Part shown: positions 1-64,000 of the stretch, in pieces | Position numbering within the stretch: position 1 is the first letter of the stretch | Layout of the letters: each line of letters begins with the position of its first letter | Assembly (NCBI GenBank): GCA_044432975.1 | Contig: JAWXUC010000002.1 | Coordinates: forward strand, 24,573 to 88,572 | From: Alphaproteobacteria bacterium | GTDB taxonomy: Bacteria; Pseudomonadota; Alphaproteobacteria; RF32; CAG-239 | Direction of reading: 5' to 3' | Length of the DNA: 64,000 nucleotides | Notes under the pieces: model-generated | What the model was told of the DNA's origin: nothing | Seen by the model: the letters and a program-made list of their open reading frames with translations, nothing else | Databases searched by the model: none | Program-made: the position numbers and the translations under genes

Positions 1-87
1 GAATTAACACGCCCTCATAATGTTTGCCCAGCTTGTGGCACTTATGATAAAAAAGAAGTATTAGTTAAAAAAACTGATGCAGAGTAA
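1..87 (+). CDS. rpmF: 50S ribosomal protein L32, C-terminal fragment; gene begins before the window
   Basis: Frame 1 translates ELTRPHNVCPACGTYDKKEVLVKKTDAE*, a CxxC zinc-ribbon L32 tail. Sits immediately upstream of plsX-fabH, the conserved rpmF-plsX-fabH order. Confidence 0.55.
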   Translation, partial: ELTRPHNVCPACGTYDKKEVLVKKTDAE

Positions 88-94
88 ATAAATA

Positions 95-1144
95 ATGACA
101 AGAGATGTCATAATTTCTATAGACGCTATGGGGGGAGATAACTCCCCTCGCGTTGTTATAGAAGGCCTTGTACTTGCGGTTAAAAAGTGCCCCAATGCAA
201 AGTTTATGCTTTTCGGTGATGAAAGTAAGATTTTTCATCTAATTGATTCCAATCCAATATTAAAAGATAAAGTAGAAGTTATCCATTCACTTGAAACAGT
301 TTCAAATGAGGATAAACCATCGCATGTGATTCGCAACAAAAACACTTCAATGTTTATGGCAATAGAAGCTGTAAAAAAAGGAGAAGCTAGTGTTGTTGTG
401 TCTGCGGGAAATACTGGTGCTTTAATGGCTATATCAAAAATGCTATTAAAAACATTGCCAAAAATTTCCCGCCCTGCAATTTGCACCATAATGCCTCATC
501 AGTTTGGCAAATATGTTATGCTAGATTTGGGCGCAAATACAGAATGTAATGCGTTAAACTTATCTCAATTTGCCTTAATGGGTGAAATATTTGCAAAAAC
601 AACTTTAGGAATAGAAAAACCAAAAGTTGCTTTGTTAAATATTGGCGCAGAAGAGATGAAAGGCAAACCTGAAATTAAGCAAGCATCTCAAATCATTAAA
701 AATTCAAACCTTTCTATGAATTTTATTGGTTATATAGAACCTCATGAAATTCCAACAGGAAAAGCAGACGTTATTGTTGCTGATGGTTTTACAGGTAATA
801 TTGCCTTAAAATCAATAGAAGGCACAGCAAAACTTGTAATGAAATTATTGAAACAATTTATAGGTGGTTCAATTTTAGCAAAAATAGGTCTTCCATTCTT
901 AATGCCTGCATTGTTAAAAATGAAAAACACTATGGACCCAAGATTATATAATGGCGCAATGTTTGTTGGCTTAAATGGCTTATCTGTAAAAAGTCATGGT
1001 GGCACAGATGCTTTAGGTTTTTCTATTGCTGTAGAAAACGCTTATAAATTAGCAAGACAAAACTTTGTTCCTAAATTAAGCGCAGAAATAGAAAAAATTG
1101 ATTTAGAAGACTTAACACAAGAGATGATTTATGACATATATTAA
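95..1144 (+). CDS. plsX: phosphate acyltransferase PlsX
   Basis: 349-aa ORF. N-terminus IISIDAMGGDNSPRVV and the VSAGNTGALMA motif are typical of PlsX. Overlaps fabH by 14 nt. Confidence 0.85.
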   Translation: MTRDVIISIDAMGGDNSPRVVIEGLVLAVKKCPNAKFMLFGDESKIFHLIDSNPILKDKVEVIHSLETVSNEDKPSHVIRNKNTSMFMAIEAVKKGEASVVVSAGNTGALMAISKMLLKTLPKISRPAICTIMPHQFGKYVMLDLGANTECNALNLSQFALMGEIFAKTTLGIEKPKVALLNIGAEEMKGKPEIKQASQIIKNSNLSMNFIGYIEPHEIPTGKADVIVADGFTGNIALKSIEGTAKLVMKLLKQFIGGSILAKIGLPFLMPALLKMKNTMDPRLYNGAMFVGLNGLSVKSHGGTDALGFSIAVENAYKLARQNFVPKLSAEIEKIDLEDLTQEMIYDIY

Positions 1145-2099
1145 AAATGCAAAAGTAACAGGCTGCGGCCATTATTTACCAAAAAAAGTTTTAACAAACG
1201 TTGATTTAGAAAAAATTGTTGATACATCAGATGAATGGATAACAACAAGAACAGGTATTAAACAAAGACAAGTTGTTGAAGATGAATTAACATCAGACTT
1301 AGCATATAATGCTGCTAAAATGGCATTAGAAAATGCTGGCGTTGGTGTTTCTGAAATAGATTTAGTAATTGTTGGTACAATTACAACAGATAATTCAACT
1401 CCTTCTACAGCTTGCTATGTTGGTAAAAAATTAGGTGTAAAAGCAGGAATCCCTTGCTTTGATTTATCAGCAGCTTGCTCAGGTTTTATGTATTCTTTAC
1501 AAATGGCATCAAATATGATTAAACTAGGCCAAGCAACAAAAGCTGTTGTTATAGGCGCTGAAAGTCTGTCAAAAATCACCGATTGGACAGATAGAAATAC
1601 ATGTGTTTTATTTGGCGATGGCGCAGGAGCTGTTGTTTTAGAAGCAACAGATGACTTAAACGAAGGTGTTTTATTCTCAAAAATATACGCAGATCCAAGT
1701 CATACAGAATCGCTATTAACAAAAGGCGGTGTTTCATCTACTCAAAATGCTGGTATCTTATATATGGATGGTCAAGAAGTATTTAAAAGTGCCGTAACAT
1801 GTTTAGTTCAAGGCGCAGAAGATGCCCTTAAAGGTGCAGGATATACAATAAATGATGTAGATTGGTTGATTTCTCATCAAGCAAACTCAAGAATCATTGA
1901 TATGGTTGGCAAAAAATTAGGTATAGAATCAGAAAAAGTAATCATGACATTAGATCATCATGGCAATACATCTGCAGCATCAATTCCTCTAGCTTTATCA
2001 GAAAGTGTTGCCGCAGGAAAAATCAAAAAAGGTGATTTAGTTCTATTAACATCAATGGGCGCAGGCTTCACTTGGGGCGGCGCATTAGTTAGAATATAA
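1131..2099 (+). CDS. fabH: 3-oxoacyl-ACP synthase III (FabH)
   Basis: 322 aa. Active-site context LSAACSGF (Cys), HQAN (His) and GNTSAAS (Asn), with the C-terminal GAGFTWG motif. Confidence 0.85.
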   Translation: MTYIKNAKVTGCGHYLPKKVLTNVDLEKIVDTSDEWITTRTGIKQRQVVEDELTSDLAYNAAKMALENAGVGVSEIDLVIVGTITTDNSTPSTACYVGKKLGVKAGIPCFDLSAACSGFMYSLQMASNMIKLGQATKAVVIGAESLSKITDWTDRNTCVLFGDGAGAVVLEATDDLNEGVLFSKIYADPSHTESLLTKGGVSSTQNAGILYMDGQEVFKSAVTCLVQGAEDALKGAGYTINDVDWLISHQANSRIIDMVGKKLGIESEKVIMTLDHHGNTSAASIPLALSESVAAGKIKKGDLVLLTSMGAGFTWGGALVRI

Positions 2100-2121
2100 T
2101 ATCTTAGCTAAAAATATAAAT

Positions 2122-2151
2122 AAAAGGCAGAATTAATTTTCTGCCTTTTTT
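2122..2151 (+). terminator. rho-independent terminator after fabH
   Basis: Hairpin aaggcagaa/ttctgcctt followed by a T-tract. Confidence 0.6.
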
Positions 2152-2163
2152 ATGTAAAAAAGA

Positions 2164-2192
2164 TTGACAAAAAACAATCCTTCTGCTAAATA
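2164..2192 (+). promoter_or_regulatory. sigma70-like promoter candidate for the ClpA-like gene
   Basis: TTGACA, 17-nt spacer, TAAATA. A GGAG RBS lies 7 nt before the ATG at 2215. Confidence 0.35.
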
Positions 2193-2214
2193 GACAAAAT
2201 AACGGAGATTTAGT

Positions 2215-4428
2215 ATGGCAATAAAAGAGAATATTTATAACGTAATAAAAAAATATGCCGATTTTATAATAGAAAATTCATCATCAGCAGAAATGACTGA
2301 TGAAAACTTTTTTCAGTTTTTGTCAACTCAAAAAAAAGCATTAAATTACCTTAATAAAAAAGGTGTTGATATTGAAGCTTTTCAAAAATATTGCCAAAAA
2401 GGTATTGCAAAATCAAGAAAATACAATCAAGAAATTTGGGCTGATGAAATATCTTTTAATGATACTTCTGACATGTCTGGTTTTTTAGGATCTGTTTTAA
2501 GCAAATCTGGTTATCAAGCAGGATATAACGAATTTATAGATGAAATGGTTGTTGCAATAAATGCCTCTGCAGTAGGCAACAATAATTCAGGATTATTTGA
2601 TTTTGCAGATAAAGAAGAGTTAGATAAAATTATTGAAATGGGTTTTGATATATCTAAATTTTCCTTAGATAAAGCACAAGATACTGTAGATTATGCAAAC
2701 TATGAATATCAAGAAAGAGGTTATGAACTACTTATTACTATCCCTGATTTATATAATAAGATAAAAGATTATGACGTTCATGCAAAAAAACAAGAAAACC
2801 AACCAATAATCGTTGGCTTTGAAGAAGAGCTAGAAAAAGTTTACAAGTTGTTTAATAAATTAGATAGTGCATTAATAAATGTTTCAGGAGATTTTGGTGT
2901 TGGCAAAAGTTCTTTTGTAAAAAAAATAAAAAACAACCTAAAAAAACAAAAAAAATCATGCTTATTTTCTGAAGCAAATATTAGTATTCCTGAGTTTGAC
3001 GCTTTTCTAGCAGAGGTGAAAAATAATGATAGGGTTGCTATCATTGATGATTTTGATGAGTTACCTGTTCAGCATAAAGCAATTTTTTATCAATATGTAA
3101 ATGAAATAAAATCAGTAGTTGTAACAGATAAAAAACTTATTGGATCAGATGTTTTTATAGATATGAAAACTCCTTCAACAGAAGAAACCTTAAAAATACT
3201 CTCAACAAACAAAACAAGATATGAAAATCATCATAAATTAACCATAGATGATGATGTATTAAAAGATTGTATAGAGCTTTCAAATAAACACTTAAAAAAT
3301 TTAAATCAACCATTAGGTGCTTTTACTCTTTTAGACACTTCCTGCGCATTTGTCAAAGATGAAGAATATTTAAATACTTCTCATCTTCAAACAGCCTTAA
3401 ACACAGTTTACGAAATACCTAATCAAACCATTTTTGATACATACTCACAAAAGATAATGCATTTACCAGATATTTTATCAGAAGAAATTTTAGGACAAAC
3501 AGATGCGTTTAATACTATAAGAAAACATTTAACACAGCAAATTATTTTCCCAAGATCTGGCAAACCCAAAGCAAGTTTTATCTTTGCAGGTTCTTCAGGT
3601 GTCGGAAAAACACAAACTGCAAAAAACTTGGCAAAAACTTTGGGTTTAAAATATCTTCAATATGACATGGGTGAATATTCTCAAGAAATGGATGTAAACA
3701 AATTTTTAGGCTCTGCCGCAGGCTATGTTGGTTATGATGAAGGCGGAAAATTAGTTAATGATGTTTCAGCAAACCCAAACAGCTTAATTGTATTTGATGA
3801 GATAGAAAAAGCAAACCCCAAAGTAGTACGAGGTTTATTGTCAGCATTAGAAGAAGCAAGATTGCAATCAGGAAACGGAAAAACAGCATCTTTTGAAGAT
3901 ACAATAATCATCTTAACCACCAATTCAGGTTTTAGTTCTCAAGAAATCAGAAAACCTGTTGGATATGGCACAAATTCACAAGCCACACAAAAAATATCAT
4001 CAGTTCAAATCTCAGATAAATTAAGCAAAGATTTTCCATCTGAGTTTTTATCAAGAGTTAATGCTAAAATAGCATTCCAACCTTTGAGCACAGATGTTTC
4101 AAAAGAAATTATAAAACTAAATCTTAATAAATATAAAAAGATAGCAAAAAAGAACCAAGATATAGATTTAGATTTTACTCCACAAGTTACAGATGTTGTG
4201 TTAAGAGAGGCATTTTCTCAACAACAAGGTGCTAGAAATATAGAAAACTACATTAGAGAACACATTTTATCTGATTATTCAACAAAGTTTTTAAATAAAG
4301 AACTTAAAAGCGGCGATAAAGTAGTAGTTACTTATAATAGTCAATCAAAAGAATTTGTTAGTAGAAAAGCACCAAAACAAGATGGTTTAGTAGTGGTTGC
4401 TCAAAGAAAAGTAGTTACTCAACGTTAA
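2215..4428 (+). CDS. divergent ClpA-like two-domain AAA+ ATPase with a non-canonical N-terminal domain of about 210 aa
   Basis: The D2 region (FIFAGSSGVGKTQTAKNLAKTLG ... LIVFDEIEKANPKVVRGLLSALEE ... IIILTTNSG) aligns closely with the ClpA/ClpB D2 domain. The D1 region keeps Walker A (GDFGVGKSS) and the ClpA D1 C-terminal block (TPSTEETLKILSTNKTRYENHHKLTIDDDVLKDCIELSNKHL). There is no ClpB middle domain. The N-domain is unlike the ClpA/ClpS-binding N-domain. Confidence 0.6.
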   Translation: MAIKENIYNVIKKYADFIIENSSSAEMTDENFFQFLSTQKKALNYLNKKGVDIEAFQKYCQKGIAKSRKYNQEIWADEISFNDTSDMSGFLGSVLSKSGYQAGYNEFIDEMVVAINASAVGNNNSGLFDFADKEELDKIIEMGFDISKFSLDKAQDTVDYANYEYQERGYELLITIPDLYNKIKDYDVHAKKQENQPIIVGFEEELEKVYKLFNKLDSALINVSGDFGVGKSSFVKKIKNNLKKQKKSCLFSEANISIPEFDAFLAEVKNNDRVAIIDDFDELPVQHKAIFYQYVNEIKSVVVTDKKLIGSDVFIDMKTPSTEETLKILSTNKTRYENHHKLTIDDDVLKDCIELSNKHLKNLNQPLGAFTLLDTSCAFVKDEEYLNTSHLQTALNTVYEIPNQTIFDTYSQKIMHLPDILSEEILGQTDAFNTIRKHLTQQIIFPRSGKPKASFIFAGSSGVGKTQTAKNLAKTLGLKYLQYDMGEYSQEMDVNKFLGSAAGYVGYDEGGKLVNDVSANPNSLIVFDEIEKANPKVVRGLLSALEEARLQSGNGKTASFEDTIIILTTNSGFSSQEIRKPVGYGTNSQATQKISSVQISDKLSKDFPSEFLSRVNAKIAFQPLSTDVSKEIIKLNLNKYKKIAKKNQDIDLDFTPQVTDVVLREAFSQQQGARNIENYIREHILSDYSTKFLNKELKSGDKVVVTYNSQSKEFVSRKAPKQDGLVVVAQRKVVTQR

Positions 4429-4984
4429 TAGATTTTAATTTTTGTTTTTGATAATTATTCATAGACTTATAAACTAAAACAGCGCTTTTCTTAGCATTTT
4501 CAACCCCTAAATTATATGCTTTTTTATACAACATAAAAGATTCTATTAAATCTTGCTCAACTCCGATTCCTTTTGCATTCATAAAAGCCAAAAGTTCTGT
4601 TGCTTGAGGGTCTTTTCTTTTAATCCTGTTATTTATAATCTCAATTTCAAAAGGGGTAACTTTATCTTGCTGAATTGCTAAAATAACCGCTTGCCATTTT
4701 AATTCTTCAGCTTTTTGTTGCGCAGTTCTTTTTGCTATTTTATTTTCAAAAAATATAACATTTTCATTATTTTCAGATTCTTCTGGAGTTATATTTTCAA
4801 CATTTTCAATATCTTTCAAAAAGTTGGGAGCTTCTCTGTTTTTTACAAACAAAGGAAGATAGTCTTCATTATCAGCTTTTACAATTTCACGATAAATTTC
4901 ATCAAGATTAGTGGTTTCACCAAAACAAATATTTGGTAAAAAAGCAAAAAAAGATAAAATAAATATTAAATTTTGAATTTTCAT
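4415..4984 (-). CDS. secreted Sel1-like repeat (SLR/TPR-like) protein
   Basis: N-terminal signal peptide MKIQNLIFILSFFAFLPNICFG. Sel1-type repeats (…AELLAFMNAKGIGVEQDLIESFMLYKKAYNLGVENAKKSAVLVY). Confidence 0.5.
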   Translation of the reverse strand: MKIQNLIFILSFFAFLPNICFGETTNLDEIYREIVKADNEDYLPLFVKNREAPNFLKDIENVENITPEESENNENVIFFENKIAKRTAQQKAEELKWQAVILAIQQDKVTPFEIEIINNRIKRKDPQATELLAFMNAKGIGVEQDLIESFMLYKKAYNLGVENAKKSAVLVYKSMNNYQKQKLKSINVE

Positions 4985-5056
4985 ATTGTCATAATAAATA
5001 AATATTGTTAATAATAAAGCATTAAATTAATTTTATATACAAGTTGAGGATAAATA

Positions 5057-5941
5057 ATGATATATGAAAGCATAACAGAAATGGTTGGCAACACTCCAAT
5101 GTTAAGATTAAAAAAGATAGAAGAGTTATATAATACAAACGCCAAAATATATGCAAAACTAGAGTTTTACAATCCGTTGTTTTCAGTAAAAGATAGAGCT
5201 GCATTATTTATGATAGAAAATGCCAATCCAACCGCAGATACTGTTTTTGTAGAAGCAACCAGTGGCAATACAGGCGTTTCATTATCTTCTTTTTGCGCTG
5301 CTAAAGGATATAAATTGATTATAACCATGCCAGAATCAATGAGTGCAGAACGTATAAAGCTAATGCGCCATTTTGGAACAGAGGTAATTTTAACTCCAGC
5401 CTCAGAAGGTATGCAAGGCTCTGTTGATAAGGCTTTAGAAATTGTAGAAAGCAACCCTAACGCAGTATATATTAATCAATTTAACAATGAAGAAAATCCC
5501 AAAGCTCATATCTTTACTACTGCCGTAGAAATCTTAGACGATATGGATGGTAATATAGATGCTTTAGTTTTAGGTGTTGGTACCGCAGGAACTTTAAGCG
5601 GAATTTCTCAAACATTAAAATCTGTAAACAAAAATCTAAAGGTGGTAGGGGTTCTGCCAGAAAGTCAACCTCACAAAATTATGGGAATAGGCGCAAATTT
5701 CAAGCCTCCATTTTTTGAAGAAGATTTAATTGATGAACAGTTTTTATGTTCAGATGAAAAAGCTATAGAAATGGCAAAAGTAGCCGCAAAATTAGAGGGG
5801 CTTCCAATAGGCATTTCATCAGGCGCAGCATTAGCAGGAGTCGTTGAGCAAGCTCAAAGAGAAGATATGAAAGATAAAAACATTGTAACTTTATTTGCTT
5901 CTTCAGCAGAAAGATATTTATCTACAGGAGTTTTTGACTAA
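5057..5941 (+). CDS. cysK: cysteine synthase (PLP-dependent; CysK/CysM family)
   Basis: PLFSVKDRAAL (PLP lysine), the SGNTG loop, and the GxGTxGT glycine loop (GVGTAGTLSG). Confidence 0.75.
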   Translation: MIYESITEMVGNTPMLRLKKIEELYNTNAKIYAKLEFYNPLFSVKDRAALFMIENANPTADTVFVEATSGNTGVSLSSFCAAKGYKLIITMPESMSAERIKLMRHFGTEVILTPASEGMQGSVDKALEIVESNPNAVYINQFNNEENPKAHIFTTAVEILDDMDGNIDALVLGVGTAGTLSGISQTLKSVNKNLKVVGVLPESQPHKIMGIGANFKPPFFEEDLIDEQFLCSDEKAIEMAKVAAKLEGLPIGISSGAALAGVVEQAQREDMKDKNIVTLFASSAERYLSTGVFD

Positions 5942-7047
5942 TGGGTTATAACACAATATTAGGAAGATATCTGTCATTAAACTTTCTAAAGTCATTTATA
6001 ATGATTTTAGCAATAGTGGCAGGCATTGTATTTTTGTTTGATATGATAGAGATTGTAAGACGTTATGGAGATAACGAGCTTGCCGATGGTCTAACATTGT
6101 TAAAATTAGGATTATCTCGATTACCCCAAACATTTAATATGATATTTCCTTTTGTGATGTTAATCGCTGCCCAAGTTAGTTTTTATAAATTATCTAAAAC
6201 TAATGAATATGTGGTTATTAGAACAGCAGGCGCTGATTTATGGCAGTTCTTAAAACCTGTTTTATATACAACATTTATTATAGGGTTGTTCAATATAATG
6301 TTATTAAACCCTATGCTTTCAAAAATGTATGAACTCCACGAAATAATTTCTTATAGATTAGATGTAAAAAATCCCAATGCTTTTGTTTTTTCAGATAAAG
6401 GCTTATGGATAAAAGAAGGCGAAAACGGAAAATCTGTTATTTTAAATGCAAAAAATATCCGTCAAGAAACCGAGAATGAGCTTCTTTTGCGCAATGTCTT
6501 AATATTAGAATTAAAAGACAATAAAACCTTATCAAAAAGAATAGAAGCCTTTGCAGGTGTTCTTTCAGAAGGATTTATAGACCTTAAAGATGTAAAAATT
6601 TATAAAACAGGACAACCAATACAAAAACTAGGTAATTTAGAATATAAAACAACCTTAGATATAACCAGAGTAAAAGAAAGCTTTATAGATCCAGATGCAA
6701 TTTCTTTTTGGCAATTACCACCAATGATATCTTTTTATCAAAAAGCAGGGTTTTCGGCTTCAACTTATTTAATTAAATTTTTATCATTATTAGCACTACC
6801 GTTTTTATTGTGTTCTTTAGTGTTGTTAGCTGCGATATTTTCATTACAAACAACCCATAGAAAAGGTACAGTGATGTATTTGGTTGTATCAGGTTTATCT
6901 ACAGGCTTTTTAATTTATTTCTTATCTCAGTTAATATATGCCTTTGGTGCAAGTAACATATTTCCACCTGCATTAGCTGCATTTTCACCTGCAGTAATAG
7001 TTGGTTTAATTTCAACAACTGTTTTATTGCAAATGGAGGAAAAATGA
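5941..7047 (+). CDS. LPS export ABC permease of the LptF/LptG (YjgP/YjgQ) family
   Basis: 368 aa, N-terminal ILGRYL motif, six predicted TM segments with a periplasmic insert. LptF versus LptG cannot be decided from sequence alone. Confidence 0.7.
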   Translation: MGYNTILGRYLSLNFLKSFIMILAIVAGIVFLFDMIEIVRRYGDNELADGLTLLKLGLSRLPQTFNMIFPFVMLIAAQVSFYKLSKTNEYVVIRTAGADLWQFLKPVLYTTFIIGLFNIMLLNPMLSKMYELHEIISYRLDVKNPNAFVFSDKGLWIKEGENGKSVILNAKNIRQETENELLLRNVLILELKDNKTLSKRIEAFAGVLSEGFIDLKDVKIYKTGQPIQKLGNLEYKTTLDITRVKESFIDPDAISFWQLPPMISFYQKAGFSASTYLIKFLSLLALPFLLCSLVLLAAIFSLQTTHRKGTVMYLVVSGLSTGFLIYFLSQLIYAFGASNIFPPALAAFSPAVIVGLISTTVLLQMEEK

Positions 7048-7505
7048 GAATAGCCTTTTTTCAACCAGACATAGCTCAAAACGCAGGAACAATTATAAGA
7101 TTAGGAGCTTGCGTAAATATAGGTGTTGATATCATAGAACCTTGTGGTTTTATGTTTAATGAAAAAGCCTTAAAAAGAGCAGGGATGGACTATATAGAAC
7201 AGTGCGATTATAAAAAACACATCTCATGGGATGCTTTTTTAGAGCATAAAGAAGCAAACCCAGAAGAATATGGCAGAATTATTTTATTAACCACAAAAGC
7301 CAGCGTAAACTATACCAAATTTGAATTTAAAGAAAATGACGTATTGTTATTAGGCCGAGAATCAAAAGGCGTACCACAAGAAGTTCATGATATTGTAGAC
7401 GGTAGAGTAATTATTCCAATGACAGAACACGCCAGATCATTAAACGTTGCCATAAGCGGCGCCATGGTCCTAAGCGAAGCCCTAAGACAAATAAACCAAA
7501 TATAA
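7044..7505 (+). CDS. trmL: tRNA (cytidine/uridine-2'-O)-methyltransferase TrmL (SpoU family)
   Basis: 153 aa, collinear with E. coli TrmL (…NAGTIIRLGAC… IEPCGF… LLLGRESKGVPQEV… RSLNVAISGAMVL). ATGA overlap with the upstream gene. Confidence 0.75.
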   Translation: MRIAFFQPDIAQNAGTIIRLGACVNIGVDIIEPCGFMFNEKALKRAGMDYIEQCDYKKHISWDAFLEHKEANPEEYGRIILLTTKASVNYTKFEFKENDVLLLGRESKGVPQEVHDIVDGRVIIPMTEHARSLNVAISGAMVLSEALRQINQI

Positions 7506-7509
7506 CCCC

Positions 7510-7577
7510 GTAGGGGACGGGTCTGCCGTCTCTAAAAAAAATATCAACACCTGTAGGGGACGCATTGCATGCGTCCC
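7510..7577. repeat. two GTAGGGGACG-headed REP-like hairpins
   Basis: gtaggggacgggtctgccgtctc at 7510-7532 and the perfect palindrome gtaggggacgcattgcatgcgtccc at 7553-7577. The same head motif recurs at 8043, 15288, 30588 and 45290. Confidence 0.7.
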
Positions 7578-7591
7578 TCAGCATCAAGGCA

Positions 7592-7620
7592 TAAAAAAAA
7601 AGCCACCTAAAAAGGTAGCA
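7592..7620 (-). terminator. rho-independent terminator (minus strand) after small paralog A
   Basis: On the minus strand, GCUACC/GGUGGC stem (one G-U pair) followed by a U9 tract. Confidence 0.5.
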
Positions 7621-7629
7621 AAACAGAAA

Positions 7630-7950
7630 TTACTCTTTTAAAAACAATCCTAACCTGTGCAAAGCATAACCAATGTCATGAACATAAAATATTGCATGAG
7701 GCACATATTGAACCATGTTAGAAAATGCAGGATTACACATTCCCTTTTGAGCAATGAAAATTGAAGACAAAGCCCATGGCGCACCGCTGGTATTATTGTC
7801 TATAACAACAATCTTATCCCAAAAAACCGTGTCATTAACATTCAAAATTCCAGAGATGTTCATTAAAAAATTAGGGTTAAATGCTTCTTGATATCCATCG
7901 AGCAAATTGTTTTCTTCTAAAAAGTTTTTCACTTCATAAAGTTTCTTCAT
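7630..7950 (-). CDS. small hypothetical protein, paralog A of a tandem pair
   Basis: 106 aa. C-terminus YVHDIGYALHRLGLFLKE matches the neighbour's YVIDIGRAMHELGLFFFE. Has its own downstream hairpin. Confidence 0.5.
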   Translation of the reverse strand: MKKLYEVKNFLEENNLLDGYQEAFNPNFLMNISGILNVNDTVFWDKIVVIDNNTSGAPWALSSIFIAQKGMCNPAFSNMVQYVPHAIFYVHDIGYALHRLGLFLKE

Positions 7951-8042
7951 AATTGTTTGTATTTTATAAGATTAAAAATTTTGATTGAGCAAACTTAATA
8001 AAAGATATTTCTCAAAAGGTCAAGCATAAAATCACCCCCTCT

Positions 8043-8067
8043 GTAGGGGACGCATTGTATGCATCCC
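8043..8067. repeat. REP-like hairpin with GTAGGGGACG head
   Basis: gtaggggacgcattgtatgcatccc, a degenerate copy of the 7553 palindrome. Confidence 0.6.
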
Positions 8068-8129
8068 AAAAGATATCCTTGTATGGACGCCACTCTGGGT
8101 GTCCATAAAAAAACAAATTTATACAATAT

Positions 8130-8162
8130 AAAAAAGCCCCCACAGAAAAACTGTGAGGGGTA
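8130..8162 (-). terminator. rho-independent terminator (minus strand) after small paralog B
   Basis: cccccacag/ctgtgagggg stem, with A6 on the plus strand giving a U-tract on the minus strand. Confidence 0.5.
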
Positions 8163-8189
8163 AAAAGTTAATAATTACTAGGAAAACAA

Positions 8190-8519
8190 TTATTCAAAAA
8201 AGAATAACCCTAGTTCATGCATTGCACGTCCAATATCTATTACATAAATAACAACAGACGGAACACCCTTTAGTGCTTTGTGATACTCCTCTGATATTGT
8301 CCACTCCTGAACTAAAAAAACAACCGCAGTTGTTCTTTCAAAAACGCTGTCCGCATAAATAGGAACTATTTTGTCGTTATGCGGATGATTATCATCACGA
8401 GCAAAATCAACAATGTTTTTATCTCTAGGAATTTCTGACATTACGTTTATTTCGCAAGCAGCAAAAAGTTTTTTTTCTTTTAGACGATCAATGCAAGGCA
8501 TTAGATTTTTCATAAGCAT
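8190..8519 (-). CDS. small hypothetical protein, paralog B of a tandem pair
   Basis: 109 aa with a C-terminal block shared with 7630-7950. Confidence 0.5.
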   Translation of the reverse strand: MLMKNLMPCIDRLKEKKLFAACEINVMSEIPRDKNIVDFARDDNHPHNDKIVPIYADSVFERTTAVVFLVQEWTISEEYHKALKGVPSVVIYVIDIGRAMHELGLFFFE

Positions 8520-8613
8520 TTATTTTTATAAGGTTAATTATTTGATTTGCTTACTAATATACACTTTTTGTAAATTTTGTCAATAAAAAAATAAAAAAAA
8601 TTAAAAAAAAGAC

Positions 8614-8641
8614 TTGCCAAACAAATTTTTTATTATATAAA
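8614..8641 (+). promoter_or_regulatory. promoter candidate for tRNA-Gln
   Basis: TTGCCA, 16-nt spacer, TATAAA, ending 12 nt before the mature tRNA 5' end. Confidence 0.45.
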
Positions 8642-8653
8642 TGTCTCTGTGAT

Positions 8654-8728
8654 TGGGCTGTCGCCAAGTGGTAAGGCACCGGTTTTTGGTATCGGCATTC
8701 GTTGGTTCGAATCCAGCCAGCCCAGCCA
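8654..8728 (+). tRNA. tRNA-Gln (anticodon UUG)
   Basis: Hand-folded cloverleaf. Acceptor TGGGCTG/CAGCCCA with the U1:A72 pair typical of tRNA-Gln. D-stem GCC/GGC. Anticodon stem CCGGT/ATCGG with loop TTTTGGT, giving anticodon TTG. T-arm GTTGG-TTCGAAT-CCAGC, discriminator G, encoded CCA. Confidence 0.8.
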
Positions 8729-9088
8729 AAATAAAAAACGTTCCTTTTGGGAGCGTTTTTTTGTTATATAACAAACACTTATCCGGAGTTCGAAAATCGC
8801 TTTTCAAAAAAGCAATTTTTTTGATAATTTCCGAACCAATTTTTATTAAAACCTTGTTTTTGCTATATTTGCATTTTTGATGTTGGGAGTTTTTGTGGGT
8901 TCGAATCTAGCGAGGGTGTTTGATAAATTTTAAGATAAAAATTAACAGTTTACTTTTTAATTCTTCTATGCTATTAAAGAATCAATCAAAAAATTATGAA
9001 TATACTATTATGGAAAGAAAGTTAGCAAAATCTAACACCTGTAATAGTACAAAGAAAATGAATATTAATCTTTTAAAATTATTATATT

Positions 9089-9925
9089 ATGAAAAAGTTA
9101 TTTAAAACATTATTTGCTTTTTTTAGCAACAAAAAAGAAGAGCAGTTTAAAGAAGAGCAGTTTAAAGAACTAATCAATTTAGCTGTAGCGATTGGAGAAA
9201 TAAAGCTTATTGAGGATTACTTAAACGTAAATAAGCTATCTACGCAAATGGAAAAAGTCTTGCTTTCTGCCATTATAAAACACAGTTTGATAATAAAAGT
9301 GTCTGAGCCTTTGTTAAAAACTTTTCAGCAATTCAAAGGATCTGAAGATGATAGCAAAAAATTAAATGAGCTTTATTTAGATAGAATAATAAAATTCTTT
9401 GATGATCGTTATTTTATGACTTATAAATTAAATTCTTTTACAAAAAACTTGTCAATCGTTTTTTCTTTGCCGTCTAGCTTTGATGAGTTAAAAAATACTT
9501 TAATTAAAGATTTGATGAAAAATAAACTTACAGTAGAGTACTTCATTAATGACGATTTTTCAAAGTTCAATGGTTTTTATTGTTTTACACCAATGATGGA
9601 GAGGTATTTAATAAAAAGCGTTAAAGAAGAAAAAATTTCTTATGGAGTTTTATATTTTTATTTAAGCCAGATTGAAAGAGAATTTTATGTTGTTAAAAAT
9701 ACCATTCAGGTAGGACGCCTTCCTTTTGAAAAGAGAGAAATATCTGGGTTTGAGAGCGAGATGATTATCTTACTTTTAGATTCAGGATATACGGATTTAT
9801 ATAAAATAGTCCTTTTCTTAAAAGAAAGATGTGCAATTTCACCACTACTTAAAGATAAATTGCAATCTTTTAAGGAAAATGCAGATGAAAAATTACAGGC
9901 ACTATATGGCTTGTCTATTCTCTAA
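9089..9925 (+). CDS. hypothetical protein; island cargo
   Basis: 278 aa with no recognisable motif. Contains an in-frame 15-bp tandem repeat (KEEQF x2). Followed by a terminator. Confidence 0.45.
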   Translation: MKKLFKTLFAFFSNKKEEQFKEEQFKELINLAVAIGEIKLIEDYLNVNKLSTQMEKVLLSAIIKHSLIIKVSEPLLKTFQQFKGSEDDSKKLNELYLDRIIKFFDDRYFMTYKLNSFTKNLSIVFSLPSSFDELKNTLIKDLMKNKLTVEYFINDDFSKFNGFYCFTPMMERYLIKSVKEEKISYGVLYFYLSQIEREFYVVKNTIQVGRLPFEKREISGFESEMIILLLDSGYTDLYKIVLFLKERCAISPLLKDKLQSFKENADEKLQALYGLSIL

Positions 9926-9929
9926 TTAA

Positions 9930-9968
9930 AAAAGAGTACCAGAATTAAATCTGATACTCTTTTTTTTG
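9930..9968 (+). terminator. rho-independent terminator
   Basis: agagta/tactct stem followed by a T9 tract. Confidence 0.55.
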
Positions 9969-10258
9969 ACTCAGATTAAATAAGTTTGCTTTTGGTTGTA
10001 GATTGCCTACATTAAAAATCCCAGCGTGCTTGTAGCTGATTTATGACTCAATAACGACTATCTTATAAAAAAATATTCCACGAAGGAGCGAGAGCGACGA
10101 CCCTGCAACTGAAATGTTGCCCCACGGGGCAGAAATCTCAAAAATCAAAAAGCGCCCTTGGGGCAGGGTTTTAAAATAAAAATACCTCAGAACATTGAAA
10201 ATGCAGGAAAACAATCTGAGATTTCTGTTTATATATATACGTTAAATATAATTAAAAG

Positions 10259-10957
10259 TCAATCTTCTTGCCAAGAGGTTGGACGAGTTGCGATAATGTT
10301 ATCACTATCATCTTTTATAACATCATCAAATTGAGATAACCTCAAGGCTTTCATATCAATTTTTCTAATTACTTTACTTGTAAACTCTTGTATAAAGTCA
10401 TAACAAATATTTGAATGAGGACATAAAATTAAAATCTTTTTATTAAGTTGAGTTACAATTTTAATTGGCTCTAGTAAATCTGAATCATTTGTGACAATCA
10501 CAGCCATATCAAAATTATTTTGGCAAGCATCAAAGACTAAATGTGATGCTAAATTAACATCAGAACCTTTTTCTTCTGTTTTGATAACATTTGCAAATGT
10601 AATAGGATTTGTAACGGGGTGCAAAGGCATTGAAACTTTGTGTTTATAAAACTTGCCTTTGTGAATTGATAAATTTTCAATAGAGCTTAAAGCTTTGAAA
10701 TATTCTTGCTGTCTTATTGGGCTTTTATCGCCTTCAAACAAAGCTTGAACTTCTGCTGTATAAAAATTAATTGCTTCAAGAGAAAAGTCGCCTTTTAGAT
10801 AATAAGAAATTAAGGCTTCAACATTTAGCCACCTTACAGCTTTTTTTGATTGTTTAATTTTTTGCTTTACATCTTCAGGTATTGATGATTTAATTTTACC
10901 AGATTTTAATGCTCCATAAAATAAATTATATCCATCAATATATGCTCTTATTCTCAT
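10259..10957 (-). CDS. NYN/LabA-like (PIN-fold) domain protein
   Basis: MRIRAYIDGYNLFY N-terminus and the AVIVTNDSDLLE acidic motif are typical of the NYN/LabA nuclease-like domain. Confidence 0.65.
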   Translation of the reverse strand: MRIRAYIDGYNLFYGALKSGKIKSSIPEDVKQKIKQSKKAVRWLNVEALISYYLKGDFSLEAINFYTAEVQALFEGDKSPIRQQEYFKALSSIENLSIHKGKFYKHKVSMPLHPVTNPITFANVIKTEEKGSDVNLASHLVFDACQNNFDMAVIVTNDSDLLEPIKIVTQLNKKILILCPHSNICYDFIQEFTSKVIRKIDMKALRLSQFDDVIKDDSDNIIATRPTSWQED

Positions 10958-11469
10958 TTTTAGACCTTAAAAAATATGGGGGCATATAGCCCCCTGTTAA
11001 TTCCTTGAAACTAACCGATTACAATACTTAATATAATATAAATTTATAAAATTGTCAATATATATTAAAGTCGTTGTTAAAAATTTAGTCCGAAGATTGC
11101 AAGGCGGAGCCAGCCAAACAGTTAAAAATGATGATTTTTCCTTATTTTCCTAGGCGTTGAGCTGGTTCGAAAATGACTTTTGAAAAATCATCATTTTTTT
11201 TATATTTACGAACCGAGTTGCCGCTCGATGTAATTGAGCGAGCCAGCAGTAGGTCGGCGACAAGAAGATTTCCCGAAGGGATCTTCCGCCAGCCAATTTC
11301 AAAAAATATATTTTTTTTCATCAAGTTACGCACATTTTGCATTTTTATAGCTCTATTTTTAATATGATTATAAAAAATTTTGTAAAATAAAAGTGCCCTT
11401 AGGGCACTTATGTTAGTTTAATATGCCATATTTTCTTGCTCCTATTAAAATTTTTTAACAATTGAAATT

Positions 11470-11523
11470 ATGACACATATTTCAAATTTTAATAGATGAC
11501 ACAAAGTGACACAAACTGACACC
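11470..11523. promoter_or_regulatory. cluster of four TGACACA direct repeats; iteron-like or recombinase/accessory binding sites
   Basis: TGACACA at 11470, 11497, 11507 and 11517, the last three with exact 10-bp phasing. A fifth copy lies near 11616. Located 3' of the serine recombinase gene. Confidence 0.4.
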
Positions 11524-11732
11524 CCTATATAAAAAACAACTTCGCCCCAAGGGCAAAATTACATTAAGGGAAGATCAAATTTGTGTTGGGATTTAGCAAA
11601 ATACTAGTCTTTTGATGACACATTAATAAGTGGAAGTTAAAACCTGTACGCAGCCAGTTAAGAAAATGAACTAACGAATAACCTTCTTACTCCAGAAAGA
11701 TATTGACCTAAAAAATCAATATCTTTTTTTTA

Positions 11733-12335
11733 TTAATACCAATCAACACGAGCTAAATATCTTCTTAATGTTATTGTTTGAACGTCAAGGATTTTGGCGA
11801 TTTTGCGTTGAGATAGTCCTTTATCTAATAAATTCTTTATTTTTCTTGAGTTCTTAGCAAGTTTTAATTTTTTTGATTGTGCAGATAAGGGACGGCCTAG
11901 TTTTTTGCCGTTTGCTCTAACGCTATCTAATGAGGCCTTTGTGCGTTGAGAGATTAGGTTTCTTTCTATTTCTGCTGACAAACCAAATGCAAATGCCATC
12001 ACCTTGGATTGTATATCATTGCCTAAAGAATAATTTTCTTTGATTGTGATAATTTTGCAACCTTTAGACAAGCAATTTTCTAGTATTTTCATAACTTCTA
12101 GCAAAGAACGACCTAGCCTTGATATTTCTGTTGAGATTAACATATCGCCTTCTTGCAATTCTTCTAACAAAGTGCCTAGTTTTCTTTTATTTAATGATTT
12201 TCTTGAAGATATAGTTTCTTCAACCCAGCGATTTATTGTAATATTATTGGCTTTTGCATATTTTTTAATCTCAAATTTTTGATGTTCTGTTGTTTGTTTA
12301 TTGGAACTAACTCTAATATATCCCACAATTTGCAT
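11733..12335 (-). CDS. small serine recombinase (resolvase/invertase family; Hin/Gin/TnpR-like)
   Basis: 200 aa. MQIVGYIRVSSNKQ catalytic-serine N-terminus, the LISTEISRLGRS motif, and a C-terminal HTH (LSQRKIAKILDVQTITLRRY). Confidence 0.8.
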   Translation of the reverse strand: MQIVGYIRVSSNKQTTEHQKFEIKKYAKANNITINRWVEETISSRKSLNKRKLGTLLEELQEGDMLISTEISRLGRSLLEVMKILENCLSKGCKIITIKENYSLGNDIQSKVMAFAFGLSAEIERNLISQRTKASLDSVRANGKKLGRPLSAQSKKLKLAKNSRKIKNLLDKGLSQRKIAKILDVQTITLRRYLARVDWY

Positions 12336-12534
12336 ATAATTTTATCCTTTATAGTTGTTGATTTTGCTTTATTTTAACCTCAAAAAGTGAGGCAATTTAA
12401 TAGAACAATTATGTCAACCCATTTTTTAGTTGTTATAATTTATTTTTCTGGGAAGAACAAACCATTAGCAAATCAAAGGCTTTTAAGCATTTCAAGGTTT
12501 TTATTTAACTCTTCTTTTAATACAAATTTATAGA

Positions 12535-12564
12535 TGATACACAATTGTTGGTTTGTGTATCATA
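12535..12564. promoter_or_regulatory. perfect 11-bp inverted repeat with an 8-bp spacer between the recombinase and autotransporter genes
   Basis: atgatacacaa-ttgttggt-ttgtgtatcat. The half-site tagatgaYacacaa also occurs at 11493, on the other side of the recombinase gene. Confidence 0.35.
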
Positions 12565-12622
12565 TCGCCATAAGCCTTTTAGACTTATATTAACGTTAAT
12601 AATAATATAAAGGAAACAACTT

Positions 12623-15217
12623 ATGAAACTTTCAAAAACAGGAATTGTTGCTTTATCAAAGCAATATCGCTCTGTACTAAAAAAATGTTTTTTAATCAAC
12701 GCAGGTATTTTTATGTTTGCGGCACCAGCTATGGCTGCAGATACACAATTTATAGATACAAATGAAACTATAGAGCAATTAACTGGCACTTATGAAAAAT
12801 ACACAACTCCACAAGCATTTTATGGACAAGGCGGTGCTATTAGCAACTCAGGAACAATTAATAATGTAGAAGCAACTTTTTCAAACAATAGTGCAGTTTC
12901 TTCTACTAATATAGGCATGGGTGGTGCTATTTTTAATAATAACAAAATTGAAGAAATAAATTTAAGTACTTTTTCTAATAATGATTCAATTCTTGCTGGT
13001 GGTGCAATAACAAATACAGCAAACGGCAACATTGATAAAATTTCAAATTCAAAATTTAATAAGAATAAATCAATAACTGGTGGTGCAATTTATAATGCAG
13101 GAACAATCTCATTAATAGAAAAAGTAACATTATCTAGCAATGCTGCAATAAATGAAGGTGGTGCAATTTACTCAACAAATGGTCTTGATGTTGCTGACTC
13201 AAATTTTTCAACAAACTCTGCAAATTATGGTGGGTCGATTTCTGTTTATGGTGATAGTGCAAATATCTCTGGTTCAACTTTTAACGGAAACTTTACAAAC
13301 ACAACAAGTAATGAAGAATACTCTGAAGGAGGCGCGATTTATTCTGAAGCAGATGAATTAACTATTACTGACTCAACTTTTGAGAATAATAAAGCACTAA
13401 CTAATGATGGTTGGGGTGGTGCAATAAGCTCTTATAACAATACTGCAATCTCAAATTCAACATTTATAAACAACTCTGCAAATAATGCTGGAGCATTATC
13501 TTTGGCTGATAATGCTAGCATAAAAGGTTCAAAATTTACTGGCAACTCTGCAACCAATCAAGGAGGAGCAATTTTTTCATATGGCGCAACATTATCAATA
13601 AGCGACACTTTATTTGAATCAAATACAAGTAAAAAAATTGGTGGAGCTATTATGAATGATGGTAATTTAACATTAACAGATGTTACTTTTGATGGCAACT
13701 CTGCAAAATATGGTGGCGCTATTTATAATGAAGATGAAAGTTCTTTAACATTAAAAGGGACAACAACACTTGCAACTGCTACAGACACGATATACAATGC
13801 TTCTGATGCAAAAATTAATGTTTCTTCTGGTGCAAATCTTATAAATAACTCGATCATATCAAATAATGGAACATTTACATTTGAAAATGGTTCTTCTTAT
13901 GAATTTGCTTATGATTCTGGTTATGTTGATGGTACAATGACATTGAATGGAAATGTTAATCTAAGCACAATTATTGCAAACGGAACAGCTGATGGATCTT
14001 ATAAATTTGCAGAAGATATTAATGGTGATGGGACTTGGACTTTAGCAAAAAATAATCTTTATAACTTAAGCTTAAACAACACTTCAAATGAAGTTTCTAT
14101 AAAACTTAAATCATCTGATGATATTGCTACTTCTACTGGTGCAACAAACAATGCTGCAAGTGCTGTTTCTGCTGTTATTTCTGGTAGCGCAACAACTTCT
14201 AATGATGCTTTTAATGCTGTAGCAACATCAATCAATAATGGTTTACAATCTTCTGACGCAAGCGTTAGAGCTGCAGCTTTGAAAACAGTTGAACAAATGT
14301 CTTCAGACACAACATCTTCAGCTCAAAGTTCAACAGTAGCTAGTGCTAGTGCAACATTTGGTACAGTAGGAACACGTCTTTCTGGTGGTTCTGTAGCTTC
14401 TTCAACTTCTGGTATGAATTCTGGTGATTCTTATTTAGAAGGTGGTGCTGTTTGGGCTCAAACAATGATTAATACTGCATCATTAAGTGGTTCTAACGGT
14501 TTTGACTCAGATTCAAACGGTGTTGCATTTGGTGCTGAAAAACAAATTAATGATAATGTTAAAGCTGGTATTGGTTATGCTTATAGCAATACAGATATTG
14601 ACACATCTTCTCGTACTACAGACGCTGATACAAATACATTCTTTGTTTATGGTGAATACAAACCATCAAACTGGTATGTAAACGGTATTGCAAGTTATAG
14701 CTTTGCTTCTTATGATGAAAGCTCAAACACAAAAACATCTTCTTATGATGTAGATTCTTTTGGTTTGCAAGCTATGACTGGTTATGATATGACTGTTAAA
14801 AATGTAGATGTTACTCCAGAAGCAGGATTACGTTATGTTAAAGTTTCTCAAGATTCATATACAGATACTTTAGATTCTAAAATCTCTGGTGATGATTCTG
14901 ATATCTTAACTGCTGTTGTTGGTGCAAAAGCAGGTAAAACATTTGCTCTTGAAAATGGTTCAACATTACGTCCAGAAGTTAAAGCTGCTTTAACTTATGA
15001 CTTGTTTAATGATGATGCAAATTCTATTGTAACATTAGTAAACGGTTCTAGTTATACTACAAACGGTGAAGCTTTAGATAAATTCGGAATGGAATTTGGT
15101 GTTGGCTTTACAGCTGATGTTAATGAACAAGTTGAATTATCTTTAGGTTATGAAGGAAAATTCCGTTCAGACTACGAAGATCACACAGGAACATTAAATG
15201 TTAAATATAAATTTTAA
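12623..15217 (+). CDS. autotransporter outer-membrane protein with a Pmp-type (GGAI / FxxN) repeat passenger domain
   Basis: 864 aa. Extended signal peptide ending in AMA. At least 12 GGA[IL] plus FxxN repeats, as in Chlamydia polymorphic membrane proteins. Ser/Thr-rich linker. C-terminal beta-barrel domain ending …LNVKYKF with a terminal aromatic residue. Confidence 0.7.
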   Translation: MKLSKTGIVALSKQYRSVLKKCFLINAGIFMFAAPAMAADTQFIDTNETIEQLTGTYEKYTTPQAFYGQGGAISNSGTINNVEATFSNNSAVSSTNIGMGGAIFNNNKIEEINLSTFSNNDSILAGGAITNTANGNIDKISNSKFNKNKSITGGAIYNAGTISLIEKVTLSSNAAINEGGAIYSTNGLDVADSNFSTNSANYGGSISVYGDSANISGSTFNGNFTNTTSNEEYSEGGAIYSEADELTITDSTFENNKALTNDGWGGAISSYNNTAISNSTFINNSANNAGALSLADNASIKGSKFTGNSATNQGGAIFSYGATLSISDTLFESNTSKKIGGAIMNDGNLTLTDVTFDGNSAKYGGAIYNEDESSLTLKGTTTLATATDTIYNASDAKINVSSGANLINNSIISNNGTFTFENGSSYEFAYDSGYVDGTMTLNGNVNLSTIIANGTADGSYKFAEDINGDGTWTLAKNNLYNLSLNNTSNEVSIKLKSSDDIATSTGATNNAASAVSAVISGSATTSNDAFNAVATSINNGLQSSDASVRAAALKTVEQMSSDTTSSAQSSTVASASATFGTVGTRLSGGSVASSTSGMNSGDSYLEGGAVWAQTMINTASLSGSNGFDSDSNGVAFGAEKQINDNVKAGIGYAYSNTDIDTSSRTTDADTNTFFVYGEYKPSNWYVNGIASYSFASYDESSNTKTSSYDVDSFGLQAMTGYDMTVKNVDVTPEAGLRYVKVSQDSYTDTLDSKISGDDSDILTAVVGAKAGKTFALENGSTLRPEVKAALTYDLFNDDANSIVTLVNGSSYTTNGEALDKFGMEFGVGFTADVNEQVELSLGYEGKFRSDYEDHTGTLNVKYKF

Positions 15218-15239
15218 TATTTAATAAAAACAAAAAAAA

Positions 15240-15276
15240 CAACCGCTAAAATTAATTATTTAGCGGTTGTTTTTTT
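15240..15276 (+). terminator. rho-independent terminator after the autotransporter gene
   Basis: aaccgctaaa/tttagcggtt stem followed by a T8 tract. Confidence 0.65.
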
Positions 15277-15287
15277 GCACAAAAAAT

Positions 15288-15310
15288 GTAGGGGAGAACT
15301 GCGTTCTCCC
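15288..15310. repeat. REP-like hairpin (GTAGGGGA head)
   Basis: gtaggggagaactgcgttctccc, a perfect 8-bp stem. Confidence 0.55.
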
Positions 15311-15470
15311 GACAACAAATATCCTTTTTTCATTGCCTTGCAGCCAATGATGGCAATAAATAATCAGTGCAAACACGAACCTCGCGTTACATTACTTAAA
15401 ATTTAATGGTTTACATTTTTATATTATAGATTTAAGCTAATTTAACTAAAACATTAAAAGGACTACTAAA

Positions 15471-15917
15471 ATGAAAAAAGAAGCTTCTCTATCTATTGTT
15501 TATGACCAAGAAAATAAAAAATATTTAATGATAAAACACCATAGAGGTATAAATAACGGATACTTAAACTTCCCTGGTGGCAAAAAAGAAGCAGATGAAA
15601 CAATGCTTCAATGTGTTATTAGAGAAACGTTAGAAGAAACAGGAATTTTAATAAATAACCCCAAAGAAGTTGGCTATATTGAGTTTCCAACAATGAACTT
15701 TTATGTGTATGTATATATGTCTACAGAATTTTCAGGTGAGTTAATTGTTAATCAAGAAGAAGTAGAAACTTTTTGGCAAGATGAAAACAATATCCCTTAT
15801 GATAAAATGAGAGAAGCAGACAAAGATTTTATACCATTAATCTTATCTGGAAAATATGTAAAAAAAGCTTATTTCTACAACAAAGACTTTAATATAGAAA
15901 AAATTGTAAACCTATAA
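15471..15917 (+). CDS. Nudix hydrolase (MutT-like)
   Basis: Nudix box GGKKEADETMLQCVIRETLEETGI (Gx5Ex7REUxEExGU). Confidence 0.75.
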   Translation: MKKEASLSIVYDQENKKYLMIKHHRGINNGYLNFPGGKKEADETMLQCVIRETLEETGILINNPKEVGYIEFPTMNFYVYVYMSTEFSGELIVNQEEVETFWQDENNIPYDKMREADKDFIPLILSGKYVKKAYFYNKDFNIEKIVNL

Positions 15918-16021
15918 GATTAAATATAAATTTTAACGGTGCATATCTTAAAACAATATTGACTCTACATAAATTAGTATTATCAAACACAATATTAAAA
16001 TAATTTATATAGAGAACGGCA

Positions 16022-17722
16022 ATGTTAAAATTTTTAGAACAATACAAAAAAAACTTCACACCAAAAATAATAGAAATATTATCAAAAGGATATTCTTTAA
16101 GCTTATTTAAACAAGATTGCTTGTCTGGAATAACAGTTGCTGTCGTATCTATTCCATTAGCCATGGCTTTAGCAATAGCTTCTGGTGTTTCTCCTGCGCA
16201 AGGTTTATATACTGCAATTATTGCGGGTTTATTTATTTCTTTATTTGGCGGAAGCAGATATCAAATAGGCGGACCAACAGGAGCTTTTGTTGTTGTTATC
16301 TTTGATATCATAGCAACTTATGGTTATTCTGGATTATTAATCGCAATGATAATTGCAGGCGTTATTTTAATTTTAGCAGGTTTCTTAAAACTAGGCACCT
16401 ATATAAAATATATTCCATATCCTGTTGTAACCGCTTTTACAGCAGGTATTGGCTTGTTATTAATATCAACCCAAGTAAAAGACTTATTAGGACTAAACAT
16501 TACAGAAGTACCAAGTGATTTTGTAGAAAAATGGATGATATATTTTTCAAATTTAAACAATCTAAATATATCTGCGGTTATTGTCAGTATTGTTTCTGTT
16601 TCTAGCATATTTTATATAAAAGCAAAACACCAAAAACTTCCTGCTTTTTTATTAAGTGTAATTATCTCAACAATAATTGTTGCCTTTATAGGGTTAGATG
16701 TAGACACAATAGGTAACAAATTTGGTGAAATACCTCACTTTTTACCAGCGCCAAAATTTCCAGAAATAGAGATGTCATTAGCGTTAAAAGTTTTACCAAG
16801 TGCATTAACAATTGCTTTTTTAACAGGAGTTGAATCTTTATTAAGTGCAACAGTTGTTGATGGCATGAGTGGTGATAACCATAACTCTAACGCAGAATTA
16901 ATAGGCGAAGGGGCTGCAAACTTAATCTGTGCTTGTTTTATGGGAATTCCTGCAACAGGTGCTATTGCAAGAACTGCAACCAATTTCAGAGCCAATGCAT
17001 ATTCTCCTGTATCTGGTGTAATGCAATCTGCCTTTTTAATATTATTTATGCTTTTATTAGCTCCAGCAGCTAAATACATTCCTTTATCTTGCTTAGCCGT
17101 AATTTTAATATTAATCGGCTGGAATATGCTCGGAATAAAAAAAATATTAAATTTAATCAGAGGTCCAAAAGGCGACAGATATACATTAATAGTTACTTTA
17201 TTTTTAACTGTGCTTGTTGACTTAAATGCAGCAATCTCTGTAGGTTTTATTATGGCAAGTGTAATCTTTATGCATAGAATGAGTAAAGAAATAGAAATTG
17301 AAACAGATGAAGAAGTATTAGATGAAAATTATAATGGAAGTGATTTAACAGAAGTTTTAAGAGATCAAGGCGTTGTTTCTTTGCGATTTTCAGGACCATT
17401 ATTTTTTGGCGACGCATCAGAAATCTCTCAGTTTTTAAAAAAAATCAACAAAGCTCCTAAAGTTTTAATTATTAGAATGGGATATGTTCCAATGGTAGAT
17501 GCCAGCGGTGCTAATATTATTGTTGAGTTTGTAAAGAAAATTCAAAAAGATAACGGCAAAATAATTCTTTCAAATGTAAAAAAACAACCTAAAAGGGTTT
17601 TGCATGAAGCCTTCAAAAAAGAAGGAATAGATTATCACACAATTTCTGCAGCATCTACTTTTGAAAATGCATTGAAAATGACAAAAAAATACTTAAAACA
17701 ACAAAAAGATAATCAAATCTAA
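16022..17722 (+). CDS. SulP-family anion transporter with C-terminal STAS domain
   Basis: 566 aa, about 11 TM segments, the SulP signature region (…GGPTGAFVVV…), and a C-terminal STAS-like domain. Confidence 0.8.
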   Translation: MLKFLEQYKKNFTPKIIEILSKGYSLSLFKQDCLSGITVAVVSIPLAMALAIASGVSPAQGLYTAIIAGLFISLFGGSRYQIGGPTGAFVVVIFDIIATYGYSGLLIAMIIAGVILILAGFLKLGTYIKYIPYPVVTAFTAGIGLLLISTQVKDLLGLNITEVPSDFVEKWMIYFSNLNNLNISAVIVSIVSVSSIFYIKAKHQKLPAFLLSVIISTIIVAFIGLDVDTIGNKFGEIPHFLPAPKFPEIEMSLALKVLPSALTIAFLTGVESLLSATVVDGMSGDNHNSNAELIGEGAANLICACFMGIPATGAIARTATNFRANAYSPVSGVMQSAFLILFMLLLAPAAKYIPLSCLAVILILIGWNMLGIKKILNLIRGPKGDRYTLIVTLFLTVLVDLNAAISVGFIMASVIFMHRMSKEIEIETDEEVLDENYNGSDLTEVLRDQGVVSLRFSGPLFFGDASEISQFLKKINKAPKVLIIRMGYVPMVDASGANIIVEFVKKIQKDNGKIILSNVKKQPKRVLHEAFKKEGIDYHTISAASTFENALKMTKKYLKQQKDNQI

Positions 17723-17807
17723 TAAAAGTCTATTTTTGTCAAAAAACATTTACTTTATTTTAAATTTATGATATTATAAAACGTATTATAACTATAAAGA
17801 AAAGCAA

Positions 17808-18521
17808 ATGAAGAAAAATTTTTATATCATAAGACATGCGGAAGGTCTTCATCAAACAGATAGCACTTCATGGGATAAATATGGAGATAAAGAAATCCCA
17901 TTAACTCATAAAGGAATAAAACAGTCTCAAGAAACTGGTGCCTTTTTAAAACAAGAGCTAGACCCTAAAAAAACTGTAATAATATCAAGTGATTTTGAAC
18001 GCGCAGAACAAACAGCAGAGGAAATCGCTAATGTAAGTGGTATCTCAAATTCACAAAAATCTACACTTTTAAGAGAACAAAATTTTGGATTATTTACAGG
18101 AGTTTCCACTCTTCAATGTTATGTAAAATATCCACTAGAAGCTAAAAGATTTGATGTAGACTCAAGAAAATATGGAAGATATCACGTTAAATCTCCTCAA
18201 GGAGAGAGTAGGGCTGACGTTGTCGAAAGAGTCGAAGATTTCTTTGAAAAAATTAATGATAATGTAATAGAAAATGATAATGTTGAAAATGTTGTTATCG
18301 TTTCTCATGGCGTTGTTAGTAAAGCAATTGCAAAAATATTATTAAAAGAAGATGAAAACTGGTTTAATCAGCAAGGTGATATTGAAAATGCTTCTGTCAG
18401 ATCTTTTTCTTACCAAGATGGAAAATATGTTGATAATGGATACATTTTTACACCAGTACAAAAAAGTGCAAATACAAAAATAATTAGTAAAATTCAAGAT
18501 TATTCTTTAAGGAGAGCCTAA
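17808..18521 (+). CDS. histidine phosphatase superfamily protein (phosphoglycerate-mutase-like branch)
   Basis: N-terminal IIRHAEG (the RHG catalytic motif) and a second histidine in VSHGVV. Its stop lies 1 nt before the next gene's start. Confidence 0.7.
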   Translation: MKKNFYIIRHAEGLHQTDSTSWDKYGDKEIPLTHKGIKQSQETGAFLKQELDPKKTVIISSDFERAEQTAEEIANVSGISNSQKSTLLREQNFGLFTGVSTLQCYVKYPLEAKRFDVDSRKYGRYHVKSPQGESRADVVERVEDFFEKINDNVIENDNVENVVIVSHGVVSKAIAKILLKEDENWFNQQGDIENASVRSFSYQDGKYVDNGYIFTPVQKSANTKIISKIQDYSLRRA

Positions 18522-18522
18522 A

Positions 18523-27862: not shown

Positions 27863-30583
27863 ATGGAACTTAACCAAGCAATTAAGTTAGTAAAATCAGG
27901 CGAGTTTAAAGAACTAGCCATTTTTGACTTATGGGAACTTACATCTGTTTTAGAAGCATCTAACTCAACAGATGCTCAAATAGCCCTTCAAGAAGTAAAT
28001 GGAGTTTATTCTCAATCTTATATGAAAGATGAAAACAAAAACTTTGGAGAAATTGTAAAAACAAACATAAAAGCAATAGAAGCTTTAAATTACAACCCAA
28101 TGTCAGATGTTGAAAATAAAGAAGTTCAAAGAATAAACAAAATTTTTAACAATATAGAAATAGAAAACACTCCTGATGCAGATTATGTTTCTCATCAAGA
28201 CTTTAAAGATTTTATGATAGAAGTTTCAGATTTAGAAGCTCAAGAAGTTTTATTAAAAAACAAAAACTTTGCTCAATTAGATAAAACAGAACAAAAAAAG
28301 GCTTATAACAACGCTTTCTTTTCTTCAATACAAGCAAACTTAGTTACTTTGGTTAGCAACACTTTTCGCCCTAAAAACTTGCAAGAGGCAAACGAGCTAT
28401 CAAAAGAAGCTATGTCTGGCTTAGTAAATGCCAACAAAAAATTCAAAGTTACAAATACAAACGCTATTGCTATTATTAACAATGCTTATAAAAGAACAAA
28501 AACCTTTGCAGATAACTTAGCTAAAAAAACAGGCATTTCTTGGTTGGCCCAAAAGGTTAAAGCTTTTGATAAAAAAGCTTCAGAAAAATTCCCAACATCA
28601 TGGGGATTATTAAAAACATTTGGCACATCTTATGGTGCAATGGTATTTGGTGGTCCCGTTGGTATTGCAGCTTTAAGTGGATACAATTTATACAAAACAA
28701 CCAAAGCTATAAATAAAGAAGCTCAAGCCAACAATAAAAACTTCTTCCAACAAGTATTTAGCAAACCAAGTACTGCAATTTCATTTAGTATTGCAATTGC
28801 AGGTACAGCATTAACAGGTTATTCTGCATTTTCATCTGGCTTTAACTATGGTTTAATAGAAAAAGCTTTTGATGGTAAAGCTATAGAAGGAGTTAAAACT
28901 TTAGGAGCTAATTTAAGCACATTTAACTTTGATGCATTAAAAAACACAGATTTTTGGAAAAGAACTGCAGTAATGTCTTCAGGTTCATTAGCTGTTATTT
29001 CAGAAGAAGTTTATGGAGCATTAAATACTAAAGATAAAAAAGAAAGAAAAGCTAGATGGAAAAAAGTACAAGCTGTTGCCTTAACATCTATAGCAGGTAT
29101 TGGACTTGGTGCAACAACAAACGCCTTAATGTCAGAAGCAACCGTTGCTACAAATACAGACACAAATACAGATATTAATACAGACACAAAGCAACCTGCA
29201 ACCCCAGAACCTGTTGCAACAACTGAATTAAATACAGAAAGAAAATTCAACTTCTTCGATAAATTTATTTCTGGAGATAATAATAACAATTCTCAAGAAT
29301 TCAAAGTTGTTGCAGATAACACTCAAGATACAACTCAAACCACAGAACCTGTTGCAACAACTGAATTAAATACAGAAAGAAAATTCAGCTTCTTCGATAA
29401 ATTTATTTCTGGAGATAATAATAACAATTCTCAAGAATTCAAAATTGTTGCAGATGATGTTCAAAATACAAATCAAACATCAGATGTTGTTACAACAGAA
29501 GCATCTCAAGATGTTTCAGATTTCATTAAAGACACACACAGAAGCTATAGTGCAGATGAATTTAGAGACAGCCATAGAATTATGAACATGTGGGTTGAAA
29601 AAGACAACTTAAACTCTGTAATAAGCAACTTGCAAGAAGCCGGCTTAACAGAAGCTGAAGCATATAGATATGCTCACAATGCAGCTATTTGTGGTTCTCA
29701 AACAACAGATAGCATTTCACAAGCAGCTCCTAGTTATGAAGGCGAATTTGATGCAAGCAGACAAACTTGTGGCAGAACAGCTTCTAACGGATATCACACA
29801 TTATGGGGTGGCAAAGCCCTTGTTGATGCTGGTTTAACATTAGATGCCAGAAACACATTAGCAGGATCTGTTAACTTCCATACAGGTGAGGTTATTATCT
29901 CTCAAGAAGCTATGACAGCTTTTAGAGACTTTGACGCCAGATTAATTGACAATGGTGTTATTGACACAGGCGCATTAGTTAATGCCAACGCAAGTGATTG
30001 CAACCATTTATCAGGAAACACTCGTATAAATGAACATGGTCAATCTGTTTTAGGCAGCAATGGTGGAAACCGTTTTTCATCTTATGCCACAACAGATGTT
30101 AAACCAACACCAGTAGCAACTCCAGAACCTGTTATAGTTCCTGAAAAAGTTGTTGAACCAGTTGTAATACCAAAGCCAATAATTAATGAGCCAATTGTTT
30201 TTCCAGAAAGACTTGTAATTCCAGAACCTATTATAATTCCAGATCCTGTTGTTGCTCCAGAACCTATTATAACTCCAGATCCTGTAGTTGAACCAAGAGC
30301 TAACAGCGGACACTATGACAACTATGAAGATTTGTTAAGACAAGTAGGCATAGATCCCGCAACAGAAACTCCACTTGATTCAACAGAATTAAAAGATATC
30401 TTAAATTCAAATGGTGGACACTCAAGTGATTTGAACTCATTAAATTCTACAGAAAACACTCAATCAAATCATTATGATAGCAAACAAGATTTGTTAGAAC
30501 AAATGAACATAGAGCCTGCTGAAGAAGAAAAACCATTAACAGCAAGACAATTAAGAAGAATGTTAAGACAATCTTCAAGATAA
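27863..30583 (+). CDS. large repeat-containing hypothetical protein; putative secreted or effector protein
   Basis: About 906 aa from the RBS-supported ATG; the track ORF begins at 27800. Four Gly/Ala-rich hydrophobic segments. A 46-aa tandem duplication (TEPVATTELNTERKF[NS]FFDKFISGDNNNNSQEFK). A Pro-rich PEPV/PDPV region. No signal peptide. Confidence 0.5.
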   Translation: MELNQAIKLVKSGEFKELAIFDLWELTSVLEASNSTDAQIALQEVNGVYSQSYMKDENKNFGEIVKTNIKAIEALNYNPMSDVENKEVQRINKIFNNIEIENTPDADYVSHQDFKDFMIEVSDLEAQEVLLKNKNFAQLDKTEQKKAYNNAFFSSIQANLVTLVSNTFRPKNLQEANELSKEAMSGLVNANKKFKVTNTNAIAIINNAYKRTKTFADNLAKKTGISWLAQKVKAFDKKASEKFPTSWGLLKTFGTSYGAMVFGGPVGIAALSGYNLYKTTKAINKEAQANNKNFFQQVFSKPSTAISFSIAIAGTALTGYSAFSSGFNYGLIEKAFDGKAIEGVKTLGANLSTFNFDALKNTDFWKRTAVMSSGSLAVISEEVYGALNTKDKKERKARWKKVQAVALTSIAGIGLGATTNALMSEATVATNTDTNTDINTDTKQPATPEPVATTELNTERKFNFFDKFISGDNNNNSQEFKVVADNTQDTTQTTEPVATTELNTERKFSFFDKFISGDNNNNSQEFKIVADDVQNTNQTSDVVTTEASQDVSDFIKDTHRSYSADEFRDSHRIMNMWVEKDNLNSVISNLQEAGLTEAEAYRYAHNAAICGSQTTDSISQAAPSYEGEFDASRQTCGRTASNGYHTLWGGKALVDAGLTLDARNTLAGSVNFHTGEVIISQEAMTAFRDFDARLIDNGVIDTGALVNANASDCNHLSGNTRINEHGQSVLGSNGGNRFSSYATTDVKPTPVATPEPVIVPEKVVEPVVIPKPIINEPIVFPERLVIPEPIIIPDPVVAPEPIITPDPVVEPRANSGHYDNYEDLLRQVGIDPATETPLDSTELKDILNSNGGHSSDLNSLNSTENTQSNHYDSKQDLLEQMNIEPAEEEKPLTARQLRRMLRQSSR
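29207..29454 (+). repeat. intragenic tandem duplication (about 110 bp near-identical, 138-bp period, 2 copies)
   Basis: gaacctgttgcaacaactgaattaaatacagaaagaaaattca… repeated at 29207 and 29345. Confidence 0.7.
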
Positions 30584-30587
30584 CAAA

Positions 30588-30616
30588 GTAGGGGACGCAT
30601 TTTTCTGCGCCCCTTA
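30588..30616. repeat. GTAGGGGACG-headed hairpin (REP-like) 3' of the large gene; possible terminator
   Basis: gtaggggacgcatttttctgcgcccctta. Confidence 0.5.
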
Positions 30617-30630
30617 TTACTATAGCTATA

Positions 30631-30822
30631 CCAAACGTCATTGCGAGCGAAGCGTGGCAATCCAGTTAAACAATACATTCGTATAAAAAAACAGGTGTTT
30701 TTTTTTACACTTTTCAATGTAGAACGGGGCCGGGGGCGACGTTTCGCCCTTGCTCCCGCCTCAAAGCACTACAAAAGGAGGCACCCCAAACGTCATTGCG
30801 AGCGAAGCGTGGCAATCCAGTT
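30631..30822. repeat. two direct copies of a 40-bp RPE-like palindromic element flanking a GC-rich spacer
   Basis: ccaaacgtcattgcgagcgaagcgtggcaatccagttaaa at 30631 and again at 30784. The spacer between them is GC-rich (gggccgggggcgacgtttcgcccttgctcccgcc). Confidence 0.7.
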
Positions 30823-30834
30823 AAATAACAAAAC

Positions 30835-31938
30835 TTACACATTAAATAAGAAATGCATTATATCGCCATCTTTAACGACATATTCTTTTCCTTCAGAACG
30901 CAACTTACCTTTTTCTTTACAAGCTTGTTCAGAGCCAAGCTCAACCAAATCTTCATAAGCAATCGTTTCTGCCCTAATAAATCCGCGTTCAAAATCAGAG
31001 TGAATAACACCAGCGCATTGCGGAGCCTTAAAGCCATCTAAAAATGTCCAAGCACGCACTTCGATATCACCAACAGTAAAATATGTCTTTAAGCCTAAAA
31101 GAGCATATCCCGCTTTAATAATTTTAGAAAGTCCAGTTTCTGTTAAATCCAACTCTGCCAAAAACATTTCTTTATCTTCTTTATCTAAAAGGGCAATTTC
31201 AGATTCTATTGCAGCAGAAATAACAACAGCTTTTGCACCTTCAGCCTCTGCTTTTTCAAAAACTTTTGCGGAGAATGCATTTCCGTCTTTAGCACTAGCT
31301 TCATCAACATTACAAACATATAACACAGGTTTTCCTGTTAAAAGAGCCAGTTGTTTATATATTTTCAACGCATCTTTATCTGTAGGCATTACCACTCTAG
31401 CTGGTTTTCCTTCTTGAAGCGCCTTTAATACGGGTTCAATAACCTCGCATTTTGCCTGAGCTTCTTTATCTTGCCCAGCTTTTGCCTTTTTTTGAGCTTG
31501 ATTATATTGTTTTTCTAAGCTTTCTAAGTCTGCAATCATCAACTCTGTCTCAACAATTTCGGCATCTCTGATTGGGTCAACTGATCCTTCAACGTGAGTG
31601 ATGTTACCGTCTTCAAAGCAACGAAGAACATGAATAATTGCATCTGTCTCTCTGATGTTTGCCAAAAACTGATTACCCAAACCTTCGCCTTTTGAAGCGC
31701 CTTTAACAAGCCCTGCAATATCAACAAACTCTAGCTGAGTAGGGACAGTTTGTTTAGGTTTCACAAGTTTTGTAAGCATATCAAGACGTTCATCAGGCAC
31801 CAAAACAGAACCAGAATTAGGCTCGATAGTACAAAACGGATAATTTGCTGCCTGAGCAGAAATAGTTTGAGTTAAAGCATTAAAAAGTGTTGATTTTCCA
31901 ACATTTGGAAGTCCAACAATACCACAATTAAATCCCAT
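30835..31938 (-). CDS. ychF: ribosome-binding ATPase YchF
   Basis: MGFNCGIVGLPNVGKSTLFNALT G1 motif, 367 aa, TGS domain C-terminus. Confidence 0.85.
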   Translation of the reverse strand: MGFNCGIVGLPNVGKSTLFNALTQTISAQAANYPFCTIEPNSGSVLVPDERLDMLTKLVKPKQTVPTQLEFVDIAGLVKGASKGEGLGNQFLANIRETDAIIHVLRCFEDGNITHVEGSVDPIRDAEIVETELMIADLESLEKQYNQAQKKAKAGQDKEAQAKCEVIEPVLKALQEGKPARVVMPTDKDALKIYKQLALLTGKPVLYVCNVDEASAKDGNAFSAKVFEKAEAEGAKAVVISAAIESEIALLDKEDKEMFLAELDLTETGLSKIIKAGYALLGLKTYFTVGDIEVRAWTFLDGFKAPQCAGVIHSDFERGFIRAETIAYEDLVELGSEQACKEKGKLRSEGKEYVVKDGDIMHFLFNV

Positions 31939-32061
31939 GAATTTATTCCTTATATTTTAGTTTAAGCTGAAATTAATATAATTATATATAACTGTCAATA
32001 AACATTTGACATTTTCATTTCATCGGATAATCTTATAAAAAATATTTTTTAAGGATAAAAA

Positions 32062-32499
32062 ATGAAAACATATTATATCGTTAGTGGTGGCTTTGACCCA
32101 ATCCATGAAGGGCACATAGCCATGATATTAGAGTCGGCTCAAAAATCAGATGGTGTTATTGTGTTGGTTAACTCCGATGATTGGCTAGCTCGCAAAAAAG
32201 GAAAAGGTTTTCAAACATACAAGACCAGAAGTTGTATCTGTTCTGCCTTAAAAGGTGTTATTGATGTTATAGATTTTGATGATTTTGACAATTCAGCCTC
32301 TGATGGCATAAGAAAGGCAAGAGAAAAATATCCTGATGCCAAATTAGTTTTTGCCAACGGTGGCGATAGAGGCAAAGACAATATCAGAGAAGATGATGTT
32401 TGCAAAGAATGTAATGTATCTTTAGAATTTGGTGTTGGCGGAGATTTCAAAGCCAATTCATCATCTTGGATATTAAAAGAATGGTACAAGGAAGACTAA
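32062..32499 (+). CDS. cytidylyltransferase-like nucleotidyltransferase; probably D-beta-D-heptose-1-phosphate adenylyltransferase (HldE domain II-like)
   Basis: VSGGFDPIHEGHIAMI (HxGH) and the blocks VIVLVNSDDWLARKKGKG and VFANGGDRGKDNI parallel RfaE/HldE domain II. Confidence 0.6.
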   Translation: MKTYYIVSGGFDPIHEGHIAMILESAQKSDGVIVLVNSDDWLARKKGKGFQTYKTRSCICSALKGVIDVIDFDDFDNSASDGIRKAREKYPDAKLVFANGGDRGKDNIREDDVCKECNVSLEFGVGGDFKANSSSWILKEWYKED

Positions 32500-33701
32500 T
32501 GCCTATAAAACTACTTTTTGACATGGAACAATTATCAATAGCTGGCACCAAAGGTACTGGTGTCGTTAGGATTGCAAAAGAATTGCTTTTTAAATTAGCT
32601 AACAATCCAGATATTGACTTATATCCTCTTGTTACCACAAAACGTGGCGATGTTATAAAATATTTAGAATATGCAAATTTGACTAATTTAAAAGACAAGA
32701 TTGTCTATATGACAAAGCTAAAAAACACTACAAAATCTACAAGTATCAAAAAAAGAATAAAGTCAAAAATCAGTAGCTTTATAAACTTTAATAAATACAA
32801 CAAACAATTATCAAATTTTGATGCTTATTTTTCTATTTTCAGTCCAATTTCGCCAATTGTTTATAAAAGCAATATAAAAACTTATATGTTTATACATGAT
32901 TTAATTCCTATTTTTCATCCAGAATTTTGCGATGCAAAATTTGTAACTAAATATACATCTAGGATGAAAGATATTGATGCAGACACAATCTTTTGCAATT
33001 CAGAATATACCAAGCAAGATTTATTAAAATTTCGCCCAGATTTAATTTCAAAAAACATAGACGTTGCTTATTTGGCTGCAGATGAGAAGTTTCAGCCAAT
33101 TACAGATGTTAAAACCTTAAAAAATGTAAAAGAAAAATATAATATAAAAACCGATAAATATTTTTTAGGTGTTTCTGAGCTTTCAACCAGAAAAAACTTT
33201 ATACACCTATTGCAATCATACATTAACTTTTTAAGAAAAACAAAAGCAGAAGATATCTCTTTGGTTTTGGTAGGGCCAATCAGAAAAGGCTTTAAAGATA
33301 TAACAAAAGCTATTAATAACTTTGAAGAATACAAAGAAAAAATAATTTGCACAGGCTTTGCCGATGACCAAGACATGGCACCTTTATATTCAGGAGCTTT
33401 AGCCTTTTGTTACCCAAGCTTATATGAAGGTTTTGGCTTACCAATATTAGAAGCAATGCAATGCGAAACACCTGTTATCTCTGCAGACAACAGCTCTCTA
33501 CCTGAAGTAGGCGGCGATGCAGTTATCTATATAACAGGAAAAGACGAAGAAGAAACCTCAACCAAACTAACAGAAATCTACACCAACAAAAACTTAAGAG
33601 AAAACCTATCAAAAAAATCCCAAACCCAATCCCAAAACTTCAGCTGGGATAAATTCAACAATCAAATTTGTAATGTTATGATAAAGGAAATAAAAAAATG
33701 A
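32499..33701 (+). CDS. glycosyltransferase family 1 (GT4-type)
   Basis: EGFGLPILEAMQCETPVIS (the EX7E motif). Start set at the ATG at 32499, which has a TAATG overlap with the upstream gene; the track ORF begins at 32466. Confidence 0.7.
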   Translation: MPIKLLFDMEQLSIAGTKGTGVVRIAKELLFKLANNPDIDLYPLVTTKRGDVIKYLEYANLTNLKDKIVYMTKLKNTTKSTSIKKRIKSKISSFINFNKYNKQLSNFDAYFSIFSPISPIVYKSNIKTYMFIHDLIPIFHPEFCDAKFVTKYTSRMKDIDADTIFCNSEYTKQDLLKFRPDLISKNIDVAYLAADEKFQPITDVKTLKNVKEKYNIKTDKYFLGVSELSTRKNFIHLLQSYINFLRKTKAEDISLVLVGPIRKGFKDITKAINNFEEYKEKIICTGFADDQDMAPLYSGALAFCYPSLYEGFGLPILEAMQCETPVISADNSSLPEVGGDAVIYITGKDEEETSTKLTEIYTNKNLRENLSKKSQTQSQNFSWDKFNNQICNVMIKEIKK

Positions 33702-34675
33702 AAACACCAATTTTATTTTTAACATGGATAAGACCAGATGTTACAGCAGAAGTTTTTTCTCAAATCAGAAAAGCAAAACCTGAAAGACTATATATTGCAC
33801 AAGATGGACCGAGGTGCGAAGAAGAAAGAACTTTAATGATGCAAACAAGAGATGTTATTAAAGTTGATTGGGATTGTGAAGTTAAATACCTTCATAGAGA
33901 AGAAAATTTAGGCTGCAAAAGAGGTGTTAGTGAAGCTATAACATGGTTTTTTGAACAAGAAGAAATGGGAATTATTTTAGAAGATGATTGCTATCCCGAC
34001 ATGTCATTTTTTCCATTTTGCGAAGAACTTTTAGAAAAATATAAAGATGATACAAGAGTTATGCATATTTGTGGAAGACCAGATATAAAATATTTCAACA
34101 AAAGAGATATTAGTGAACGCAGTTATTATTATACTAAAATATTAGGTTGCTGGGGTTGGGCTTCATGGCGAAGAGCTTGGCAATATTTTGATATAAATAT
34201 GTCAAATTTTAATGATTTTGTAAAAGAGAGTGCTATTGATAAGTTTTTACCTTGCGATCCAAATATAAATCGTTATTTGGAAATATTTAAATCACATTCC
34301 ACTGGAAAAGAAAAAGGCTGGGCATGGATTTATGCTTATAGCTTACTTTGTCAAAATGCTTTATGTATAAGATCCTCTAAAGTTTTAATTAACAACATAG
34401 GTGTAAACCATGAAATTTCAACACATAAACATTCAGGTGCTGCTGACGTTATTTACAAAAAAGAAGTTGCAGAATTTCCTTTAATTCACCCAAATTTCAT
34501 GGTTGCTGAAAATTACATCAACCAAAAAGAACTAAATAAAAAAACTTTATTAAAAAAAGAGGTGTTATCAAATGGACGGGTTAAATTTTATTTATTTGGT
34601 AAAAGGATTTACTCATACAAAACAAAAAACACTAAAATATTAAATCAAAAAATAGAGCTTATTAATTTAGATTAA
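33698..34675 (+). CDS. putative glycosyltransferase (GT-A-like); ends with the cluster's recurrent YLFGxxI.SYK motif
   Basis: ATGA overlap with the upstream GT. An ILEDDCYP acidic motif. C-terminal …NGRVKFYLFGKRIYSYKTKNTK. Confidence 0.35.
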   Translation: MKTPILFLTWIRPDVTAEVFSQIRKAKPERLYIAQDGPRCEEERTLMMQTRDVIKVDWDCEVKYLHREENLGCKRGVSEAITWFFEQEEMGIILEDDCYPDMSFFPFCEELLEKYKDDTRVMHICGRPDIKYFNKRDISERSYYYTKILGCWGWASWRRAWQYFDINMSNFNDFVKESAIDKFLPCDPNINRYLEIFKSHSTGKEKGWAWIYAYSLLCQNALCIRSSKVLINNIGVNHEISTHKHSGAADVIYKKEVAEFPLIHPNFMVAENYINQKELNKKTLLKKEVLSNGRVKFYLFGKRIYSYKTKNTKILNQKIELINLD

Positions 34676-34688
34676 TAAAGGAAGTAAA

Positions 34689-35567
34689 ATGTTAGACAAT
34701 AAAAAAATTATAGTTTCTTTAACATCATATCCAGCAAGAATAAAAACAGTGCACAAAACAATAGAAACACTACTTGCACAGTCTCAAAAAGCAGATATGA
34801 TTATATTAAACTTAGGAGAAGATAAATTTATCAATAAAGAAGATGATTTACCTTCAGAATTGGTTAAATTAACAACACAAGGATTAACTATTAATTGGTG
34901 TAAGGATATTGGACCTTTTACAAAATTAATTCCAACATTAAAAAAATATCCTAAAGCTGTTATAATAACAGCTGATGATGATATTCTTTATAATAAAAAC
35001 TGGTTAAAAAAATTATACAACTCTTACTTAAAAGAACCTAATTTAATTCATTGTCATAGAGCACATCTTGTATTATTTGACAAACAAAATAATATTAGAC
35101 CTTATCAAGAATGGACACATGAACAAACAAAAAGCTCAACATCTTTTAATAATTTTTTAACAGGCGTTGGCGGAGTTTTATATCCTCCAAACTGTTTTTA
35201 TAAAGATATTTTTAAAGAAGATATTTTTATGCAACTAACCCCAAATGCTGATGATATTTGGTTTTGGGCTATGGCACTTTTAAATGACACAAAAATAAAA
35301 ATAATTAAAAATAAAATCATAAAATTAAAATACATCAAAAATTCACAAAAAATATCCTTATACCACCAAAACCTATTGCAAAACAAAAATGACGCTAAAC
35401 TACAAGCTGTAATTAATTATTACCCCCAAATAAAAGATAAACTAGAGATAATAACAAAAGTTAATAAGAAAATAAAACTTTTCAAAAAAGAAAAATCACC
35501 AAACGGTGGGGGAGTATTTTATTTATTCGGAATAAAAATTTTAAGCTATAAAAAAAGGGGAAACTAA
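34689..35567 (+). CDS. putative glycosyltransferase; C-terminal recurrent motif
   Basis: N-terminal IVSLTSYPARI and ADDDI. C-terminal …KSPNGGGVFYLFGIKILSYKKRGN. Confidence 0.4.
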   Translation: MLDNKKIIVSLTSYPARIKTVHKTIETLLAQSQKADMIILNLGEDKFINKEDDLPSELVKLTTQGLTINWCKDIGPFTKLIPTLKKYPKAVIITADDDILYNKNWLKKLYNSYLKEPNLIHCHRAHLVLFDKQNNIRPYQEWTHEQTKSSTSFNNFLTGVGGVLYPPNCFYKDIFKEDIFMQLTPNADDIWFWAMALLNDTKIKIIKNKIIKLKYIKNSQKISLYHQNLLQNKNDAKLQAVINYYPQIKDKLEIITKVNKKIKLFKKEKSPNGGGVFYLFGIKILSYKKRGN

Positions 35568-36347
35568 ATGAAAATATTCAAAAAAATAAAATCAGCAAAC
35601 GGCAGAAGAAAAATTTATTTATTAGGAATAAAAATTTTAAGCTATAAAAATAAAAAAAATATTAAATTTTGTCCTATTTGTAATAATGAAAATACATTTA
35701 ATGGATTTGGCACAGTCTTAAGAAAAGATGCTATGTGTCCTGTATGTCGTTCATTGGAACGACATAGATTTTTATTTTTTATATATAATTTATTTTTCTT
35801 GCAAACTACAAGAAAAATAAAGGTGTTACATATTGCACCTGAAAAAGCAATATATGATATGATAATAAAGAATTCTAATATAGAATATCATCATATTGAT
35901 ATAGATCCATCTCAATACCCATATGCTTTGGGATGCAAACAAATGAATGCTTTAAATTTACAATTTAAAGATGAAACTTTTGATTTTATTATTCACAACC
36001 AAGTTATCGAACATATTGTTGATGAACAAAAATTTATTAATGAACAATTAAGAGTGTTAAAAGATAATGGTAAAATAATTGTAAATCTTCCATATAAAAG
36101 TGATTTGGAAAAAACTTTTCAAGATGATAACATAAAAACTGATGAAGATAGATTGAAATATTATTTACAAAAAGATCACGTTAGACTTTATGGACTTAAT
36201 ATGTTAGAAAACTTAAAAGGTGTAAATATAGAGAGAATTTTTGAAGACTTTATGACTACAAAATTAATTAATGAAATGCAATTAAAAAGAAATTTTATAG
36301 ATTTAGAAGATGCATATTTTTTAATCACAAAAAAAGAAAGGAAATAA
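35568..36347 (+). CDS. class I SAM-dependent methyltransferase with an N-terminal recurrent motif
   Basis: N-terminal MKIFKKIKSANGRRKIYLLGIKILSYKNKK. The methyltransferase core …FDFIIHNQVIEHIVD… is homologous to the C-terminal domain of 36349-37818. Confidence 0.6.
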   Translation: MKIFKKIKSANGRRKIYLLGIKILSYKNKKNIKFCPICNNENTFNGFGTVLRKDAMCPVCRSLERHRFLFFIYNLFFLQTTRKIKVLHIAPEKAIYDMIIKNSNIEYHHIDIDPSQYPYALGCKQMNALNLQFKDETFDFIIHNQVIEHIVDEQKFINEQLRVLKDNGKIIVNLPYKSDLEKTFQDDNIKTDEDRLKYYLQKDHVRLYGLNMLENLKGVNIERIFEDFMTTKLINEMQLKRNFIDLEDAYFLITKKERK

Positions 36348-36348
36348 A

Positions 36349-37818
36349 ATGAAAATAAGTTTAATTATACCTGTTTACAATGCATTAGAGGATGTAAAAA
36401 AATGCTTAAATAGTATATGTGAAAACTATAATAAATCTTATGAATTTATTATAGTTGACGACTCTTCTGATAACATAACTAGTGACTATCTCAAAAATTT
36501 TGCAAAAGAAAATAATTTTGTAAAATTATACAGAAATAAAGAAAATCTTGGTTTTGTTAAGACATGTAATTTTGCAATTAATAAAGCAAAAGGAGATATT
36601 GTTGTTTTATTAAATTCAGACACAATTATACCTTCAATGTTTGCAGAAAAAATTATAGATGCTTTTAATAAAAATGAAAAAGCAGGAATTGCATGTCCTA
36701 TTCCTAGTAGTAGTGGTCATTTTAGTTTAGAAATGCCTAAAAATTTTACTGTAGAGAAAATGAATAAATTAATTAACAAAAGACATACTCAATACCCCAA
36801 ACTTCCTTCATGCAATGGGTTTTGTTTTTGTATTAAACGAGAAGTTATTAACTCTATTGGTTACTTAGATGAGATCTATGGAAAAGGTTATGGGGAAGAA
36901 ATTGATTATTCATATAAAGCAATAGTTAATAAATTTGATTGTATCCTAATAGATAATTTATATGTTTTTCATAAAAGACATGCTTCTTTTGGAAATCAAA
37001 GAGATAAATTAAGCTTAAAAGGTAGCGAAATATTAAGAGAACATTGGGGAGATTTCTCTGAAGAATGGATAAAAGAAAATAAATATGTTAATCCAGTTTC
37101 TAAAATTGAGAAAAAAATATTCATTTCAAGAAAAACGTTTTTAACAAAAATAAAAAAAGAAAATGGTAGAAGAATAATTTATTTATTTGGAATTAAAATA
37201 TTAAGCTATAAGAAAAAAGTTAAACCCAAAAAGTATATTCCTTTAATAAAAAAAGAAGGCAAAAGATGGTTGGAAATTGGTCCTGGAAATGAAAGAATAG
37301 AAGGATTTGAAGGCTTAAACATTGTTAAAAACAATGCAACTGATTATATTGCCGATGTTGCAAAAGATGGAATTCCTTTTATAAATGAAAGTTTTGATTT
37401 AGTTTATTCATCTCATTTTCTTGAACATATAGAATGGTATAAAACTAAAGATGTTATTATAGAGATGTATAGAGTATTAAAAAAAGGTGGACATGTAGAA
37501 ATTCACGTTCCTGATGGATTAAAAATAGCAAAAGCTTTTGTTGATGCTGAAATGAAAAATTCTAAAGATTTTCATAAAGATAATTGGTGGAAATTTAATG
37601 ATGACAAAGATCCTTGCATTTGGGCAAGTGGTAAAACTTTTACATATGGAGATGGGAATGTAATTAAAGGACATTGGAATTCTCATTTAGCAATGTTTTC
37701 TTATAGATATTTAGAAAAACTATTAAAAGAAATTGGTTTTAAAAACATTAAGAAGTTAGACAAACCAAGAGGACATAACCACGGCTGGATTAACTTAGGA
37801 ATTAGCGGTGAAAAATAA
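36349..37818 (+). CDS. bifunctional GT2 glycosyltransferase / methyltransferase fusion, joined through the recurrent motif
   Basis: N-terminal GT2 domain (ISLIIPVYNALEDV…IIVDDSSDN). Linker …KENGRRIIYLFGIKILSYKKKV…. C-terminal methyltransferase (…FDLVYSSHFLEHIEW…). Confidence 0.65.
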   Translation: MKISLIIPVYNALEDVKKCLNSICENYNKSYEFIIVDDSSDNITSDYLKNFAKENNFVKLYRNKENLGFVKTCNFAINKAKGDIVVLLNSDTIIPSMFAEKIIDAFNKNEKAGIACPIPSSSGHFSLEMPKNFTVEKMNKLINKRHTQYPKLPSCNGFCFCIKREVINSIGYLDEIYGKGYGEEIDYSYKAIVNKFDCILIDNLYVFHKRHASFGNQRDKLSLKGSEILREHWGDFSEEWIKENKYVNPVSKIEKKIFISRKTFLTKIKKENGRRIIYLFGIKILSYKKKVKPKKYIPLIKKEGKRWLEIGPGNERIEGFEGLNIVKNNATDYIADVAKDGIPFINESFDLVYSSHFLEHIEWYKTKDVIIEMYRVLKKGGHVEIHVPDGLKIAKAFVDAEMKNSKDFHKDNWWKFNDDKDPCIWASGKTFTYGDGNVIKGHWNSHLAMFSYRYLEKLLKEIGFKNIKKLDKPRGHNHGWINLGISGEK

Positions 37819-37828
37819 ACTAAAATCC

Positions 37829-37862
37829 AACCTCCGCTTAAATAATTAAGCGGAGGTTTTTT
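37829..37862 (+). terminator. rho-independent terminator ending the glycan cluster
   Basis: cctccgcttaa/ttaagcggagg stem followed by a T8 tract. Confidence 0.7.
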
Positions 37863-38015
37863 ATTTTATTCCAAATGATAAAAAAAAGTCACTCCTCAAA
37901 TTATAGCAACAATTTGATTAGGAGTCTTCCTTTGAAAAATAAAAATTGAAGATTCCTAATCATTGCTTCGCAATGAGGAATGACTTTTTTCTCATATTTT
38001 AGGAAATCATTCTTA

Positions 38016-38309
38016 TTATTTAGGATACTTTTCCTTTATTTCGGTGATTTTTTCTTGCCACAGGTTTGTTTCATTAACCTTGTCCCAATACATCATGTCT
38101 AATTGCTCATTAAGGGTAGGGTATTCTAACACTCTTTTTTCAGCATACGTTGGTTCAGGAGCAATAGGCGCATAGCCAGACAAATAAAACTTCCCATCAT
38201 ATCCTTGCTCAACTTCAACATAATCAATCCCTTGCTTTTCTGCCACAATTTGATTTAATATCTGATATTCCTTAGTCTCTTCATTTATTAATTTCGCTCT
38301 TATTAACAT
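38016..38309 (-). CDS. small protein downstream-coupled to the tail-fibre-like gene; possible fibre assembly or chaperone partner
   Basis: 97 aa with a 1-nt overlap with the upstream gene. No recognisable motif. The function is inferred from context only. Confidence 0.3.
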   Translation of the reverse strand: MLIRAKLINEETKEYQILNQIVAEKQGIDYVEVEQGYDGKFYLSGYAPIAPEPTYAEKRVLEYPTLNEQLDMMYWDKVNETNLWQEKITEIKEKYPK

Positions 38310-39244
38310 TAATTAACTCCTTTCAATGGATAAACCTTTACACCACCTTGAGAAAACGTTATAACATCACCAACATCACAATAAACATGACAATTGGCTT
38401 TTGCATAATTATTATTCCCATAAACATCCCTGTTTAAATATCCAACATCCACACCATTAACATATACATTACCAGTCGATCCAGCATGGTTACCAATACC
38501 CACAACAAAACAAATCTCAGTACAAACATACCCCGTACTTATACTAACACCTGCGCTATAATCAGGAACAATCCAATTAACAACCTCTGCCTTTCCATCA
38601 TCAGAAATATTATCCATATCAACAGATGCTATGGTTTCTAAATTATCAGAAATTTCTTGCACTTTTTCTGTCGCCAACTCTGCTTTTTCTGTCGCAATTT
38701 CTGCTTTTTCTGTTGCAACTTCAGCTGCTACTACAGCCGTTTCTTTAGCCTCTAAAAGAACTGTCCCCAATGTATTAACCTCAACAACAGAATTCTCCAA
38801 ACGTGTGCCATCAGCATTCCAAATAAGAGATTTTCCAGCCTTTGGACTTGGCAAAGTTAAGTCAACATCTGTTGATGTCGCATAAGGAGGATAAATCATC
38901 GCTCTGCTTAAGTCATCATTCAAATCTTGAATACACGCCATTTGATAATCAAACTCATAATTCAATGTCGAAGCCCTTAACGCTCCGCCTTCCTGAAACT
39001 GCGTTGTCCGCTCTATCGGAATATTTCTCATTATAGTAACAACAACACCGCTTTGAGGGGCGGTGTTAAAAGTTATAGTCGCTTGCGTGTCATCATTTAA
39101 GACAACACTATAATTATCTGATGATATTAGTTCATCATCAAAATATATTTCCACCCCATCATCAATAAAAATCTCAAACGGAGTCTCATATTCAGTATTT
39201 TCACCATTAGAAACATACTGAATTCTTGATTCTTCACTACTCAT
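38309..39244 (-). CDS. phage tail-fibre-like protein
   Basis: 311 aa. N-terminal shaft-attachment-like region, a heptad coiled-coil (AVVAAEVATEKAEIATEKAELATEKVQEIS), and a C-terminal Gly/Tyr/Asn-rich beta domain (…GNVYVNGVDVGYLNRDVYGNNNY…). Confidence 0.5.
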   Translation of the reverse strand: MSSEESRIQYVSNGENTEYETPFEIFIDDGVEIYFDDELISSDNYSVVLNDDTQATITFNTAPQSGVVVTIMRNIPIERTTQFQEGGALRASTLNYEFDYQMACIQDLNDDLSRAMIYPPYATSTDVDLTLPSPKAGKSLIWNADGTRLENSVVEVNTLGTVLLEAKETAVVAAEVATEKAEIATEKAELATEKVQEISDNLETIASVDMDNISDDGKAEVVNWIVPDYSAGVSISTGYVCTEICFVVGIGNHAGSTGNVYVNGVDVGYLNRDVYGNNNYAKANCHVYCDVGDVITFSQGGVKVYPLKGVN

Positions 39245-39417
39245 ATTTTTTCCTTTATTTTAAAATAAAAAAAAGCCCTGCAAAAGCAGAGCTTAAAGCC
39301 AAAAAAGATATAATAATCCCTTTGACTAACTATAAAATGACAAAAACAACCCAAAAAGTCAAGCCCTTTTATCCATCATGTTAATAACTCCCCCAACCAA
39401 AGCGCAATCCCCCCCCC

Positions 39418-39450
39418 AACGTCATTGCGAGCGAAGCGCGGCAATCCAGA
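39418..39450. repeat. RPE-like palindromic element preceded by a C9 homopolymer
   Basis: ccccccccc at 39409-39417, then caacgtcattgcgagcgaagcgcggcaatccag. Confidence 0.65.
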
Positions 39451-39460
39451 ACAACATAAA

Positions 39461-40219
39461 CTACAAACGTATAATACTAGCCTGAGCAGGCAAATCTGTC
39501 CTAACATCACTTATAAAACCTTGATGCACATTACGTCTAAAAGAAAAATAATCACAACTTGTATAAGTGTCGATATTTGTAAATGTAAGATTATTAATAC
39601 CTTTACGCTTAATTTTATCAATCAAATAACCTTGCAAATCCATCCAATAACCAGTTTCTTTTGCAGTAAAATATTTTTCATTTTCAGAACTTTCTGCCAT
39701 AAATTTAATATAAAAATCTTCCTGAACCTCAAAAGATTGCTTTTGCAAACAAGGCCCAATCGCAGCATTAATGCAATCTAACTCCGCACCTTTTTCTATC
39801 ATCAAATCTATAGTGTTATCAACAACACCCAACAAAGCACCACTCCAACCAGCATGAGAAGCCCCAATAACCTGATTTTTTTCATCATATAACAAAACAG
39901 GAATACAATCAGCAGTTGTTACACATAAAGCAATATTTTTCTTATTTGTAACACACGCATCAGCCTTAATTTCAATAAGGCTAGGGGTCTCAACAAACAC
40001 CGCCTTATTTCCATGCACAAGATAAGGAATAAAAATATTTTCAGCTTTCAAATCAACAAATTGAGAGACAATGTTAATGTTTTGCATCACCTTAGATTTG
40101 TCATCTAAACTCTTTAAATTCACATTCAAAGAAGCGTATTGCTTTTCAGAAACTCCACCTTTAGAACCACAAAAACAATGCTTATCAAAAGGCAGATTAT
40201 CAGCCTTATAGCCAAACAT
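39461..40219 (-). CDS. pgeF: purine nucleoside phosphorylase / polyphenol oxidase YfiH (PgeF, DUF152)
   Basis: GGVSEKQYASLN N-terminus, TTADCIPVLLYD and ASHAGWSG conserved Cys/His blocks. Confidence 0.75.
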   Translation of the reverse strand: MFGYKADNLPFDKHCFCGSKGGVSEKQYASLNVNLKSLDDKSKVMQNINIVSQFVDLKAENIFIPYLVHGNKAVFVETPSLIEIKADACVTNKKNIALCVTTADCIPVLLYDEKNQVIGASHAGWSGALLGVVDNTIDLMIEKGAELDCINAAIGPCLQKQSFEVQEDFYIKFMAESSENEKYFTAKETGYWMDLQGYLIDKIKRKGINNLTFTNIDTYTSCDYFSFRRNVHQGFISDVRTDLPAQASIIRL

Positions 40220-40220
40220 T

Positions 40221-41051
40221 TTATTGTCCTGCTTGACGTCTAATTTCTTCTAATTGCTCTTTTACAAGCTTTTCAACAATACCTTGCAAGTTATCATTAA
40301 GCCAATTTTGAACCTTTTTATCAGCAATCGCCGCAAAATTAACATCAGCCACATTTTTATTGATTATCTCAACAACCATATCTTCTAAAGTTTTTGACAA
40401 ATCACCTGTTTGAACAGATTTTTCTTCAACAACAGGAGCTGGCGCAACAACAACTTCTTCTTTAGGTTGCGCAGAAAACATTTTTGCAAAACTATTTAGA
40501 ATATCTGCAGAAGCTTCTTTTTTAGGCTTTTCTTCAACAACAGGAGCCGGAGCGGGAGCAACAACAACCTCAGGCTCATCAACGGGAGCGGGAGCAACAA
40601 CAGGCTCTTCAACCACAGGAGCAGGAGCAACAACTTCAGGCTCAGGAACTGCAACCACAACAGGCTCTTCAACAACAGGAGCAGGCTCATCAACAACAAT
40701 CTCAGGTTCTGGCAAGTTTTCCATCAAAGAAGAAATTCCAGCCATTATATCTTCCGCATTATCTTCTGAAGATTTTTCTTCAACTTTAGTCTCAGCATTT
40801 ACATCAACGTCAGACAAATCAGGAACCACAATTTGAGATTCTAACAAATCCATAACTTCATCATCTTCCTCTTCTTCAGCAACCACAACAGGAGCTTCAT
40901 CTAAAGAATTCTCAACAATAGGATCAATAGTAGGTTCTTTTTTAACCTCTTCTGTTTCTTCATCTTTTTTTTGCACAACAACATCTTCTAAAATGTTTTT
41001 TATTGAGCCTAAAATATCTTCAACAGACATATTTTCTTTATTTTCTTCCAT
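40221..41051 (-). CDS. popZ: pole-organizing protein PopZ homolog
   Basis: N-terminal SVEDILGSIKNIL (PopZ MEEILASIRRII-like). Long acidic Pro/Glu/Val-rich linker. C-terminal KVQNWLNDNLQGIVEKLVKEQLEEIRRQAG matches the PopZ C-terminal DUF2497 pattern. Confidence 0.6.
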   Translation of the reverse strand: MEENKENMSVEDILGSIKNILEDVVVQKKDEETEEVKKEPTIDPIVENSLDEAPVVVAEEEEDDEVMDLLESQIVVPDLSDVDVNAETKVEEKSSEDNAEDIMAGISSLMENLPEPEIVVDEPAPVVEEPVVVAVPEPEVVAPAPVVEEPVVAPAPVDEPEVVVAPAPAPVVEEKPKKEASADILNSFAKMFSAQPKEEVVVAPAPVVEEKSVQTGDLSKTLEDMVVEIINKNVADVNFAAIADKKVQNWLNDNLQGIVEKLVKEQLEEIRRQAGQ

Positions 41052-41055
41052 TTTA

Positions 41056-42414
41056 TTAATCCTTATTTACTGAGGTTGAAATCCATTTATTTTGTGTTTT
41101 TTTATAACTTTCGCCTGGGTTATAAACATCTACATCCAACTGCAAATCAGATGCTGTTAATTTCCCCATAGAAACCAATAAGTCTAATGCCGAAGAATAA
41201 TATTCTTCTTTAGCAATTTCTTTAGACACTTCAGAGTTTAATAAATCTTGATAAGCATCTAAAACATTTAATAGCGTTCTATTACCTAATTCTTCTTCTT
41301 TTTGAACACCATCTAAAGCCAATCGATTCGCTTCAATCTGAGCATCAATAGCCTCTAACTGCGCTTTAGAAGAGTTCATAACTTCAAAAGCAGAAATTGT
41401 ATCAGCAACAGCCTGACGAGTTGCTACAATAATATCATCAGCCGCCGCAGCCTTTTTATATTTACTTTGTCTTAAAGTTGCTCTATTAAGCCCAGCATCA
41501 TAAATTGGCACATTTAAGTTTAAGCCAACTTCCAAAGAATCTGTCCTAATATCACCATCATAATCAACATTAGTACCAGAATTTACTCTGTTTGCAGAAG
41601 CCTCCAAACTAAGAGATGGAAGCAAAGCACCAGCGTTACTAGCAACATTATAAGATTTAGATAAATAATTATTTTTTGCTTGTCTAATATAAAAATTATT
41701 TTCTTTAGCAAACAAAAGAGCATCATCTAAAGAAGCTGGTGTTAAAGCACTAATAAAAGTAGGTTCTTCTAAAGTTTGTGGTTCAAAACCCACAACTCTT
41801 TCATATTCCGCTTTAACAACATCAAGCTCACCTTTAGCTTTTATAGTATCTGCAATCGCTTCTGCATGACTAGCCTTTGCTTGAGAAACATCTGTTCTTG
41901 TAACTTCACCAACTTCAAAACGTTTTAAGGTTTCATCTAATTCTTTTTTTAGCAATTCTTCATTATTTTTTTGCAATTTAACAACAGCCTGATTCTTCAA
42001 CACATTCAAATAAGCATCAGAAGCCGAAAACAAAAGAGATTGTTCTGTATTATAAAAATCATTTGTAGAAGCTTTAGAGGCAAATTTAGCTGATTTTACA
42101 GAATTATAAGTTGACAAACCAGAAAACAAAGATTGCTTTGCAACAATTTCTAAACTATCGTCATTACTTGTTACTTTTTCAGAATAAGAATCGATACTTT
42201 GATAAGCAAGACTTCCGTTAATATCAAGAGTTGGACGATAACCACTTTTTGCAATCGCAACATCTTCATCAACACTTTTCAAAACATTTTTAGAAGATTT
42301 TAATATTGGGTTTGTTTTATAAGCCTCAGCCAACACCTCTGGCAAGCTTTGAGCAAAAGAATTTAAGCTTACAAAACAAGTACATAACGATAAAGTTATA
42401 ATTTTTTTTAACAT
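41056..42414 (-). CDS. tolC: TolC-family outer-membrane efflux protein
   Basis: Signal peptide, two-fold repeated coiled-coil/beta structure, 452 aa. Confidence 0.75.
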   Translation of the reverse strand: MLKKIITLSLCTCFVSLNSFAQSLPEVLAEAYKTNPILKSSKNVLKSVDEDVAIAKSGYRPTLDINGSLAYQSIDSYSEKVTSNDDSLEIVAKQSLFSGLSTYNSVKSAKFASKASTNDFYNTEQSLLFSASDAYLNVLKNQAVVKLQKNNEELLKKELDETLKRFEVGEVTRTDVSQAKASHAEAIADTIKAKGELDVVKAEYERVVGFEPQTLEEPTFISALTPASLDDALLFAKENNFYIRQAKNNYLSKSYNVASNAGALLPSLSLEASANRVNSGTNVDYDGDIRTDSLEVGLNLNVPIYDAGLNRATLRQSKYKKAAAADDIIVATRQAVADTISAFEVMNSSKAQLEAIDAQIEANRLALDGVQKEEELGNRTLLNVLDAYQDLLNSEVSKEIAKEEYYSSALDLLVSMGKLTASDLQLDVDVYNPGESYKKTQNKWISTSVNKD

Positions 42415-42533
42415 TGTTAATCCTTAATTAAGTTATATTGTAATATATGTTACATATCTTATATAAAAATAAATAACTTTTTGCAATGTTAAATATCAAC
42501 TTGTATATAAAATCTAAAAAAGGACCTAAGACA

Positions 42534-44993
42534 ATGAAAGACGAATTAAATGTAATTAACGAAATAGATAGAGCAAGATTAAAGCTATCTATAGAACATT
42601 ATATTAAATATTTTATCGCCAAAAGAAGTTCAGAATTAACAAAAGAAGAAACCCTAAAAGCCATCTCTTTAGCTGTAAGAGAATTTGCTATGGATAAAAT
42701 GTATGAAACCATGGCAAGATACAATAAAGTTGGCACAAAAAGAGTTTATTATTTATCAATTGAATATTTAATTGGTCGTTCTTTAGAAAACAACCTTCAC
42801 AATCTTGGCTTGTTTGACATCATGAATTCTCTTAAAATTGATGGAATGCCAGATTTTTCATTACAAGAAATCTTTGACGCAGAATATGACCCTGCTTTAG
42901 GTAATGGCGGTTTAGGTAGATTAGCATCTTGTTATTTGGATTCTATAGCATCATTAGGCATCGCAGGATTCGGATATGGCATTAACTATAACTTCGGTTT
43001 GTTTAAGCAAAAATTTGACAACGGATACCAAGTAGAATTAACAGACACATGGGAAGCAGAAAACTCTCCATGGCAAATTGCAAGACCAGATAGAACCTTC
43101 AGAATTCCATTATACGGCAACGTAGAAGTTTTCAAAACATCAGATGGCGAAGATCATTATGTATGGAGTGGTACACAAAGCATTTTTGGTGTTCCTTATG
43201 ATTTTCCAATTGTTGGCTATAACGGTAAATCTGTTAACTACTTAAGATTATTCTCAGCAAAATCAGATGATGAGCTAGACATTAATGTGTTTAATGAAGG
43301 CGCATATATTGATGCCGTTAAAGAAAAAATTGAATCAGAAACAATTTCAAAAGTTCTATACCCATCAGATGCGGTTGAATCAGGAAAAGAACTTAGATTA
43401 AAACAACAATACTTCTTTGTTTCTTGTGCTTGTCAAGACATCTTAAGACGATTCTTAGAAAAAAACAACGACTTTAAAGATTTACCCAAAGAAGTTTGTA
43501 TTCAATTAAATGACACACACCCAGCAATCGCAATTCCAGAAATGATGCGTTTGTTAATGGATATTTATGGTCAAAAGTGGAATGATGCATGGGAAATTAT
43601 TACAAAAGTGTTTGCATATACAAACCACACATTATTACCAGAAGCATTAGAAACATGGCCAACAAGAATTATCGGTAAATTATTACCAAGACACCTTCAA
43701 ATTATATTTGAAATCAATCGCAGATTTATGATAGAAGCAAAAAAAGCTGTTGGCGACAATTCTGCTGTATTATCAAAATTATCAATCGTTGCAGGTGAGG
43801 GTGATAGTCAAATTATCAGAATGGCAAACTTATCAATTGTTGGTTCATTCTCTGTAAATGGTGTTGCAAAATTACACTCAGAACTAGTTAAAAAATCATT
43901 AGTTCCAGAATTTTACAACCTATGGCCTCACAAATTCAAAAACGTTACAAACGGAGTTACTCCAAGACGTTGGTTATTACACGCAAACCATGAACTAGGA
44001 GAATTAATTGACGAAACAGTTGGCTCTGATTGGGTAACAAATTTTGATACATTGTCAAAACTAAAAAAATTCACTAAAGACAAAAAATTCTTAAATAAAT
44101 TAGCTGATATTAAAAAAACAGATAAAAAGAAACTAGCTAAATTTATCGTAAAAACAACAGGCATTAGTATTGATACAAATTCAATGTTTATTGTTCATGC
44201 AAAAAGAATTCATGAATACAAACGTCAAATGATGACAGTTCTAGAAATCATTGGTGAATATTTATCTATCGTTAAAGATAATAAAAAACCAATCACAAAC
44301 AAAGTTTATATTTTTGCAGGAAAAGCTGCTCCATCTTATCATTTTGCAAAATTAACTATCAAATTAATTAACAACGTTGCAGAAGTTGTTAACAATGATC
44401 CAAGAGTAGGCGATGCACTTAAAGTTGTGTTTATTCCTGACTACAAAGTATCTGTTGCCGAAACATTAATCCCTGGTGCAAACGTTAGTGTACAAAGCTC
44501 AACAGCAGGCTTTGAAGCAAGTGGAACAGGTAATATGAAATTTGCAATTAATGGTGCATTAACAGTTGGTACTTATGACGGCGCAAATATTGAAATTATG
44601 GAAAAAGTTGGTAAATCAAATTTCTATTTATTTGGTAAAACAGAAGAAGAAATTGTTGCTCTTCGTTCAACATACAATCCACAAGAAAAATATAACAACT
44701 CAGCATATATCAAAAGAATATTAAACGCAGTTAATTCTAGCATGTTCTGTGAAAAAGAATACGCATTAATATTCAAGCCCGTATTTGATGAATTAACTAC
44801 AAAAGATTACTTTATGGTATTAGAAGATTTAGAAGCTTTCCACGAAGCTATGAACAAAGCATCTAAAGATTATAATGATAAAGAAAAATGGGGTGCAAAA
44901 TCATTAAATAACATCGCCAACATGGGCTACTTCTCATCAGACAGATCAATCATGGACTACGCAAATGACATCTGGAAAGTAAAACCTTGTTGA
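42534..44993 (+). CDS. glgP: glycogen / alpha-glucan phosphorylase
   Basis: EASGTGNMKFAINGALTVGTYDGANIE (PLP-lysine motif), 819 aa from the AGGA-supported ATG. The track ORF starts at 42486. Confidence 0.85.
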   Translation: MKDELNVINEIDRARLKLSIEHYIKYFIAKRSSELTKEETLKAISLAVREFAMDKMYETMARYNKVGTKRVYYLSIEYLIGRSLENNLHNLGLFDIMNSLKIDGMPDFSLQEIFDAEYDPALGNGGLGRLASCYLDSIASLGIAGFGYGINYNFGLFKQKFDNGYQVELTDTWEAENSPWQIARPDRTFRIPLYGNVEVFKTSDGEDHYVWSGTQSIFGVPYDFPIVGYNGKSVNYLRLFSAKSDDELDINVFNEGAYIDAVKEKIESETISKVLYPSDAVESGKELRLKQQYFFVSCACQDILRRFLEKNNDFKDLPKEVCIQLNDTHPAIAIPEMMRLLMDIYGQKWNDAWEIITKVFAYTNHTLLPEALETWPTRIIGKLLPRHLQIIFEINRRFMIEAKKAVGDNSAVLSKLSIVAGEGDSQIIRMANLSIVGSFSVNGVAKLHSELVKKSLVPEFYNLWPHKFKNVTNGVTPRRWLLHANHELGELIDETVGSDWVTNFDTLSKLKKFTKDKKFLNKLADIKKTDKKKLAKFIVKTTGISIDTNSMFIVHAKRIHEYKRQMMTVLEIIGEYLSIVKDNKKPITNKVYIFAGKAAPSYHFAKLTIKLINNVAEVVNNDPRVGDALKVVFIPDYKVSVAETLIPGANVSVQSSTAGFEASGTGNMKFAINGALTVGTYDGANIEIMEKVGKSNFYLFGKTEEEIVALRSTYNPQEKYNNSAYIKRILNAVNSSMFCEKEYALIFKPVFDELTTKDYFMVLEDLEAFHEAMNKASKDYNDKEKWGAKSLNNIANMGYFSSDRSIMDYANDIWKVKPC

Positions 44994-45006
44994 TAAAAAA
45001 CAAATA

Positions 45007-45033
45007 GGGCGGGAATTTACTCCCGCCTTTTTT
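45007..45033 (+). terminator. rho-independent terminator after glgP
   Basis: gggcggga/tcccgcc stem followed by a T6 tract. Confidence 0.65.
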
Positions 45034-45042
45034 ATATAACTT

Positions 45043-45700
45043 TGTCATTACGAGCGAATGCGAAGTAATCCAGTCAAACCATTATTCTTACTATCTTCCC
45101 CACCTGCGGGGGAAGTGCCCGCTAGGGCGATGGGGGGTATAAATTATATTTTTCCTTTTTTTTCATAGCGGACTGTCAATGACCACCTACAATTATTATT
45201 GTCATCGCGCCACAAAATTTATTTTGGGGCTTAACGATCTTCTATTTTTAAAATCGGAAGTATCCATATAAGCGGGACGCCGAGGGCGTCGTCCCCTACA
45301 ACTACCCCGACACCTTTGGCGCCACCCCTTCACTTATGAAGGGGAATTTTCAACCGTCATTTGGTAAGTTTTGTCATTGCGGACTTGATCCGCAATCCAG
45401 TTAATAATAATTCTTTTTTGTGGGACGGATGTGGAATCCGTCCCCATAACTACCCCGTCGCCTTTGGCGCCACCCCTTCACAAGTGAAGGGGAATTTTCA
45501 ACCGTCATTGCGAGCGAAGCGTGGCAAAATACGCTTAGTGTTGCGAGGCTTTAGCCGAAGCAATGCTTAGTCTTTTCGTACAAGTAGAATTGCTTTGCAA
45601 TTCGTAGCGGTACAATCCAGTCGAAAAAACATTCCTTTTTTCAGGGACGGAAGACCCGTACCCTACAACCTTCATTTTTGCAAAAAAGTGCAAAAATTGC
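45043..45700. repeat. gene-free repeat hub holding several palindromic families
   Basis: RPE-like copies at 45043, 45372 and 45501. A roughly 60-bp direct repeat x2 (ctaccccg[ac]c[ag]cctttggcgccaccccttcac..gtgaaggggaattttcaaccgtcatt at 45303 and 45443). GTAG-type hairpins at 45280 and 45415. Confidence 0.65.
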
Positions 45701-45799
45701 GTTTTTTGGTGGATATGGGCAAAAAATAAATATTTTGGGAGGATTATTAACTGACCATAAACCCATATATTCTGGTATTTTGACACCTGTCTTAAAAAC

Positions 45800-45946
45800 A
45801 TAGTGTCTATTTTAAACCACCGTCTAGAATAGACACTTTTAGTGTTACAGTTTTGTTAAATTATGTTATTGATTTCACTTATTTCTTGATTTTTTTAAAG
45901 TTTATGATAGTGTCTATTCTAGACGGTCGTTTAAAATAGACACTAT
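45800..45946. mobile_element. MITE-like 147-bp element with 37-bp terminal inverted repeats, each arm itself palindromic
   Basis: atagtgtctattttaaaccaccgtctagaatagacact at 45800-45836 and its reverse complement with one mismatch at 45908-45946, separated by a 71-bp AT-rich core. Confidence 0.45.
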
Positions 45947-45951
45947 AAAAA

Positions 45952-45979
45952 TAACCCCTAGCCCTTACGGGCTGGGGGT
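45952..45979. terminator. GC-rich hairpin, possible bidirectional terminator
   Basis: cccctagccc-ttac-gggctggggg, flanked by A/T runs. Confidence 0.4.
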
Positions 45980-46065
45980 TTGAAGTATGTTCAAAAAATG
46001 TGTTTTTTTATTTTAAAAGAAAAAACACACACCCTAAAAAAGACCAATAATCGACCCTCCAAACA

Positions 46066-46560
46066 TTACACCAATGGATTATATGCCCATTGCAATAATG
46101 CTTGACGTTGTTTTGCTCGACATTCTATATCCATTGGTATACAGTTTTTAATCACCTGTGCTTGATGACGCCTAAAAGACTTCCAGCGCTTTATTTGAAC
46201 TTTATCAACACTTTCAATTCTGCGTCCCATATAATATCGACAATACCATTGAAACCAACCTCTAGGATCAGGCTCTAAAATCCAACCCTTATCACGCCAA
46301 ATTTGCAAAGATTGCCTAGACTTAACGCCAAAAAAGTTTAAGCTGGCATCAGGTTTTAATGGCGATAATTTTGCATTATCAAACCAAGAAGCAGGAAATT
46401 CTTTTTTGCAATCACATAAATACTTGCCCTCAAAAACCCCCATTTTAAGCATTTCTTCTGGGCTTAATTCTGGTTTAAATTCTTTGGCAAATTCTTTACC
46501 TTGAGGGCAAATACGTTTATAAATATAACCGCTTTGCATTTTATCATTAACAATTATCAT
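46066..46560 (-). CDS. hypothetical Cys/Trp-rich protein, co-transcribed with the porin
   Basis: 164 aa. Several Cys (CPQG, CDC, CRYY, CIPMDIEC). 4-nt overlap with the upstream porin gene. Confidence 0.45.
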   Translation of the reverse strand: MIIVNDKMQSGYIYKRICPQGKEFAKEFKPELSPEEMLKMGVFEGKYLCDCKKEFPASWFDNAKLSPLKPDASLNFFGVKSRQSLQIWRDKGWILEPDPRGWFQWYCRYYMGRRIESVDKVQIKRWKSFRRHQAQVIKNCIPMDIECRAKQRQALLQWAYNPLV

Positions 46561-47786
46561 AACATTAAAGTCAATCTTAATGTACTAGCAAAACCAATAT
46601 CAGAGCTAGAGTTTGCTGGAGTAAAATATACTTGAAGGTCTGGAGTAATAGTTAAAAAGTTAGAGACACCCCAAGCCCAATAAGCTTCTAAAGTACTTTC
46701 TTGACCTTTATCATAAGATGTATTGCCATTTGTTTTATCTGTATTCAACTCATTATAAGCATAAGCAAGCCCAATTTGATCAAGCGGATTTCTACCTAAA
46801 GGATTATTCATCACCCCACCAATCACATAAGATTTATCAATTCCGTCAGGAGCATCGGTTGTCCAATTTATGCGTCCAAAAACACCCCAAGTCTCATTTA
46901 AATTCTGCATTACATTTATACTATAACCCGTGTTATTTTGAGGTTGATAAACAGTTGATGGCTGATCATAAACCAACAAAGAAAATTCAGAACTCCCCAA
47001 ACCTTCAAATTGTGGATTATAATTAATCACACCAAAAGTTGTAATTTCTTCAAAAGTATGATCATTTGTATGAATAGTAATCCCATCAATATTGGTTGCA
47101 TCCTGAAAACCAGCAATCACAGAAACTTCTTCATTAAATTTAATATTTGCATAAGCGCCAAGACTGGCAACAGGGTAGGTAGATGTTCCATTTTGCGCAA
47201 GAGAATAGTTGATAAAATTAACTTGCTGATTTGCATCATAAGAAGTGCCATCAAAGTTATAAAGAGGAAATTGTCCAGCAGAAACACTTAACCAATCCCA
47301 GTTACCTGCAAATTGTTGCGTGTACATTAATTGAGCAATAGAATCTTCTCTTTCAGGAAAGTCATTAATAGCTTGCGCAAAACCAGAATTAGATGCTATT
47401 TCTGCAGCACTAGTGCTTCCATATCTTGTAGCATTAAAAGCAGCCTGAACAGAACCTTTTCCATATTCTTTAGACTGATAAATATCCCAATTTAAAGATC
47501 CAAAATAAAAAGTCTGAGAAGCCGTATCTTTACCATTTGGAGCTGTTCTTTGCAAAAAATGAGAAACATCAAACGTATAAGAAAAGCCATATTTTTCTTT
47601 TAATTCTTTCTTAAAATTTGCATAACTCCATTGAAAAGTATCTTCTTCAGCCAAAGAATGACGCCAATCACTATATTCCATTCTTGAATCTATTGAGCGA
47701 TGAGAACTAGGCATATATATTTGTGCATTAGCAACAGATGAAAAACCTAAAGTCAACAAAGAAGTAGTAAAAAACAATTTTTTCAT
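46557..47786 (-). CDS. carbohydrate-selective porin, OprB family
   Basis: Signal peptide ending in ANA. C-terminal EAYWAWGVSNFLTITPDLQVYFTP matches the OprB signature E.YY…TPDLQYI. Confidence 0.6.
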   Translation of the reverse strand: MKKLFFTTSLLTLGFSSVANAQIYMPSSHRSIDSRMEYSDWRHSLAEEDTFQWSYANFKKELKEKYGFSYTFDVSHFLQRTAPNGKDTASQTFYFGSLNWDIYQSKEYGKGSVQAAFNATRYGSTSAAEIASNSGFAQAINDFPEREDSIAQLMYTQQFAGNWDWLSVSAGQFPLYNFDGTSYDANQQVNFINYSLAQNGTSTYPVASLGAYANIKFNEEVSVIAGFQDATNIDGITIHTNDHTFEEITTFGVINYNPQFEGLGSSEFSLLVYDQPSTVYQPQNNTGYSINVMQNLNETWGVFGRINWTTDAPDGIDKSYVIGGVMNNPLGRNPLDQIGLAYAYNELNTDKTNGNTSYDKGQESTLEAYWAWGVSNFLTITPDLQVYFTPANSSSDIGFASTLRLTLML

Positions 47787-47903
47787 AAATATTCCCTCAT
47801 AAATATTGAATTATGAAAAATATATAATTATCAATCCAAATATTTAAAGAAAAAACGCCTATAAAAAAATATAGACGTTATATTTATAAGCAAATATCCA
47901 ACC

Positions 47904-48054
47904 TGTCATACGGACTTAATCCACAATCCAACCACACAGGCTTCGTCATTGCGGACTTGATCCGCAATCCAACCACACGAGCTTCGTCATTGCGGACTTG
48001 ATCCGCAATCCAACCACACGAGCTTCGTCATTGCGGACTTGATCCGCAATCCAG
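47904..48054. repeat. tandem array of a 41-bp RPE-like palindromic unit (one degenerate plus three copies)
   Basis: cttcgtcattgcggacttgatccgcaatccaaccacacgag x3, preceded by a degenerate copy. Sits between the porin promoter region and the 3' end of the next gene. Confidence 0.75.
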
Positions 48055-48071
48055 TTGATAAATTTACAAAA

Positions 48072-48335
48072 CTAGTTAAACAAACCTTTAATACTATCAA
48101 CAGTAGCTGTAACTTCTTCAACCTTATCTGTTGTAGTATCTGTTTTTTCAGAAACAGTTTCTTCAACTTCAGAAGTCAGCAACTCTTTGTGTTCATCAAC
48201 CATTTCAGAAGTTGATTTGTCAGAAGTAACAGATTCTAAGGCTTGTTTTTTTGCCAACTCTTTATGAGCATCTAAAGAAAAAGCATTAGCATTAAAAGTC
48301 ATCATAACCGCAATTAAAAAAATTATTTTTTTCAT
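48072..48335 (-). CDS. small secreted acidic protein
   Basis: 87 aa, signal peptide (…FNANAFS), Glu/Thr/Ser-rich mature part. 1-nt overlap with rdgB. Confidence 0.45.
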   Translation of the reverse strand: MKKIIFLIAVMMTFNANAFSLDAHKELAKKQALESVTSDKSTSEMVDEHKELLTSEVEETVSEKTDTTTDKVEEVTATVDSIKGLFN

Positions 48336-48928
48336 TATTTTACATCCTTTGTTTTAGTTAAAAATTCTTGCATTTTTTTCAACGCATTACCCCTGTGAGA
48401 TATAGCATTTTTTTCTGTTTTATCCATCTGTCCAAAGGTTATATTATAACCTTTAGGCATAAATATTGGGTCATAACCAAATCCGCCACCCAATTTTTCT
48501 GTTATGATTTGTCCATTAACTCTACCATCAAACAAAAATACTTCATCTTCTGGAGAAGCTAACGCAATCACACATTGAAAATAAGCACTCCAATCATCAG
48601 ATTTTGTTGCTTCAATTTCACCAATAAGCTTATCCATTCCCTTATCAAAATCTCTATCAGGCGCATATCTTGCAGAATAAACTCCAGGAGCTCCATTTAA
48701 GGCATTAACACAAAGCCCACTATCATCTGCCAAACACCAAACATTTGCAGATTTTGCAAACGCTTTTGCTTTTATTATAGCATTTTCTTCAAAAGTTTCT
48801 CCTGTTTCTTCAACATCAGGAAGCTCTAATTCATCGGCAGAAATAAGCTCAATCCCCAAAGGACTTAATATAGATTTAATTTCTTCAATTTTGCCTTTAT
48901 TATGAGAGGCCAACAACATTTTTTTCAT
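48335..48928 (-). CDS. rdgB: non-canonical purine NTP pyrophosphatase (dITP/XTPase) RdgB
   Basis: LASHNKGKIEEI N-terminus and the FGYDPIF motif. Confidence 0.8.
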   Translation of the reverse strand: MKKMLLASHNKGKIEEIKSILSPLGIELISADELELPDVEETGETFEENAIIKAKAFAKSANVWCLADDSGLCVNALNGAPGVYSARYAPDRDFDKGMDKLIGEIEATKSDDWSAYFQCVIALASPEDEVFLFDGRVNGQIITEKLGGGFGYDPIFMPKGYNITFGQMDKTEKNAISHRGNALKKMQEFLTKTKDVK

Positions 48929-49049
48929 TTTTATTTTCCTTATAACTTGAATAGTATTTTAAATAAAAATCAATGTCAACAATAACTTGACAAAAATTAA
49001 AATTCATGAAATAAAAAAAGGAAACCAAATAAAATAAAAATTAAATATC

Positions 49050-49676
49050 ATGAAAATACTTATCTTAGACTGCGACGGAGTTTTATATCCATTTTCACAA
49101 ATGAACTTTTCAGATGTATTTTACAGCTTAAAAAAGATAGATAAAAAACTTAATCTACCGCAAAATTATCTAGAAACACTTCAAGAGATAGAAAAAACAA
49201 AAGGAACATATGCTGTTTTTTATCAACTATGGGTAATGCTTAATTTTAATGAAGCAAAAATTGAAATTTTAAATGCCCAAATTGTAGAAGATACAGACTA
49301 TTCAAACATTACTCCCAACCTAAAACTATTTAAGATAATAAAAAAACTCCAAAAAAAGTACAGCGTCATTGTCTTAACAGACAACACAGTATTACATTTG
49401 GATAAAATATTTCAAAAACTTTGGAATAAAAATCTTAAAGCTTCTGGCATAAAACACTACGCTATAGAAGATGCGAAAGACGGAGATTTTTTTCACGTAA
49501 AACAAGATGACGGATTATCATTTTTCTGCAAAAAACAAAACATACGCCCTGAAAATTGTCTATTAATTGAAGACAATCAAGCAAATGTTTTAGCAGCACA
49601 AAAAATAGGAATGAATTCTATTTTTATAAATGAAAAAACAGACATCTGCAAGTTACTAGAAGAACTTTCATTCTAA
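49050..49676 (+). CDS. HAD-superfamily hydrolase
   Basis: N-terminal ILILDCDGVLY (the DxDG motif I). Confidence 0.6.
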   Translation: MKILILDCDGVLYPFSQMNFSDVFYSLKKIDKKLNLPQNYLETLQEIEKTKGTYAVFYQLWVMLNFNEAKIEILNAQIVEDTDYSNITPNLKLFKIIKKLQKKYSVIVLTDNTVLHLDKIFQKLWNKNLKASGIKHYAIEDAKDGDFFHVKQDDGLSFFCKKQNIRPENCLLIEDNQANVLAAQKIGMNSIFINEKTDICKLLEELSF

Positions 49677-49680
49677 ATAA

Positions 49681-49707
49681 AAAGGTGGTTTAACAACCAC
49701 TTTTTTA
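49681..49707 (+). terminator. rho-independent terminator
   Basis: ggtggtt/aaccacc stem followed by a T6 tract. Confidence 0.6.
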
Positions 49708-49804
49708 ATTTAAAACCAATCAATATAGAGCATTTCAAAATCAGTTATCTATAGCAATATTTTTTACTATACTTTTTGCACTATAGCTAAGGCAAAAATA
49801 AATG

Positions 49805-49932
49805 ATTGTGTTTTATAATAATTTGTAGGGAATGGTCTTGACCATTCCTTTGAAATTAGCCATATTATACAAGGAACAGTCAAGACTGTTCCCTACAAGA
49901 GATATATATCAAATAATTTTGCGTTTGCTATA
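49805..49932. repeat. roughly 130-bp REPIN-like element, copy 2
   Basis: About 96% identical to 25678-25812 across both GTAG-headed hairpins and flanks. A few substitutions and a 2-bp indel. Confidence 0.6.
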
Positions 49933-50080
49933 CTGTCCGATAAAAATATTAAGTGCTTTTATAAAAATTAAAAAATAAAAAACACAATATAATAAACGTT
50001 TGAAATATATTGACAATTTCACTCTCCGTGTCATTGCTATTTTTATCTTTAGATTTCAAAGCTTTATTACACATTACAAC

Positions 50081-50791
50081 TTAAACTTTTTCCTTTTTAT
50101 AAATAAAGAACACTGGTTTTCGTCCTTCTCTAATTGCTTTTTTCTGATATTTAGTTTCCACCCAATTTTCTGGAGCATAACGCCAGTCATTGCTATTTTT
50201 TGCAGTCCAAATAAAGTTTTTATTTTTATTCATTTCTCTTAAAGTCCAAGCCTTATAAACTTTATGATCAGTTGCCACCACAAACAAACCATCTGGTTTT
50301 AAAATACGATGAATTTCTTTTAAATTTTCTGGATTAATAAACCTTCTCGAAGCATGACGTTTTTTTGGCCAAGGATCAGGAAACAATAAAAATATCTTAT
50401 CCAAAGAACTATCAGGAATTTTATCAAACAACAGCCTAACATCATCACTCCACACCCTAACATTATCAAAGCGAGTAGGGAGCAAGGAAATTTCTTCTGG
50501 TAATTCTTTTCCTTCTTTAACACCTGTCATTAAACTTAATAAATTAGCCACACCATTGGCAAAAACTTCTGCTCCAATAAAAAAAGTATTTTGCATTTTT
50601 TGAGACAATCCAGCCAAATGAGAACCATCACCAAAACCAATCTCTAAAAAAACTTCTTTAGCATCAGACATTTCTTCAAAAGAAACCTTTGGTAAAAATT
50701 CTTTTAACAAAGCTGTTTTTGCAACTCTTATTTTTCTACCAACACGTCTACCAAAAAACTTTGGATTTCCACTATTATTTATATCCGTCAT
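50081..50791 (-). CDS. trmB: tRNA (guanine-N7)-methyltransferase TrmB
   Basis: FLEIGFGDGSHLAGL (SAM-binding) and LFPDPWPKKRHASRRFI (the TrmB signature). Confidence 0.8.
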   Translation of the reverse strand: MTDINNSGNPKFFGRRVGRKIRVAKTALLKEFLPKVSFEEMSDAKEVFLEIGFGDGSHLAGLSQKMQNTFFIGAEVFANGVANLLSLMTGVKEGKELPEEISLLPTRFDNVRVWSDDVRLLFDKIPDSSLDKIFLLFPDPWPKKRHASRRFINPENLKEIHRILKPDGLFVVATDHKVYKAWTLREMNKNKNFIWTAKNSNDWRYAPENWVETKYQKKAIREGRKPVFFIYKKEKV

Positions 50792-51336
50792 TATTCTTCA
50801 TTTTCTTCATTATTAAAAGATGTCTTAGACATTTGAATAACCATATCAAACAAATGCTTTGCCACTTTTCTATTTTGAATTTTATAATAAGCTCTAACAA
50901 GCTCCATAGCTTCTTTTTTATGCATAGGATCATCATCAAACTCAACTTTGTTATCACTCATCATTAACGGAGCAGTCTGCGGAGCCGCAAAAGTCATCGG
51001 ACTTTGAGCCGCTGTTTCATTATCCATATCTTCATAAAAAAAGCCAATTTGCACTTCTAAAGCTTGTGCAATATCATAAAGTCTAGATGCTCCAACTCTA
51101 TTTGCGCCTCTTTCATATTTTTGCACTTGCTGAAAAGTTAAGCCTAACATAGAAGCAAGTTTTTCTTGAGATAACCCTAAAAGAGTTCTACGCAATCTAA
51201 TTCGGTTTCCAACATGAGTATCAATAGGATTAGGATCACCATCTTGAGTTCTACCTCTTTTGGCTTTTTTAGAAACTTCATCATCTTTATTTAATTTTAT
51301 TTTTATTTTAGATTTAGTTTTAGACAATAACTTCAT
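50791..51336 (-). CDS. XRE-family helix-turn-helix transcriptional regulator
   Basis: HTH region IRLRRTLLGLSQEKLASMLGLTFQQVQKYERGANRV. ATGA overlap with trmB. Confidence 0.6.
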   Translation of the reverse strand: MKLLSKTKSKIKIKLNKDDEVSKKAKRGRTQDGDPNPIDTHVGNRIRLRRTLLGLSQEKLASMLGLTFQQVQKYERGANRVGASRLYDIAQALEVQIGFFYEDMDNETAAQSPMTFAAPQTAPLMMSDNKVEFDDDPMHKKEAMELVRAYYKIQNRKVAKHLFDMVIQMSKTSFNNEENEE

Positions 51337-51389
51337 ATAAAATCTCCTTTATCTCTTTTTATCACACACTCAAATTAAGTCAATGTTTT

Positions 51390-51782
51390 TTAAAATTTAT
51401 CCATCCAATTATATGGCAAAATTTCTTTTAGTTTTTTCACTTCTGTTTCAGAAATAACAATATCAGTCTCTGCATTTTCTTTATCAACCTGAGCCAAAAG
51501 TTCACGACACCTTCCACAAGGAGGAACTACTTTCCCTTCTTCATTAACAGACACAATCATTTTTATTTTTGTAATCCTATCTTTAAGCATTAAAGAAACC
51601 GCCGAAGCCTCAGCACAAAAACCAATTCCACAAGCCATAACCATACAAATACCTGTATAGATTTTTCCATTTTCAGCCAACAGCGCACTACCTACAGTAC
51701 CTGCAAAAAGAGTTCCATCAAAACTATTTAAAGTAAATTTACCCACAACTTTCTTAGCTTCTTCTATTAATGCTTCTTTCAT
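51390..51782 (-). CDS. cdd: cytidine deaminase (homotetrameric type)
   Basis: CAEASAV (C/HAE zinc motif) and PCGRCRE (PCGxCRQ), 130 aa. Confidence 0.7.
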   Translation of the reverse strand: MKEALIEEAKKVVGKFTLNSFDGTLFAGTVGSALLAENGKIYTGICMVMACGIGFCAEASAVSLMLKDRITKIKMIVSVNEEGKVVPPCGRCRELLAQVDKENAETDIVISETEVKKLKEILPYNWMDKF

Positions 51783-51843
51783 AAAAAAATCTCCTCTAAA
51801 TTGTATTATAGAGGAGAAGGATTAATAAAGTGTTTAAATATCA

Positions 51844-52068
51844 CTAAATTTGCTTATCTTCTGGATTTTTGCATTTACAAAGAGCAGAACAACCTGTGCA
51901 AGCAACAATAACCGCAGAAATCCCAACCAAAATATAAATGATTGAAGCCAGTGTTGTCATCGGCCCAAAAATAAACATAACCGCATCAAATTCAAACAAC
52001 CCAACCAAGCCCCAGTTCAAACCACCAATAATGGTCAAAACATAAGCTATTCTTTTTATAATTTCCAT
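51844..52068 (-). CDS. DUF378-family small membrane protein
   Basis: Start moved to the internal ATG (MEIIKRIAYVLTIIGGLNWGLVGLFEFD…), which has an AGGAG RBS. The upstream part of the track ORF (to 52212) runs into a palindromic repeat. Confidence 0.55.
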   Translation of the reverse strand: MEIIKRIAYVLTIIGGLNWGLVGLFEFDAVMFIFGPMTTLASIIYILVGISAVIVACTGCSALCKCKNPEDKQI

Positions 52069-52158
52069 AATTTTTCTCCTAAAAATATTATACCAATACA
52101 CACCAACATCCACTAAACATAAAAAGACATAATAACAATCTAATCTGCCACACAGCCA

Positions 52159-52189
52159 GGTCATTGCGGACTTGATCCGCAATCCAGTA
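52159..52189. repeat. RPE-like palindromic element
   Basis: ggtcattgcggacttgatccgcaatccagta. Confidence 0.65.
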
Positions 52190-52242
52190 TTACCATGAAC
52201 ACCAGTGATCAATAAAAAAAGATATAATCAAATTAAATTTTT

Positions 52243-53121
52243 TCAAGACTTATTAAGCGGATGAGTTTCTTTATAAGTTTTAGTAATAACTTCAATATTA
52301 GCATCAGTATAGCGCTGCGTAGTTATTAAAGAAGAATGCCCCAAAAGCTCTTGAATTGAGCGCAAATCAGTACCAGCACCCAAAAGATGCGTTGCAAAAG
52401 AATGCCTCAAAGCATGAGGAGTTAATTTATCAGACAACCCCAAAGCATTTCTAATTTTTTCTAACTGCCGTTGAACAATCCGAGGACTTAACCTTTCTCC
52501 ACGAGAACCAATAAACAATGCTGTTTTAATTTGATAAGGGCAAGTCTTTATATATTGATTAATATTTTCTAATACAACATCTAACAATGGCACAAGACGT
52601 GTTTTTCCACCTTTACCTTTTATAATAAGATAATCTCTTCTTTTAACATCTTGCAAATCCAAATTCAAAGCTTCAGAAATTCGCAAACCAGAGCCATAGA
52701 ACAGGGACAATATTGCACAATCTCTAAACCCTTGCCATTCCTCTTTATTTATTTTTTTAGCCATTTCAAGCACATCAAAAGCATCATCACTTTCAATCGC
52801 CTTAGGAATATATTTAGGAGTTTTCGGCGCAGAAATCACAGATATTGCAGAATTTTTAACGTCTTTCTTTTTATCCAACCATTTATAAAAACTTTTAACC
52901 GAAGATAACTTTCTGGCAATCGTAGTTTTTGACAATTGTTTTTGATTAAGAAAAGACAAATAGCGCCTAAAATCCTTAACATCTAAATCCAAATTATCAA
53001 ACATTTCAAAAAACTCTTCAATATCTCTAGTATATGCTTCAACAGTGTGATGAGAATACATCTTCTCACACTGCAAATAAGTTAAGAACTGTTTTAAGTT
53101 TTCTCTTGCCTCTTTAATCAT
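52243..53121 (-). CDS. tyrosine site-specific recombinase XerC/XerD
   Basis: HALRHSFATHLL…GTDLRSIQELLGHSSLITTQRYT (the R-H-R-Y catalytic tetrad context). XerC versus XerD not resolved. Confidence 0.8.
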   Translation of the reverse strand: MIKEARENLKQFLTYLQCEKMYSHHTVEAYTRDIEEFFEMFDNLDLDVKDFRRYLSFLNQKQLSKTTIARKLSSVKSFYKWLDKKKDVKNSAISVISAPKTPKYIPKAIESDDAFDVLEMAKKINKEEWQGFRDCAILSLFYGSGLRISEALNLDLQDVKRRDYLIIKGKGGKTRLVPLLDVVLENINQYIKTCPYQIKTALFIGSRGERLSPRIVQRQLEKIRNALGLSDKLTPHALRHSFATHLLGAGTDLRSIQELLGHSSLITTQRYTDANIEVITKTYKETHPLNKS

Positions 53122-53154
53122 AATTATATATTAATATAAAAAAGTGAATATTTT

Positions 53155-55110
53155 ATGAATATATATGGAATTTTAGTGCCTTTAGGCTTTGACAATGTTT
53201 TTGATTACAAATCAGACTTAGCTCTTGATATTGGAGATTTGGTGAGCGTTCCGTTCAGAAACAAAGAGCTTATAGGAATTGTTTATAAAATTGGCGCTAG
53301 CGTTGAAAATAAAAGAATAAAAGAAATTAAAAACAAAATAGACTTACCTCCAATAAGTGCTGAAATGATAAAATTCATGGAATTTGTTTCTGGCTACACA
53401 CTATCCCCCAGAGGCGCTGTTTTAAAGATGATGCTTAACTATCAACCCGCCAAAAAGACTGTAAAAAAAGCAGAGATAAAAACTCCAACCCCAGAATTTT
53501 CAAAAATAAATTTCACACAAGAACAATTGCTTGCGTCAAAAAAGTTAATGCAAAAAATTAACAATGGTTTTTCTTGCACCTTACTTCATGGTATTACAGG
53601 CAGCGGCAAAACAGAAGTATATTTTGAAGCTATCGCAAAAGCATTAAAAGAAAACAAACAAGTTTTAGTTTTGCTACCAGAAATTGCTTTAACTTCGCAG
53701 TTTATAAAAAGATTTGAAAAACGTTTTGGTGCAAAACCATTAATGTGGCATTCATCAATACTACCCAAAGCCAGAAGAGAAACCTTTGAAGTAATCGCAA
53801 CAGGAGAAGCTAAAGTACTAGTAGGAGCTCGCTCAGGTCTGTTTCTTCCTTTCAAAAATTTAGGCTTAATTGTCGTTGATGAAAGCCACGATTCTACATT
53901 TAAACAAGAAGATGGCGTAAAATATAACGGCAGAGATATGGCCGTTATGCGTAGCTTCTATCAAAAAATCCCCACCATATTAGCAACAGCAACCCCAGAT
54001 TTAGAAACTTTAGTTAATGTAGAAGAAGGCAAATATGAAATTGTAGAGTTAAAAGAGCGTTATTCAGATGCAAAATTACCAACAATAAATATATTAGACC
54101 TAAAAGAACAGCGCCCAGCAAAAGGTCAATTTTTATCTCCTATATTAATAGAAGAAATCAAACAAACGTTATCAAGAAAAGAACAAGTTATTTTATTCTT
54201 AAACCGCAGAGGTTATGCACCTTTAATCATCTGTCAAGATTGTGGCTTTAGAATAGAATGCCCTAATTGCTCATCATGGTTGACCGCCCACAGAAACAAC
54301 AATTCGTTAATCTGTCACCATTGCGGACACTTAACCCCATACCCCAAAAAATGCCCCGATTGTGGAAGCGAAAATGGATTAACAGCTTGCGGTCCTGGAG
54401 TTGAACGCATTGATGAAGAAGTTGGTGTCTTGTTTCCAGATGCAAATATAGAAGTTATCTCTTCAGACATAACAGACAATCCAAAAAAAATCGCCGAAGT
54501 AATCAAAAGAATGGAAAACAAAGAAATTGACATCCTTATCGGCACTCAAATTCTTGCCAAAGGACACCACTTCAAAGATTTAACTCTTGTTGGTGTTATT
54601 GATGCAGATTTAGGCTTAACAGGCTCAGACTTAAGAGCATCTGAACGCACATTCCAACTATTATCTCAAGTTTCTGGCCGTGCGGGCAGGGAAGATAAAG
54701 AAGGAAAAGTTTATCTTCAAACCTATAATCCAGAAAATCAAGTATTAAAAGCAATTGTTAATAATGATATGAATGATTTCATAAAAATAGAAAAACAAAC
54801 CAGAAAAATGCTAAAAATGCCTCCTTATGGCAATTTAGCATCTATTATTGTTAGTGCTGACAATCAAAACAATGCTGAACACACAGCTTTTGAACTCGCC
54901 AAAACTGCACCAAACACAGATTATATTATAACTTTAGGGCCATCTCCTGCGCCAATATTTATGCTAAGAGGAAAATATCGCTATCGCTTGTTATTAAAAA
55001 CTCACAAATCAATAAAAATTCAACAGGTTATAAAAAAATGGTTGCAGATGATAAATTTAAAAGGTAACGTAAACATAGACGTGGATGTTAATCCATATAA
55101 TTTCATGTGA
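53155..55110 (+). CDS. priA: primosomal protein N' (replication-restart helicase PriA)
   Basis: LLHGITGSGKTEVY Walker A, DESHD Walker B, a Cys-rich zinc-binding region (CQDCG…CPNC…CHHCG…CPDCG), 651 aa. Confidence 0.85.
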   Translation: MNIYGILVPLGFDNVFDYKSDLALDIGDLVSVPFRNKELIGIVYKIGASVENKRIKEIKNKIDLPPISAEMIKFMEFVSGYTLSPRGAVLKMMLNYQPAKKTVKKAEIKTPTPEFSKINFTQEQLLASKKLMQKINNGFSCTLLHGITGSGKTEVYFEAIAKALKENKQVLVLLPEIALTSQFIKRFEKRFGAKPLMWHSSILPKARRETFEVIATGEAKVLVGARSGLFLPFKNLGLIVVDESHDSTFKQEDGVKYNGRDMAVMRSFYQKIPTILATATPDLETLVNVEEGKYEIVELKERYSDAKLPTINILDLKEQRPAKGQFLSPILIEEIKQTLSRKEQVILFLNRRGYAPLIICQDCGFRIECPNCSSWLTAHRNNNSLICHHCGHLTPYPKKCPDCGSENGLTACGPGVERIDEEVGVLFPDANIEVISSDITDNPKKIAEVIKRMENKEIDILIGTQILAKGHHFKDLTLVGVIDADLGLTGSDLRASERTFQLLSQVSGRAGREDKEGKVYLQTYNPENQVLKAIVNNDMNDFIKIEKQTRKMLKMPPYGNLASIIVSADNQNNAEHTAFELAKTAPNTDYIITLGPSPAPIFMLRGKYRYRLLLKTHKSIKIQQVIKKWLQMINLKGNVNIDVDVNPYNFM

Positions 55111-55120
55111 GGATACTAAA

Positions 55121-56860
55121 ATGTTAACTGCAGGAACAAAAAACTCTAGTCCCAAAAAATCAAATAAAAAACTTTTATCAAATCTTTTATCTTTAACATC
55201 CATAGGATTTGCCTTAACAAGCATAATAGCTTTAAACTTTTTACTGTTTGCAACCAATGGTGGCTACAATCTTTTTGATTCTACAGGTATGTTTAATTTA
55301 GAGTTTTTATATATCCTACTAGGAATTTTAATATTTTCTTTTGCAGTCTCAATCTTACTATCTTTTTCTAAAAAGCTTTTAATAATAGCAACAGCAGCTA
55401 TTTTTGGATTAATGTTCTTTATTTTTATCAATCAATATAGCAACATATCTCCAGCATCTATTTTAAGTGTATTTTTTCCACCAAACCCTTATTTTGATCA
55501 ATATTCAAACATTATCATATCTGCTATATTAGGATTTCTTATTATTATATTTTTCTTTACTGCAAAAAAACGTACAATTTTTTATACATTTAGCATTTTA
55601 ATTGCCGCAAATTTAGGTTTTATAGGATATTTATATATAAGCAAACCCAAAACTAAACAAATAGTTGAGATTTATGGAAAAAAAGAACTAAAACAACCAG
55701 AGGTAAACTCACAAAAACTTATCTACATTTCTTTTGAAAATTTACCATCATATAATCTATTAAAAGATTGGAATCAAGACAATGCTGATTTAACATTAGG
55801 CTTCTTTGCTAACAATAATTTCAAATTATTTCCAAACTCTTATGTAGAAAAACAAACAAAAGAAGAAAACTTAACTCAATTATTAAACTTCAACAACAAA
55901 GCTGATGATAATTTATTTTTAGACGGAGTTGAAATAAACGGATACATCAATTTTAACAAAACAAAAGATGAAAATGTTTTTCTAAAACAAAATACACTTT
56001 ACAATGTTTTCAAAAAAACAGGATACGAAATAGTTTCATACCAAACAAATGCTATAGATTTATGCAAAGTTGATAATGACTATACATCAAACAAATGTTT
56101 TGACGTAAACATTAATAATGTTGACATCCCCAACTCTCAAAAATTAAACACATCAGATAGAGCAACAATACTACTATCGCAATGGGCAAATTCTACAGGA
56201 ATCCCATTCAACATCCCAGTATTAGACAGCCATAAATACAAAGAAATTTATACTATAAGCACACTAAAACAATTAAATCATGTTTTTAATGATATAAAAA
56301 ACAATAACAAACAATCACTTTATTTTGTAGATATAAAACTTCCTTCAAGCCTTTATGTTTTCGATAAATATTGTCAAGTAAAACCAAAAAACAGCTGGGT
56401 TTCTGCCACAGATACATATTTAAACCCTCAAATAAAAAAAGCCGCACTAATGGAACAAAGTCAATGTTTGTTTGCAAAACTACAAGAGCTTATGGATAAA
56501 ACAGATAATTCAAATATTGTTTATATATTATCATCAAACACAACTGCTCAAGCAATAGATTTAACAAACAAAGGGTTTACAGATACTTTTAAAAAAGCAA
56601 ATTTAACTACTTTTGCAATAAAAGATCCAATGTTTAAGGACTTTAGCGCTGACTATTCAATTTGTCAAAATCAAAAACTTTTATCAAAATATTTATTCAA
56701 AAAAGATACTTGTGATATTAAAGATTTAAACTTACAAACTCTTGCAACAAAAGAACTAGAAGATGATCTTTTATTACCTTTTGAAAACAGAGTTGATAGC
56801 GCAAAAACTAGTTTTAATCAATTTTATACAGAATATAAAAAGGCAAATAATATTGAATAA
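55121..56860 (+). CDS. integral membrane protein with 5 N-terminal TM helices and a large extracytoplasmic domain (EptA/sulfatase-like topology, function unknown)
   Basis: Start set at the second ATG, which has an AGGA RBS just after the priA stop. The track ORF begins at 55085. No intact sulfatase catalytic motif is recognisable. Confidence 0.45.
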   Translation: MLTAGTKNSSPKKSNKKLLSNLLSLTSIGFALTSIIALNFLLFATNGGYNLFDSTGMFNLEFLYILLGILIFSFAVSILLSFSKKLLIIATAAIFGLMFFIFINQYSNISPASILSVFFPPNPYFDQYSNIIISAILGFLIIIFFFTAKKRTIFYTFSILIAANLGFIGYLYISKPKTKQIVEIYGKKELKQPEVNSQKLIYISFENLPSYNLLKDWNQDNADLTLGFFANNNFKLFPNSYVEKQTKEENLTQLLNFNNKADDNLFLDGVEINGYINFNKTKDENVFLKQNTLYNVFKKTGYEIVSYQTNAIDLCKVDNDYTSNKCFDVNINNVDIPNSQKLNTSDRATILLSQWANSTGIPFNIPVLDSHKYKEIYTISTLKQLNHVFNDIKNNNKQSLYFVDIKLPSSLYVFDKYCQVKPKNSWVSATDTYLNPQIKKAALMEQSQCLFAKLQELMDKTDNSNIVYILSSNTTAQAIDLTNKGFTDTFKKANLTTFAIKDPMFKDFSADYSICQNQKLLSKYLFKKDTCDIKDLNLQTLATKELEDDLLLPFENRVDSAKTSFNQFYTEYKKANNIE

Positions 56861-57827
56861 AAAAACAAAAATATCCCTAATTTTATTTGGAATAATGTTT
56901 GTTACTAGTTTATTTGCAGAATTAATTGCCAACGATAAACCTTTGGTTGTAAAATACAAAAACTCGTTTTACTTTCCAATTGTAAAAACATATACAGACA
57001 AAGATTTTGGTGGTGATTTTCCAACTCCTGCAGATTATACAGATACATTAATACAAGAAAATATTAATAATAACGGATATATGATAAACACTATTATCCC
57101 TTATTCATACACTACAGTTGATTACAACTTAAACCAACCAACACCATCTGCTCCTTCCCAAAAACATTGGCTTGGCACAGATGATGAAGGGCGAGACATC
57201 TTAGCAAGAATCATATATGGTATAAGACTTTCAATTATATTTGGCTTTTTATTAACCATATTATCTAGTATTATAGGCATTACAATCGGAGCAATTCAAG
57301 GTTATTTTGGCAAAAAAACAGACTTAACAGTGCAAAGATTTATTGAAATATGGGAAAGTCTACCACAACTTTTTATATTGATTATTGTTGCCAGCATATT
57401 TGCCCCAAGCTTTTGGACACTACTATTTATTATGCTGTTATTCTCATGGACATCATTAGTAGGGGTTGTAAGAGCTGAGTTTTTAAGAGTTAAAAACTTT
57501 GAATTTGTAAAAGCTGCAAAAGTTTTAGGAGTTTCTGAAAAAAACATTATGTTTAAACACATCCTCCCCAATGCATTGGTTGCAACAATAACTTTCATTC
57601 CATTTATCTTTGCAGAAAGCATTGTTGCATTAAGCGCCCTTGACTTTCTAGGATTAGGACTAGATTACACATACCCATCGCTAGGAGACTTGGTACGCCA
57701 AGGAAAAGACAATATTCAAGCACCTTGGATTGGCATATCTATATTTATTGTTTTATCGACCATCTTAACACTTCTAATATTTATAGGAGAAGGAGTTAGA
57801 GACATGTTTGATGTGAGGAAGAAATGA
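56853..57827 (+). CDS. yejE: ABC transporter permease YejE (microcin C / peptide importer type)
   Basis: Collinear with E. coli YejE (…ELIANDKPLVVKYKNSFYFPIVKTYTDKDFGG…, GVVRAEFLRVKNFEFVKAAKVLGVSEKNIMFKHILPNA). The start is uncertain. A TTG at 56853 is proposed. The track ORF from 56763 would overlap the upstream gene by 98 nt. Confidence 0.65.
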   Translation: MNKKTKISLILFGIMFVTSLFAELIANDKPLVVKYKNSFYFPIVKTYTDKDFGGDFPTPADYTDTLIQENINNNGYMINTIIPYSYTTVDYNLNQPTPSAPSQKHWLGTDDEGRDILARIIYGIRLSIIFGFLLTILSSIIGITIGAIQGYFGKKTDLTVQRFIEIWESLPQLFILIIVASIFAPSFWTLLFIMLLFSWTSLVGVVRAEFLRVKNFEFVKAAKVLGVSEKNIMFKHILPNALVATITFIPFIFAESIVALSALDFLGLGLDYTYPSLGDLVRQGKDNIQAPWIGISIFIVLSTILTLLIFIGEGVRDMFDVRKK

Positions 57828-59176
57828 TTGAAGTAAAAAACTTAACCGTTTCTTTTAACAACAAAAAAGTTGTAGACAATCTATCTTTTAACATAAAAGA
57901 TGGAGAAGTTTTAGGCATTGTAGGACAATCAGGAAGCGGCAAATCTATTAGTGCATTGGCAATATTAGGATTATTACCTAAAACAGCTAAAATATCAAAA
58001 AAATCTCATATAACTCAAGGGTTAATAAAAGGAAAAGATATAGGTTTTATTTTTCAAGAACCTTTATCAGCCTTAAATCCATTGCACAAAATAGGCAAGC
58101 AAATAACCGAAGCTATTTTAACACACAACAAAATAACAAAAAAAGAAGCTCAAAACAGATGCTTAGAGTTATTAAAAGAAGTTGGAATTAAAGATGAAAA
58201 AACAAGAATAAATTCATATCCTTTTGAGCTTTCTGGTGGCGAAAGACAAAGGGTTCTAATTGCTATAGCAATAGCCAACAAACCCAAACTTTTAATAGCA
58301 GATGAACCTACAACAGCACTTGATCTAACAGTCCAAACACAAATTATCAAGCTTTTAAAAAAGATTATAAAACAATACAATATGAGCCTCATGTTCATTT
58401 CACATGACTTAAATGTTATAAAAGAAATTGCAGACAATGTTTTAGTATTAAAAGAAGGGCAAACAATAGAAGAGGGTGCAACATCAAATATTTTCAAACA
58501 CCCAAAAACAGAATATGTTAAAGAGCTTATAGACAGCTATACAACAAAGAAAAAAAAGAATTGCCACAATAAAGTTATACTTGAAGTAAAAAACCTAAGT
58601 ATTTGTTATCAAAAGAAAGAGATTGTTAAAGGCTTGTCTTTCAAATTAAATAAAAAACAGTCAATAGGGCTTTTAGGAGCATCAGGAAGCGGCAAAACAT
58701 CTATCGCGAACGCAATCTTAAACCTAATAGAATATCAAGGACTAATCATAAAAAATGTAAAAAACATCCAAATGATTTTTCAAGACCCATTTAGCTCATT
58801 AAACCCAAGAATGAACATAAAAGAAATCATAGGAGAGGGAATAAACATCCACTTTAAAAATATAAACAAAACAGAAAAAGAAAACTTAATTATAAATACA
58901 ATAAAAAAAGTAGGATTAAAAAAAGAAGATTTAGAAAAATATCCTCATCAATTTTCAGGCGGACAACGCCAAAGAATTGCTATTGCTAGAAGTTTAATTG
59001 TAAAGCCAGAAATTTTAATTTTAGATGAACCAACATCTGCACTAGACTTAAAAGTTCAAAAACAAATACTGGAATTACTGCAAAACTTACAAGAAGAACT
59101 AGAATTATCATACATCTTTATATCTCACGACAAACACGTAATAGATACCATGTGTGATAAAACAATAGAGTTATAA
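57824..59176 (+). CDS. yejF: ABC transporter ATP-binding protein with duplicated ATPase domains (YejF-like)
   Basis: Two Walker A motifs (GQSGSGKS, GASGSGKT), two LSGG signatures (LSGGERQRV, FSGGQRQRI). ATGA overlap with yejE. Confidence 0.75.
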   Translation: MIEVKNLTVSFNNKKVVDNLSFNIKDGEVLGIVGQSGSGKSISALAILGLLPKTAKISKKSHITQGLIKGKDIGFIFQEPLSALNPLHKIGKQITEAILTHNKITKKEAQNRCLELLKEVGIKDEKTRINSYPFELSGGERQRVLIAIAIANKPKLLIADEPTTALDLTVQTQIIKLLKKIIKQYNMSLMFISHDLNVIKEIADNVLVLKEGQTIEEGATSNIFKHPKTEYVKELIDSYTTKKKKNCHNKVILEVKNLSICYQKKEIVKGLSFKLNKKQSIGLLGASGSGKTSIANAILNLIEYQGLIIKNVKNIQMIFQDPFSSLNPRMNIKEIIGEGINIHFKNINKTEKENLIINTIKKVGLKKEDLEKYPHQFSGGQRQRIAIARSLIVKPEILILDEPTSALDLKVQKQILELLQNLQEELELSYIFISHDKHVIDTMCDKTIEL

Positions 59177-59191
59177 GAAAAGAGCAAAAGA

Positions 59192-59222
59192 AAAAGCTCA
59201 TGAAACAACATGAGCTTTTTTA
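59192..59222. terminator. bidirectional rho-independent terminator
   Basis: aagctcatg/catgagctt stem with an A5 tract on the left and a T6 tract on the right. Confidence 0.65.
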
Positions 59223-59234
59223 TTAAAGTGAAAA

Positions 59235-59384
59235 TTATTTACCGCAAGGGTCAGCCATTTCAGCAAAAGATAAAACACCTAACAAATAGTTATTAGTGCA
59301 AACTTTTTGACCACCAATAGTACCACGAGTACCAGTACAAGCTGTAATTGCAAACAAAACAGTTAAAATAGCTAATGCTTTCAT
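59235..59384 (-). CDS. 49-aa small lipoprotein (entericidin-like); missed by the ORF track
   Basis: Hand translation gives MKALAILTVLFAITACTGTRGTIGGQKVCTNNYLLGVLSFAEMADPCGK. GGAG RBS. Lipobox-like ITAC. Resembles the Ecn GCNTxxGxG pattern. Confidence 0.35.
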   Translation of the reverse strand: MKALAILTVLFAITACTGTRGTIGGQKVCTNNYLLGVLSFAEMADPCGK

Positions 59385-59588
59385 ATTATTTTCTCCAAAA
59401 TATTTAATTTAGTTTAATTACTAAACAACAATAGTTTAATATCATAAAAAATAAATTCAAGCAAAAACAACAAAACAACAAACAACATAACTATAACAAA
59501 GCTCTTCCCTATACTTAATATACATAATATACATTATGCGACAAATATATGTTATTAAAAATAACCCTATTTATAAAAACAAACGATT

Positions 59589-60326
59589 CTAATATTCAAC
59601 ATTATAAAAATACAAACCACATGCTGGAGCACAAACTGGTGCTTTTTTTCTATCTTTATAATCCAAAATCTTTTTTATATCTTCAGGCTCAAAACGCCCA
59701 ACACCAACTTCTTTCACAGCACCAACCATATTTCTAACTTGATTATGCAAAAATGATTTAGCTTTAACATAGATTTTAATTTCATCACCCAATTGATTAA
59801 CCTCAAAAACATCTAACGTTTTTACAGGACTTAAAGCCTGACAAGCAGCAGCTCTGAAAGAAGTAAAATCATGGTTACCTATAAAATATTGCCCAGCTTC
59901 CCTCATCTTCTCAACATCAAGCTTTTGCGAAACATGCCAAGCCCTATCTTTATCAACAACCAAAGGAGCTCTACGATTAACAATACGATAAACATAACTC
60001 CTTGATTTTGCAGAAAAACGAGCATGAAAAGCACCATCAACCAACTCTGCAGACAAAACACAAACAGACGCCTTTAATTCTCTTAAATGAAAATTAATCC
60101 CTTCAACAAAATTATATTCTGAAATTTCTTTTTTAACATCAACAGATGCACACATAGCATAAGCATGAACGCCAGCATCTGTTCTGCCGGCGCCATTTAC
60201 TTCTACTTTTTCATTTGTTAAATTAAAGATGGCGCACTCCAAAAACTCTTGAACGCTATCACCTTCTAGCTGCTTTTGCCAGCCACAAAGACCAGTCCCA
60301 TCATACTCAACTAAAATCTTAAACAC
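59589..60326 (-). CDS. truA: tRNA pseudouridine(38-40) synthase TruA
   Basis: FKILVEYDGTGLCGWQKQ N-terminus and the catalytic-Asp context GAGRTDAGVHA. Confidence 0.8.
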   Translation of the reverse strand: MFKILVEYDGTGLCGWQKQLEGDSVQEFLECAIFNLTNEKVEVNGAGRTDAGVHAYAMCASVDVKKEISEYNFVEGINFHLRELKASVCVLSAELVDGAFHARFSAKSRSYVYRIVNRRAPLVVDKDRAWHVSQKLDVEKMREAGQYFIGNHDFTSFRAAACQALSPVKTLDVFEVNQLGDEIKIYVKAKSFLHNQVRNMVGAVKEVGVGRFEPEDIKKILDYKDRKKAPVCAPACGLYFYNVEY

Positions 60327-61346
60327 TTATTCAGCCGCAATTTTATAAAATTCTTCTGAACTGTCTTTAATAAATCCCAATTGATTTTGAACTTCCCAAA
60401 TAACTTTCAATGCATCATAAGCACTTTGTCCAGAAATTCTAGGAGTTTCTTTACCATTTACGCAATTAACGAAGTGGCTTAACTCTGCTTGTAGAGGTTG
60501 ATTACTAGGGATAAATAGTTGCTCTACAGACCCTTTTAAGCCATAATTTGCCCATTCAGGAATTTCTTCTTGATTAACATAAGAAGGACGACCTTGAGAA
60601 TGAACATTAATACTTTGATTAATAAAATCCATATCAATATAGTTTGTATCCGTTGTAACAGTTAATGTTCTAACTCTAGCTTGTGTCATACGACTAGAAG
60701 TCAAATTAGCTGTTGCACCATTTTCAAATTCTAAAATTGTTGTAATATATTCTGTTCCACCAGGATTAACTTTATTTTTTACAGAAGATGCAAAAACTTT
60801 AGAAACAGGAGATTTAACAATTGATTGAATAATTTGAACATCATGAATCATAACATCCATTGCAGCATCAACATCTAAAATTCTGTTTACATACCCCATT
60901 CTACTAGCTGTTAAAGAACAAACCTTAGAGCTATCTGATAAAATTTTAACCAATTGTTCAACCGCTGGATTAAATTGTTCAATATGACCAACCAATAAAG
61001 TTGCGCCAGATGACTTTGCAGCATTAATTAACATTTGACATTCAGCAGGAGTTGTTGCTAAAGGTTTTTCCATCAAACAATGAATTCCTCTACTTAAAAA
61101 GAACTCCCCTACACTTCCATGAGTTGTAGAAGATGTTACAACACTAACAGCTTCAACGTTTTGCGCAGTCTCCTCAAGAGAAGAAAAAGCCTTTATACCA
61201 AAATCACTTGCAACCTGTTGAGCATATTCTTGATTAATATCATAAATACCAACCAACTCTACACCATTAAGATTTTTATAAGTTTTGATATGGTTTTTAC
61301 CCATAGAACCACAGCCTATTACAGCAACTTTTATTAAATTTGTCAT
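60327..61346 (-). CDS. Gfo/Idh/MocA-family NAD(P)-dependent oxidoreductase
   Basis: Rossmann N-terminus KVAVIGCGSMGKNH. Start moved to the internal ATG at 61346 (AGGGA RBS). The track ORF extends to 61481. Confidence 0.6.
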   Translation of the reverse strand: MTNLIKVAVIGCGSMGKNHIKTYKNLNGVELVGIYDINQEYAQQVASDFGIKAFSSLEETAQNVEAVSVVTSSTTHGSVGEFFLSRGIHCLMEKPLATTPAECQMLINAAKSSGATLLVGHIEQFNPAVEQLVKILSDSSKVCSLTASRMGYVNRILDVDAAMDVMIHDVQIIQSIVKSPVSKVFASSVKNKVNPGGTEYITTILEFENGATANLTSSRMTQARVRTLTVTTDTNYIDMDFINQSINVHSQGRPSYVNQEEIPEWANYGLKGSVEQLFIPSNQPLQAELSHFVNCVNGKETPRISGQSAYDALKVIWEVQNQLGFIKDSSEEFYKIAAE

Positions 61347-61452
61347 ATTTTTATCCCTAAAATAAATTAATTTTGTTTGACTATATTTGTTTTTTGTATA
61401 AAAATCATATAAAATCTTGTTACAGTTTATTACAACACAAAAGAGGCTTAAT

Positions 61453-62775
61453 ATGAAATACTTAACAACAATACTAACCATTTGTTTTATAACAACTTCT
61501 TGTTCTGTTGTTAAAAAAAAGGAAGCCCCTACTTATACACAATTAATAAATCTACCCAACAACCCAGAAGTCGTTGCTAATCCTTTTGAAATTTACAATT
61601 CAATGGCAAGAGCGGTAAAATATAACTTAGATAGACTCCTTGAAGAGCATGAAATAAAAATAACAGAGATAAACACCACTGAAGAAGAAATAAAAACTCC
61701 TCAACAACAAATCACTATTTTAACAGAAATAGAAAACCCTACAGATATATATCAAATATACAAAGCATTAGACGCTGCAATCTTAATAAAAGAAAACACT
61801 CAAAACGCAAATATACAACATATTACTCAAAACTTAATATTAGCAGGCATAAATTCTTATAACAAAGCATCTTTTGCAAAAAACAAATCTGTAGATTTAT
61901 CTAGATCAGAAACTTATTATGAAAGAAGATTAGATAAACTATTATCAAAAGAAAAAGGACTCGTTGATACTTCAAAAGAAGAAGAGCTTGAAAAACAAGA
62001 GATTGAAGTATTTTTATTTAATTCTAAAGAAATGCAAGAACTTTATCAAACAAATTTAACAGAATTCAACCAACTTGAAAAAGCAGACTATACAAACGTT
62101 AAGTTTGGATCAAAAAAATATTTTGAATTAAAAACATTTCAAAACAACCTTAAATTAGAAAACTTTGAAGAACTCGCCCTAAAAAACAAAGTTATTGATA
62201 ATTTAAAATATGAAAGAAATCTTTTAGTTCAAAACTTTCCCAATGCATACAGACTCCACATGAGCGATGATACATATAAAAACACTTACCTACACCAACA
62301 AGTATTAAATCAAGGTAATGAAGTTGCATTAAGAGTTTTAGATGGCTCTATATCTGTTCAAACAGCCAAATTATTACGCATAAGACTTGCTTTTTACATT
62401 GCAAAAATAACAAAATTTGAATATTTCAACACCTTAGAACAATATAAAAAATCAACCCAAGACAAGTCAATTAAAAACAGGGCAAATATTATAAAACTTG
62501 AATACGCATTAAACAATGCCCTTAGTAATTATGCCCTATCTGTACAAAATTTATATTTTTCAGCAGATCCAATTGACTTGCCATTAACAGAAATAAACAG
62601 AGCTGTAGATATTGTTGCTAAAAAAATAAAAACATACACCAATCAAAATTTAGCCAGTATTTTAGCAACTCAAGAATATCCTCAAAAAAACACATCTTAT
62701 AAAATACCAAACGTTAATGCCGAAAAACAATGGGCTCCAAGAGGAGAAAACTGGTTAGAAGAGGTTGTAAAATAA
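61453..62775 (+). CDS. hypothetical lipoprotein
   Basis: Start set at MKYLTTILTICFITTSCS (signal peptide plus a Cys that may be a lipobox). Lys/Glu/Asn-rich, predicted mostly alpha-helical. Confidence 0.45.
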   Translation: MKYLTTILTICFITTSCSVVKKKEAPTYTQLINLPNNPEVVANPFEIYNSMARAVKYNLDRLLEEHEIKITEINTTEEEIKTPQQQITILTEIENPTDIYQIYKALDAAILIKENTQNANIQHITQNLILAGINSYNKASFAKNKSVDLSRSETYYERRLDKLLSKEKGLVDTSKEEELEKQEIEVFLFNSKEMQELYQTNLTEFNQLEKADYTNVKFGSKKYFELKTFQNNLKLENFEELALKNKVIDNLKYERNLLVQNFPNAYRLHMSDDTYKNTYLHQQVLNQGNEVALRVLDGSISVQTAKLLRIRLAFYIAKITKFEYFNTLEQYKKSTQDKSIKNRANIIKLEYALNNALSNYALSVQNLYFSADPIDLPLTEINRAVDIVAKKIKTYTNQNLASILATQEYPQKNTSYKIPNVNAEKQWAPRGENWLEEVVK

Positions 62776-62779
62776 CAAA

Positions 62780-64000
62780 ATGTATAAAAAAAACATCCTC
62801 AAAATTTTTATACTACTATCATTAAGCATCTTTTTTGCTATACCAACACAAGCAAAAACTGTTTCTCAAAAAGATCTTGAAAAAATAAAAGCTCAAGCAT
62901 CTCAAAAGAACAAAGAAAAAAACAAATTAGATAAAGAAGCGTCAAAAGTAGCTTCTGACATAAAAATAGTTTCTCAAGAAATGATAAGCACTGCAAGAAA
63001 AATTCAAGTAAATGAAAAAAAACTATCTAAAATGGAAAAAGAGCTTGAAGCATTAAAAGAAAACTTAAAAGAAGCTGAAGAAAACTTTTTAATTGATGAT
63101 AAAAACTTAACAAAAACCTTAGCAGCTTTAGAAAACTTAGCCCTAAAGCCAACAGAAGCTTTATTTGTTCAACCTTTAAGCCCTGTAGAAATAATAAGAA
63201 GCGCAATACTCTTAAGAGAAACAGTTCCCTTTTTAGAAAACAATGCCAAACAAATAAGAATAGAACTCAATAATATTGAAGCAAAAAAAATAAAAATAGA
63301 AAAACAAATAAGAGACATATCTATTAGCAAAAACAAAATGCAACAAGAACATGCCAGAATGAAGAACTTAACCCAAACCAAGAAAAAAATGCAAAAAAAC
63401 TTGAACATCAAATCAAAAACCGCAGCCTTAGAATTAAAAAACTTAACTTCTAAAGCAAACAACATTCAAGGATTATTAGACACCATTGCAAAAGAAAAAA
63501 GAATAAAAGCACAAAAAGAAGAAGAAAAAAGATTAGCAAAATTAAAAGAAAGAAAAAAAACTGGGGACAGCTCATCTAATCTATTGCTTTCTGATCAAAC
63601 AGATAATATCATTTCTGAAAATGCTTTCAAATTAGCAAAAGGAAATATACCTCTTCCCGCAATTGGTTATATTTCTAAAACTTTTGGACAAGAAACCTCT
63701 AAAGGCCTCCACTCAAAAGGAATAAACATAAAAACCAGAGAACTCGCTCAGGTAACGACTCCTTTTGACGGAAACGTTATGTTTGTAGGTCCTTTCAGAG
63801 GTTATAAAAACCTTATTATTATTGATCATGGCGGTGGTTATGTTTCTTTACTTTCTGGACTAGATAGTATTGATTGTGAACTCGGACAAACCCTACTTGC
63901 AGGAGAGCCTATCGGACAAATGCCCAAAAACACAAATGCAGAACTTTATTTAGAGCTTAGAAAAGACAACACCCCTATAAACCCACTAAATTGGATGAAA
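62780..64000 (+). CDS. M23-family peptidoglycan endopeptidase / EnvC-like murein hydrolase activator; 3' end beyond the window
   Basis: Open frame from the ATG at 62780 to the window end, absent from the track because no stop is reached. Signal peptide, long coiled-coil, C-terminal LytM/M23 domain (…IIIDHGGGYVSLLSGL…). Confidence 0.65.
   Translation, partial: MYKKNILKIFILLSLSIFFAIPTQAKTVSQKDLEKIKAQASQKNKEKNKLDKEASKVASDIKIVSQEMISTARKIQVNEKKLSKMEKELEALKENLKEAEENFLIDDKNLTKTLAALENLALKPTEALFVQPLSPVEIIRSAILLRETVPFLENNAKQIRIELNNIEAKKIKIEKQIRDISISKNKMQQEHARMKNLTQTKKKMQKNLNIKSKTAALELKNLTSKANNIQGLLDTIAKEKRIKAQKEEEKRLAKLKERKKTGDSSSNLLLSDQTDNIISENAFKLAKGNIPLPAIGYISKTFGQETSKGLHSKGINIKTRELAQVTTPFDGNVMFVGPFRGYKNLIIIDHGGGYVSLLSGLDSIDCELGQTLLAGEPIGQMPKNTNAELYLELRKDNTPINPLNWMK

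Follow-up and report, generated by a model that had tools for sequence, protein, structure and literature searches.

A highly diverged ClpA-type unfoldase with a degenerate first AAA+ ring and a tyrosine variant of the docking tripeptide

Here we describe a gene for a real and highly diverged ClpA-type unfoldase, which is a variant of a well-known machine and not a new kind of system. It lies in a window of 64,000 nucleotides (the whole stretch of alphaproteobacterial DNA that was analysed) from the assembly that holds NCBI protein MFI3241316.1, and the identical protein is found on six contigs, for which at least two sequencing runs are shown. On balance, the product is probably a derivative of the ClpA-type Hsp100s (class I, without an M-domain) that is specific to its lineage and evolves very fast, one that is driven by its second AAA+ ring (D2) and feeds ClpP. 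The divergence explains the bare annotation "AAA family ATPase"; a better description would name it as ClpA-like and divergent, and would mention the Clp_N fold. The features of the gene and its upstream region are collected in Table 1.

Table 1. Features of the clpA-like gene and its upstream region, in window coordinates.
Feature	Position	Strand	Detail or basis
Terminator-like hairpin and T-run	2122..2152	.	Between the fabH stop (2099) and the clpA-like gene; consensus match only
TTGACA, perfect -35-like hexamer	2164..2169	+	Sequence read; tentative
Shine-Dalgarno GGAG	2204..2207	+	7 nt before ATG; sequence read
CDS, ClpA-type Hsp100	2215..4428	+	737 aa
N-domain	2215..2799	+	aa 1-195; strongly diverged, enlarged Clp_N double repeat
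Linker and D1 large subdomain	2800..3168	+	aa 196-318; decayed ClpA-type AAA+ core
D1 Walker A GDFGVGKS	2887..2910	+	K231; canonical
D1 Walker B region VAIIDDFDE	3034..3060	+	D278-D279; catalytic Glu replaced by Asp
D1 small (lid) subdomain	3169..3414	+	Well preserved, runs straight into D2; Pfam AAA_lid_9, aa 321-401, E 1e-14
D2 large subdomain	3415..4074	+	Complete AAA+ motor; Pfam AAA_2, 4e-38
D2 Walker A GSSGVGKT	3589..3612	+	K465
D2 pore-1 loop AGYVGY	3718..3735	+	Y504
D2 Walker B LIVFDEIEKA	3784..3813	+	D528, E529
D2 sensor-1 LTTNSG	3913..3930	+	N570
Val582-Gly583-Tyr584	3958..3966	+	ClpP-docking tripeptide position; alignment with Hsp100s
D2 Arg-finger region SEFLSRV	4039..4059	+	R614; invariant column
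D2 small subdomain	4075..4344	+	Pfam ClpB_D2-small, 1.5e-13
D2 sensor-2 GAR	4228-4236	+	aa 672-674; invariant in alignments

Two tandem AAA+ modules joined directly to one another, the architecture of ClpA, are recovered by Pfam (AAA_lid_9, AAA_2 and ClpB_D2-small), by hhalign and by alignment, and matches in the PDB run to ClpC and ClpA at E values of about 1e-55 to 1e-52. Among the NCBIfam models, the ClpA equivalog TIGR02639 ranks first for the query and for every other member of its clade, matching in one stretch without an M-domain, at scores (286 bits for the query, 325-517 bits for the others) that all fall far under the cutoff of 993. An earlier sequence-only reading had called the protein both ClpA-type and atypical, and these scores agree with it on the two points. 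In common with the E. coli type of ClpA, the query has the order Clp_N fold, D1, D1 lid, D2 and D2 small subdomain, no M-domain, a short "LGL/LGI" junction in the ClpA style after the D2 Walker A motif, and all D2 motifs intact. It differs from ClpA in its D1, whose core is shorter by about 22 aa and from which pore-1 loop, Walker B Glu and Arg fingers are missing, in a docking tripeptide that ends in Tyr, in an N-domain that is longer and not Pfam-recognisable, and in having no clpS beside it.

Other Hsp100 families fit the protein less well. The alignment has no insert at the site of the M-domain of ClpB and ClpC, so that the long coiled coil of ClpB/Hsp104 is absent while the loop that ClpB lacks is present, and the score on the ClpB model is 227 bits against a cutoff of 1232. 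ClpC, of the Firmicutes, Actinobacteria and plastid type, supplies the top PDB match (S. aureus ClpC, 6e-55) and the docking loops that align best to that of the query (VGF, LGF and IGF, with a longer segment after the tripeptide); however, its D1 is fully active and is followed, before D2, by a short coiled-coil M-domain, and the query has neither, the insert of about 45-60 aa found in ClpC-like matches being absent. A component of anti-phage defence or secretion, such as a DolB-like or ClpV/TssH-like ATPase, might still be imagined from the PADLOC matches to PDC-M37B (93 bits) and DolB (68 bits) and from the 222 bits on the ClpV model, and rapid evolution would fit a conflict system. Yet the PADLOC matches are confined to the generic D2 and score below the ClpA match, the ClpV cutoff is 885, and no T6SS neighbourhood surrounds the gene. 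Its neighbours are fabH, a Sel1-like ORF, cysK, lptG and trmL, a housekeeping setting without partner genes of any such system, and the other three clade loci lie in housekeeping contexts that each differ from that of the query; we therefore consider a defence or secretion role extremely improbable.

The terminator-like hairpin was entered by the scan on the minus strand, with 11 pairs, and on the plus strand it reads as a hairpin followed by TTTTTTAT; its position suggests that the clpA-like gene would be transcribed apart from fabH. A candidate -10 element, TAAATA, lies 17 nt 3' of the TTGACA hexamer and is weak, and the promoter scan made no call at this TTGACA/TAAATA site.

The D2 module carries everything expected of a motor. 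K465, D528-E529, Y504, N570, R614 and R674 all stand in invariant columns, which predicts a competent D2, and the Gln that follows Walker A (GKTQ) is a signature of the clade. We picture a two-tiered hexamer in which the D2 ring would be the sole working motor, binding and hydrolysing ATP, gripping the substrate by its GYVG pore loops and feeding it into a ClpP held to the hexamer by the Val-Gly-Tyr loops. The D1 ring would then be catalytically silent and out of contact with the substrate, serving as a spacer or as a tier for assembly, although its P-loop is kept and nucleotide binding there may persist.

For D1 the picture is one of decay. Its large part measures 123 aa, against 163 in E. 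coli ClpA, with about 40 aa missing overall. By hhalign it aligns to a canonical D1 at 97.9% (E 5e-13), reaching Walker B only and with a 13-residue gap at the pore loop, and because of this match through Walker B we take it to be a decayed ClpA D1 and not a foreign domain. No Tyr occurs from Walker A to Walker B and no Arg between Walker B and the lid, the 41 residues after Walker B being free of it, so that among the elements of a competent D1 the Walker A motif alone is kept, Walker B being altered (IIDD), the pore loop deleted and the Arg fingers lost. The structure model is of low confidence for aa 245-311 in this region. The D1 ring has probably decayed into a non-catalytic scaffold, in line with the degenerate D1 that the sequence-only reading had described.

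A dead ring beside a working one is not without parallel. In type II AAA+ proteins with an inactive ring, such as the D1 of Pex1/Pex6, a motor tier is paired with a scaffold tier that does not hydrolyse ATP; these belong to an unrelated eukaryotic clade without protease coupling, however, and the likeness is one of principle only. The uncharacterised P0006-type Hsp100s, a second bacterial lineage found among the matches, likewise combine a Clp_N domain with a D1 that is non-catalytic (Walker B LLIES[IV]D, RRF lost) and are without an M-domain, but their own degenerate motifs are strongly conserved, the D1 pore-loop Tyr is kept and the ClpP loop is absent; they score best on the ClpB model and in the tree are not related to the query clade. 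A functional analogue is E. coli ClpA with an engineered inactive D1 (Walker B or pore-loop mutants), although these point mutants were made in the laboratory and keep the D1 fold, while the inactivation in the query is natural and involves several changes and deletions. In E. coli ClpA, many substrates can be unfolded and translocated on the power of D2 alone, and D1 adds engagement, which its pore loops start, as well as processivity and ClpS-dependent delivery (PMC8666677). By this comparison, a protein that has lost the D1 pore loops could be badly impaired in capturing substrate, and not just take it up by another route. A ClpS hand-off in the E. coli style is unlikely to occur here, because it needs the D1 pore loops, and a change of adaptor would be expected.

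The N-domain was thought in the sequence-only reading to be unrelated to that of ClpA and to have replaced it, and this did not hold: at the level of the fold it is a diverged Clp_N, with the N-terminal double repeat of ClpA and the class I Hsp100s. A ClpA paralog in which an unrelated domain serves another adaptor or other substrates would agree with the failure of Pfam Clp_N to match any member of the clade and with a query N region about 50 aa longer than Clp_N. It would agree as well with the state of the ClpS contacts, which in E. coli ClpA are E23, E28, T81 and R86 (PMC12493166): the equivalent of Glu23 is not conserved (A/P/P/N/K/N) and that of Glu28 is found only in the query, while the mapping of T81 and R86 shifts with the alignment used. 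The fold nevertheless contradicts such a swap, which we hold to be very improbable. Within the clade, Clp_N is conserved better than the D1 core, and because of this the diverged domain probably still recruits substrates or an adaptor.

At the docking position, Val-Gly-Tyr aligns with the IGL of E. coli ClpA and with the IGF, VGF and LGF of other Hsp100s, within one residue of the ClpA position and in a loop of the right length, while ClpB-type sequences are gapped there. The dominant pattern is [ILV]-G-F, with Phe third in 67 of the 74 loops that could be extracted, and Tyr occupies that place only in the query clade, whose four full-length members read VGY, LGY, VGY and IGY. By sequence the tripeptide appears to be a conservative aromatic variant of [ILV]-G-F, and the earlier claim of an altered docking loop was thus correct as to a non-standard tripeptide and overstated otherwise. 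The IGF motif separates the Hsp100s that dock ClpP from ClpB (PMC7966870). In E. coli ClpX even the conservative loop changes I268L and F270L severely weaken ClpP binding (PMC7112951), and because that loop tolerates such changes so poorly, docking by VGY would need a co-adapted ClpP pocket.

The same sensitivity, and the confinement of the Tyr to this clade, might instead point to a remodeller or holdase that works independently of ClpP, with a functional D2 motor, a loop that no longer docks, and clients unfolded or disassembled without degradation. In keeping with this, no clpP was found in the roughly 77 kb examined, neither in the window nor in some 13 kb of additional flanking sequence, and none in L001/L002, L005, L006 or L009. 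Against it, the hydrophobic-Gly-aromatic tripeptide is kept in all four full-length members despite identities of 29-40%, and a useless loop in so fast a protein should have decayed, as D1 has. Moreover, the known Hsp100s of this kind (ClpB here and the P0006 family) are without the loop, and the M-domain for coupling to DnaK is absent from the query. We regard this alternative as unlikely, and a D2-driven partner of ClpP remains the reading that we prefer.

An exhaustive HMMER search with aa 1-320 gave the query and six others, and the same N-domain and xGY loop are found in P0121, P0123 and L008, the last of these being also the one genome locus (contig CAYJIO010000071.1) that matched a DNA pattern for GVGKTQxAK[ND]LAK. 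This pattern had no match in the metagenome contigs, alignment of the N-domain against them gave no confirmed relative, and a single-protein scan of the genome contigs found no relative; a word-indexed search with the clade alignment returned generic Hsp100s only and missed P0121 and P0123. In the phylogeny the clade is monophyletic with 100% bootstrap and contains a subclade with a dead D1 (85%), and the tree leaves its placement among ClpA, ClpB and ClpC open. Judged by these sequences, the form of the N-domain and the xGY loop are traits of the lineage, as the sequence-only reading had allowed they might be; this does not extend to the degenerate D1, which is absent from the basal member. 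D1 is canonical in P0122 and P0123 (GKT, DEIH, RRF), has GKQ and a degenerate Walker B in P0121 and L008, and carries further deletions in the query.

Most work on the division of labour between unfoldase rings has so far used engineered mutants of E. coli ClpA, and the clade offers a natural series, from the canonical D1 of P0123 to a P-loop-only remnant with deletions in the query, in which D2 and the docking loop stay intact throughout. Should it still cooperate with ClpP, the protein would reveal how small a part of D1 is enough for a ClpA-type protease, and its docking motif, a naturally occurring variant with Tyr, would allow loop-pocket co-evolution to be studied.

The whole gene evolves about four times faster than its neighbours: against a syntenic relative it is 35.5% identical, while the neighbouring genes are 78-81% identical, and the ClpA proteins of E. 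coli and Clostridium share 47%. At amino-acid identities of 35-40%, synonymous sites are saturated. Such a rate is also compatible with weakened selection, and taken with the stepwise decay of D1, which differs from lineage to lineage and accumulates deletions, it might mark a ClpA relic of a shrinking genome, heading to loss and with little or no function. We doubt this, however, since the frame of 737-822 codons is open in four lineages, in an AT-rich genome that yields stop codons easily, every catalytic residue of D2 is invariant, and the gene has its own Shine-Dalgarno sequence and a terminator-like hairpin upstream. The domains also change at unequal rates within the clade (identity of 43-49% for D2 large, 27-38% for the N-domain and 15-23% for the D1 core), which indicates selection domain by domain and not uniform drift. 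Intact frames at a mutual identity of only 29-40%, together with the retention of all D2 motifs, argue that function has been retained. In a bolder version of the D2-driven reading, which is speculative and in our view improbable, the clade would be a line of ClpA remodelled into a protease partner with a single motor, with D1 as a structural tier, with Clp_N and the Tyr loop co-evolving with lineage-specific partners, and with an acceleration that is adaptive and not due to relaxed constraint. Those partners might be, with as little confidence, an altered ClpP pocket, an adaptor other than ClpS, or a host or phage antagonist.

Searches for the usual partners of ClpA gave little. With E. coli ClpS, ClpP, ClpX, ClpB and Lon as tblastn queries, the only matches were the clpA-like gene itself and hslU in L005, and no clp genes were found in the extension of the contig to the right of the window. 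No clpS adjoins the gene at any of the four clade loci, as had been noted at the outset for the query locus. Because the gene order at P0121 (cold-shock gene, small ORF, clpA-like gene) recalls the cspD-clpS-clpA order of E. coli, an ORF of 115 aa upstream of P0121 was considered as a diverged ClpS; it was rejected, its product being a hydrophobic membrane protein.

The ClpA-like reading frame is intact and encodes 737 amino acids, with no rival overlapping frame of similar length across its span. An identical protein is deposited at NCBI as MFI3241316.1 ('MAG: AAA family ATPase [Alphaproteobacteria bacterium]'); six contigs carry it, among which at least two sequencing runs are represented. 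The gene is placed after rpmF-plsX-fabH in a window with a GC content of 31.5%, and since a terminator-like hairpin, a perfect TTGACA hexamer and a Shine-Dalgarno sequence all lie between the fabH stop and the ATG, it looks like a separate transcription unit.

Features of the ClpA-like gene, its product and the surrounding window (nucleotide positions unless marked aa)
Feature	Position	Strand	Remark
ClpA-like ORF	2215..4428	+	intact, 737 aa
Terminator-like hairpin + T-run	2122-2152		consensus match; between fabH stop and ATG
TTGACA hexamer	2164		perfect; consensus match; between fabH stop and ATG
GGAG Shine-Dalgarno	7 nt 5' of ATG		consensus match
AAA_lid_9	aa 321-401		Pfam, 1e-14
AAA_2	aa 450-616		Pfam, 4e-38
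ClpB_D2-small	aa 624-705		Pfam, 1.5e-13
GDFGVGKS	aa 225-232
VAIIDDFDE	aa 274-282
GSSGVGKT	aa 459-466
LIVFDEIEKA	aa 524-533
TTNSG	aa 568-572
VGY	aa 582-584
D2 Walker A	K465
D2 pore-1 loop GYVG	Y504
D2 Walker B	D528-E529
D2 sensor-1	N570
D2 Arg finger	R614
D2 sensor-2	G672-A673-R674
Sel1-like ORF	4415-4984	-	189 aa
Small ORF	7630-7950	-	106 aa
Small ORF	8190-8519	-	109 aa
tRNA-Gln	8654-8728
NYN-domain ORF	10259-10957	-
Serine resolvase	11733-12335	-
Autotransporter, POMP repeat	12623-15217
Large ORF	18523-21219	+	898 aa
Large ORF	27800-30583	+	927 aa

The best NCBIfam model for the protein is ClpA (TIGR02639), which covers aa 297-706 only and scores 286 bits where the cutoff is 993; the sequence matches in the PDB are ClpC and ClpA (1e-55 to 1e-52). 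Aligned with E. coli ClpA, ClpB and the other matches, the protein has no M-domain and has the short ClpA-style junction following the D2 Walker A, so its architecture is, by sequence, ClpA-type. Every motif quoted in the sequence-only reading was found where that reading had placed it. D2 is complete: each of its motif residues falls in a column that does not vary among 34-35 Hsp100 sequences. That the protein is an ATPase of a defence system or a T6SS is scarcely credible, since the PADLOC matches were generic and confined to D2.

That D1 is degenerate had been noticed from the sequence, and the decay reaches well beyond that description; Pfam finds no AAA match on the D1 core. Walker A is canonical, and Walker B reads IIDD against the standard hhhhDE. 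The pore-1 loop (ClpA AGTKYRGDFEKRF) is deleted, and no tyrosine occurs in the 41 residues that separate the two Walker motifs. About 22 residues are lost past Walker B, and the 41 residues from there to the lid contain no arginine, so that a D1 arginine finger is impossible under any alignment. The D1 large subdomain spans 123 aa; that of E. coli ClpA has 163. An AlphaFold model of the whole protein (pLDDT 72) is confident in the N-domain, the D1 lid and D2, falls below a pLDDT of 50 over residues 245-311, and gives D1 just four strands. A foreign P-loop domain in the place of D1 was ruled out by hhalign: three degenerate D1s aligned with 144 canonical D1s from the linker through Walker B at 97.9% probability (E 5e-13), with a 13-residue gap falling exactly on the pore loop and no alignment past Walker B. 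As judged from these alignments, the domain is a decayed ClpA-type D1.

The clade as sampled comprises four full-length members and the fragments P0122 and P0124. Besides the 737-aa protein in the window, the full-length members are P0121 (763 aa, locus L006), P0123 (822 aa, locus L005) and an ortholog at L008 of at least 743 aa, its 5' end cut by the end of contig CAYJIO010000071.1 ('uncultured Azospirillaceae bacterium'), which was recovered by scanning DNA for a pattern that encodes the D2 motif peculiar to the clade, GVGKTQxAK[ND]LAK. D1 is canonical in P0122 and P0123 (GKT, IDE-H; RRF in P0123), the pore-loop tyrosine being already leucine in P0123. P0121 and L008 have GKQ, a degenerate Walker B (CVDN and LVEE) and no RRF, and the protein in the window carries additional deletions. 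In a quick, rough tree built by neighbour joining from the D1 lid and D2, the clade has 100% bootstrap support, the earliest branch is P0123 and the other three, the D1-dead trio, group at 85%; the position of the clade among ClpA, ClpB and ClpC has no resolution in this tree. Since P0123 is basal, the trio is grouped and the D1 states differ, the history fits D1 function having been lost once in an ancestor, with independent decay thereafter.

A single inactive ring is a principle already known from other type II AAA+ proteins; the literature searched, with incomplete coverage, yielded no bacterial ClpA-type protein described as having a D1 that is dead by nature. Another group of Hsp100 proteins among our matches (P0006, P0044, P0045, P0053, P0057, P0076, P0081, P0086 and P0116; ~741-763 aa) likewise combines a Clp_N and a non-catalytic D1 with an intact D2 and no M-domain, but it lacks the ClpP loop and is unrelated to the clade. 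Its degenerate D1 motifs are conserved (Walker B LLIES[IV]DKL; RRF replaced by [STN]K[ILV]), and its best NCBIfam model is ClpB (608-623 bits against a cutoff of 1232); going by these motifs, the group is a separate natural instance of an inactive D1.

The VGY tripeptide had been read as an altered ClpP-docking loop, and its third residue is indeed non-standard; the loop itself, however, is present at the aligned position and the change is conservative. It lies 11 residues past the sensor-1 asparagine (10 for IGL of E. coli ClpA). Other ClpP-docking Hsp100s have IGF, VGF and LGF in the same alignment columns, where E. coli ClpB and the P0006 family are gapped. Our loop-extraction pattern matched 84 of 174 homologs, 74 of them with the tripeptide at the expected position; the third residue is F in 67, L in 2, V in 1 and Y in 4. 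Since the four tyrosine loops (VGY, LGY, VGY and IGY) are exactly those of the clade, xGY appears to be a conservative aromatic variant, specific to the clade and kept within it. In ClpX, I268L and F270L severely weaken ClpP binding (PMC7112951), and by analogy a co-adapted ClpP pocket is probably needed for the tyrosine loop.

Searches by tblastn with E. coli probes returned no clpS, clpP, clpX, clpB or lon in the 64-kb window or at loci L001, L002, L005 and L006, which upholds, across the window, the observation that no clpS is adjacent. No member of the Clp family is among the genes called in the ~5 kb past the window's right end. A small ORF 5' of P0121 was rejected as a clpS candidate, being a membrane protein. 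On the contig of the D1-intact P0123, hslV-hslU lies just upstream (L005 2613-4449), which means that this genome encodes at least one further AAA+ protease. A remodeller acting independently of ClpP would suit the blank searches for clpP, but the docking tripeptide kept throughout the clade counts against it, and we consider it unlikely.

An exhaustive HMMER search with aa 1-320 against 1.84 billion representative proteins returned seven in all: the protein itself, four sharing its N-terminal region (P0121, P0122, P0123 and P0124) and two weak matches in the P-loop region. The sequence-only reading held that the N-domain had been replaced, and Pfam indeed finds no Clp_N match. Yet the structure predicted for aa 1-197 from a shallow, five-sequence alignment (pLDDT 79, pTM 0.79) has the Clp_N fold, and hhalign against the Clp_N profile, borderline at 84% and at 56% with L008 added, spanned both repeats each time; the ClpA model also aligned P0123 from model position 16 in one continuous stretch. 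True replacement is thus refuted at the level of the fold and very improbable, and the N-domain is, on the predicted structure, a strongly diverged and enlarged Clp_N. The residues of E. coli ClpA that contact ClpS are E23, E28, T81 and R86 (PMC12493166). Since the E23 equivalent is A/P/P/N/K/N across the clade, the E28 equivalent is glutamate in the window's protein alone, and the equivalents of T81 and R86 shift with the alignment used, kept ClpS binding is unsupported by the contact residues, yet not disproved.

L008 is syntenic with the window, its ORFs being fully accounted for by the ClpA-like gene, a convergent Sel1-like ORF, cysK, lptG and trmL, in this order in both. Identity between the two is 79% for CysK, 78% for LptG, 81% for TrmL, 59% for the Sel1-like ORF and 35.5% for the ClpA-like gene; ClpA of E. 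coli and Clostridium, from different phyla, are 47% identical. Against the other three full-length members of the clade, the window's protein has an identity of 43-49% in D2 large, 30-34% in the D1 lid, 27-38% in the N-domain, 30-32% in D2 small and 15-23% in the D1 core. A gene decaying under relaxed selection carries a low probability: intact frames, invariant D2 motifs and domain-specific rates, taken together, argue for a gene under selection and no pseudogene, and its acceleration may reflect either relaxed or positive selection. The Sel1-like ORF resembles a signal peptide at its N-terminus and gives a single weak match to the Sel1 repeat; it overlaps the ClpA-like gene tail-to-tail by 14 nt, an overlap kept in L008 (20 nt; Sel1-like ORF at L008 2215-2796 (-)).

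We propose that the protein would form a two-tier hexamer in which D2 would be the only motor and would dock ClpP through its xGY loops, D1 would serve as a non-catalytic assembly or spacer tier, a putative scaffold possibly still binding nucleotide, and the diverged Clp_N would bring in substrates or a non-canonical adaptor. As a whole, we favour this proposal with modest confidence. A sole-motor D2 agrees with E. coli ClpA, where D2 unfolds and translocates many substrates despite inactivated D1 hydrolysis (PMC8666677); by analogy with the E. coli data, where delivery by ClpS depends on the D1 pore loops, classical ClpS hand-off is unlikely.

Elsewhere in the window, two paralogous small ORFs between trmL and tRNA-Gln, neither with a Pfam match, have a common C-terminal motif, Y[VI]xDIGxAxHxLGLFxxE. 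Near the tRNA, the NYN-domain ORF and the serine resolvase could be what is left of a small integrated element, and an autotransporter follows the resolvase. The two large ORFs are essentially without family assignment, with no NCBIfam or PADLOC match, the sole match of the 898-aa ORF being a weak Zeta_toxin-like P-loop. GC content falls to ~25% at 34-38 kb (34001-38000), and the cumulative GC skew rises until ~24-26 kb and then declines steadily to the window end, a turn that may mark a strand-bias switch or a mere change in gene orientation.

Follow-up and report, generated by a model that had tools for sequence, protein, structure and literature searches.

Serine recombinases generally exchange strands at a central dinucleotide. 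The serine invertases Hin, which acts at hix sites in Salmonella flagellar phase variation, and Gin, which acts at gix sites in phage Mu, carry a C-terminal helix-turn-helix, recognize two imperfect-palindrome crossover sites with a 2-bp centre, and join a promoter to a surface-protein gene or cut it off by inverting about 1 kb or 3 kb. The resolvases of Tn3/gamma-delta share the catalytic domain and repress from their res sites. A PhaseFinder-type survey by Jiang et al. in 2019, which PMC8375218 cites, reportedly catalogued invertons in gut bacteria. The Hin gene is located within its own invertible segment, and in Bacteroides a single Mpi enzyme acts on 13 or more dispersed loci (PMC5903667). 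Mpi goes with the invertible promoters of capsular polysaccharide in B. fragilis and B. intestinalis. The Mpi system of B. intestinalis inverts short promoter segments of 183-186 bp, and both its repeat, GTTCGTTTAA, and the B. fragilis Mpi core, ARACGTTCGTN, are on record (PMC8375218).

The locus considered here lies in a window of 64,000 nucleotides of alphaproteobacterial DNA, and we regard it as probably a switch in which site-specific inversion brings about phase variation of a surface protein, with the enzyme, sites, split promoter and OFF state proposed below. Its parts, in window coordinates, are the following.

11699..11723, no strand: hairpin GATATTGA n9 TCAATATC, read from the sequence directly after the recombinase stop codon
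11733..12335, minus strand: Mpi-like small serine recombinase, 200 aa (Pfam Resolvase 120 bits, plus HTH_38/HTH_23)
12394..12420, no strand: site B, the near recombination site, GGGTTGACATAATTG-TT-CTATTAAATT on the recombinase-sense strand, centre 12404-12405
12406..12547, no strand: invertible segment (the switch), 142 bp, in configuration 1, bracketed by sites B and A
12412..12417, minus strand in the present state: -35 box TTGACA, with an A-tract before it (12421-12426), at the end of the switch next to site B
12534..12563, no strand: site A, the far recombination site, a perfect 11-bp inverted repeat with an 8-bp spacer, ATGATACACAA TTG-TT-GGT TTGTGTATCAT
12558..12563, plus strand: -10 box TATCAT, in fixed DNA within the outer arm of site A
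12623..15217, plus strand: autotransporter with Chlam_PMP repeats and a beta-barrel (Pfam Autotransporter 158 bits, Chlam_PMP 70.7 bits)

In the recombinase, an N-terminal catalytic domain of resolvase type (GYIRVSS, RLGRS) precedes a helix-turn-helix at the C-terminus. The closest protein family of the enzyme is that of Mpi from Bacteroides fragilis and B. intestinalis: the NCBIfam model NF009949, 'master DNA invertase Mpi family', aligns over the full length at 265.2 bits (E 3.6e-79), which is 7 bits short of the model's cut-off of 272 bits. The nearest annotated plasmid proteins (47-56% identity) are every one named Mpi family, Hin-type phage invertases reach 33% identity and no more, and the top match in the PDB is Gin (E 6e-14), with Tn3/gamma-delta resolvases at E about 1e-9. 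These matches indicate an Mpi-like serine invertase and not a Hin or TnpR relative; the preliminary description had correctly placed a 200-aa serine recombinase beside the autotransporter gene, and only its label 'Hin/TnpR-type' has to be given up. The hairpin behind the gene is its probable terminator and is unchanged in the alignment with the relatives L005 and L006.

Homologous loci from metagenome-assembled genomes of gut Alphaproteobacteria formed the comparison set, in which both sites are seen in a conserved and fixed geometry. Site A, centred at 12548-12549 in the window and ending 59 bp short of the autotransporter ATG, lies 170-250 bp upstream of the recombinase start among relatives, in one orientation only. 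Site B, which lies 72 nt upstream of the recombinase ATG, sits between that ATG and site A, and the motif GTTGATTTAATCG-TT-CTATTAAAT occurs 26-72 nt (mostly 44-72) upstream of the start codon in nearly all of 82 loci. The distance between the sites is about 145 bp in 50 loci, with constant polarity relative to the gene, and both are imperfect palindromes whose central dinucleotides, AA and TT on one strand, stand in inverted orientation. When metagenomes were scanned with the site pattern alone, 40 of 44 evaluable matches were accompanied, at 168-229 nt and on the expected strand, by a homologue of the recombinase. The inverted repeat of 11 bp with its 8-bp spacer had been noticed before, with coordinates off by one, and taken for a site of a small serine invertase, a view supported by the flipped segment that related loci show at exactly this position. 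As the window holds perfect hairpin-type inverted repeats with 11-bp arms at about nine positions, most of them terminators (0.9 in shuffles), site A is notable for its conservation in relatives, not for its form.

The core of site A, AAACC-AA, is one that we take to resemble the hix and gix half-sites. The window cores depart from the family consensus in both sites alike (CAATTG for CGATTG). A core variant in L039 and L065, CGTTCGTTTAAAA, contains the B. intestinalis repeat, and L065 also holds the B. fragilis Mpi core; relatives with CGTTCGTTTAA and AAACGTTCGT likewise relate the site core to Mpi sites (PMC8375218).

Orientation was assigned in 50 loci, whose segments are 114-144 bp long. 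Configuration 1 accounts for 38 of them, including the window, L005 and L006, and its interior ends in AAAAAAnnnGTTGATTTAATCG beside site B. In the 12 loci of configuration 2 the interior starts with the exact reverse complement, CGATTAAATCAACATATTTTTT, beside site A, and the inner half-sites are exchanged, the left half of site B being swapped with the right half of site A. Interiors of the two configurations align only in reverse (0.73-0.77 vs about 0.55). The pair L049 and L052 illustrates this: their flanks are collinear at 90-94% identity, whereas their interiors (146 bp) match, at 97.9% identity, in reverse orientation only. Throughout, the orientation of the recombinase gene is constant relative to the fixed outer half-sites (A-left, B-right) and to the neighbouring gene (50/50 loci). 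Contigs L021 and L036 start at the site B centre, and four contigs in all (these two, L026 and L062) terminate within 7 nt of a site centre, as mixed orientations in one sample would produce.

On the mechanism that we propose, the Mpi-like recombinase would act on sites A and B and flip the intervening 142 bp, its own gene being excluded. The crossover site would sit within the promoter spacer, because the -35 box rides on the switch and the -10 box is fixed past site A. In the present orientation the -35 box would face the recombinase gene and have no -10 partner, so that the autotransporter promoter would be disassembled and the gene is predicted to be OFF; inversion would assemble AAAAAATGGG-TTGACA-N16-TATCAT 60 bp ahead of the autotransporter ATG, the predicted ON state. 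Simulated inversion of the window gives TTGACA-N16-TATCAT, an 11/12 sigma-70 match, as against 9/12 for ATGATA-N18-TATCAT in the present state. Both halves recur in relatives: TTGAnn (at least 4 of 6 positions) follows AAAAAA in 44 of 48 loci, and a -10-like hexamer stands across site A at 16-17 nt, again in 44 of 48. The neighbouring genes begin 25-60 nt past this hexamer and have Shine-Dalgarno sequences, which in the window is AAGGA, 8 nt ahead of the autotransporter ATG. We infer which orientation is ON, that the window copy is still able to flip and that the adjoining recombinase is the enzyme that flips it; strand exchange at the central dinucleotide would follow by analogy.

The assignment of ON and OFF could be reversed by a second sigma-70-like match inside the segment, ATGTCA-N17-(TG)TATAAT at 12411-12439 (10/12), which now faces the autotransporter. 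If this were a complete promoter, the switch would be real, but ATGTCA-N17-TGtTATAAT would drive the autotransporter at present and read toward the recombinase gene after inversion. Such a reading, which we hold to be unlikely, draws on the extended -10 TG, on the plus-strand position of the match in the present state and on the presence, in about 13 of 48 loci, of one or another sigma-70-like match at a similar place in the interior. The element itself, however, is not conserved in the family alignment, and AT-rich DNA yields such matches by chance (8 observed vs 7.4 in shuffles); the best-conserved interior feature is instead the A-tract with the -35 box at the site-B end, and the -10 box in the fixed flank is conserved at the correct spacing.

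No flipped copy of the window switch was found among three copies, namely the window, the Logan contig L001 (11 samples) and the 98% relative L005. Logan contigs pass straight through the window switch, and the predicted ON junction had no match in a JGI metagenome scan, a collection from which the organism is possibly absent. This single orientation, together with the departure of the window's site cores from consensus and the precedent of resolvase repression from the res sites of Tn3/gamma-delta, is what would be expected of a fossil switch or a plain operator, at which the recombinase or another protein binds the sites and represses divergent promoters, inversion having been lost. We consider this quite improbable, since the recombinase ORF is unbroken, with its Ser and Arg catalytic motifs preserved, dyad symmetry and matching AA/TT centres persist at both sites, the core variant CAATTG is common to both sites in the window and in L005, and flipping is seen among related loci.

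Under the preferred reading of an active inversion switch, the autotransporter is the predicted target, and genes for secreted or surface proteins are the usual neighbours elsewhere. In about 58 of 66 loci the gene upstream is divergently oriented and begins at site A. A domain scan of 68 neighbours, the window autotransporter included, returned 14 YadA_anchor, 2 Autotransporter, 3 OMP_b-brl, 2 Surface_Ag_2, 2 Opacity and 2 OmpA_membrane proteins on the target side, where pilin-like proteins also occur, and the N-terminus is signal-peptide-like by a crude rule in 44 of 61. In relatives, the gene on the site-A side usually encodes a secreted or surface protein.

The DNA beyond the recombinase gene, back to a tRNA gene, carries the following features.

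8654..8728, plus strand: tRNA-Gln(UUG) (ARAGORN; Rfam tRNA 57.5 bits)
8788..8842 (plus strand) and 11165-11219: 55-nt palindromic repeat in two copies, flanking the ORFan and the NYN gene
8892..8914, plus strand: tRNA-like fragment TTTGTGGGTTCGAATCTAGCGAG, 19/23 identical to the tRNA-Gln T-arm/acceptor
9089..9925, plus strand: ORFan of 278 aa with no Pfam, NCBIfam or PADLOC match
10259..10957, minus strand: NYN-domain gene (Pfam NYN 27.6 bits; PADLOC HEC-09, E 1.5e-35, full length)
11471..11622, plus strand: TGACACA cluster, with exact copies at 11471, 11497, 11507 and 11616 and TGACACC at 11517

The preliminary description had sought the partner of site A on the 3' side of the recombinase gene, where it reported four TGACACA repeats, the last three of them phased, and a second copy of the motif 'tagatgaYacacaa'. 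The cluster is real and non-random: 4 of the window's nine TGACACA copies fall inside 152 nt, a density matched in none of 20,000 random placements, and the middle three (11497, 11507, 11517) form a 10-bp tandem of which the third is imperfect. It is peculiar to this genome, however, being missing from L005, whose recombinase is 98% identical, and the DNA 3' of the other 81 recombinase genes is not enriched in TGACACA, with 5 copies over about 40 kb once the window's 4 are set aside, so that the cluster can no longer be counted as a component of the system. The longer motif has its one exact match at 12531; its counterpart at 11493, with 2 mismatches, lacks dyad symmetry and is missing from L005. 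A layout in which a segment of about 1 kb, recombinase gene included, is flipped or excised between 11493 and 12530, with TGACACA as binding sites, would have a parallel in the position of the Hin gene, and the cluster is similar to site A in its outer arm (TTTGTGT-CAT vs TTTGTGTATCAT). We nevertheless find it scarcely credible, given that the DNA flipped in related loci is the 142 bp upstream of the recombinase gene. A partner site 3' of the gene was accordingly rejected in favour of site B; the earlier idea of recombinase-driven phase variation of the autotransporter promoter survives in the inversion seen across relatives, with a different partner site and extent.

The tRNA-Gln(UUG), 278-aa, NYN, recombinase and Chlam_PMP/autotransporter genes first described were all confirmed, and they had been read as an AT-rich mini-island on the tRNA. 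The view of 8729-12620 as a single mobile island that integrated at tRNA-Gln and is moved by the serine recombinase has in its favour the position 3' of the tRNA, the tRNA-like fragment, the direct repeats of 55 nt (71% ungapped; blastn 80.8% over 52 nt; no further copies in the window), 12 of 14 positions shared between the tRNA T-arm and the core of site A, and the locus L008 (recombinase 76% identity), in which a tRNA-Gln lies 4.2 kb from the recombinase with different cargo in between. It is nonetheless very improbable. The GC content of the stretch is undistinguished (0.25-0.33 vs 0.26-0.39 over the profiled first 24 kb of the window), the putative island has no integrase, no genome with an empty site was found, and relatives of the recombinase show inversion at their own upstream switch. 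The degenerate tRNA fragment is present, and GGTTCGAAT is exact only in it and in tRNA-Gln, but it lies 164 bp from the tRNA, ahead of every island gene; it has no Rfam match, and folding of a T-arm is impossible. Of 80 related recombinase loci, none contains the NYN gene, the ORFan or the housekeeping genes of the flanks.

A defence or addiction module of NYN gene and partner fares no better. NYN homologues are solitary and stand in unrelated contexts (between parC and a prephenate dehydratase gene, beside pfk, in a prophage tail region), sharing only about 45-110 nt of upstream DNA with the window gene, which is an accessory element of one gene, independent of its neighbours, and the sole basis for a candidate defence role is the match to the PADLOC candidate HEC-09. 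The ORFan found no relatives among 1.84 billion representative proteins, its only match being itself. The NYN gene, ORFan, TGACACA cluster and tRNA are unrelated neighbours in a variable stretch.

Like Mpi, the system described here combines a small serine recombinase with surface structures of gut bacteria as targets. Unlike the Bacteroides enzyme with its dispersed loci, each recombinase gene is physically linked to a switch and a target of its own, genomes carry several of these modules each, the hosts are Alphaproteobacteria, and the crossover site divides the predicted promoter instead of leaving it wholly inside the segment; no such switch was found upstream of the P. distasonis mpi. From Hin and Gin it differs in that the recombinase gene lies outside a far shorter segment. 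As in Tn3/gamma-delta, a site upstream of the recombinase gene separates it from a divergent gene, an arrangement that would allow autoregulation, whereas transposase and three-subsite res are missing, the sites are inverted and not direct, and relatives show inversion, not deletion. A short invertible promoter with inverted-repeat flanks, an adjoining recombinase, surface or adhesion genes and host-associated bacteria are all features shared with invertons. In the searchable literature we found no account of such switches for Rs-D84/Enterousia, an uncultured lineage with reduced genomes (PMC12306168). Related gut bacteria carry the segment either way round, and on this comparison of sequences the surface protein is therefore most likely switched on and off.

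Between a serine recombinase gene and the autotransporter gene divergent from it lies a probable invertible promoter of Mpi type, linked in cis to the recombinase and, it appears, divided by the crossover site; the setting is uncultured gut Alphaproteobacteria. The features on which this account draws, including those upstream that the preliminary description had joined into a tRNA-Gln mini-island, are as follows.

8654-8728, tRNA-Gln(UUG), given for context
9089-9925, plus strand, 278-aa ORF, an ORFan
10259-10957, minus strand, ORF with an NYN domain
11733-12335, minus strand, serine recombinase of 200 aa (ORF and Pfam)
12394-12420, recombination site B, window copy
12534-12563, recombination site A, a perfect inverted repeat (11-bp arms, 8-bp spacer) ending 59 bp before the autotransporter ATG
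12623-15217, plus strand, Chlam_PMP autotransporter, divergent from the recombinase

The recombinase has the architecture of the small serine recombinases, with a Pfam Resolvase domain at residues 3-145 (120 bits) and an HTH_38/HTH_23 domain at residues 165-196. Its best match among solved structures is Gin (E 6e-14), with which its GYIRVSS and RLGRS motifs line up, and the catalytic motifs are intact. A Hin/TnpR label had been proposed for it, but NF009949, the 'master DNA invertase Mpi family', is the best match by a wide margin (265.2 bits, E 3.6e-79, model positions 2-195 of 203), the second-ranked NCBIfam family reaching 46 bits, and Hin-type phage invertases are only 33% identical; the NF009949 score lies 7 bits below the curated equivalog cut-off of 272. 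Homologues with 64-76% identity are plentiful in metagenome-assembled genomes (MAGs) of gut Alphaproteobacteria ('Candidatus Enterousia' and relatives). NCBI assigns some of them to the Mpi family, a name carried by proteins 72-74% identical to the recombinase. The closest annotated plasmid-borne proteins, at 47-56% identity, are all Mpi family as well. Genes so annotated also adjoin a Tn3-family transposase or a restriction-modification methylase, on the Aureispira anguillae plasmid pAUEb (L097) and in Prevotella nigrescens (L096), and the annotated family is therefore wider than the master promoter invertases. One record titled Bacteroides fragilis (L039, CAVGNU010000004.1) holds a recombinase of 68% identity; it was rejected as a true Bacteroides Mpi locus because it has strong Shine-Dalgarno sequences and an alphaproteobacterial recombinase-switch module, and it is probably mis-binned or mislabelled.

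Comparison of the locus with its relatives placed the two recombination sites. When the window was aligned with L005 (a 98% relative) and L006 (75%), the inverted repeat proved to accompany the recombinase gene, even with a different gene on its far side. Across 80 loci of other genomes, site A (..ACAAACC|AA|CGATTGT..) stands 170-250 bp upstream of the recombinase start codon with constant polarity. Site B (GTTGATTTAATCG|TT|CTATTAAAT), whose conservation exceeds that of site A, stands nearer the start codon, at 26-72 nt upstream (44-72 in most loci), and 114-149 bp separate the two. Both are imperfect palindromes about a central dinucleotide, AA in one and TT in the other on the same strand, so sites A and B are mutually inverted. 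When metagenome contigs were scanned with the DNA pattern of site A alone, a recombinase homologue lay on the expected strand at a distance of 168-229 nt in 40 of the 44 evaluable hits, the other four falling in unrelated high-GC DNA. No second copy of site A was found in the 64-kb window at up to 3 mismatches. Two switch-like site pairs do not adjoin a recombinase: the locus L030 has two inverted A-type sites 132 bp apart (~17413-17560), 7.4 kb downstream of its recombinase, and in L045 the switch (~7714-7875) precedes a 604-aa gene with the recombinase downstream of that gene. From these unlinked switches, some enzymes of the family may act at a distance too. The start codon of the recombinase is separated from site B by a small hairpin (CCTCA n5 TGAGG, 12377-12391), one subgroup of relatives having another hairpin at the same spot (e.g. 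GAACACTTTTGTGGTGTTC); it could keep transcripts that exit the switch from running into the recombinase gene.

The comparative evidence for inversion is direct. Among 50 loci with both sites (the window, L005 and L006 included), the interior ends with AAAAAAnnnGTTGATTTAATCG beside site B in 38, the window among them, and in the other 12 it begins with the exact reverse complement of AAAAAAnnnGTTGATTTAATCG beside site A, the inner half-sites being swapped. Interiors of the two orientation classes can be aligned only as reverse complements. Two loci from different MAGs, L049 and L052, illustrate this: their flanks are collinear at 90-94% identity, and their 146-bp interiors are 97.9% identical only in reverse. 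In the window, the comparison assigns the predicted invertible segment to the 142 bp at 12406-12547. Four contigs terminate within 7 nt of a site centre, as would be expected of mixed orientations in one sample. Were the window copy to flip, the predicted junctions would be GGGTTGACATAATTG-TT-GGTTTGTGTATCAT at site A (the ON state) and GATGATACACAATTG-TT-CTATTAAATTGCC at site B. No flipped copy of the window's own switch was seen in the window, in L001 (an assembled contig identical to this part of the window), in L005 or in JGI metagenomes, where the predicted ON-junction 29-mer had no match. The proposal that a recombinase acting through the inverted repeat controls phase variation of the autotransporter is supported family-wide, by both orientations across the 50 loci and by the L049/L052 pair. 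The partner site had been sought in a motif copy at 11493, which has two mismatches; the partner indicated by the relatives is site B.

What the inversion would switch can be read from the placement of promoter elements. An A-tract and a -35 box lie at the site-B end of the segment, the latter matching at least 4 of 6 positions in 44 of 48 loci. A -10-like hexamer lies in fixed DNA just outside site A and comes to stand 16-17 nt from the -35 box after a flip (44 of 48 loci); the start of the neighbouring gene, with a Shine-Dalgarno sequence, is 25-60 nt beyond it. The crossover site would then fall inside the promoter spacer, with a mobile -35 and a fixed -10. A simulated flip of the window yields TTGACA-N16-TATCAT (11/12), and the present state offers only ATGATA-N18-TATCAT (9/12); the window, L001 and L005 are thus predicted to be in the OFF state. 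The assignment could also be the reverse, with a sigma-70-like match inside the segment (12411-12439), aimed at the autotransporter in the present orientation, driving the gene as it now stands; that match, however, is unconserved. The prediction of a present OFF state concerns the autotransporter. For the recombinase itself, a sigma-70 promoter formed by the switch was considered and set aside, no consistent -10 partner being found in either orientation, and a search for the recombinase's own promoter found none.

In relatives, the gene next to site A usually encodes a surface protein or one that is secreted. About 58 of 66 loci have this neighbour in divergent orientation, and a YadA anchor occurs in 14 of the 68 site-A-side neighbours scanned, the autotransporter included, others having autotransporter, OMP, Opacity, Surface_Ag_2 or OmpA domains. 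By a crude rule, a signal-peptide-like N-terminus is present in 44 of 61 site-A-side neighbours, vs 19 of 77 downstream neighbours. Some neighbours are pilin-like, with a prepilin-like N-terminus (GRSMIEMLGVLAIIGVLSVGG; loci L040, L051 and L055), and pili appear to be under such switches besides adhesins.

The repeats quoted for Mpi of Bacteroides are ARACGTTCGTN in B. fragilis and GTTCGTTTAA in B. intestinalis, flanking promoters of 183-186 bp (PMC8375218); an alternative consensus, ARACGTWCGT, did not occur in the searchable text and was set aside. The likeness to Mpi of Bacteroides lies in the enzyme family and the site core: relatives of the window's locus have CGTTCGTTTAAAA, the cores of L039 and of a further locus, L065, contain published Bacteroides motifs, and the window's own cores (AACAATTG, AATTGTTC) are only loose matches to the ARACGTTCGTN-type core. 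The layout differs. Mpi acts in trans on at least 13 dispersed loci (PMC5903667) as one master enzyme, whereas here each recombinase adjoins its own switch and target, with several modules per genome and sites linked to the recombinase; the rare unlinked switches leave some trans action possible. Bacteroides switches move whole promoters, whereas the predicted promoter here is split by the crossover site, and the P. distasonis mpi gene has no switch upstream, unlike the recombinases here. In systems of the Hin/Gin (Din) type the invertible segment is large, contains or borders the recombinase gene, and comes with a Fis-dependent enhancer; here, in contrast, the gene lies outside a segment that is much shorter. 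Tn3 resolvases differ in turn, the sites here being inverted and a transposase absent. No description of such switches in Rs-D84/Enterousia was found in the searchable literature.

The remainder of the proposed tRNA-Gln island did not hold together. An island integrated at a tRNA gene would be expected to have an integrase gene beside the tRNA, to repeat the tRNA 3' end directly at its far border, to deviate in composition and to show occupied/empty polymorphism. No integrase is present, GC is ~30% throughout the window with 8.7-12.6 kb of the same composition as its surroundings, and the genes are not conserved together. The NYN gene, the ORFan and the flanking housekeeping genes are absent near all 80 related recombinases, and synteny yielded no empty site, SpoU, LptG, NYN and the ORFan all being missing from the related loci. 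A tRNA-like fragment, taken earlier for an integration remnant, is found only 164 bp from the tRNA, so precedes all of the "island" genes, and is unable to fold as a T-arm; an Rfam search of 8000-13000 matched only the tRNA. An integrated island moved by the recombinase is not supported, and the comparison shows a patchwork of unrelated neighbours. Also rejected as a mobile unit was a ~975-bp conserved "module" from site A to TCCCAA (11586-12563), whose downstream conservation is confined to L005 and L006 and which has no site-like end. In L008, the closest GTDB relative (76% recombinase identity), tRNA-Gln (14217-14291) lies ~4.2 kb downstream of the recombinase, oriented relative to it as in the window and with unrelated genes between, a hint of possible variability in this interval. 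Read as its reverse complement, the T-arm of tRNA-Gln (8698-8712; CGAACCAACGAATG) agrees with the family site A core (CAAACCAACGATTG) in 12 of 14 positions, the window region compared being 12537-12558; this likeness and the L008 placement may reflect chance or shared ancestry.

The NYN protein matches the PADLOC profile HEC-09 of a candidate anti-phage gene (E 1.5e-35, 120.7 bits, positions 3-203 of 203), which makes its gene a candidate defence gene of that type. A two-gene defence module with the ORFan as partner finds no backing, as NYN homologues are single genes in unrelated places (one in a prophage) with no conserved partner, and the 278-aa ORF has no relatives among 1.84 billion representative proteins. 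The ORFan carries a perfect 15-bp tandem duplication (9134-9163) encoding KEEQF twice. Two direct copies of a 55-nt palindromic element with GGTTCG...CGAACC stems (8788-8842 and 11165-11219, ~71-81% identical, with no further copies in the window) flank the ORFan and NYN genes, and may either mark the borders of an old element or belong to a small dispersed repeat. A GC-richer, strongly structured non-coding stretch at 11095-11310 (folding z-scores -4.07 on the plus and -3.5 on the minus strand) holds a perfect 17-bp inverted repeat (11124-11140 / 11182-11198); it has no Rfam match and is not common to NYN loci elsewhere, and a similar GC-rich patch lies at ~10080-10170.

The TGACACA repeats had been read as iterons. 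Exact copies occur at 11471, 11497, 11507 and 11616, a clustering far above chance; the 11517 copy is TGACACC, and the one exact 'tagatgaYacacaa' is at 12531, with an inexact copy at 11493. The sequence features of the preliminary description were thus found with small errors, and its observation is therefore largely correct. Iterons of a replication origin are phased direct repeats that adjoin either an AT-rich unwinding region or a rep gene and are conserved along with their element; here there is no rep gene, only three copies are phased at 10 bp, one of them imperfect, and L005 and the other loci lack them. The cluster is unique to the window's genome.

The Logan contig L001, the same in 11 samples, is identical to window 8998-12666, and 9027 is the end of the adjacent contig L003; the 30-mers 8998-9027 and 12637-12666 are therefore branch points of the assembly graphs. 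Inversion or excision between these ends was rejected, as they do not repeat each other in either inverted or direct orientation. No paralogue of the N-terminal part of the autotransporter occurs in the window, and the contig collection has no record of the exact protein. Two small adjacent minus-strand genes (7630-7950 and 8190-8519; 106 and 109 aa) match no family but are paralogous to each other, with 35% identity across 62 residues (E 4e-09) and a common C-terminal ...H.LGLF..E end.

Invertible-promoter phase variation is a main route of surface change in gut bacteria and is well documented in Bacteroidales, though not in Rs-D84/Enterousia. For annotation, recombinases of the Mpi family are not always trans-acting master enzymes. 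The predicted spacer-crossover design is compact and may serve synthetic switches, and the conserved module signature would make surface variation measurable in metagenomes by read counts per orientation and points to adhesins. Rs-D84/Enterousia are uncultured bacteria with genomes <1 Mb, probably dependent on hosts or partner cells (PMC12306168). We tentatively suggest, as a joint reading that we hold somewhat less probable than its negation, that they carry several self-contained modules of invertase, split promoter and surface gene, with crossover in the spacer and a layout distinct from that of Bacteroides. If so, a single recombination event would shift the -35 box and alter recombinase occupancy, a compact toggle. 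A genome with several such paralogous modules would vary its surface combinatorially, and the modules, because their sites are alike, could recombine with one another and rearrange the chromosome.

Follow-up and report, generated by a model that had tools for sequence, protein, structure and literature searches.

What does a single lysine-rich peptide of ~30–32 residues do in four adjacent genes of a sugar-chain-building cluster from an uncultured gut alphaproteobacterium? An earlier note on this stretch of DNA (64,000 nucleotides; the window) had placed the peptide at every module junction of the cluster, and had offered docking, recombination or membrane anchoring as explanations.

Four copies of one peptide in the cluster

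All features described here lie on the forward strand. The cluster opens with a cytidylyltransferase-like nucleotidyltransferase of 145 amino acids (32062–32499; Pfam CTP_transf_like, E = 6.9e-10), followed by a GT4 glycosyltransferase of the GT-B fold (32466–33701; Pfam Glycos_transf_1, E = 1.7e-27). The former had been taken for HldE domain II, but its score against rfaE_dom_II (39.9 bits, cut-off 181.5) does not bear this out and, judged on sequence, the heptose-glycan inference is unsupported. Assignment as a glycerol-3-phosphate cytidylyltransferase was also rejected (39.8 bits against a cut-off of 165.4); every specific NCBIfam model scored well under its cut-off and by these scores the protein is a generic nucleotidyltransferase.

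GTa (33698–34675; 325 amino acids) gave no match in Pfam, NCBIfam or PDB sequence searches and is a putative GT-A-like transferase on account of an EDD motif. GTb (34689–35567; 292 amino acids) is a GT-A-like transferase with weak matches to Pfam GT2 (E = 0.0028, below cut-off) and to KfiA (5z8b; E = 7e-4). MT (35568–36347; 259 amino acids) has an N-terminal copy of the peptide, then a CxxC...CxxC zinc-ribbon-like segment and a class I SAM methyltransferase domain (Pfam Methyltransf_11, E = 2.1e-11); its AF2 model has a mean pLDDT of 90.9 and the Foldseek matches are class I methyltransferases. FUS (36349–37818; 489 amino acids) joins a GT2 domain (residues 4–170; E = 2.9e-31) through a peptide linker to a class I methyltransferase domain (Methyltransf_23, residues 298–468). 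An identical FUS protein is present on 7 contigs (NCBI and Logan), and the gene order with both split and fusion was seen again, at 99.9–100% identity, on 10 or more contigs assembled independently; they are therefore not assembly artefacts, a case the earlier note had raised against itself.

The copies follow the pattern K.F.KK..NGRR.IYLFGIKILSYKKK over ~32 amino acids, with the full consensus M-K-[IL]-F-x-K-x-[KR]-x-x-N-G-R-R-x-[IV]-Y-[FL]-x-G-[IV]-K-[IV]-[FL]-S-Y-K-K-K. They lie close to the C-terminus of GTa (residues 281–313, KKTLLKKEVLSNGRVKFYLFGKRIYSYKTKNTK; 34538–34636; 51.3 bits; the most divergent), at the extreme C-terminus of GTb (residues 260–292, KIKLFKKEKSPNGGGVFYLFGIKILSYKKRGN; 35469–35564; 52.9 bits), at the N-terminus of MT (residues 1–32, MKIFKKIKSANGRRKIYLLGIKILSYKNKKNI; 35568–35663; 55.2 bits) and in the FUS linker (residues 261–293, RKTFLTKIKKENGRRIIYLFGIKILSYKKKVKP; 37129–37227; 54.5 bits). 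A motif profile run over all six reading frames of the window scored these in-register copies at 51–56 bits and its runner-up at 8, so the similarity goes far beyond chance or low complexity. The scan found no fifth copy, and the total of four includes the degenerate one that had been counted separately; nor does the motif mark every junction, since the nucleotidyltransferase and GT4 genes (32062–33701) have none.

All four copies fall outside Pfam and NCBIfam domains, that of FUS between its two catalytic domains, and the claim that the peptide is a discrete boundary element with a hydrophobic/Lys pattern holds. Between MT and FUS the motif is 81% identical whereas the catalytic domains reach at most 30%, over only 67 residues; outside the motif, GTb shows no similarity to the GT2 half of FUS. 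The proposed homology of the methyltransferase domains thus extends to this partial similarity and not to orthology, and the neighbours do not represent one gene in a split and a fused state. Split and fused GT/methyltransferase architectures do coexist, however, both here and elsewhere (GT8-motif-motif-FkbM in protein P0126).

The tandem pair and similarity at the DNA level

A repeat finder placed exactly four copies of an 85-nt direct-repeat family in the window, whose in-frame translations align without gaps: 35470–35554 (the reference), 35566–35650 (84% identical to it), 37130–37214 (73%) and 34539–34623 (64%). The DNA string quoted previously as fourfold is present in three of these, the GTa copy being too divergent. 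On these alignments, what the 85-nt repeat encodes is a self-contained peptide module of ~30 residues.

Two tandem in-frame units of 96 nt (35470–35661) span the end of GTb and the start of MT, as had been claimed. The GTb stop codon TAA (35565–35567) is followed at once and in frame by the MT ATG (35568); the units have a 26-nt exact run in common (35529–35554 and 35625–35650), AAA-ATA in copy 1 corresponds to TAA-ATG in copy 2, and a Shine-Dalgarno-like GGGGA for MT lies within the final motif codons of GTb (AGG GGA AAC). In a codon test this pair matched at 73 of 93 nucleotides against 62.8 expected (p = 0.0008) and at 17 of 19 codons (p = 0.002), in excess of what the peptide requires. Five of the six copy pairs showed no such excess, the peptide alone predicting 55–64 matches in 93 nt; similarity outside the tandem pair is thus attributable to the peptide plus AT-rich codon bias, as a genome of ~31% GC and a motif rich in AAA, ATT and TTA codons inflate DNA identity.

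The copies at the GTb C-terminus and the MT N-terminus would have arisen by recent duplication of 96 nt in frame, or else by gene conversion, which would leave GTb/MT near a fusion state: two point changes (TAA to AAA, ATG to ATA), or alternatively deletion of one repeat unit, would yield a GT-tag-MT fusion like the neighbouring FUS. The tag may also double as a ready-made junction for the fusing and splitting of modules.

Carriers, conservation and predicted structure

No entry in Pfam, NCBIfam or the PDB, nor any report in the literature searched, covers the peptide. An exhaustive HMMER profile search of 1.84 billion representative sequences returned 103 motif proteins at E ≤ 1e-3; 12 also reached E ≤ 1e-10. 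These carry 117 copies, of which 80 are N-terminal (Met1 being the first motif residue) and 37 C-terminal or internal. The motif is doubled in P0126, P0127, P0128 and P0133, with two internal copies ~40 residues apart in the first three, and proteins of 61–63 amino acids (P0001, P0004 and P0132) consist of the motif only. The motif is carried by members of 12 or more unrelated families, among them GT2, GT8, GT29, GT4, GT32, Caps_synth, TOD1/MUCI70, LicD, FkbM and class I methyltransferases, hexapeptide acyltransferases (acetyltransferases) and TupA ATP-grasp proteins; the motif is therefore not part of any single catalytic fold, contrary to the earlier refuting case of a segment from one domain family. 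In most of the 8-kb loci sampled there was one strict copy; two neighbouring genes are tagged in each of L001, L004, L017 and L031.

Hosts are mostly gut and rumen Alphaproteobacteria MAGs but also include Muribaculaceae, Akkermansia and Endomicrobiaceae contigs and higher-GC metagenome contigs (GC3 up to 0.62), so the motif is not strictly restricted to one lineage. Between organisms 16–19 of 26 motif residues are kept while codons match at only 22–58% of the identical residues, with Ser encoded by AGC, AGT, TCG or TCA (both codon families) and Arg by AGA or CGN. By this comparison selection on the motif acts at the protein level, and it is the peptide, not the DNA, that is conserved across organisms. 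Positions N12, G13, R14, G21, S26 and Y27 are conserved at 80–100%, and Met1 apart there are no residues specific to N-terminal as opposed to C-terminal or internal copies. In Bacteroidota homologues of MT the tag is replaced by a hydrophobic and basic segment, LIRTLLKYIPRPILIRFSLLINRVVALFY.

AF2 models predict a three-stranded antiparallel β-meander in two contexts at moderate confidence (pLDDT 63–82): strands at residues 4–8, 13–18 and 21–27 of MT (N-terminal; pLDDT 71–82) and at 267–271, 274–279 and 282–288 of FUS (linker; pLDDT 63–81), where the motif directly follows the final GT2-domain helix. One face of the predicted sheet carries an Ile/Leu patch and the opposite face Lys/Arg and Tyr/Phe.

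A broader hairpin with an hhG[ILV]K[h] core occupies the equivalent position in 79 of 119 GT2 homologues, as a C-terminal tail in 51 and in 28 as a linker to RgpF, WbsX, WsaF or GT4 domains; a variant also begins the methyltransferase homologue P0231. Such GT2 tails (...IFSIKNSxDKKHKIITILGIKIKIK... and ...DKTVWRIFGIKITLKK) resemble the motif in following the GT2 domain, in this core and in serving either as tail or as linker to a second domain, but differ from it in the first strand and first turn. Common ancestry is plausible from the sequences but not demonstrated, as profile–profile alignment (hhalign) covered only 8 columns at a probability of 4.6%.

Readings of the motif and known systems

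The reading that we prefer, tentatively and at somewhat less than even probability, is of a portable localisation tag that holds glycan enzymes at the membrane or a lipid-linked acceptor, the tandem-duplication account included. The module would sit at either terminus of cytoplasmic enzymes that make or modify surface glycans, or between two of their catalytic domains, and would hold otherwise soluble GT-A, methyltransferase, acyltransferase and similar modules against the cytoplasmic membrane on its inner side, beside the lipid-linked acceptor; all tagged enzymes of one cluster would therefore be co-localised. A basic and hydrophobic membrane surface is built into GT-B enzymes themselves (review PMC6286764) and, by analogy, the lack of a tag on the cluster's GT4 may count in favour of an anchor. 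TagA, in which a terminal appendage governs membrane association of a glycosyltransferase with a lipid-linked substrate (PMC6493773), offers a precedent. The segment that replaces the tag in Bacteroidota homologues may point the same way. Against an anchor, conservation as strong as that at the six positions is seen more often with a particular fold or binding partner than with a generic membrane anchor, and the motif-only proteins and doubled copies suit a protein–protein role at least equally. The known LOS and LPS transferases with membrane tails, moreover, have tails described as helical, not β. In L031 two methyltransferases are tagged and a GT8 is not, so tagging is no simple function of fold.

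A tether is nevertheless favoured over enzyme–enzyme docking, which we regard as possible but unlikely. Here the β-meanders of different enzymes would pair by sheet extension or an Ile-face sandwich, assembling GT, methyltransferase and other modules into a line of which the fused one- and two-copy proteins would be covalent versions. The presence of several tagged enzymes in this and four other clusters, the abutting copies of GTb and MT, the paired copies of P0126–P0128 and the small motif-only proteins all suit docking; the strictly kept NG, RR, G and SY suggest a specific interface, and the models and conservation suggest that the aliphatic face of so small a sheet would want a partner. 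The absence of class-specific residues, however, means that there is no complementary pair code as in PKS/NRPS docking domains, most sampled loci have a single strict copy, and the L031 GT8 lies untagged upstream of a tagged methyltransferase. It is more doubtful still that the hairpin is simply the final element of a GT2 subfamily, packing on the GT-A domain without separate function and carried along into fusions. Its core in about two-thirds of the GT2 homologues and its predicted place behind the last GT2-domain helix would fit, but the peptide starts at residue 1 in methyltransferases, ATP-grasp ligases, acetyltransferases, LicD and GT8/GT29 enzymes, exists alone, lies outside the Pfam GT2 models and is far better conserved between MT and FUS than their catalytic domains.

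We give very little credence to the repeat as a recombination site or scar that shuffles glycan-gene cassettes, with the peptide as passenger linker. The tandem pair does show excess identity, its in-frame spacing and exact run would let recombination between copies produce a single-tag fusion, hairpins stand at the junctions of many fusions, and cluster GC (0.255) is below that of the window (~0.31), as in the related L031 island. Yet the remaining copy pairs match only as peptide and codon bias predict, 80 of the 117 copies stand at the very start of single-domain proteins, a place without any junction, Rfam gave no match to the repeat and no terminal inverted repeats were found flanking the copies. 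With synonymous sites and codon families varying between organisms, a DNA-level element, and with it the recombination footprint proposed earlier, is largely refuted as a general explanation. Chance similarity in AT-rich, Lys-rich coding DNA would inflate nucleotide identity to the extent calculated above, but is refuted, and to our minds has a negligible probability, given the score gap in the window, the database E-values and the motif-bearing contigs of high GC3.

The peripheral glycosyltransferases LgtC, WaaJ and CstII have C-terminal basic/aromatic tails. These tails and the TagA appendage (PMC6493773) are, like the motif, short terminal segments outside the catalytic fold, with Lys/Arg and hydrophobic/aromatic residues, dispensable for the fold, on enzymes that work at the cytoplasmic membrane face with lipid-linked glycans as substrates. 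These tails and appendages are, however, family-specific and described as helical, whereas the motif is a predicted β-meander of near-fixed sequence, found at N-termini, C-termini and linkers of more than 12 unrelated families, and its membrane binding is putative. PKS/NRPS assembly lines use docking domains, β-hairpin types included, that form complementary and distinct C-terminal and N-terminal classes. The motif resembles these as a short terminal peptide at the C-/N-terminus boundaries of consecutive enzymes that becomes a covalent linker in fused versions and could order an assembly line; unlike them, its N- and C-terminal copies are one family and the interaction is putative. The WW domain (PF00397) is the classic three-stranded β-meander interaction module of ~35 residues. 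There was no sequence match to it at E ≤ 10, and the motif, which is highly cationic, bacterial and cytoplasmic, lacks a conserved Trp pair and a C-terminal Pro; but the two are alike in size, predicted three-strand topology, a first turn that contains G and a face with conserved aromatics and, by analogy only, the WW domain is a precedent for an autonomous binding module made from so small a sheet.

Tagged genes of the glycan cluster

A repeat finder detected one 85-nt direct-repeat family in the window, with four members starting at positions 34539, 35470, 35566 and 37130, all within a glycan cluster of six tightly packed genes that are read in one direction (32062–37818). Translated in frame, the four copies align without gaps as a peptide of about 32 residues (the tag), which occupies residues 281–313 of GTa (33698–34675), residues 260–292 of GTb (34689–35567; the last residues of this protein), residues 1–32 of MT (35568–36347) and residues 261–293 of FUS (36349–37818), where it separates the two Pfam domains. 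When the 64 kb were translated in all six frames and scanned with a motif profile, these copies scored 51–56 bits and nothing else exceeded 8. The earlier note, made from sequence alone, had described a peptide marking every junction of the cluster; its placement in the C-terminal regions of GTa and GTb, at the N-terminus of MT and in the FUS linker was confirmed and the four copies are clearly non-random, but ‘every junction’ was an overstatement as the first two genes have no copy.

The first of these untagged genes (32062–32499) encodes a cytidylyltransferase-like nucleotidyltransferase of 145 amino acids and the second a GT4 enzyme. The former had been assigned to HldE domain II, but scored only 39.9 bits against TIGR02199 (cut-off 181.5), about the same as against the TagD-type glycerol-3-phosphate cytidylyltransferase model (39.8 bits; cut-off 165.4), and is a generic nucleotidyltransferase. 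Among the neighbouring genes examined there was no heptose gene and none for a flippase, polymerase, ABC transporter or initiating transferase. The proposal of a heptose-containing glycan fails; as two methyltransferase domains are encoded, a methylated product is plausible.

GTa (325 amino acids) has no family match, and a PDB sequence search found no solved relative. GTb (292 amino acids) is GT-A-like, with a weak GT2 match and a weak match to KfiA in the PDB sequence search. MT (259 amino acids) is a class I SAM methyltransferase (Pfam Methyltransf_11/23, 44.8 bits versus a threshold of 21.2) and its AlphaFold2 (AF2) model has Foldseek matches to class I methyltransferases at E about 1e-9; a zinc-ribbon-like CxxC...CxxC segment (residues 35–61, window 35670–35750) lies between its tag and its methyltransferase domain, and is kept across the methyltransferase family, untagged Bacteroidota homologues included. 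FUS (489 amino acids) is a fusion of a GT2 domain (PF00535, residues 4–170, 109.1 bits versus a cut-off of 23.3), well modelled with pLDDT > 90 over residues 1–250, and a C-terminal methyltransferase half (Methyltransf_11/23, 37.8 and 37.4 bits versus 27 and 21.2), for which the alignment is shallow and the AF2 model of low confidence and unreliable, and which was excluded from structural conclusions.

At 99.9–100% identity, 10 or more contigs that were assembled independently have this gene order, with both the split GTb/MT pair and the fusion, which rules out an assembly artefact for either. The suggestion that GTb/MT and FUS are split and fused versions of one gene was nevertheless rejected: the methyltransferase domains of MT and FUS are only 30% identical, over 67 residues, against 81% for the two tags, and GTb has nothing in common with the GT2 half of FUS but the tag. 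With catalytic domains barely or not alike, the two architectures are analogous and not orthologous. A strain variant (contig L034) differs from the window by in-frame 3-nt indels at 34973–34975 (a TGA unit in GTb) and 36783 (a CAT insertion in FUS) and by two substitutions; no change falls in the tag, and phase variation at the tag is therefore not indicated.

The tagged part of the cluster (34001–38000) has a GC content of 0.25–0.26 against about 0.31 in the window. In a related island on another contig (L031, 2926–7627; GC 0.28 versus 0.36) the order is GT4-FkbM-GT8-MT-FkbM, and only the final MT and FkbM genes carry variants of the tag. The low GC of both islands suggests glycan cassettes that may have been acquired horizontally. 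Convergent with the cluster are a gene for a tail-fibre-like protein of 311 amino acids (38309–39244, minus strand; phage T7 tail-fibre N-terminal domain PF03906, E = 1.7e-7) and a 97-amino-acid ORF that follows it (38016–38309, minus strand); the pair is kept beside the cluster in other assemblies, and no further phage genes were found among the neighbours of the cluster examined. FUS and the convergent gene are separated by a gap with a 26-nt inverted repeat (37873–37898 and 37974–37999, 81% complementary, 75 nt apart) that may be a bidirectional terminator; Rfam and tRNA scans of the region found no RNA element. Three copies of a 43-nt GC-rich repeat (CCAAACGTCATTGCGAGCGAAGCGTGGCAATCCAG..., 86–98% identical; 30631–30673, 30786–30828 and 39415–39457) bracket ychF, the glycan cluster and the tail-fibre-like genes; this repeat yields spurious ‘MRAKRGNP...’ ORFs, holds a short stem (ATTGC...GCAAT) and may be REP-like or a MITE remnant. 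A 927-amino-acid ORF (27800–30583) without a Pfam match has internal duplications and a C-terminal Pro/Val/Glu-rich repeat with an 18-nt period.

Carriers and distribution of the tag

Searched exhaustively with HMMER and a 9-sequence profile, 1.84 billion cluster representatives yielded 103 proteins at E ≤ 1e-3, 12 of them at E ≤ 1e-10; with a word-indexed protein search, an insensitive method, the motif profile had only five short metagenome matches. Among 117 copies of the motif, 80 began at residue 1 or close to it, the first motif position being the initiator Met, and 37 were C-terminal or internal. The consensus is MK[IL]FxKx[KR]xxNGRRx[IV]Y[FL]xG[IV]K[IV][FL]SYKKK, in which N12, G13, R14, G21, S26 and Y27 are 80–100% conserved. 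In the 60 carriers with a length of 200 residues or more, Pfam scans identified glycosyltransferases (GT2, GT8, GT29 sialyltransferase, GT4, GT32, Caps_synth and TOD1/MUCI70), methyltransferases (FkbM and class I), LicD, hexapeptide acyltransferases, TupA-like ATP-grasp ligases and MptE-like proteins. The tag is a portable module at the protein level, independent of any catalytic fold and used at the N-terminus, at the C-terminus and as a linker. Four proteins (P0126, P0127, P0128 and P0133) have two copies about 40 residues apart; P0126, a GT8-tag-tag-FkbM methyltransferase, is the covalent equivalent of the GTb-tag/tag-MT arrangement in the window.

A degenerate DNA pattern for the core N-G-R-R-x-h-Y-h-x-G-h-K-h was run on GTDB contigs, one genome per species, and matched 28 stretches, about 23 of them genuine; matches on L003, L012, L019, L005 and L024 were judged chance or weak. 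The genuine loci were mostly from gut and rumen Alphaproteobacteria MAGs (Candidatus Enterousia and others), with single cases in Muribaculaceae, Akkermansia and Endomicrobiaceae, and the motif was also present on two metagenome contigs of higher GC (L001 and L002). All ten carriers that were looked up among cluster members came from metagenomes.

Complete proteins of 61–63 amino acids, made up of the tag and a conserved tail LLYRFFTYPLAVYDEYQRL(KFELKK), are encoded at 1899–2090 of L001 and 1451–1636 of L002, and P0132 is another; such genes sit inside polysaccharide loci, where a TupA ATP-grasp or UDP-glucose dehydrogenase gene precedes them and a GT2 start follows, and could encode adaptors or regulators or be fragments of frameshifted genes. 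P0184 (147 amino acids) and P0227 (437 amino acids) consist of nothing but the hairpin core, repeated four or five times (RLQMYWMGIHILSFHRH; GAHSFWLFGKKILYWKHEL, with a period of about 70 residues).

Whole-protein scans against Pfam-A and NCBIfam found no curated family for this segment of about 30 residues, and the motif peptides alone matched nothing relevant among family models at E ≤ 10. A PDB profile search with the motif gave no solved structure, only noise at E > 1 that included a TEV-site artefact. Literature searches with motif sequence strings had no relevant match, and searches by concept gave general precedents only.

A broader form was evident in an alignment of 119 homologues of the FUS GT2 domain, where a hairpin core hhG[ILV]K[h] stands at exactly the motif position in 79, as the C-terminal tail of a protein of about 295 residues in 51 and as the linker to a second domain (e.g. 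RgpF, WbsX, WsaF or GT4) in 28; a dozen or more further homologues have near variants. Typical broad tails read ...IFSIKNSxDKKHKIITILGIKIKIK and ...DKTVWRIFGIKITLKK, and intermediates exist (e.g. RLKIFLFGIKIFSYKK). Precomputed Pfam lists of the tailed homologues contain GT2 models only. As hhalign of the strict motif with the broad variant covered only 8 columns at 4.6% probability, which is not significant, we propose positional equivalence of the two forms and do not claim homology. The nearest homologues of MT have degenerate tags, and those in Bacteroidota have no tag and a hydrophobic and basic stretch, MLQKLIRTLLKYIPRPILIRFSLLINRVVALFY, in its N-terminal place before the CxxC...CxxC segment. 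The element is an unannotated but, in its broader form, widespread tail of glycan-assembly enzymes.

Conservation of peptide and DNA

The earlier note had also considered the motif as the footprint of recombination that fuses and splits cassettes. Codons were resampled for every copy of the peptide according to codon usage within the cluster, and in five of the six pairs of copies the DNA similarity did not exceed that expected from the common peptide and the AT-rich codon bias. Copies from other contigs keep 16–19 of 26 residues, yet their codons match at only 22–58% of identical residues: motif Arg is AGA in the window and CGN elsewhere, the invariant Ser is AGC, AGT, TCG or TCA, and the GC3 of motif-carrying contigs ranges from 0.12 to 0.62. 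The target of selection is the peptide, and a recombination element or scar acting purely at the DNA level is very unlikely as a general explanation, since excess DNA identity is absent both from five of the six window pairs and between organisms.

Only the adjacent GTb and MT copies are conserved in DNA beyond what the peptide requires (73 of 93 bases identical against 62.8 expected, p = 0.0008; 17 of 19 codons identical at identical residues, p = 0.002). They are spaced 96 nt apart in the same frame, share an exact run of 26 nt and differ at the boundary only in that the first has AAA-ATA (Lys-Ile) where the second has TAA-ATG (stop-start); from these features the pair looks like a recent in-frame duplication or gene-conversion pair. 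The codons AGG GGA AAC at the end of GTb provide a Shine-Dalgarno-like GGGGA for MT. An in-frame seam does arise here from the conserved coding sequence, and a GTb-MT fusion with a single or a double tag would be one repeat-unit deletion or two point changes away. The motif also illustrates how a conserved terminal peptide can be an in-frame seam for gene fusion and fission.

Predicted structure and possible roles

AF2 models built with family alignments gave the same three short antiparallel strands for the tag in its linker context in FUS (residues 267–271, 274–279 and 282–288, pLDDT 63–81, directly after the GT2 domain) and in its N-terminal context in MT (residues 4–8, 13–18 and 21–27, pLDDT 71–82; mean of the whole model 90.9). 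The register of these predicted strands would place I3, I7, I16, L18, I21 and I23 (MT numbering) on an aliphatic face and K6, K8, R13, K15 and K22, with F4, Y17 and Y26, on a cationic-aromatic face. A 30-residue sheet modelled in this way would have to bury its exposed aliphatic face somewhere. Packing on the host domain is unlikely as a general rule because the tag rides unrelated folds at either end, which leaves the membrane or another tag; the function proposed here is an inference.

Basic and hydrophobic tails on glycan enzymes of this kind are familiar as a broad phenomenon. The reading we favour, tentatively and at slightly less than even confidence, is that the tag tethers its carriers to the membrane or to the lipid-linked acceptor. 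The carriers are the kinds of enzyme that act on undecaprenyl-linked glycans; the profile logo describes a cationic and hydrophobic/aromatic segment outside the catalytic fold, as in peripheral-membrane anchoring tails; and a hydrophobic and basic segment takes the place of the tag in methyltransferase homologues. The GT-B enzyme of the cluster has no tag, which also favours tethering given that the GT-B fold has its own basic/hydrophobic membrane surface (PMC6286764), and there are precedents for a terminal membrane-association segment, such as the appendage of TagA (PMC6493773). Homotypic docking between tags, which would account for the aliphatic face by pairing, is possible but rather unlikely: tagged genes do cluster together, doubled copies and motif-only proteins of 61–63 residues occur and the sequence of the motif is unusually strict, but there are no N- and C-specific motif classes and many loci have a single copy. 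Docking and tethering are not mutually exclusive. The anchor and docking roles raised from the sequence both stand as possibilities, while the recombination scar raised with them was not borne out. A fuller version of docking seems improbable, namely that the tag is a homotypic WW-sized mini-domain zipping glycosyltransferases, methyltransferases, acyltransferases and amidoligases into a glycan assembly line that is ordered and apposed to the membrane, with motif-only proteins as adaptors or caps and the coding sequence doubling as an in-frame junction for fusing and splitting genes.

To our knowledge, it is only in individual cases that we know how soluble enzymes of O-antigen, capsule and lipooligosaccharide synthesis reach the lipid-linked intermediate and one another. 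A shared tag of 30 residues would be a sequence signature for action at the assembly site and would help to annotate the many unassigned genes that uncultured gut bacteria carry in their glycan loci; it would also define clean domain boundaries for expressing carrier enzymes and provide a small handle for localisation or complex formation.

Were the tag a docking mini-domain, it would be the polysaccharide counterpart of the docking domains of PKS and NRPS systems. Those pairs, however, consist of distinct, complementary C- and N-terminal classes, whereas a search for N-type and C-type classes of the tag found none; Fisher tests at each position, which compared the 80 N-terminal copies with the 37 others (C-terminal or internal), detected differences only at Met1 and at the N-terminal positions next to it. 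A signature pair of Trp residues and a conserved Pro mark the WW domain (PF00397). The motif had no match to that family at E ≤ 10, and the logo of the tag has neither a conserved Trp nor a conserved Pro.

Follow-up and report, generated by a model that had tools for sequence, protein, structure and literature searches.

A candidate domesticated receptor-binding module of podovirus type beside variable glycan clusters in gut Alphaproteobacteria

The two overlapping genes described here, which encode a phage-fibre-like protein and a small partner, are best read as a domesticated podovirus-type receptor-binding module. They lie in a window of 64,000 nucleotides, by which we mean the whole stretch of DNA analysed, from a genome of 31% G+C, and related fibre loci number 58 in 54 species-representative MAGs of gut and rumen Alphaproteobacteria. 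From the perspective of function, the reading that we favour, with a probability of about 0.4, is that the fibre is a host-encoded, glycan-matched receptor-binding protein for a podovirus-like particle encoded elsewhere; the particle itself was not found. The features of the locus are collected in Table 1.

Table 1. Coordinates of the fibre locus and its surroundings in the window (a dot marks features given without a strand).
Feature	Position	Strand	Details
Six-gene glycan cluster, convergent	32062..37818	(+)	Pfam: cytidylyltransferase-like, GT4, two unknowns, methyltransferase, GT2-methyltransferase
Bidirectional intrinsic terminator	37829..37858	.	13-bp perfect stem, T-runs on both strands; between convergent glycan and fibre-partner operons
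Inverted repeat TGATTAGGAGTCTTC/GAAGATTCCTAATCA	37915..37962	.	Arms 37915-37929 and 37948-37962; 15 nt, 93% complementary, 18-nt loop; 3' of partner gene
Partner gene	38016..38309	(-)	97 aa; 1-nt overlap with fibre gene
Fibre gene	38309..39244	(-)	311 aa; stop codon 38309-38311
Conserved hinge (DMDNIS..GK) and hypervariable C-terminal knob	38312..38608	(-)	Ends in YPLKG
Ala-rich heptad stalk	38609..38764	(-)	About residues 161-212; holds the tandem repeat
Anchor domain, T7 gp17/tailspike-adapter type	38765..39244	(-)	About residues 1-160
Promoter and leader	39245..39362	(-)	-35-like TTGACT 39357-39362; RBS AAGGA 39251-39255
Leader, terminator-like hairpin	39273-39294	(-)	Terminator scan
Leader, conserved core GGGATTATTATATC	39307-39320	(-)	
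Leader, TGT-CATTTT	39334-39342	(-)	Alternative TATAGT 39329-39334
C9 tract (G9 on coding strand)	39409..39417	.	Adjoins locus
28-nt REP-like dispersed repeat	39420..39447	(+)	Other copies at 30636 and 30791; three in window, 0 expected by chance

Both open reading frames are real, as an earlier note on this DNA had claimed: they appear in the ORF listing and meet in a TAATG junction on the minus strand, where the fibre stop codon TAA and the partner start codon ATG share one A. The same note had proposed a fibre-like protein with an anchor, a stalk and a knob, and this is supported by a Pfam anchor match, by the heptads and by the modelled tip, so that the architecture runs from a T7-gp17-type anchor through a heptad stalk to a tip for which the model gives a jelly roll resembling C1q/TNF. 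By eye, neither the fibre nor the partner shows a hydrophobic signal sequence at its N-terminus, which fits assembly in the cytoplasm.

The N-terminal domain of such proteins docks the fibre to the tail in phages. In the window's protein, residues 5-112 match PF03906 (Phage_T7_tail) with 31.5 bits against a gathering score of 25.2, and PHROG tail families match down to 1e-12 (PHROG 1640 at 1.5e-12). A PDB profile search with the anchor retrieves the N-termini of the podophage tailspikes Dpo31/Dpo36 (6e-18) and orf22 of 9efk (6e-13), together with weak matches (E 0.3-0.4) to chains named 'Tail fiber protein'. The protein database holds 29 fibre homologues, across which 19 anchor residues are invariant, and purifying selection on this domain is strong (dN/dS 0.03-0.15). 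Judged by its sequence, the anchor is of podovirus type (T7 gp17 or tailspike) and not of the contractile eCIS or tailocin baseplate type. It is also the sole part that the protein shares with podophage fibres and tailspikes from GenBank phages and IMG/VR, with 27-41% identity, and these phage relatives reside in modules of portal, capsid, nozzle, spike and terminase genes. Neither collection holds a phage anchor more than about 41% identical to that of the fibre, and no matching chassis is on record.

The heptads announced in the earlier note are real: the stalk contains AEVATEKAEIATEKAELATEKV, for which a 21-nt unit repeated 2.9 times in tandem (38662-38720, TRF) codes, and gives a weak match to Alanine_zipper (E 0.017). 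Among homologues, stalks are mostly 53, 60, 67 or 74 residues long, that is, they differ in steps of 7; Ser and Thr repeats are abundant in the stalk. The knob, of about 95 aa, has an AF2 model that resembles trimeric heads of C1q/TNF type, including the receptor-binding protein head of a lactococcal phage. The heptads, the 7-residue length steps and the C1q/TNF-like tip are compatible with a trimer, and the stalk probably forms a trimeric coiled coil that trimerises the protein. No knob match was obtained in phages by tblastn, and in sequence the distal part of the fibre matched no beta-helical depolymerase and no fibre tip of solved structure. One shared knob type gives a dN/dS of 0.07.

The partner consists of a variable N-terminal beta half and a near-invariant C-terminal helical half, PEPTYAEKR..EYP..EQLDM.YWDKVN.TNLWQEKITEIK.KYPK. 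By this invariant 45-residue C-terminal motif it belongs to a separate, large and uncharacterised family of small proteins (PHROGs 9114, 1787 and 2687; 3,177 representatives). It is found in 41 of 63 loci, adjacent to the fibre gene or overlapping it, and in three phages (MEP301, HTVC131P and S-T4) its homologues stand directly 3' of fibre-region genes. Knob identity covaries with partner identity (Mantel rho 0.43, p 0.0002). The structure model, a beta sheet with three helices, recalls the fibre chaperone 'caps' of Alteromonas phages, where such chaperones are separately encoded (PMC10579305). Searches of Pfam and PDB matched the partner to none of the described chaperone families (Caudo_TAP, Phage_tail_APC, IMC-like), and NCBIfam gave no match for fibre or partner. 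The suggestion that the 97-aa protein is a fibre chaperone or assembly factor has held up, since by position, co-variation with the knob and phage homologues it appears to behave like a tip-specific partner; most likely it folds or caps the fibre tip.

The pair had been described as an orphan. This does not stand: it is a lineage-wide module, and its defining neighbour is the glycan cluster that had been taken for background. An equivalent cluster lies downstream of the pair in relatives, and the upstream flank varies between species. The gene that follows downstream is convergent in 42 of 48 loci, and at least one gene with a glycan-family label occurs within six downstream genes in 37/48 loci (upstream, 6/49). 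Within the module, anchors are 92-94% identical where knobs share 28-31% and partners 55-63% identity, a mosaicism seen even between two loci of a single MAG, in which near-identical anchors carry swapped tips and partners, each beside a different glycan cluster. The window's own genome has a second fibre about 100 genes away. Knob identity follows glycan gene content weakly (Mantel rho 0.17, p 0.04), and anchor identity gives rho 0.04 (p 0.33). By sequence comparison, then, the anchor is constant, and the tip is swapped along with the partner in one cassette, whose exchange is weakly linked to that of the glycan genes.

The pair is preceded by regulatory elements of its own, and a family-specific promoter, leader element and terminator are present in most loci. 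In the main clade the core of the leader is an 8-bp hairpin followed by a U-run, supported by covariation. The window's copy, conserved with two other loci (L001 and L013), is a degenerate variant that lacks the first hairpin and is missed by the covariance model (R1); its promoter is near consensus and of sigma-70 type. Among the sequences searched, the set of promoter, conserved element and terminator was found upstream of fibre genes only. Rfam 15 has no family for the leader: tRNAs alone reach a gathering score, and permissive scans return noise far below the cut-offs. In IMG/VR the motif pattern has 58 matches, a number that chance can explain, and the covariance model accepts none of them; a search of JGI metagenomes, of low power, gave three matches, two of them true and each of these upstream of a fibre homologue, with no other gene class under the leader. 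The element is new as well as specific to these genes. Because the promoter is followed by one or two terminator-like hairpins before the fibre gene, expression is probably conditional on read-through or antitermination, by analogy with lambda PR'-tR'.

Chromosomal retention at the end of a variable glycan cluster, together with a terminator leader of its own, marks the pair as a module that the host conserves, as opposed to a stray remnant of a prophage. The frame of domestication given in the earlier note was the right one. Its account of the neighbourhood is likewise borne out by Pfam, with the glycan cluster on one side and, on the other, a PgeF-type Cu-oxidase_4 protein, a DUF2497 protein (PopZ-like, just below the Pfam threshold) and a TolC/OEP protein. 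As it had stated, phage structural genes are absent nearby: capsid, portal, terminase, sheath and baseplate have no match among the 26 larger ORFs scanned against families, which make up about half of the window's 57 ORFs that reach 100 aa. The scanned ORFs encode ClpA/B-like proteins, glycogen phosphorylase, PriA, a porin, an autotransporter and similar products. A prophage context, or a larger intact prophage around the pair, was accordingly rejected, as the scanned flanks of 38 kb and 25 kb hold housekeeping genes and none for an integrase, lysis, packaging or other virion functions.

In related loci no virion gene was seen beyond the fibre module; scans of selected genes returned housekeeping functions, and the rest of about 1 Mb was classed by clustering alone. 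Four loci (L058-L061) looked phage-like at first because of co-directional unknown genes, which turned out to include Dus, TrkA, HflX and MFS genes. Neither particle genes nor a GTA cluster were seen in the window or within 10 kb on either side of the 58 related loci, and the gene-cluster maps show no recurrent third gene that could serve as docking partner of the anchor. None of the PADLOC models matches the fibre, its partner or any of three proteins encoded nearby. As for the glycan clusters, 37 of 40, the window's included, lack any protein with four or more TM segments in a crude hydropathy scan (some clusters run off the locus), a TM scan finding no multi-pass membrane protein in the window's cluster; Wzx, Wzy, ABC and PGT genes are absent from the adjacent clusters in 37/40 loci, so that the glycan may be no classical surface polymer. 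Some clusters hold CMP-sugar synthetase genes and Maf-like proteins (MptE-like, by a faint precomputed Pfam match).

Of the elements around the pair, the palindrome in the spacer downstream is real, and the flanking role once given to a palindrome-rich spacer falls away: what is present is a terminator and one inverted repeat, with no bounded mobile unit. Similarly, the 'RPE-like' element upstream does exist as a repeat, and is better described as REP-like. In two independent Logan assemblies, the contigs (L147 and L148) stop at 39448, within the repeat copy at 39420-39447 or beside it; the other end of L147, at 30796, falls inside the copy at 30791, and that of L148, at 36606, at no repeat.

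The remaining proposals of the earlier note, namely that the fibre serves an eCIS or tailocin encoded elsewhere, or is a phase-variable adhesin switched by slippage in the C9 tract, agree with the fibre-like architecture and the non-prophage context, and the tract is indeed real and unusual for this G+C content, being the sole C/G run of at least 7 in 64 kb. Both are nevertheless highly improbable. The podovirus-type anchor speaks against a contractile system, for which neither the scanned ORFs of the window nor any related locus showed sheath, tube or baseplate genes, by selected scans and clustering of about 1 Mb. The tract lies outside both the promoter spacer and the ORF, some 47 nt upstream of the -35-like box, abuts the REP-like repeat and has the same length in the two Logan assemblies; in relatives, the stretch of about 130 nt ahead of the fibre genes shows no C/G tract, the position equivalent to the window's tract being about 165-175 nt upstream. 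Probably, the tract is not part of the locus. An inert remnant of the tailspike-plus-seroconversion end of a temperate podophage, kept by linkage to glycan genes alone, was already disfavoured and is very improbable. It has precedents in P22-like prophage ends, where tailspike genes stand beside O-antigen-modifying genes, and in the cryptic stf/tfa pairs of E. coli, and a resolvase is present at one cluster boundary (L005); but the ORFs are intact in 54 species, the anchor is under the purifying selection given above, translational coupling and a dedicated promoter and leader are conserved, and paralogous loci occur within genomes.

A further alternative takes the fibre as the protein substrate of the adjoining glycosylation genes, that is, as a glycosylated trimeric fibre analogous, in a Gram-negative background, to BclA or the Mimivirus fibrils, whose sugar coat and tip would be swapped together and whose site of display would be the cell, vesicles or a particle. 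The soluble glycosyltransferases and sugar-nucleotide enzymes, with no multi-pass or export proteins in 37/40 loci, favour it, as do the Ser/Thr-rich stalk repeats, the presence of one fibre per glycan cluster even in genomes with two, and the Maf-like proteins and CMP-sugar synthetases of some clusters, which are typical of flagellin O-glycosylation. However, the absence of export genes is not specific evidence, since soluble transferases also make LOS-type glycans, and do so without Wzx or Wzy; the phage anchor, strongly conserved as it is, is left unexplained, and with no export signal visible the fibre would have no route to the cell surface. We consider this alternative unlikely. An anti-phage role, in which infecting podophages would face competition from the host fibre for their tail sites, with mis-armed progeny as the result, or in which the fibre, released by lysis, would mask the glycan receptor of kin cells, is more improbable still. 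It would account for the conservation of a podovirus anchor where no resident tail genes are seen and for the linkage to a hypervariable glycan locus, glycans being the usual phage receptors, and terminator-gated expression could respond to infection; moreover, added free RcGTA fibre protein blocks adsorption (PMC5026251). Against it, neither fibre nor partner matches a PADLOC model, no closely matching phage anchor is on record in IMG/VR or GenBank, masking of a receptor has no need of an anchor, and the phage would benefit from a tip with affinity for the glycan of its host.

Under the favoured reading, the fibre would be the cell-encoded receptor-binding protein of a phage-derived particle, for which a podovirus-like GTA, a defective phage, or a resident or infecting podophage are candidates, and particles from a given cell would target cells with the same glycan. 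Transcription from the near-consensus promoter would pass one or two terminator-like hairpins by read-through or antitermination, and the partner, translated in coupling with the fibre, would fold or cap the tip, its variable beta half contacting the variable tip and its invariant helical half forming a common core. The data establish the domain identities, the synteny, the mosaicism, the purifying selection and both the structure and the specificity of the leader. We infer that the fibre forms trimers and binds glycan, that the partner acts as a chaperone, that antitermination operates and, most of all, that a particle exists. Several observations weigh against this reading: the lack of particle genes in the window and around the related loci, the siphovirus-like nature of RcGTA-type GTAs, the 41% ceiling on phage anchor identity, the weak coupling of knob and glycan genes (rho 0.17), clusters without Wzx, Wzy, ABC or PGT in 37/40 loci, and the missing first hairpin in the window's leader. 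To our knowledge, T7-type anchors do not occur in RcGTA-type GTAs. A more extensive proposal, which we regard as tentative and on the whole doubtful, is that glycan cluster, tip and tip chaperone form cassettes on a constant podovirus-type anchor, that a particle of phage origin, either produced by the cell or in transit through it, takes up the fibre, and that the glycan locus of the producer thereby sets the target range, resulting in kin-directed delivery, with the fibre switched on through an undescribed promoter-proximal RNA or DNA element and a terminator; in its bolder variant, the export-less cluster would glycosylate the fibre.

If the favoured reading is true, it becomes testable how receptor-binding specificity and surface glycan type stay in step under recombination, whether gut Alphaproteobacteria harbour GTA-like or phage-hijacking systems that have escaped recognition, and what role the widespread small 'EYP..QLDM.YWD...KYPK' family has in phages. 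Even without a particle, a strongly conserved phage anchor in a phage-free context calls for explanation.

Among known systems, the T7-type fibres and tailspikes with a PF03906 anchor (T7 gp17, Klebsiella phage Dpo31/Dpo36, MEP301 gp22) share with the present pair a homologous N-terminal anchor, which is conserved and combined with an exchangeable distal receptor-binding part, and a small gene directly downstream. The pair differs from them in being chromosomal, without nearby portal, capsid, adaptor, nozzle or terminase genes, in its predicted jelly-roll knob of about 95 aa on a short heptad stalk, in its conservation across a bacterial lineage under purifying selection, and in its own sigma-70-type promoter and terminator leader. 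With tail-fibre chaperones (lambda Tfa/Caudo_TAP, and the Alteromonas phage 'caps' V22 gp27 and A5 gp9) the partner has in common its place directly 3' of the fibre gene, its co-variation with the tip and a predicted fold of beta strands and a helical body, but it lacks a Pfam or PDB chaperone match and has its own invariant 45-residue motif. BclA of the Bacillus exosporium also combines an N-terminal anchor, a repetitive trimeric stalk of variable length and a C1q-like knob, and its gene adjoins glycosylation genes; here, in contrast, the stalk is a heptad helix and not collagen, the anchor is a phage domain, and the host is Gram-negative with no visible export route. The late control region of lambda (PR', a promoter-proximal element, tR' and Q) likewise places a strong promoter, with a conserved element at fixed spacing in the region transcribed first, ahead of one or two terminators and a virion gene, whereas no Q-like gene was identified here and in most loci the putative control element takes the form of a hairpin loop.

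A close genomic analogy is offered by RcGTA of Rhodobacter capsulatus, whose receptor-binding loci (head spikes rcc01079/rcc01080 and tail fibre rcc00171) lie beside capsule/EPS genes, one being co-regulated with them; one locus comprises two genes, both of which are needed, and fast evolution and horizontal exchange are described (PMC5026251). For rcc01079/80, an absence of conserved domains is reported. RcGTA, a siphovirus-like agent, has a known structural cluster, whereas none was seen in the window or within 10 kb of the related loci, and the glycan clusters here lack export genes. The likeness is a genomic one, and appears to extend to host-chromosomal, phage-derived receptor-binding genes situated away from a structural cluster and beside polysaccharide synthesis genes, as chromosomal fibre genes beside candidate receptor-glycan genes are what was found here. 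If the reading is true, the module would be a second, unrelated case, after RcGTA, of phage receptor-binding genes tied to genes for their presumed target glycan, occurring in an uncultured gut lineage and with an anchor of podovirus type.

The two open reading frames of 311 and 97 amino acids (aa) described in the earlier note were found at their positions, coupled by the reported 1-nt overlap in which the fibre stop and the partner start share one base (TAATG on the minus strand). Their NCBI names are 'phage tail fiber protein' for the larger product and 'hypothetical' for the smaller. They are not an orphan pair, as had been supposed: a scan of one genome per species yielded 58 related loci in 54 assemblies, with recurrent downstream glycan genes, and a protein search gave 29 fibre homologues of 306-449 aa. 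The carriers are nearly all metagenome-assembled genomes of uncultured Alphaproteobacteria from human, ruminant and other guts. Genes were called in all related loci and clustered, and large clusters were labelled with Pfam. Of 63 loci, 41 have a partner homologue immediately after the fibre gene, and the next gene is convergent in 42 of the 48 loci with enough sequence. The glycan-type families counted were GT2, GT4, epimerase/dehydratase, DegT aminotransferase, UDP-galactopyranose mutase, nucleotidyl- or cytidylyltransferase and acetyltransferase; the six downstream genes include at least one in 37/48 loci and at least two in 31/48, and the upstream side at least one in 6/49 and at least two in 3/49. 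Since downstream glycan genes recur while the upstream flank varies by species (pgeF in the window; a Na/H exchanger, S8 peptidases or uvrC elsewhere), the pair is a fixed element at the end of a glycan cluster that itself varies. With this constant position, the idea that the pair is debris is rejected. The most divergent, longer fibre versions neighbour Dus, TrkA, HflX and MFS genes.

Four assemblies carry two fibre loci each; in JAZQUH, each lies beside a glycan cluster of different gene content. The source genome of the window also appears to hold a second pair, whose fibre (MFI3241447.1) is encoded about 100 proteins from MFI3241348.1, a protein of the same genome, on one contig of 183,192 bp that also holds MFI3241347.1. 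Compared with the window fibre, this second fibre is 69% identical in the anchor and 38% in the knob, and it is seen elsewhere beside a different glycan cluster.

Residues 5-112 of the fibre match Phage_T7_tail in Pfam (31.5 bits against a curated cut-off of 25.2) and PHROG tail families (1e-12). The family profile matches the N-termini of solved podophage tailspikes (Dpo31/Dpo36, 6e-18; orf22 of 9efk, 6e-13) and, weakly, chains named 'Tail fiber protein' (E 0.3-0.4). To judge from these sequence relatives, the N-terminal domain is the particle-anchor domain of podovirus receptor-binding proteins, because it is the sole part shared with GenBank phages and IMG/VR contigs (27-41% identity), where it heads fibres or spikes within portal-scaffold-capsid-nozzle-spike-terminase modules. 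An Ala-rich heptad stalk makes up the central part and contains the three perfect ATEKAE[I/L] heptads noted before. Stalk lengths among homologues, mostly 53, 60, 67 or 74 residues, differ in one-heptad steps, which together with a weak Alanine_zipper match fits a predicted coiled coil; we infer that the fibre is a trimer. On inspection of the two sequences, neither the fibre nor the partner shows a hydrophobic N-terminal signal.

The C-terminal module of the partner matches PHROGs 9114, 1787 and 2687 and defines a large uncharacterised family (3,177 representatives at 50% clustering). In all three phages examined, a homologue lies directly 3' of a fibre-region gene: gp18 after the 'putative tail fiber' gp19 in MEP301, gp47 after gp46 in HTVC131P, and a 126-aa protein in S-T4. 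Position, translational coupling and co-variation with the tip support a tip-specific assembly factor, in line with the chaperone role first suggested. Alteromonas phages encode separate 'caps' for which a chaperone role has likewise been proposed (PMC10579305); no homology of the partner to these or to any other described chaperone family was found. Downstream of the most divergent, longer fibres in three loci lies a different protein of 165-247 aa that matches PHROG 'tail fiber / tail protein' families (phrog_2837, 3e-25), so that the second gene of the module can give way to one for a different fibre-associated phage protein.

The anchor is under strong constraint, with 19 invariant residues in 29 sequences and dN/dS of 0.03-0.15. 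In three related loci (L005, L006, L031), anchors are 92-94%, tips 28-31% and partners 55-63% identical, and two others (L022, L042) have a common tip type (81% identity, dN/dS 0.07) with anchors just 67% identical. The tip is thus hypervariable by replacement rather than by drift. Partner identity tracks tip identity (Mantel rho 0.43, p 0.0002); glycan gene content is tracked weakly by the tip (rho 0.17, p 0.04) and not by the anchor (rho 0.04, p 0.33). Taken together, this shows a phage receptor-binding module that is maintained by selection and tied to a glycan locus, and in which the anchor stays constant while tip and helper can be exchanged.

In most loci the fibre gene is preceded by a near-consensus extended -10 promoter, TTGAC-17-(TGn)TATAAT, and by a conserved core, GGnAnnnGT(G/C/A)TATC, which stands at a fixed distance of about 21 nt after the -10. 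In the main clade this core folds into a hairpin of 8 bp whose loop is invariant, and a U-run follows. Among 21 distinct sequences, 97% of cells pair, five of eight pairs show compensatory changes, and the covariation score is 0.508, against 0.25 for shuffles (0/500 as high) and at most 0.19 for slid controls. In about 1 Mb of these genomes, all covariance-model matches stand upstream of fibre genes, as do both genuine matches in JGI metagenomes; IMG/VR gave no credible match and Rfam 15 no matching family. A second terminator-like hairpin, judged by eye, stands just before the ribosome-binding site in most loci inspected. A subfamily made up of the window, L001 and L013 keeps promoter, spacing, core and second hairpin and has not kept the 3' arm of the first; the window copy is thus degenerate. 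By analogy with lambda PR'-tR' late-gene control, which has a similar layout, the leader may be governed in a similar way; no antiterminator was identified.

The C9 tract at 39409-39417 is real, and is the sole C/G run of at least seven in the window (31% G+C). It lies about 47 nt upstream of a -35-like TTGACT (39357-39362), outside spacer and ORF, and directly abuts a repeat, another copy of which is preceded by C4. The repeat element called RPE-like does exist; it is a 28-nt dispersed, REP-like repeat with three window copies. Two contigs from independent assemblies and other sequencing runs (L147, L148) are 100% identical to the window over 8,653 and 2,843 nt and carry G9 unchanged. Both stop at 39448, by the REP-like copy next to the fibre gene, and the other end of the longer one falls inside the copy at 30791; the 8.65-kb stretch between these two copies holds ychF, the glycan cluster, the partner and the fibre.

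Coordinates of features in the window and in related loci (L numbers)
Feature	Position	Strand	Remark
Fibre ORF	38309..39244	-	311 aa
Partner ORF	38016..38309	-	97 aa
21-nt tandem repeat	38662-38720		2.9 copies; encodes ATEKAE[I/L] heptads
Window leader	39245-39362	-	
Leader core, window	39320-39307	-	GGGATTATTATATC
Second terminator-like hairpin, window	39294-39273	-	
Leader element, related loci	L005:6021-6066, L024:9879-9924, L042:9862-9907		about 20 further loci
REP-like repeat, 28 nt	30636-30663, 30791-30818, 39420-39447	all +	CGTCATTGCGAGCGAAGCGYGGCAATCC
Inverted repeat, two arms	37915-37929, 37948-37962		spacer near pair
Bidirectional terminator	37829-37858		perfect 13-bp stem; in the spacer of the inverted repeat, between convergent glycan operon and pair
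Glycan cluster	32062-37818	+	six genes
ORF, 927 aa	27800-30583	+	TTG start
Autotransporter, 864 aa	12623-15217	+	
tRNA gene	8654-8725		
Invertase/resolvase	10259-10957	-	
phrog_7929 protein	11733-12335	-	
Different downstream protein	L058:12146-12889, L059:2103-2612, L061:5846-6343		165-247 aa

The neighbours had been named correctly, with a cytidylyltransferase-like protein, GT4, methyltransferase and GT2-methyltransferase on the glycan side and PgeF-type, DUF2497/PopZ-like and TolC-type proteins on the other, and the inverted repeat in the spacer is real. The non-prophage context also holds: family scans of the 26 larger window ORFs identified them as chromosomal housekeeping genes and revealed no virion genes. 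The 927-aa ORF, which lies between dxs and the REP-like copies, gave no match in Pfam, NCBIfam or PADLOC and no meaningful one in PHROG. Two genes near the tRNA gene, for a DNA invertase/resolvase of the serine-recombinase type (PHROG 125, 3e-46) and for a member of phage family phrog_7929 (7e-44), may be what is left of a small mobile element; they lie about 26 kb from the fibre, with no obvious link to it. The autotransporter, with Chlamydia-PMP-type repeats, is a candidate conventional surface adhesin. In related loci, a small Xre-type HTH gene (cluster c14) starts several glycan clusters (L005:13610-15146; cluster ends in L024, L031, L053), with a sigma-70-r4/HTH protein and a resolvase as well at the L005 boundary; these may be regulators or serve cassette recombination.

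The favoured reading, with a probability of roughly 40%, is that the host encodes a glycan-matched fibre for a phage-derived particle whose own genes lie elsewhere, because the module is phage-derived and selected, has a T7-type anchor and no visible signal sequence, and has a precedent in RcGTA. The constant anchor would dock the fibre onto that particle, the exchangeable tip and helper would be tied to the glycan locus, and expression would be gated by terminators. To our knowledge, T7-type anchors dock only to podovirus tails. The main weakness is the missing chassis: none was seen in the window ORFs scanned or the related loci, nor do the phage collections searched contain one whose anchor is close.

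The glycan clusters themselves bear on a less probable explanation, that the fibre is glycosylated by its neighbours. Proteins with at least four membrane segments are absent from 37 of 40 clusters in a hydropathy scan, the window's six genes included, so that these lack Wzx, Wzy, ABC-2 permeases and initiating transferases; some clusters carry Maf-like proteins (MptE-like, faint match) and CMP-sugar synthetase genes. They look like LOS-type or protein-glycosylation sets rather than capsule or O-antigen export loci, which is compatible with this explanation. An anti-phage decoy or receptor mask is improbable, and an inert remnant somewhat more so, given that selection maintains the module. Least probable is the version of the earlier note, an eCIS or tailocin fibre or a C9-switched adhesin: a slipped-strand switch finds no support, the tract lying outside promoter spacer and ORF, abutting a repeat and recurring as G9 in two other assemblies.

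The literature searched holds no description of a lineage-wide fibre-partner module, of its fixed link to export-less glycan clusters, of anchor-constant, tip-cassette evolution or of the leader. The module is rated as belonging with domesticated phage receptor-binding genes; its potential to reveal a new particle system is real but unproven. The closest functional precedent to a host-encoded particle fibre is RcGTA, whose head-spike and tail-fibre genes adjoin capsule and EPS genes, one of these loci being co-regulated with them (PMC5026251), much as the fibre pair stands beside its glycan cluster.

Follow-up and report, generated by a model that had tools for sequence, protein, structure and literature searches.

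A 147-bp double palindrome behind a porin operon terminator, a candidate REP-dimer-like element in an AT-rich alphaproteobacterial genome

We find a non-coding double palindrome of 147 bp at 45800-45946 of a 64-kb window (the whole stretch of DNA that was analyzed, and on which all positions are counted). At a probability of about one half, we propose that it belongs to the REP-dimer/REPIN/MITE class, as a non-autonomous palindromic element that is solitary or low in copy number. In this view an imperfect palindrome of 36-38 nt, present in two inverted copies with a 71-nt AT-rich spacer between them, would have been inserted or built in the A/T tract that comes directly after the intrinsic terminator, on the 3' side, of an operon for a porin and a 164-aa protein. 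The element would be an ordinary but unproven member of a well-known kind.

Anatomy and position of the double palindrome

The element consists of two arms of 38 nt each around a core (Table 1). A reading of the DNA from its letters alone (hereafter the sequence-only reading) had described a 147-bp element with nested palindromes and 37-bp arms; the total length and the nesting stand, and the arms are one nucleotide longer. As that reading had claimed, the arms are reverse complements with one mismatch around a 71-bp AT-rich core: they are 97% complementary, and the single mismatch falls in the 4-nt loop of the arm hairpin. A difference at only 1 of 38 positions suggests that the arms are of recent origin. 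Each arm is in turn an inverted repeat, again in agreement with the earlier description. In the left arm, which can be written as AGTGTCTATTtTAaAC-CACC-GTcTAgAATAGACACT, 16-nt half-sites (45802-45817 against 45822-45837) form 14 of 16 possible pairs around the 4-nt loop, and the right arm forms the same kind of local hairpin. Because the asymmetric positions, namely the two mismatched pairs and the 4-nt loop, match in the inverted register, the arms are true inverted copies of one another (97% identity, versus 82% in the direct register). The arm stems are AU-rich, and the outer ends read ATAG and CTAT, with the AG and CT belonging to the stem.

The double palindrome is far beyond chance. In 100 dinucleotide shuffles the full arm is expected 0 times, and the fold z-scores are -14.7 for the minus-strand RNA, -13.5 for the plus-strand RNA and -11.9 for the DNA, with no shuffle folding as well. 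The sequence-only reading had foreseen either one long hairpin or a double cruciform. Both conformations are predicted to be possible, with the long hairpin much more stable than the local pair by calculated energy (-57 versus -31 kcal/mol as RNA, -35 versus -13 kcal/mol as DNA). The 71-nt core holds no credible ORF, and relaxed blastn against the window and the other loci collected finds no similarity to it elsewhere.

The window has a GC content of 31% and lacks the HIP1 sites of cyanobacteria; together with the labelling of the source as an alphaproteobacterial MAG, this led us to reject a cyanobacterial origin. Within it the element occupies the edge of a gap of ~1 kb between glgP and the porin operon, which are convergent. 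To its left lie ~770 bp without genes, where the ORFs translate to repeat-derived junk. To its right, the last bases of the terminator tract UUAUUUUUAU run into the right arm. The sequence-only reading had placed the element 3' of an OprB operon and next to a GC-rich hairpin (~45952-45980); that hairpin is real and is the terminator of the operon. Given that the U-tract of this terminator abuts the right arm, the element lies, for the most part, just outside the operon transcript. At the other end, the GUUUUU run and the element stem could together provide weak back-up termination for minus-strand transcripts.

The 164-aa protein encoded at the end of the operon has at least 8000 scored candidate homologues, all with E <=0.001, and the named matches are Alphaproteobacteria MAGs. 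It is thus a conserved protein, and no Pfam, NCBIfam, PHROG or PDB entry matched it. We considered the 164-aa and 409-aa pair as a possible TnpA/TnpB pair of the IS200/IS605 type and ruled this out, as the larger protein is an OprB/AaxA-like porin and the smaller one lacks a match in any of these databases. Exact-protein look-ups for GlgP and for the 88-aa ORF matched no record.

Table 1. Coordinates of the element and of other features in the window
Feature	Position	Strand	Details
Left arm	45800-45837		38 nt; ATAGTGTCTATTTTAAACCACCGTCTAGAATAGACACT; self-hairpin with loop CACC
Core	45838-45908		71 nt, AT-rich; mostly unpaired in all folds
Right arm	45909-45946		38 nt; reverse complement of left arm with one mismatch; self-hairpin over 45909-45944
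TA, left end	45801-45802		candidate target-site duplication
TA, right end	45944-45945		partner of 45801-45802
GUUUUU run	45794-45799	minus	directly after left arm
Intrinsic terminator of porin/164-aa operon	45947-45980	minus	GC-rich hairpin ~45952-45980, then UUAUUUUUAU; unique in window
164-aa ORF	46560-46066	minus	start overlaps porin gene stop
OprB/AaxA-like porin	47786-46557	minus	409 aa
glgP	ends 44993	plus	convergent with porin operon
Terminator beyond glgP	45006-45029
88-aa junk ORF	45801-45535		left of element
REP cluster	45030-45700		GTAG REPs 45274, 45422, 45644 (all minus); CGTC-type 45372, 45498
68-nt direct repeat	45294-45361 and 45442-45509		90% identity; inside REP cluster; each copy with CCCCTTCA-loop-TGAAGGGG hairpin
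GTAG-tagged REPs	7552, 8042, 15287, 45274, 45422, 45644 + dimers of ~130-bp repeat		TGTAGGGGACG-loop-CGTCCC and variants
CGTC subfamily CGTCATTGCGAGCGAAGCGTGGCAATCC	30631, 30786, 39415, 45498
CGTC subfamily CGTCATTGCGGACTTGATCCGCAATCC	45372, 47944, 47985, 48026, 52159
Tandem CGTC array	47911-48053		3 x 41 nt; just upstream of porin gene
~130-bp repeat	25683-25815 and 49806-49935		two copies, 98% identical; both between convergent genes
Logan contig SRR26557936_17570 (L026)	47969-45968		2 kb; 11 samples; same strain

Neighbouring repeats, relatives and the search for copies

The gap at whose edge the element lies is packed with REP hairpins carrying GTAG or CGTC tags, and such hairpins also occur elsewhere in the window. 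We counted nine GTAG-tagged hairpins (TGTAGGG plus stem) and one variant with a GTTATGGGG head, as well as nine CGTC-type hairpins that fall into two subfamilies (GTCATTGCGGACTTGATCCGCAATCC, 5 copies; CGTCATTGCGAGCGAAGCGTGGCAATCC, 4 copies). In each copy of the ~130-bp repeat, two GTAG hairpins (TTGTAGGGAATGGTCTTGACCATTCC ... GGAACAGTCAAGACTGTTCCCTACAA) form a head-to-head dimer, separated by 20-22 nt, and the homology between the copies continues beyond the dimer for ~18 nt on its left side and ~40 nt on its right. By sequence, the GTAG and CGTC units of the window match the REP super-families of Di Nocera et al. The host genome, to judge from these repeats, clearly propagates palindromes of this kind, and the GTAG REPs imply a putative RAYT-type system elsewhere in the genome. 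REP units are palindromes of 20-40 bp that often occur as inverted pairs 20-100 bp apart. The two members of a pair can form a hairpin each or join in a single large stem-loop, and most units are found downstream of genes, where the neighbouring ORFs are unidirectional or convergent (PMC3733652). CGTC REPs are typical of Alphaproteobacteria, and how they spread without a known dedicated transposase is an open question (PMC3733652). The other repeat families within the 64 kb have 2-5 copies each; the double palindrome has one.

Several further sequences in the window were noted along the way. A degenerate CGTC variant near 45042 was seen by eye only. An inverted repeat at 37873-37999, just downstream of a glycosyltransferase/methyltransferase gene ending at 37818, has MITE-like proportions (26-nt arms, 81% complementary, around a 75-nt spacer), and a 927-aa ORF (27800-30583) contains a 138-nt tandem duplication of 93% identity at 29200-29475. 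Isolated genes resembling those of mobile elements encode a protein whose N-terminal domain is of the phage T7 tail-fibre type (38309-39244, minus), a serine resolvase (11733-12335, minus) and an XRE-type HTH protein (50791-51336, minus). The last has its best NCBIfam match, below the family cutoff, in the Wolbachia WO male-killing protein Wmk.

An independent Logan assembly reaches the region from the porin side. Its contig ends inside the GC terminator hairpin at 45968 and, at the other end, inside the 41-nt tandem REP array. Exact look-ups of window proteins, meant to reach strain variants, led to this 2-kb contig alone. The break at 45968 could reflect strain heterogeneity at the element, and the REPs account for the breaks that short-read assemblies of this organism show in this region.

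We looked for further copies at several scales. In the 64-kb window, a sample in which a family of fewer than ~30 copies in the rest of the genome would easily be missed, there is no second copy, including by relaxed blastn (word size 7) with the element, the arm or the core as query, and no further half-site either. The arm returned, beyond itself, just weak matches (E ~0.007) at hairpins that the pattern scans had selected and that share its 10-mers. These scans used the pattern AGTGTCTATT-N12-20-AATAGACACT, in which two 10-mers are required. Run on collections that do not include the source genome itself, they gave 25 loci in the GTDB representative genomes (185,579 species), 40 in JGI/ENA metagenome contigs and 1 in IMG/VR, none of them a second copy. 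The loci are single hairpins in unrelated taxa, and the two required 10-mers are all that they have in common with the element. A second scan of IMG/VR, for the inner part of the arm, returned 5 palindromes, all unrelated, and blastn against phage and plasmid records gave chance AT-rich matches only.

Among the 40 metagenome matches, 11 come from a single conserved locus that is unrelated to the element and in which the motif GGCAAAATAG is repeated (contigs L031, L036, L039, L045, L046, L048, L049, L059, L064, L067 and L068). This locus belongs to an organism of ~40% GC, has conserved flanks and is laid out as GGCAAAATAG..AGC-AGTGTCTATTTTGCC..GGCAAAATAGACACT-GC..GCTATTTTGCC. The stem ends of 10-12 nt that it has in common with the element are apparently due to chance.

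The element alone matters little. Should further copies exist in the full genome, they would make up a new small mobile repeat family in a poorly studied lineage of AT-rich gut Alphaproteobacteria, and GTAG, CGTC and a third palindromic kind would coexist in one small genome. Such coexistence would bear on how repeats spread without a known dedicated transposase (PMC3733652).

The element is absent from distant relatives. Among the matches listed, the closest homologues of the 164-aa protein have 71-74% protein identity. In those relatives the 164-aa gene is separated from the next gene by 30 nt at most, or the two overlap, and the next genes are all different (an unannotated 97-aa ORF, an M50B peptidase, a Na/H exchanger or UvrA). 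Given that the relatives have a short gap or none, and a different next gene, both the long gap and the element are lineage-specific additions, and the element is not part of a conserved 3' UTR. At 71-74% identity and with different downstream genes, these relatives give no comparison of an occupied with an empty site; with the element removed, the hypothetical empty-site junction would read ...CTTAAAAACA-TA-TAAAAATAACCCC.... The 164-aa gene of relatives is not always beside a porin gene.

Marks of transposition were sought at the ends of the element and in the genes around it. No duplication of 3-10 bp is present at any boundary with shifts of 0-5 nt. The only candidate is TA/TA or AT/AT, which is self-complementary and therefore inseparable from where the inverted repeat ends. 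A TA on either side would fit an insertion of the IS630/Tc1 type, as for Correia elements (PMC2649163). A Pfam scan covering 38 of the 45 window ORFs of at least 150 aa detected no DDE transposase and no RAYT (Y1_Tnp), and the recombinases found in the window are just the serine resolvase and a XerC-like protein (52243-53121). The sequence-only reading had called for a related IS with matching ends; none turned up in the window ORFs scanned or in the collections, and the arm pattern itself is in no collection scanned. That reading's proposal of a MITE accordingly holds in part: the architecture and the setting agree with it, and neither a second copy nor an unambiguous target duplication was found in the window or the collections. 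It had also named what would speak against a MITE, namely a unique sequence with no target-site duplication that relatives carry as part of a conserved 3' UTR. As far as checked, the sequence is unique and has no unambiguous duplication of this kind, and the part concerning a conserved 3' UTR does not hold.

Alternative origins of the element

The strongest alternative, which we consider unlikely, is that the structure was never mobile and is a terminator-like 38-bp palindrome that was duplicated in inverted orientation and is kept or tolerated as a second bidirectional barrier between the glgP and porin units. A local origin of this kind fits a sequence that is single-copy everywhere searched and that lies exactly between convergent genes, beside a bona fide terminator. 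It also fits the GUUUUU that follows the stem on the minus strand, and it asks for neither the unambiguous duplication nor the transposase that we failed to find, the latter in the scanned window ORFs. However, the AU-rich stems differ from the terminators elsewhere in the window, which are GC-rich (45006-45029, 45952-45980 and 15233-15276), glgP and the porin operon are each already well terminated, and the plus strand has no U-run after the stem. Furthermore, no simple mechanism would place an inverted copy 71 nt away around an unrelated core, and relatives have not conserved the element.

We regard it as decidedly unlikely that the element is a small RNA gene or a cis-acting RNA, with a transcript that starts inside it and ends at an arm hairpin or the GC hairpin, or with an RNase III site in a 3' UTR. 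Correia and ERIC elements are known to act in such ways (PMC10969869, PMC2649163), and the fold predicted here is very stable on both strands. The element also contains a weak promoter-like site on the minus strand (TAGACA-16-AAAAAT, 45916 to 45889), but promoter-like sites in the region are no commoner than in shuffles (5 found, 6.4 expected). The element comes after the terminator and is mostly outside the operon transcript, and there are no homologues with which covariation could be assessed. Nor did any Rfam family reach threshold: across the whole window tRNA alone passed the gathering threshold, and a local E-value scan gave just sub-threshold matches to plant miRNA precursor hairpins, the best being MIR7502 with 44.7 bits against a threshold of 71.

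A paired operator, as suggested in the sequence-only reading, would consist of two 36-bp palindromes, and the dimer-of-dimers regulator on them would draw the DNA into a loop. The geometry is suitable, as the palindromes are near-identical and their centres are 107 bp apart, or ~10.2 helical turns. It is very improbable nonetheless, because there is no gene to regulate: the 3' end of the operon lies to the right and ~770 bp of repeat debris to the left. No regulator is adjacent either, with the nearest HTH (regulator-like) gene, 50791-51336, being 5 kb off; the half-site is found nowhere else in the window, and relatives lack the element.

Lastly, the footprint of an excised IS, also raised in the sequence-only reading, and an artefact of MAG assembly are both scarcely tenable: the Logan assembly stops 22 nt short, so that it gives no independent confirmation of the element, but excision leaves a few bases and not 147 bp with intact 38-bp ends, and a fold-back chimera would mirror its flanks, whereas here neither the two flanks nor the 71-nt core show complementarity, and all are unique.

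The explanation that we prefer is thus the insertion of a non-autonomous palindromic element behind the operon terminator. The element may have arrived by transposition, through a DDE transposase that targets TA and uses the 38-bp terminal repeats. Alternatively, a RAYT/TIRYT-like HUH enzyme could have acted on the arm hairpins in single-stranded DNA. The REP-filled gap may have offered such repeats a safe harbour. The present effect of the element is probably passive; a read-through transcript would fold into the 38-bp stem, with termination, stabilisation or RNase III cleavage of the RNA as possible outcomes. A bolder version, which we hold to be quite unlikely, is that with this element a REP-dimer family of uncultured gut-type Alphaproteobacteria is recognised for the first time, one that is AT-rich and untagged (ATAG-ended), has a long unpaired spacer and is moved by a RAYT/TIRYT-like or other enzyme encoded elsewhere in the genome. 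Its ATAG ends would then add a third class of tag to the GTAG and CGTC classes seen among the REPs of the same gap.

Comparison with known palindromic elements

The arms show no resemblance by eye to integron attC core sites or to chromosomal dif. Palindrome-associated elements of the IS200/IS605 type are like the element in having sub-terminal hairpins at both ends, and they leave no target duplication. However, their hairpins have a direct orientation on one strand, whereas the arms of the element are inverted copies (97%) rather than direct ones (82%).

The element is closer in build to MITEs, which are shorter than 500 bp, AT-rich, located in AT-rich intergenic DNA and transcribed into very stable RNAs (PMC10969869). 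With its 38-nt terminal inverted repeats (TIRs), length of 147 bp, AT-rich composition and lack of a credible ORF, it has the features of this class; a parent IS was not found, with no transposase in 38 of the 45 ORFs of at least 150 aa and the arm pattern in no collection. The long TIRs, the AT-rich core and the possible TA flanks are likewise found in Correia elements and other bacterial MITEs (RUP, ERIC and Coxiella QMITE). Correia elements (CREE) have a similar size, 104-157 bp, and a transcript of the element would, like theirs, form a long double-stranded stem. The terminus ATAGTG of the element resembles the Correia terminus, TATAGTG, a similarity limited to ~6 terminal bases. CREE repeats are not known to be internally palindromic, whereas the arms of the element are. 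CREE furthermore have >100 copies, clear insertion polymorphisms, promoters, IHF sites in their long forms and a target duplication of TA, rarely CA. The element was found as one copy, has no conserved Correia repeat and ambiguous TA flanks, and a scripted search with the IHF consensus WATCAANNNNTTR gave no match in or near it. For Correia elements, a TA-targeting DDE transposase has been proposed (PMC2649163).

The likeness to REP dimers, BIMEs and REPINs extends to both geometry and location. A REPIN consists of two inverted REPs and a spacer (Bertels & Rainey 2011, PMC3337134). Like these repeats, the element comprises two inverted imperfect palindromes in the range of 20-40 bp (units of 36-38 nt with 14 of 16 pairs) and a spacer, 71 nt, within the range of 20-100 bp. 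It can likewise be folded as two small hairpins or one long one, and it lies downstream of genes between convergent ORFs, here glgP (plus, ending at 44993) and the porin operon (minus, ending at 46066). In contrast to REP dimers and REPINs, its ends read ATAG with a paired AG, so that there is no unpaired GTAG or CGTC, and the true GTAG and CGTC units of the window look different. Its stems are AT-rich, and its spacer, the 71-nt core, is largely unpaired in both the MFE and the centroid structures, unlike the folded spacer of a REPIN. We found one copy of the element, and no RAYT among the window ORFs scanned.

RAYT-like genes can carry long, partly self-complementary TIRs, which also occur as gene-less dimers (PMC3733652). 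The example is the TIRYT gene of Stenotrophomonas maltophilia, ORF 1152 (PMC3733652). The element differs from the S. maltophilia TIRs in that we found for it no TIRYT gene, no further copies, no sequence similarity and no GGGGWSAS motif. It has in common with them the long self-complementary terminal repeats and the arrangement as a dimer without a gene, and such dimers of self-complementary TIRs are the closest published anatomy to the 147-bp element.
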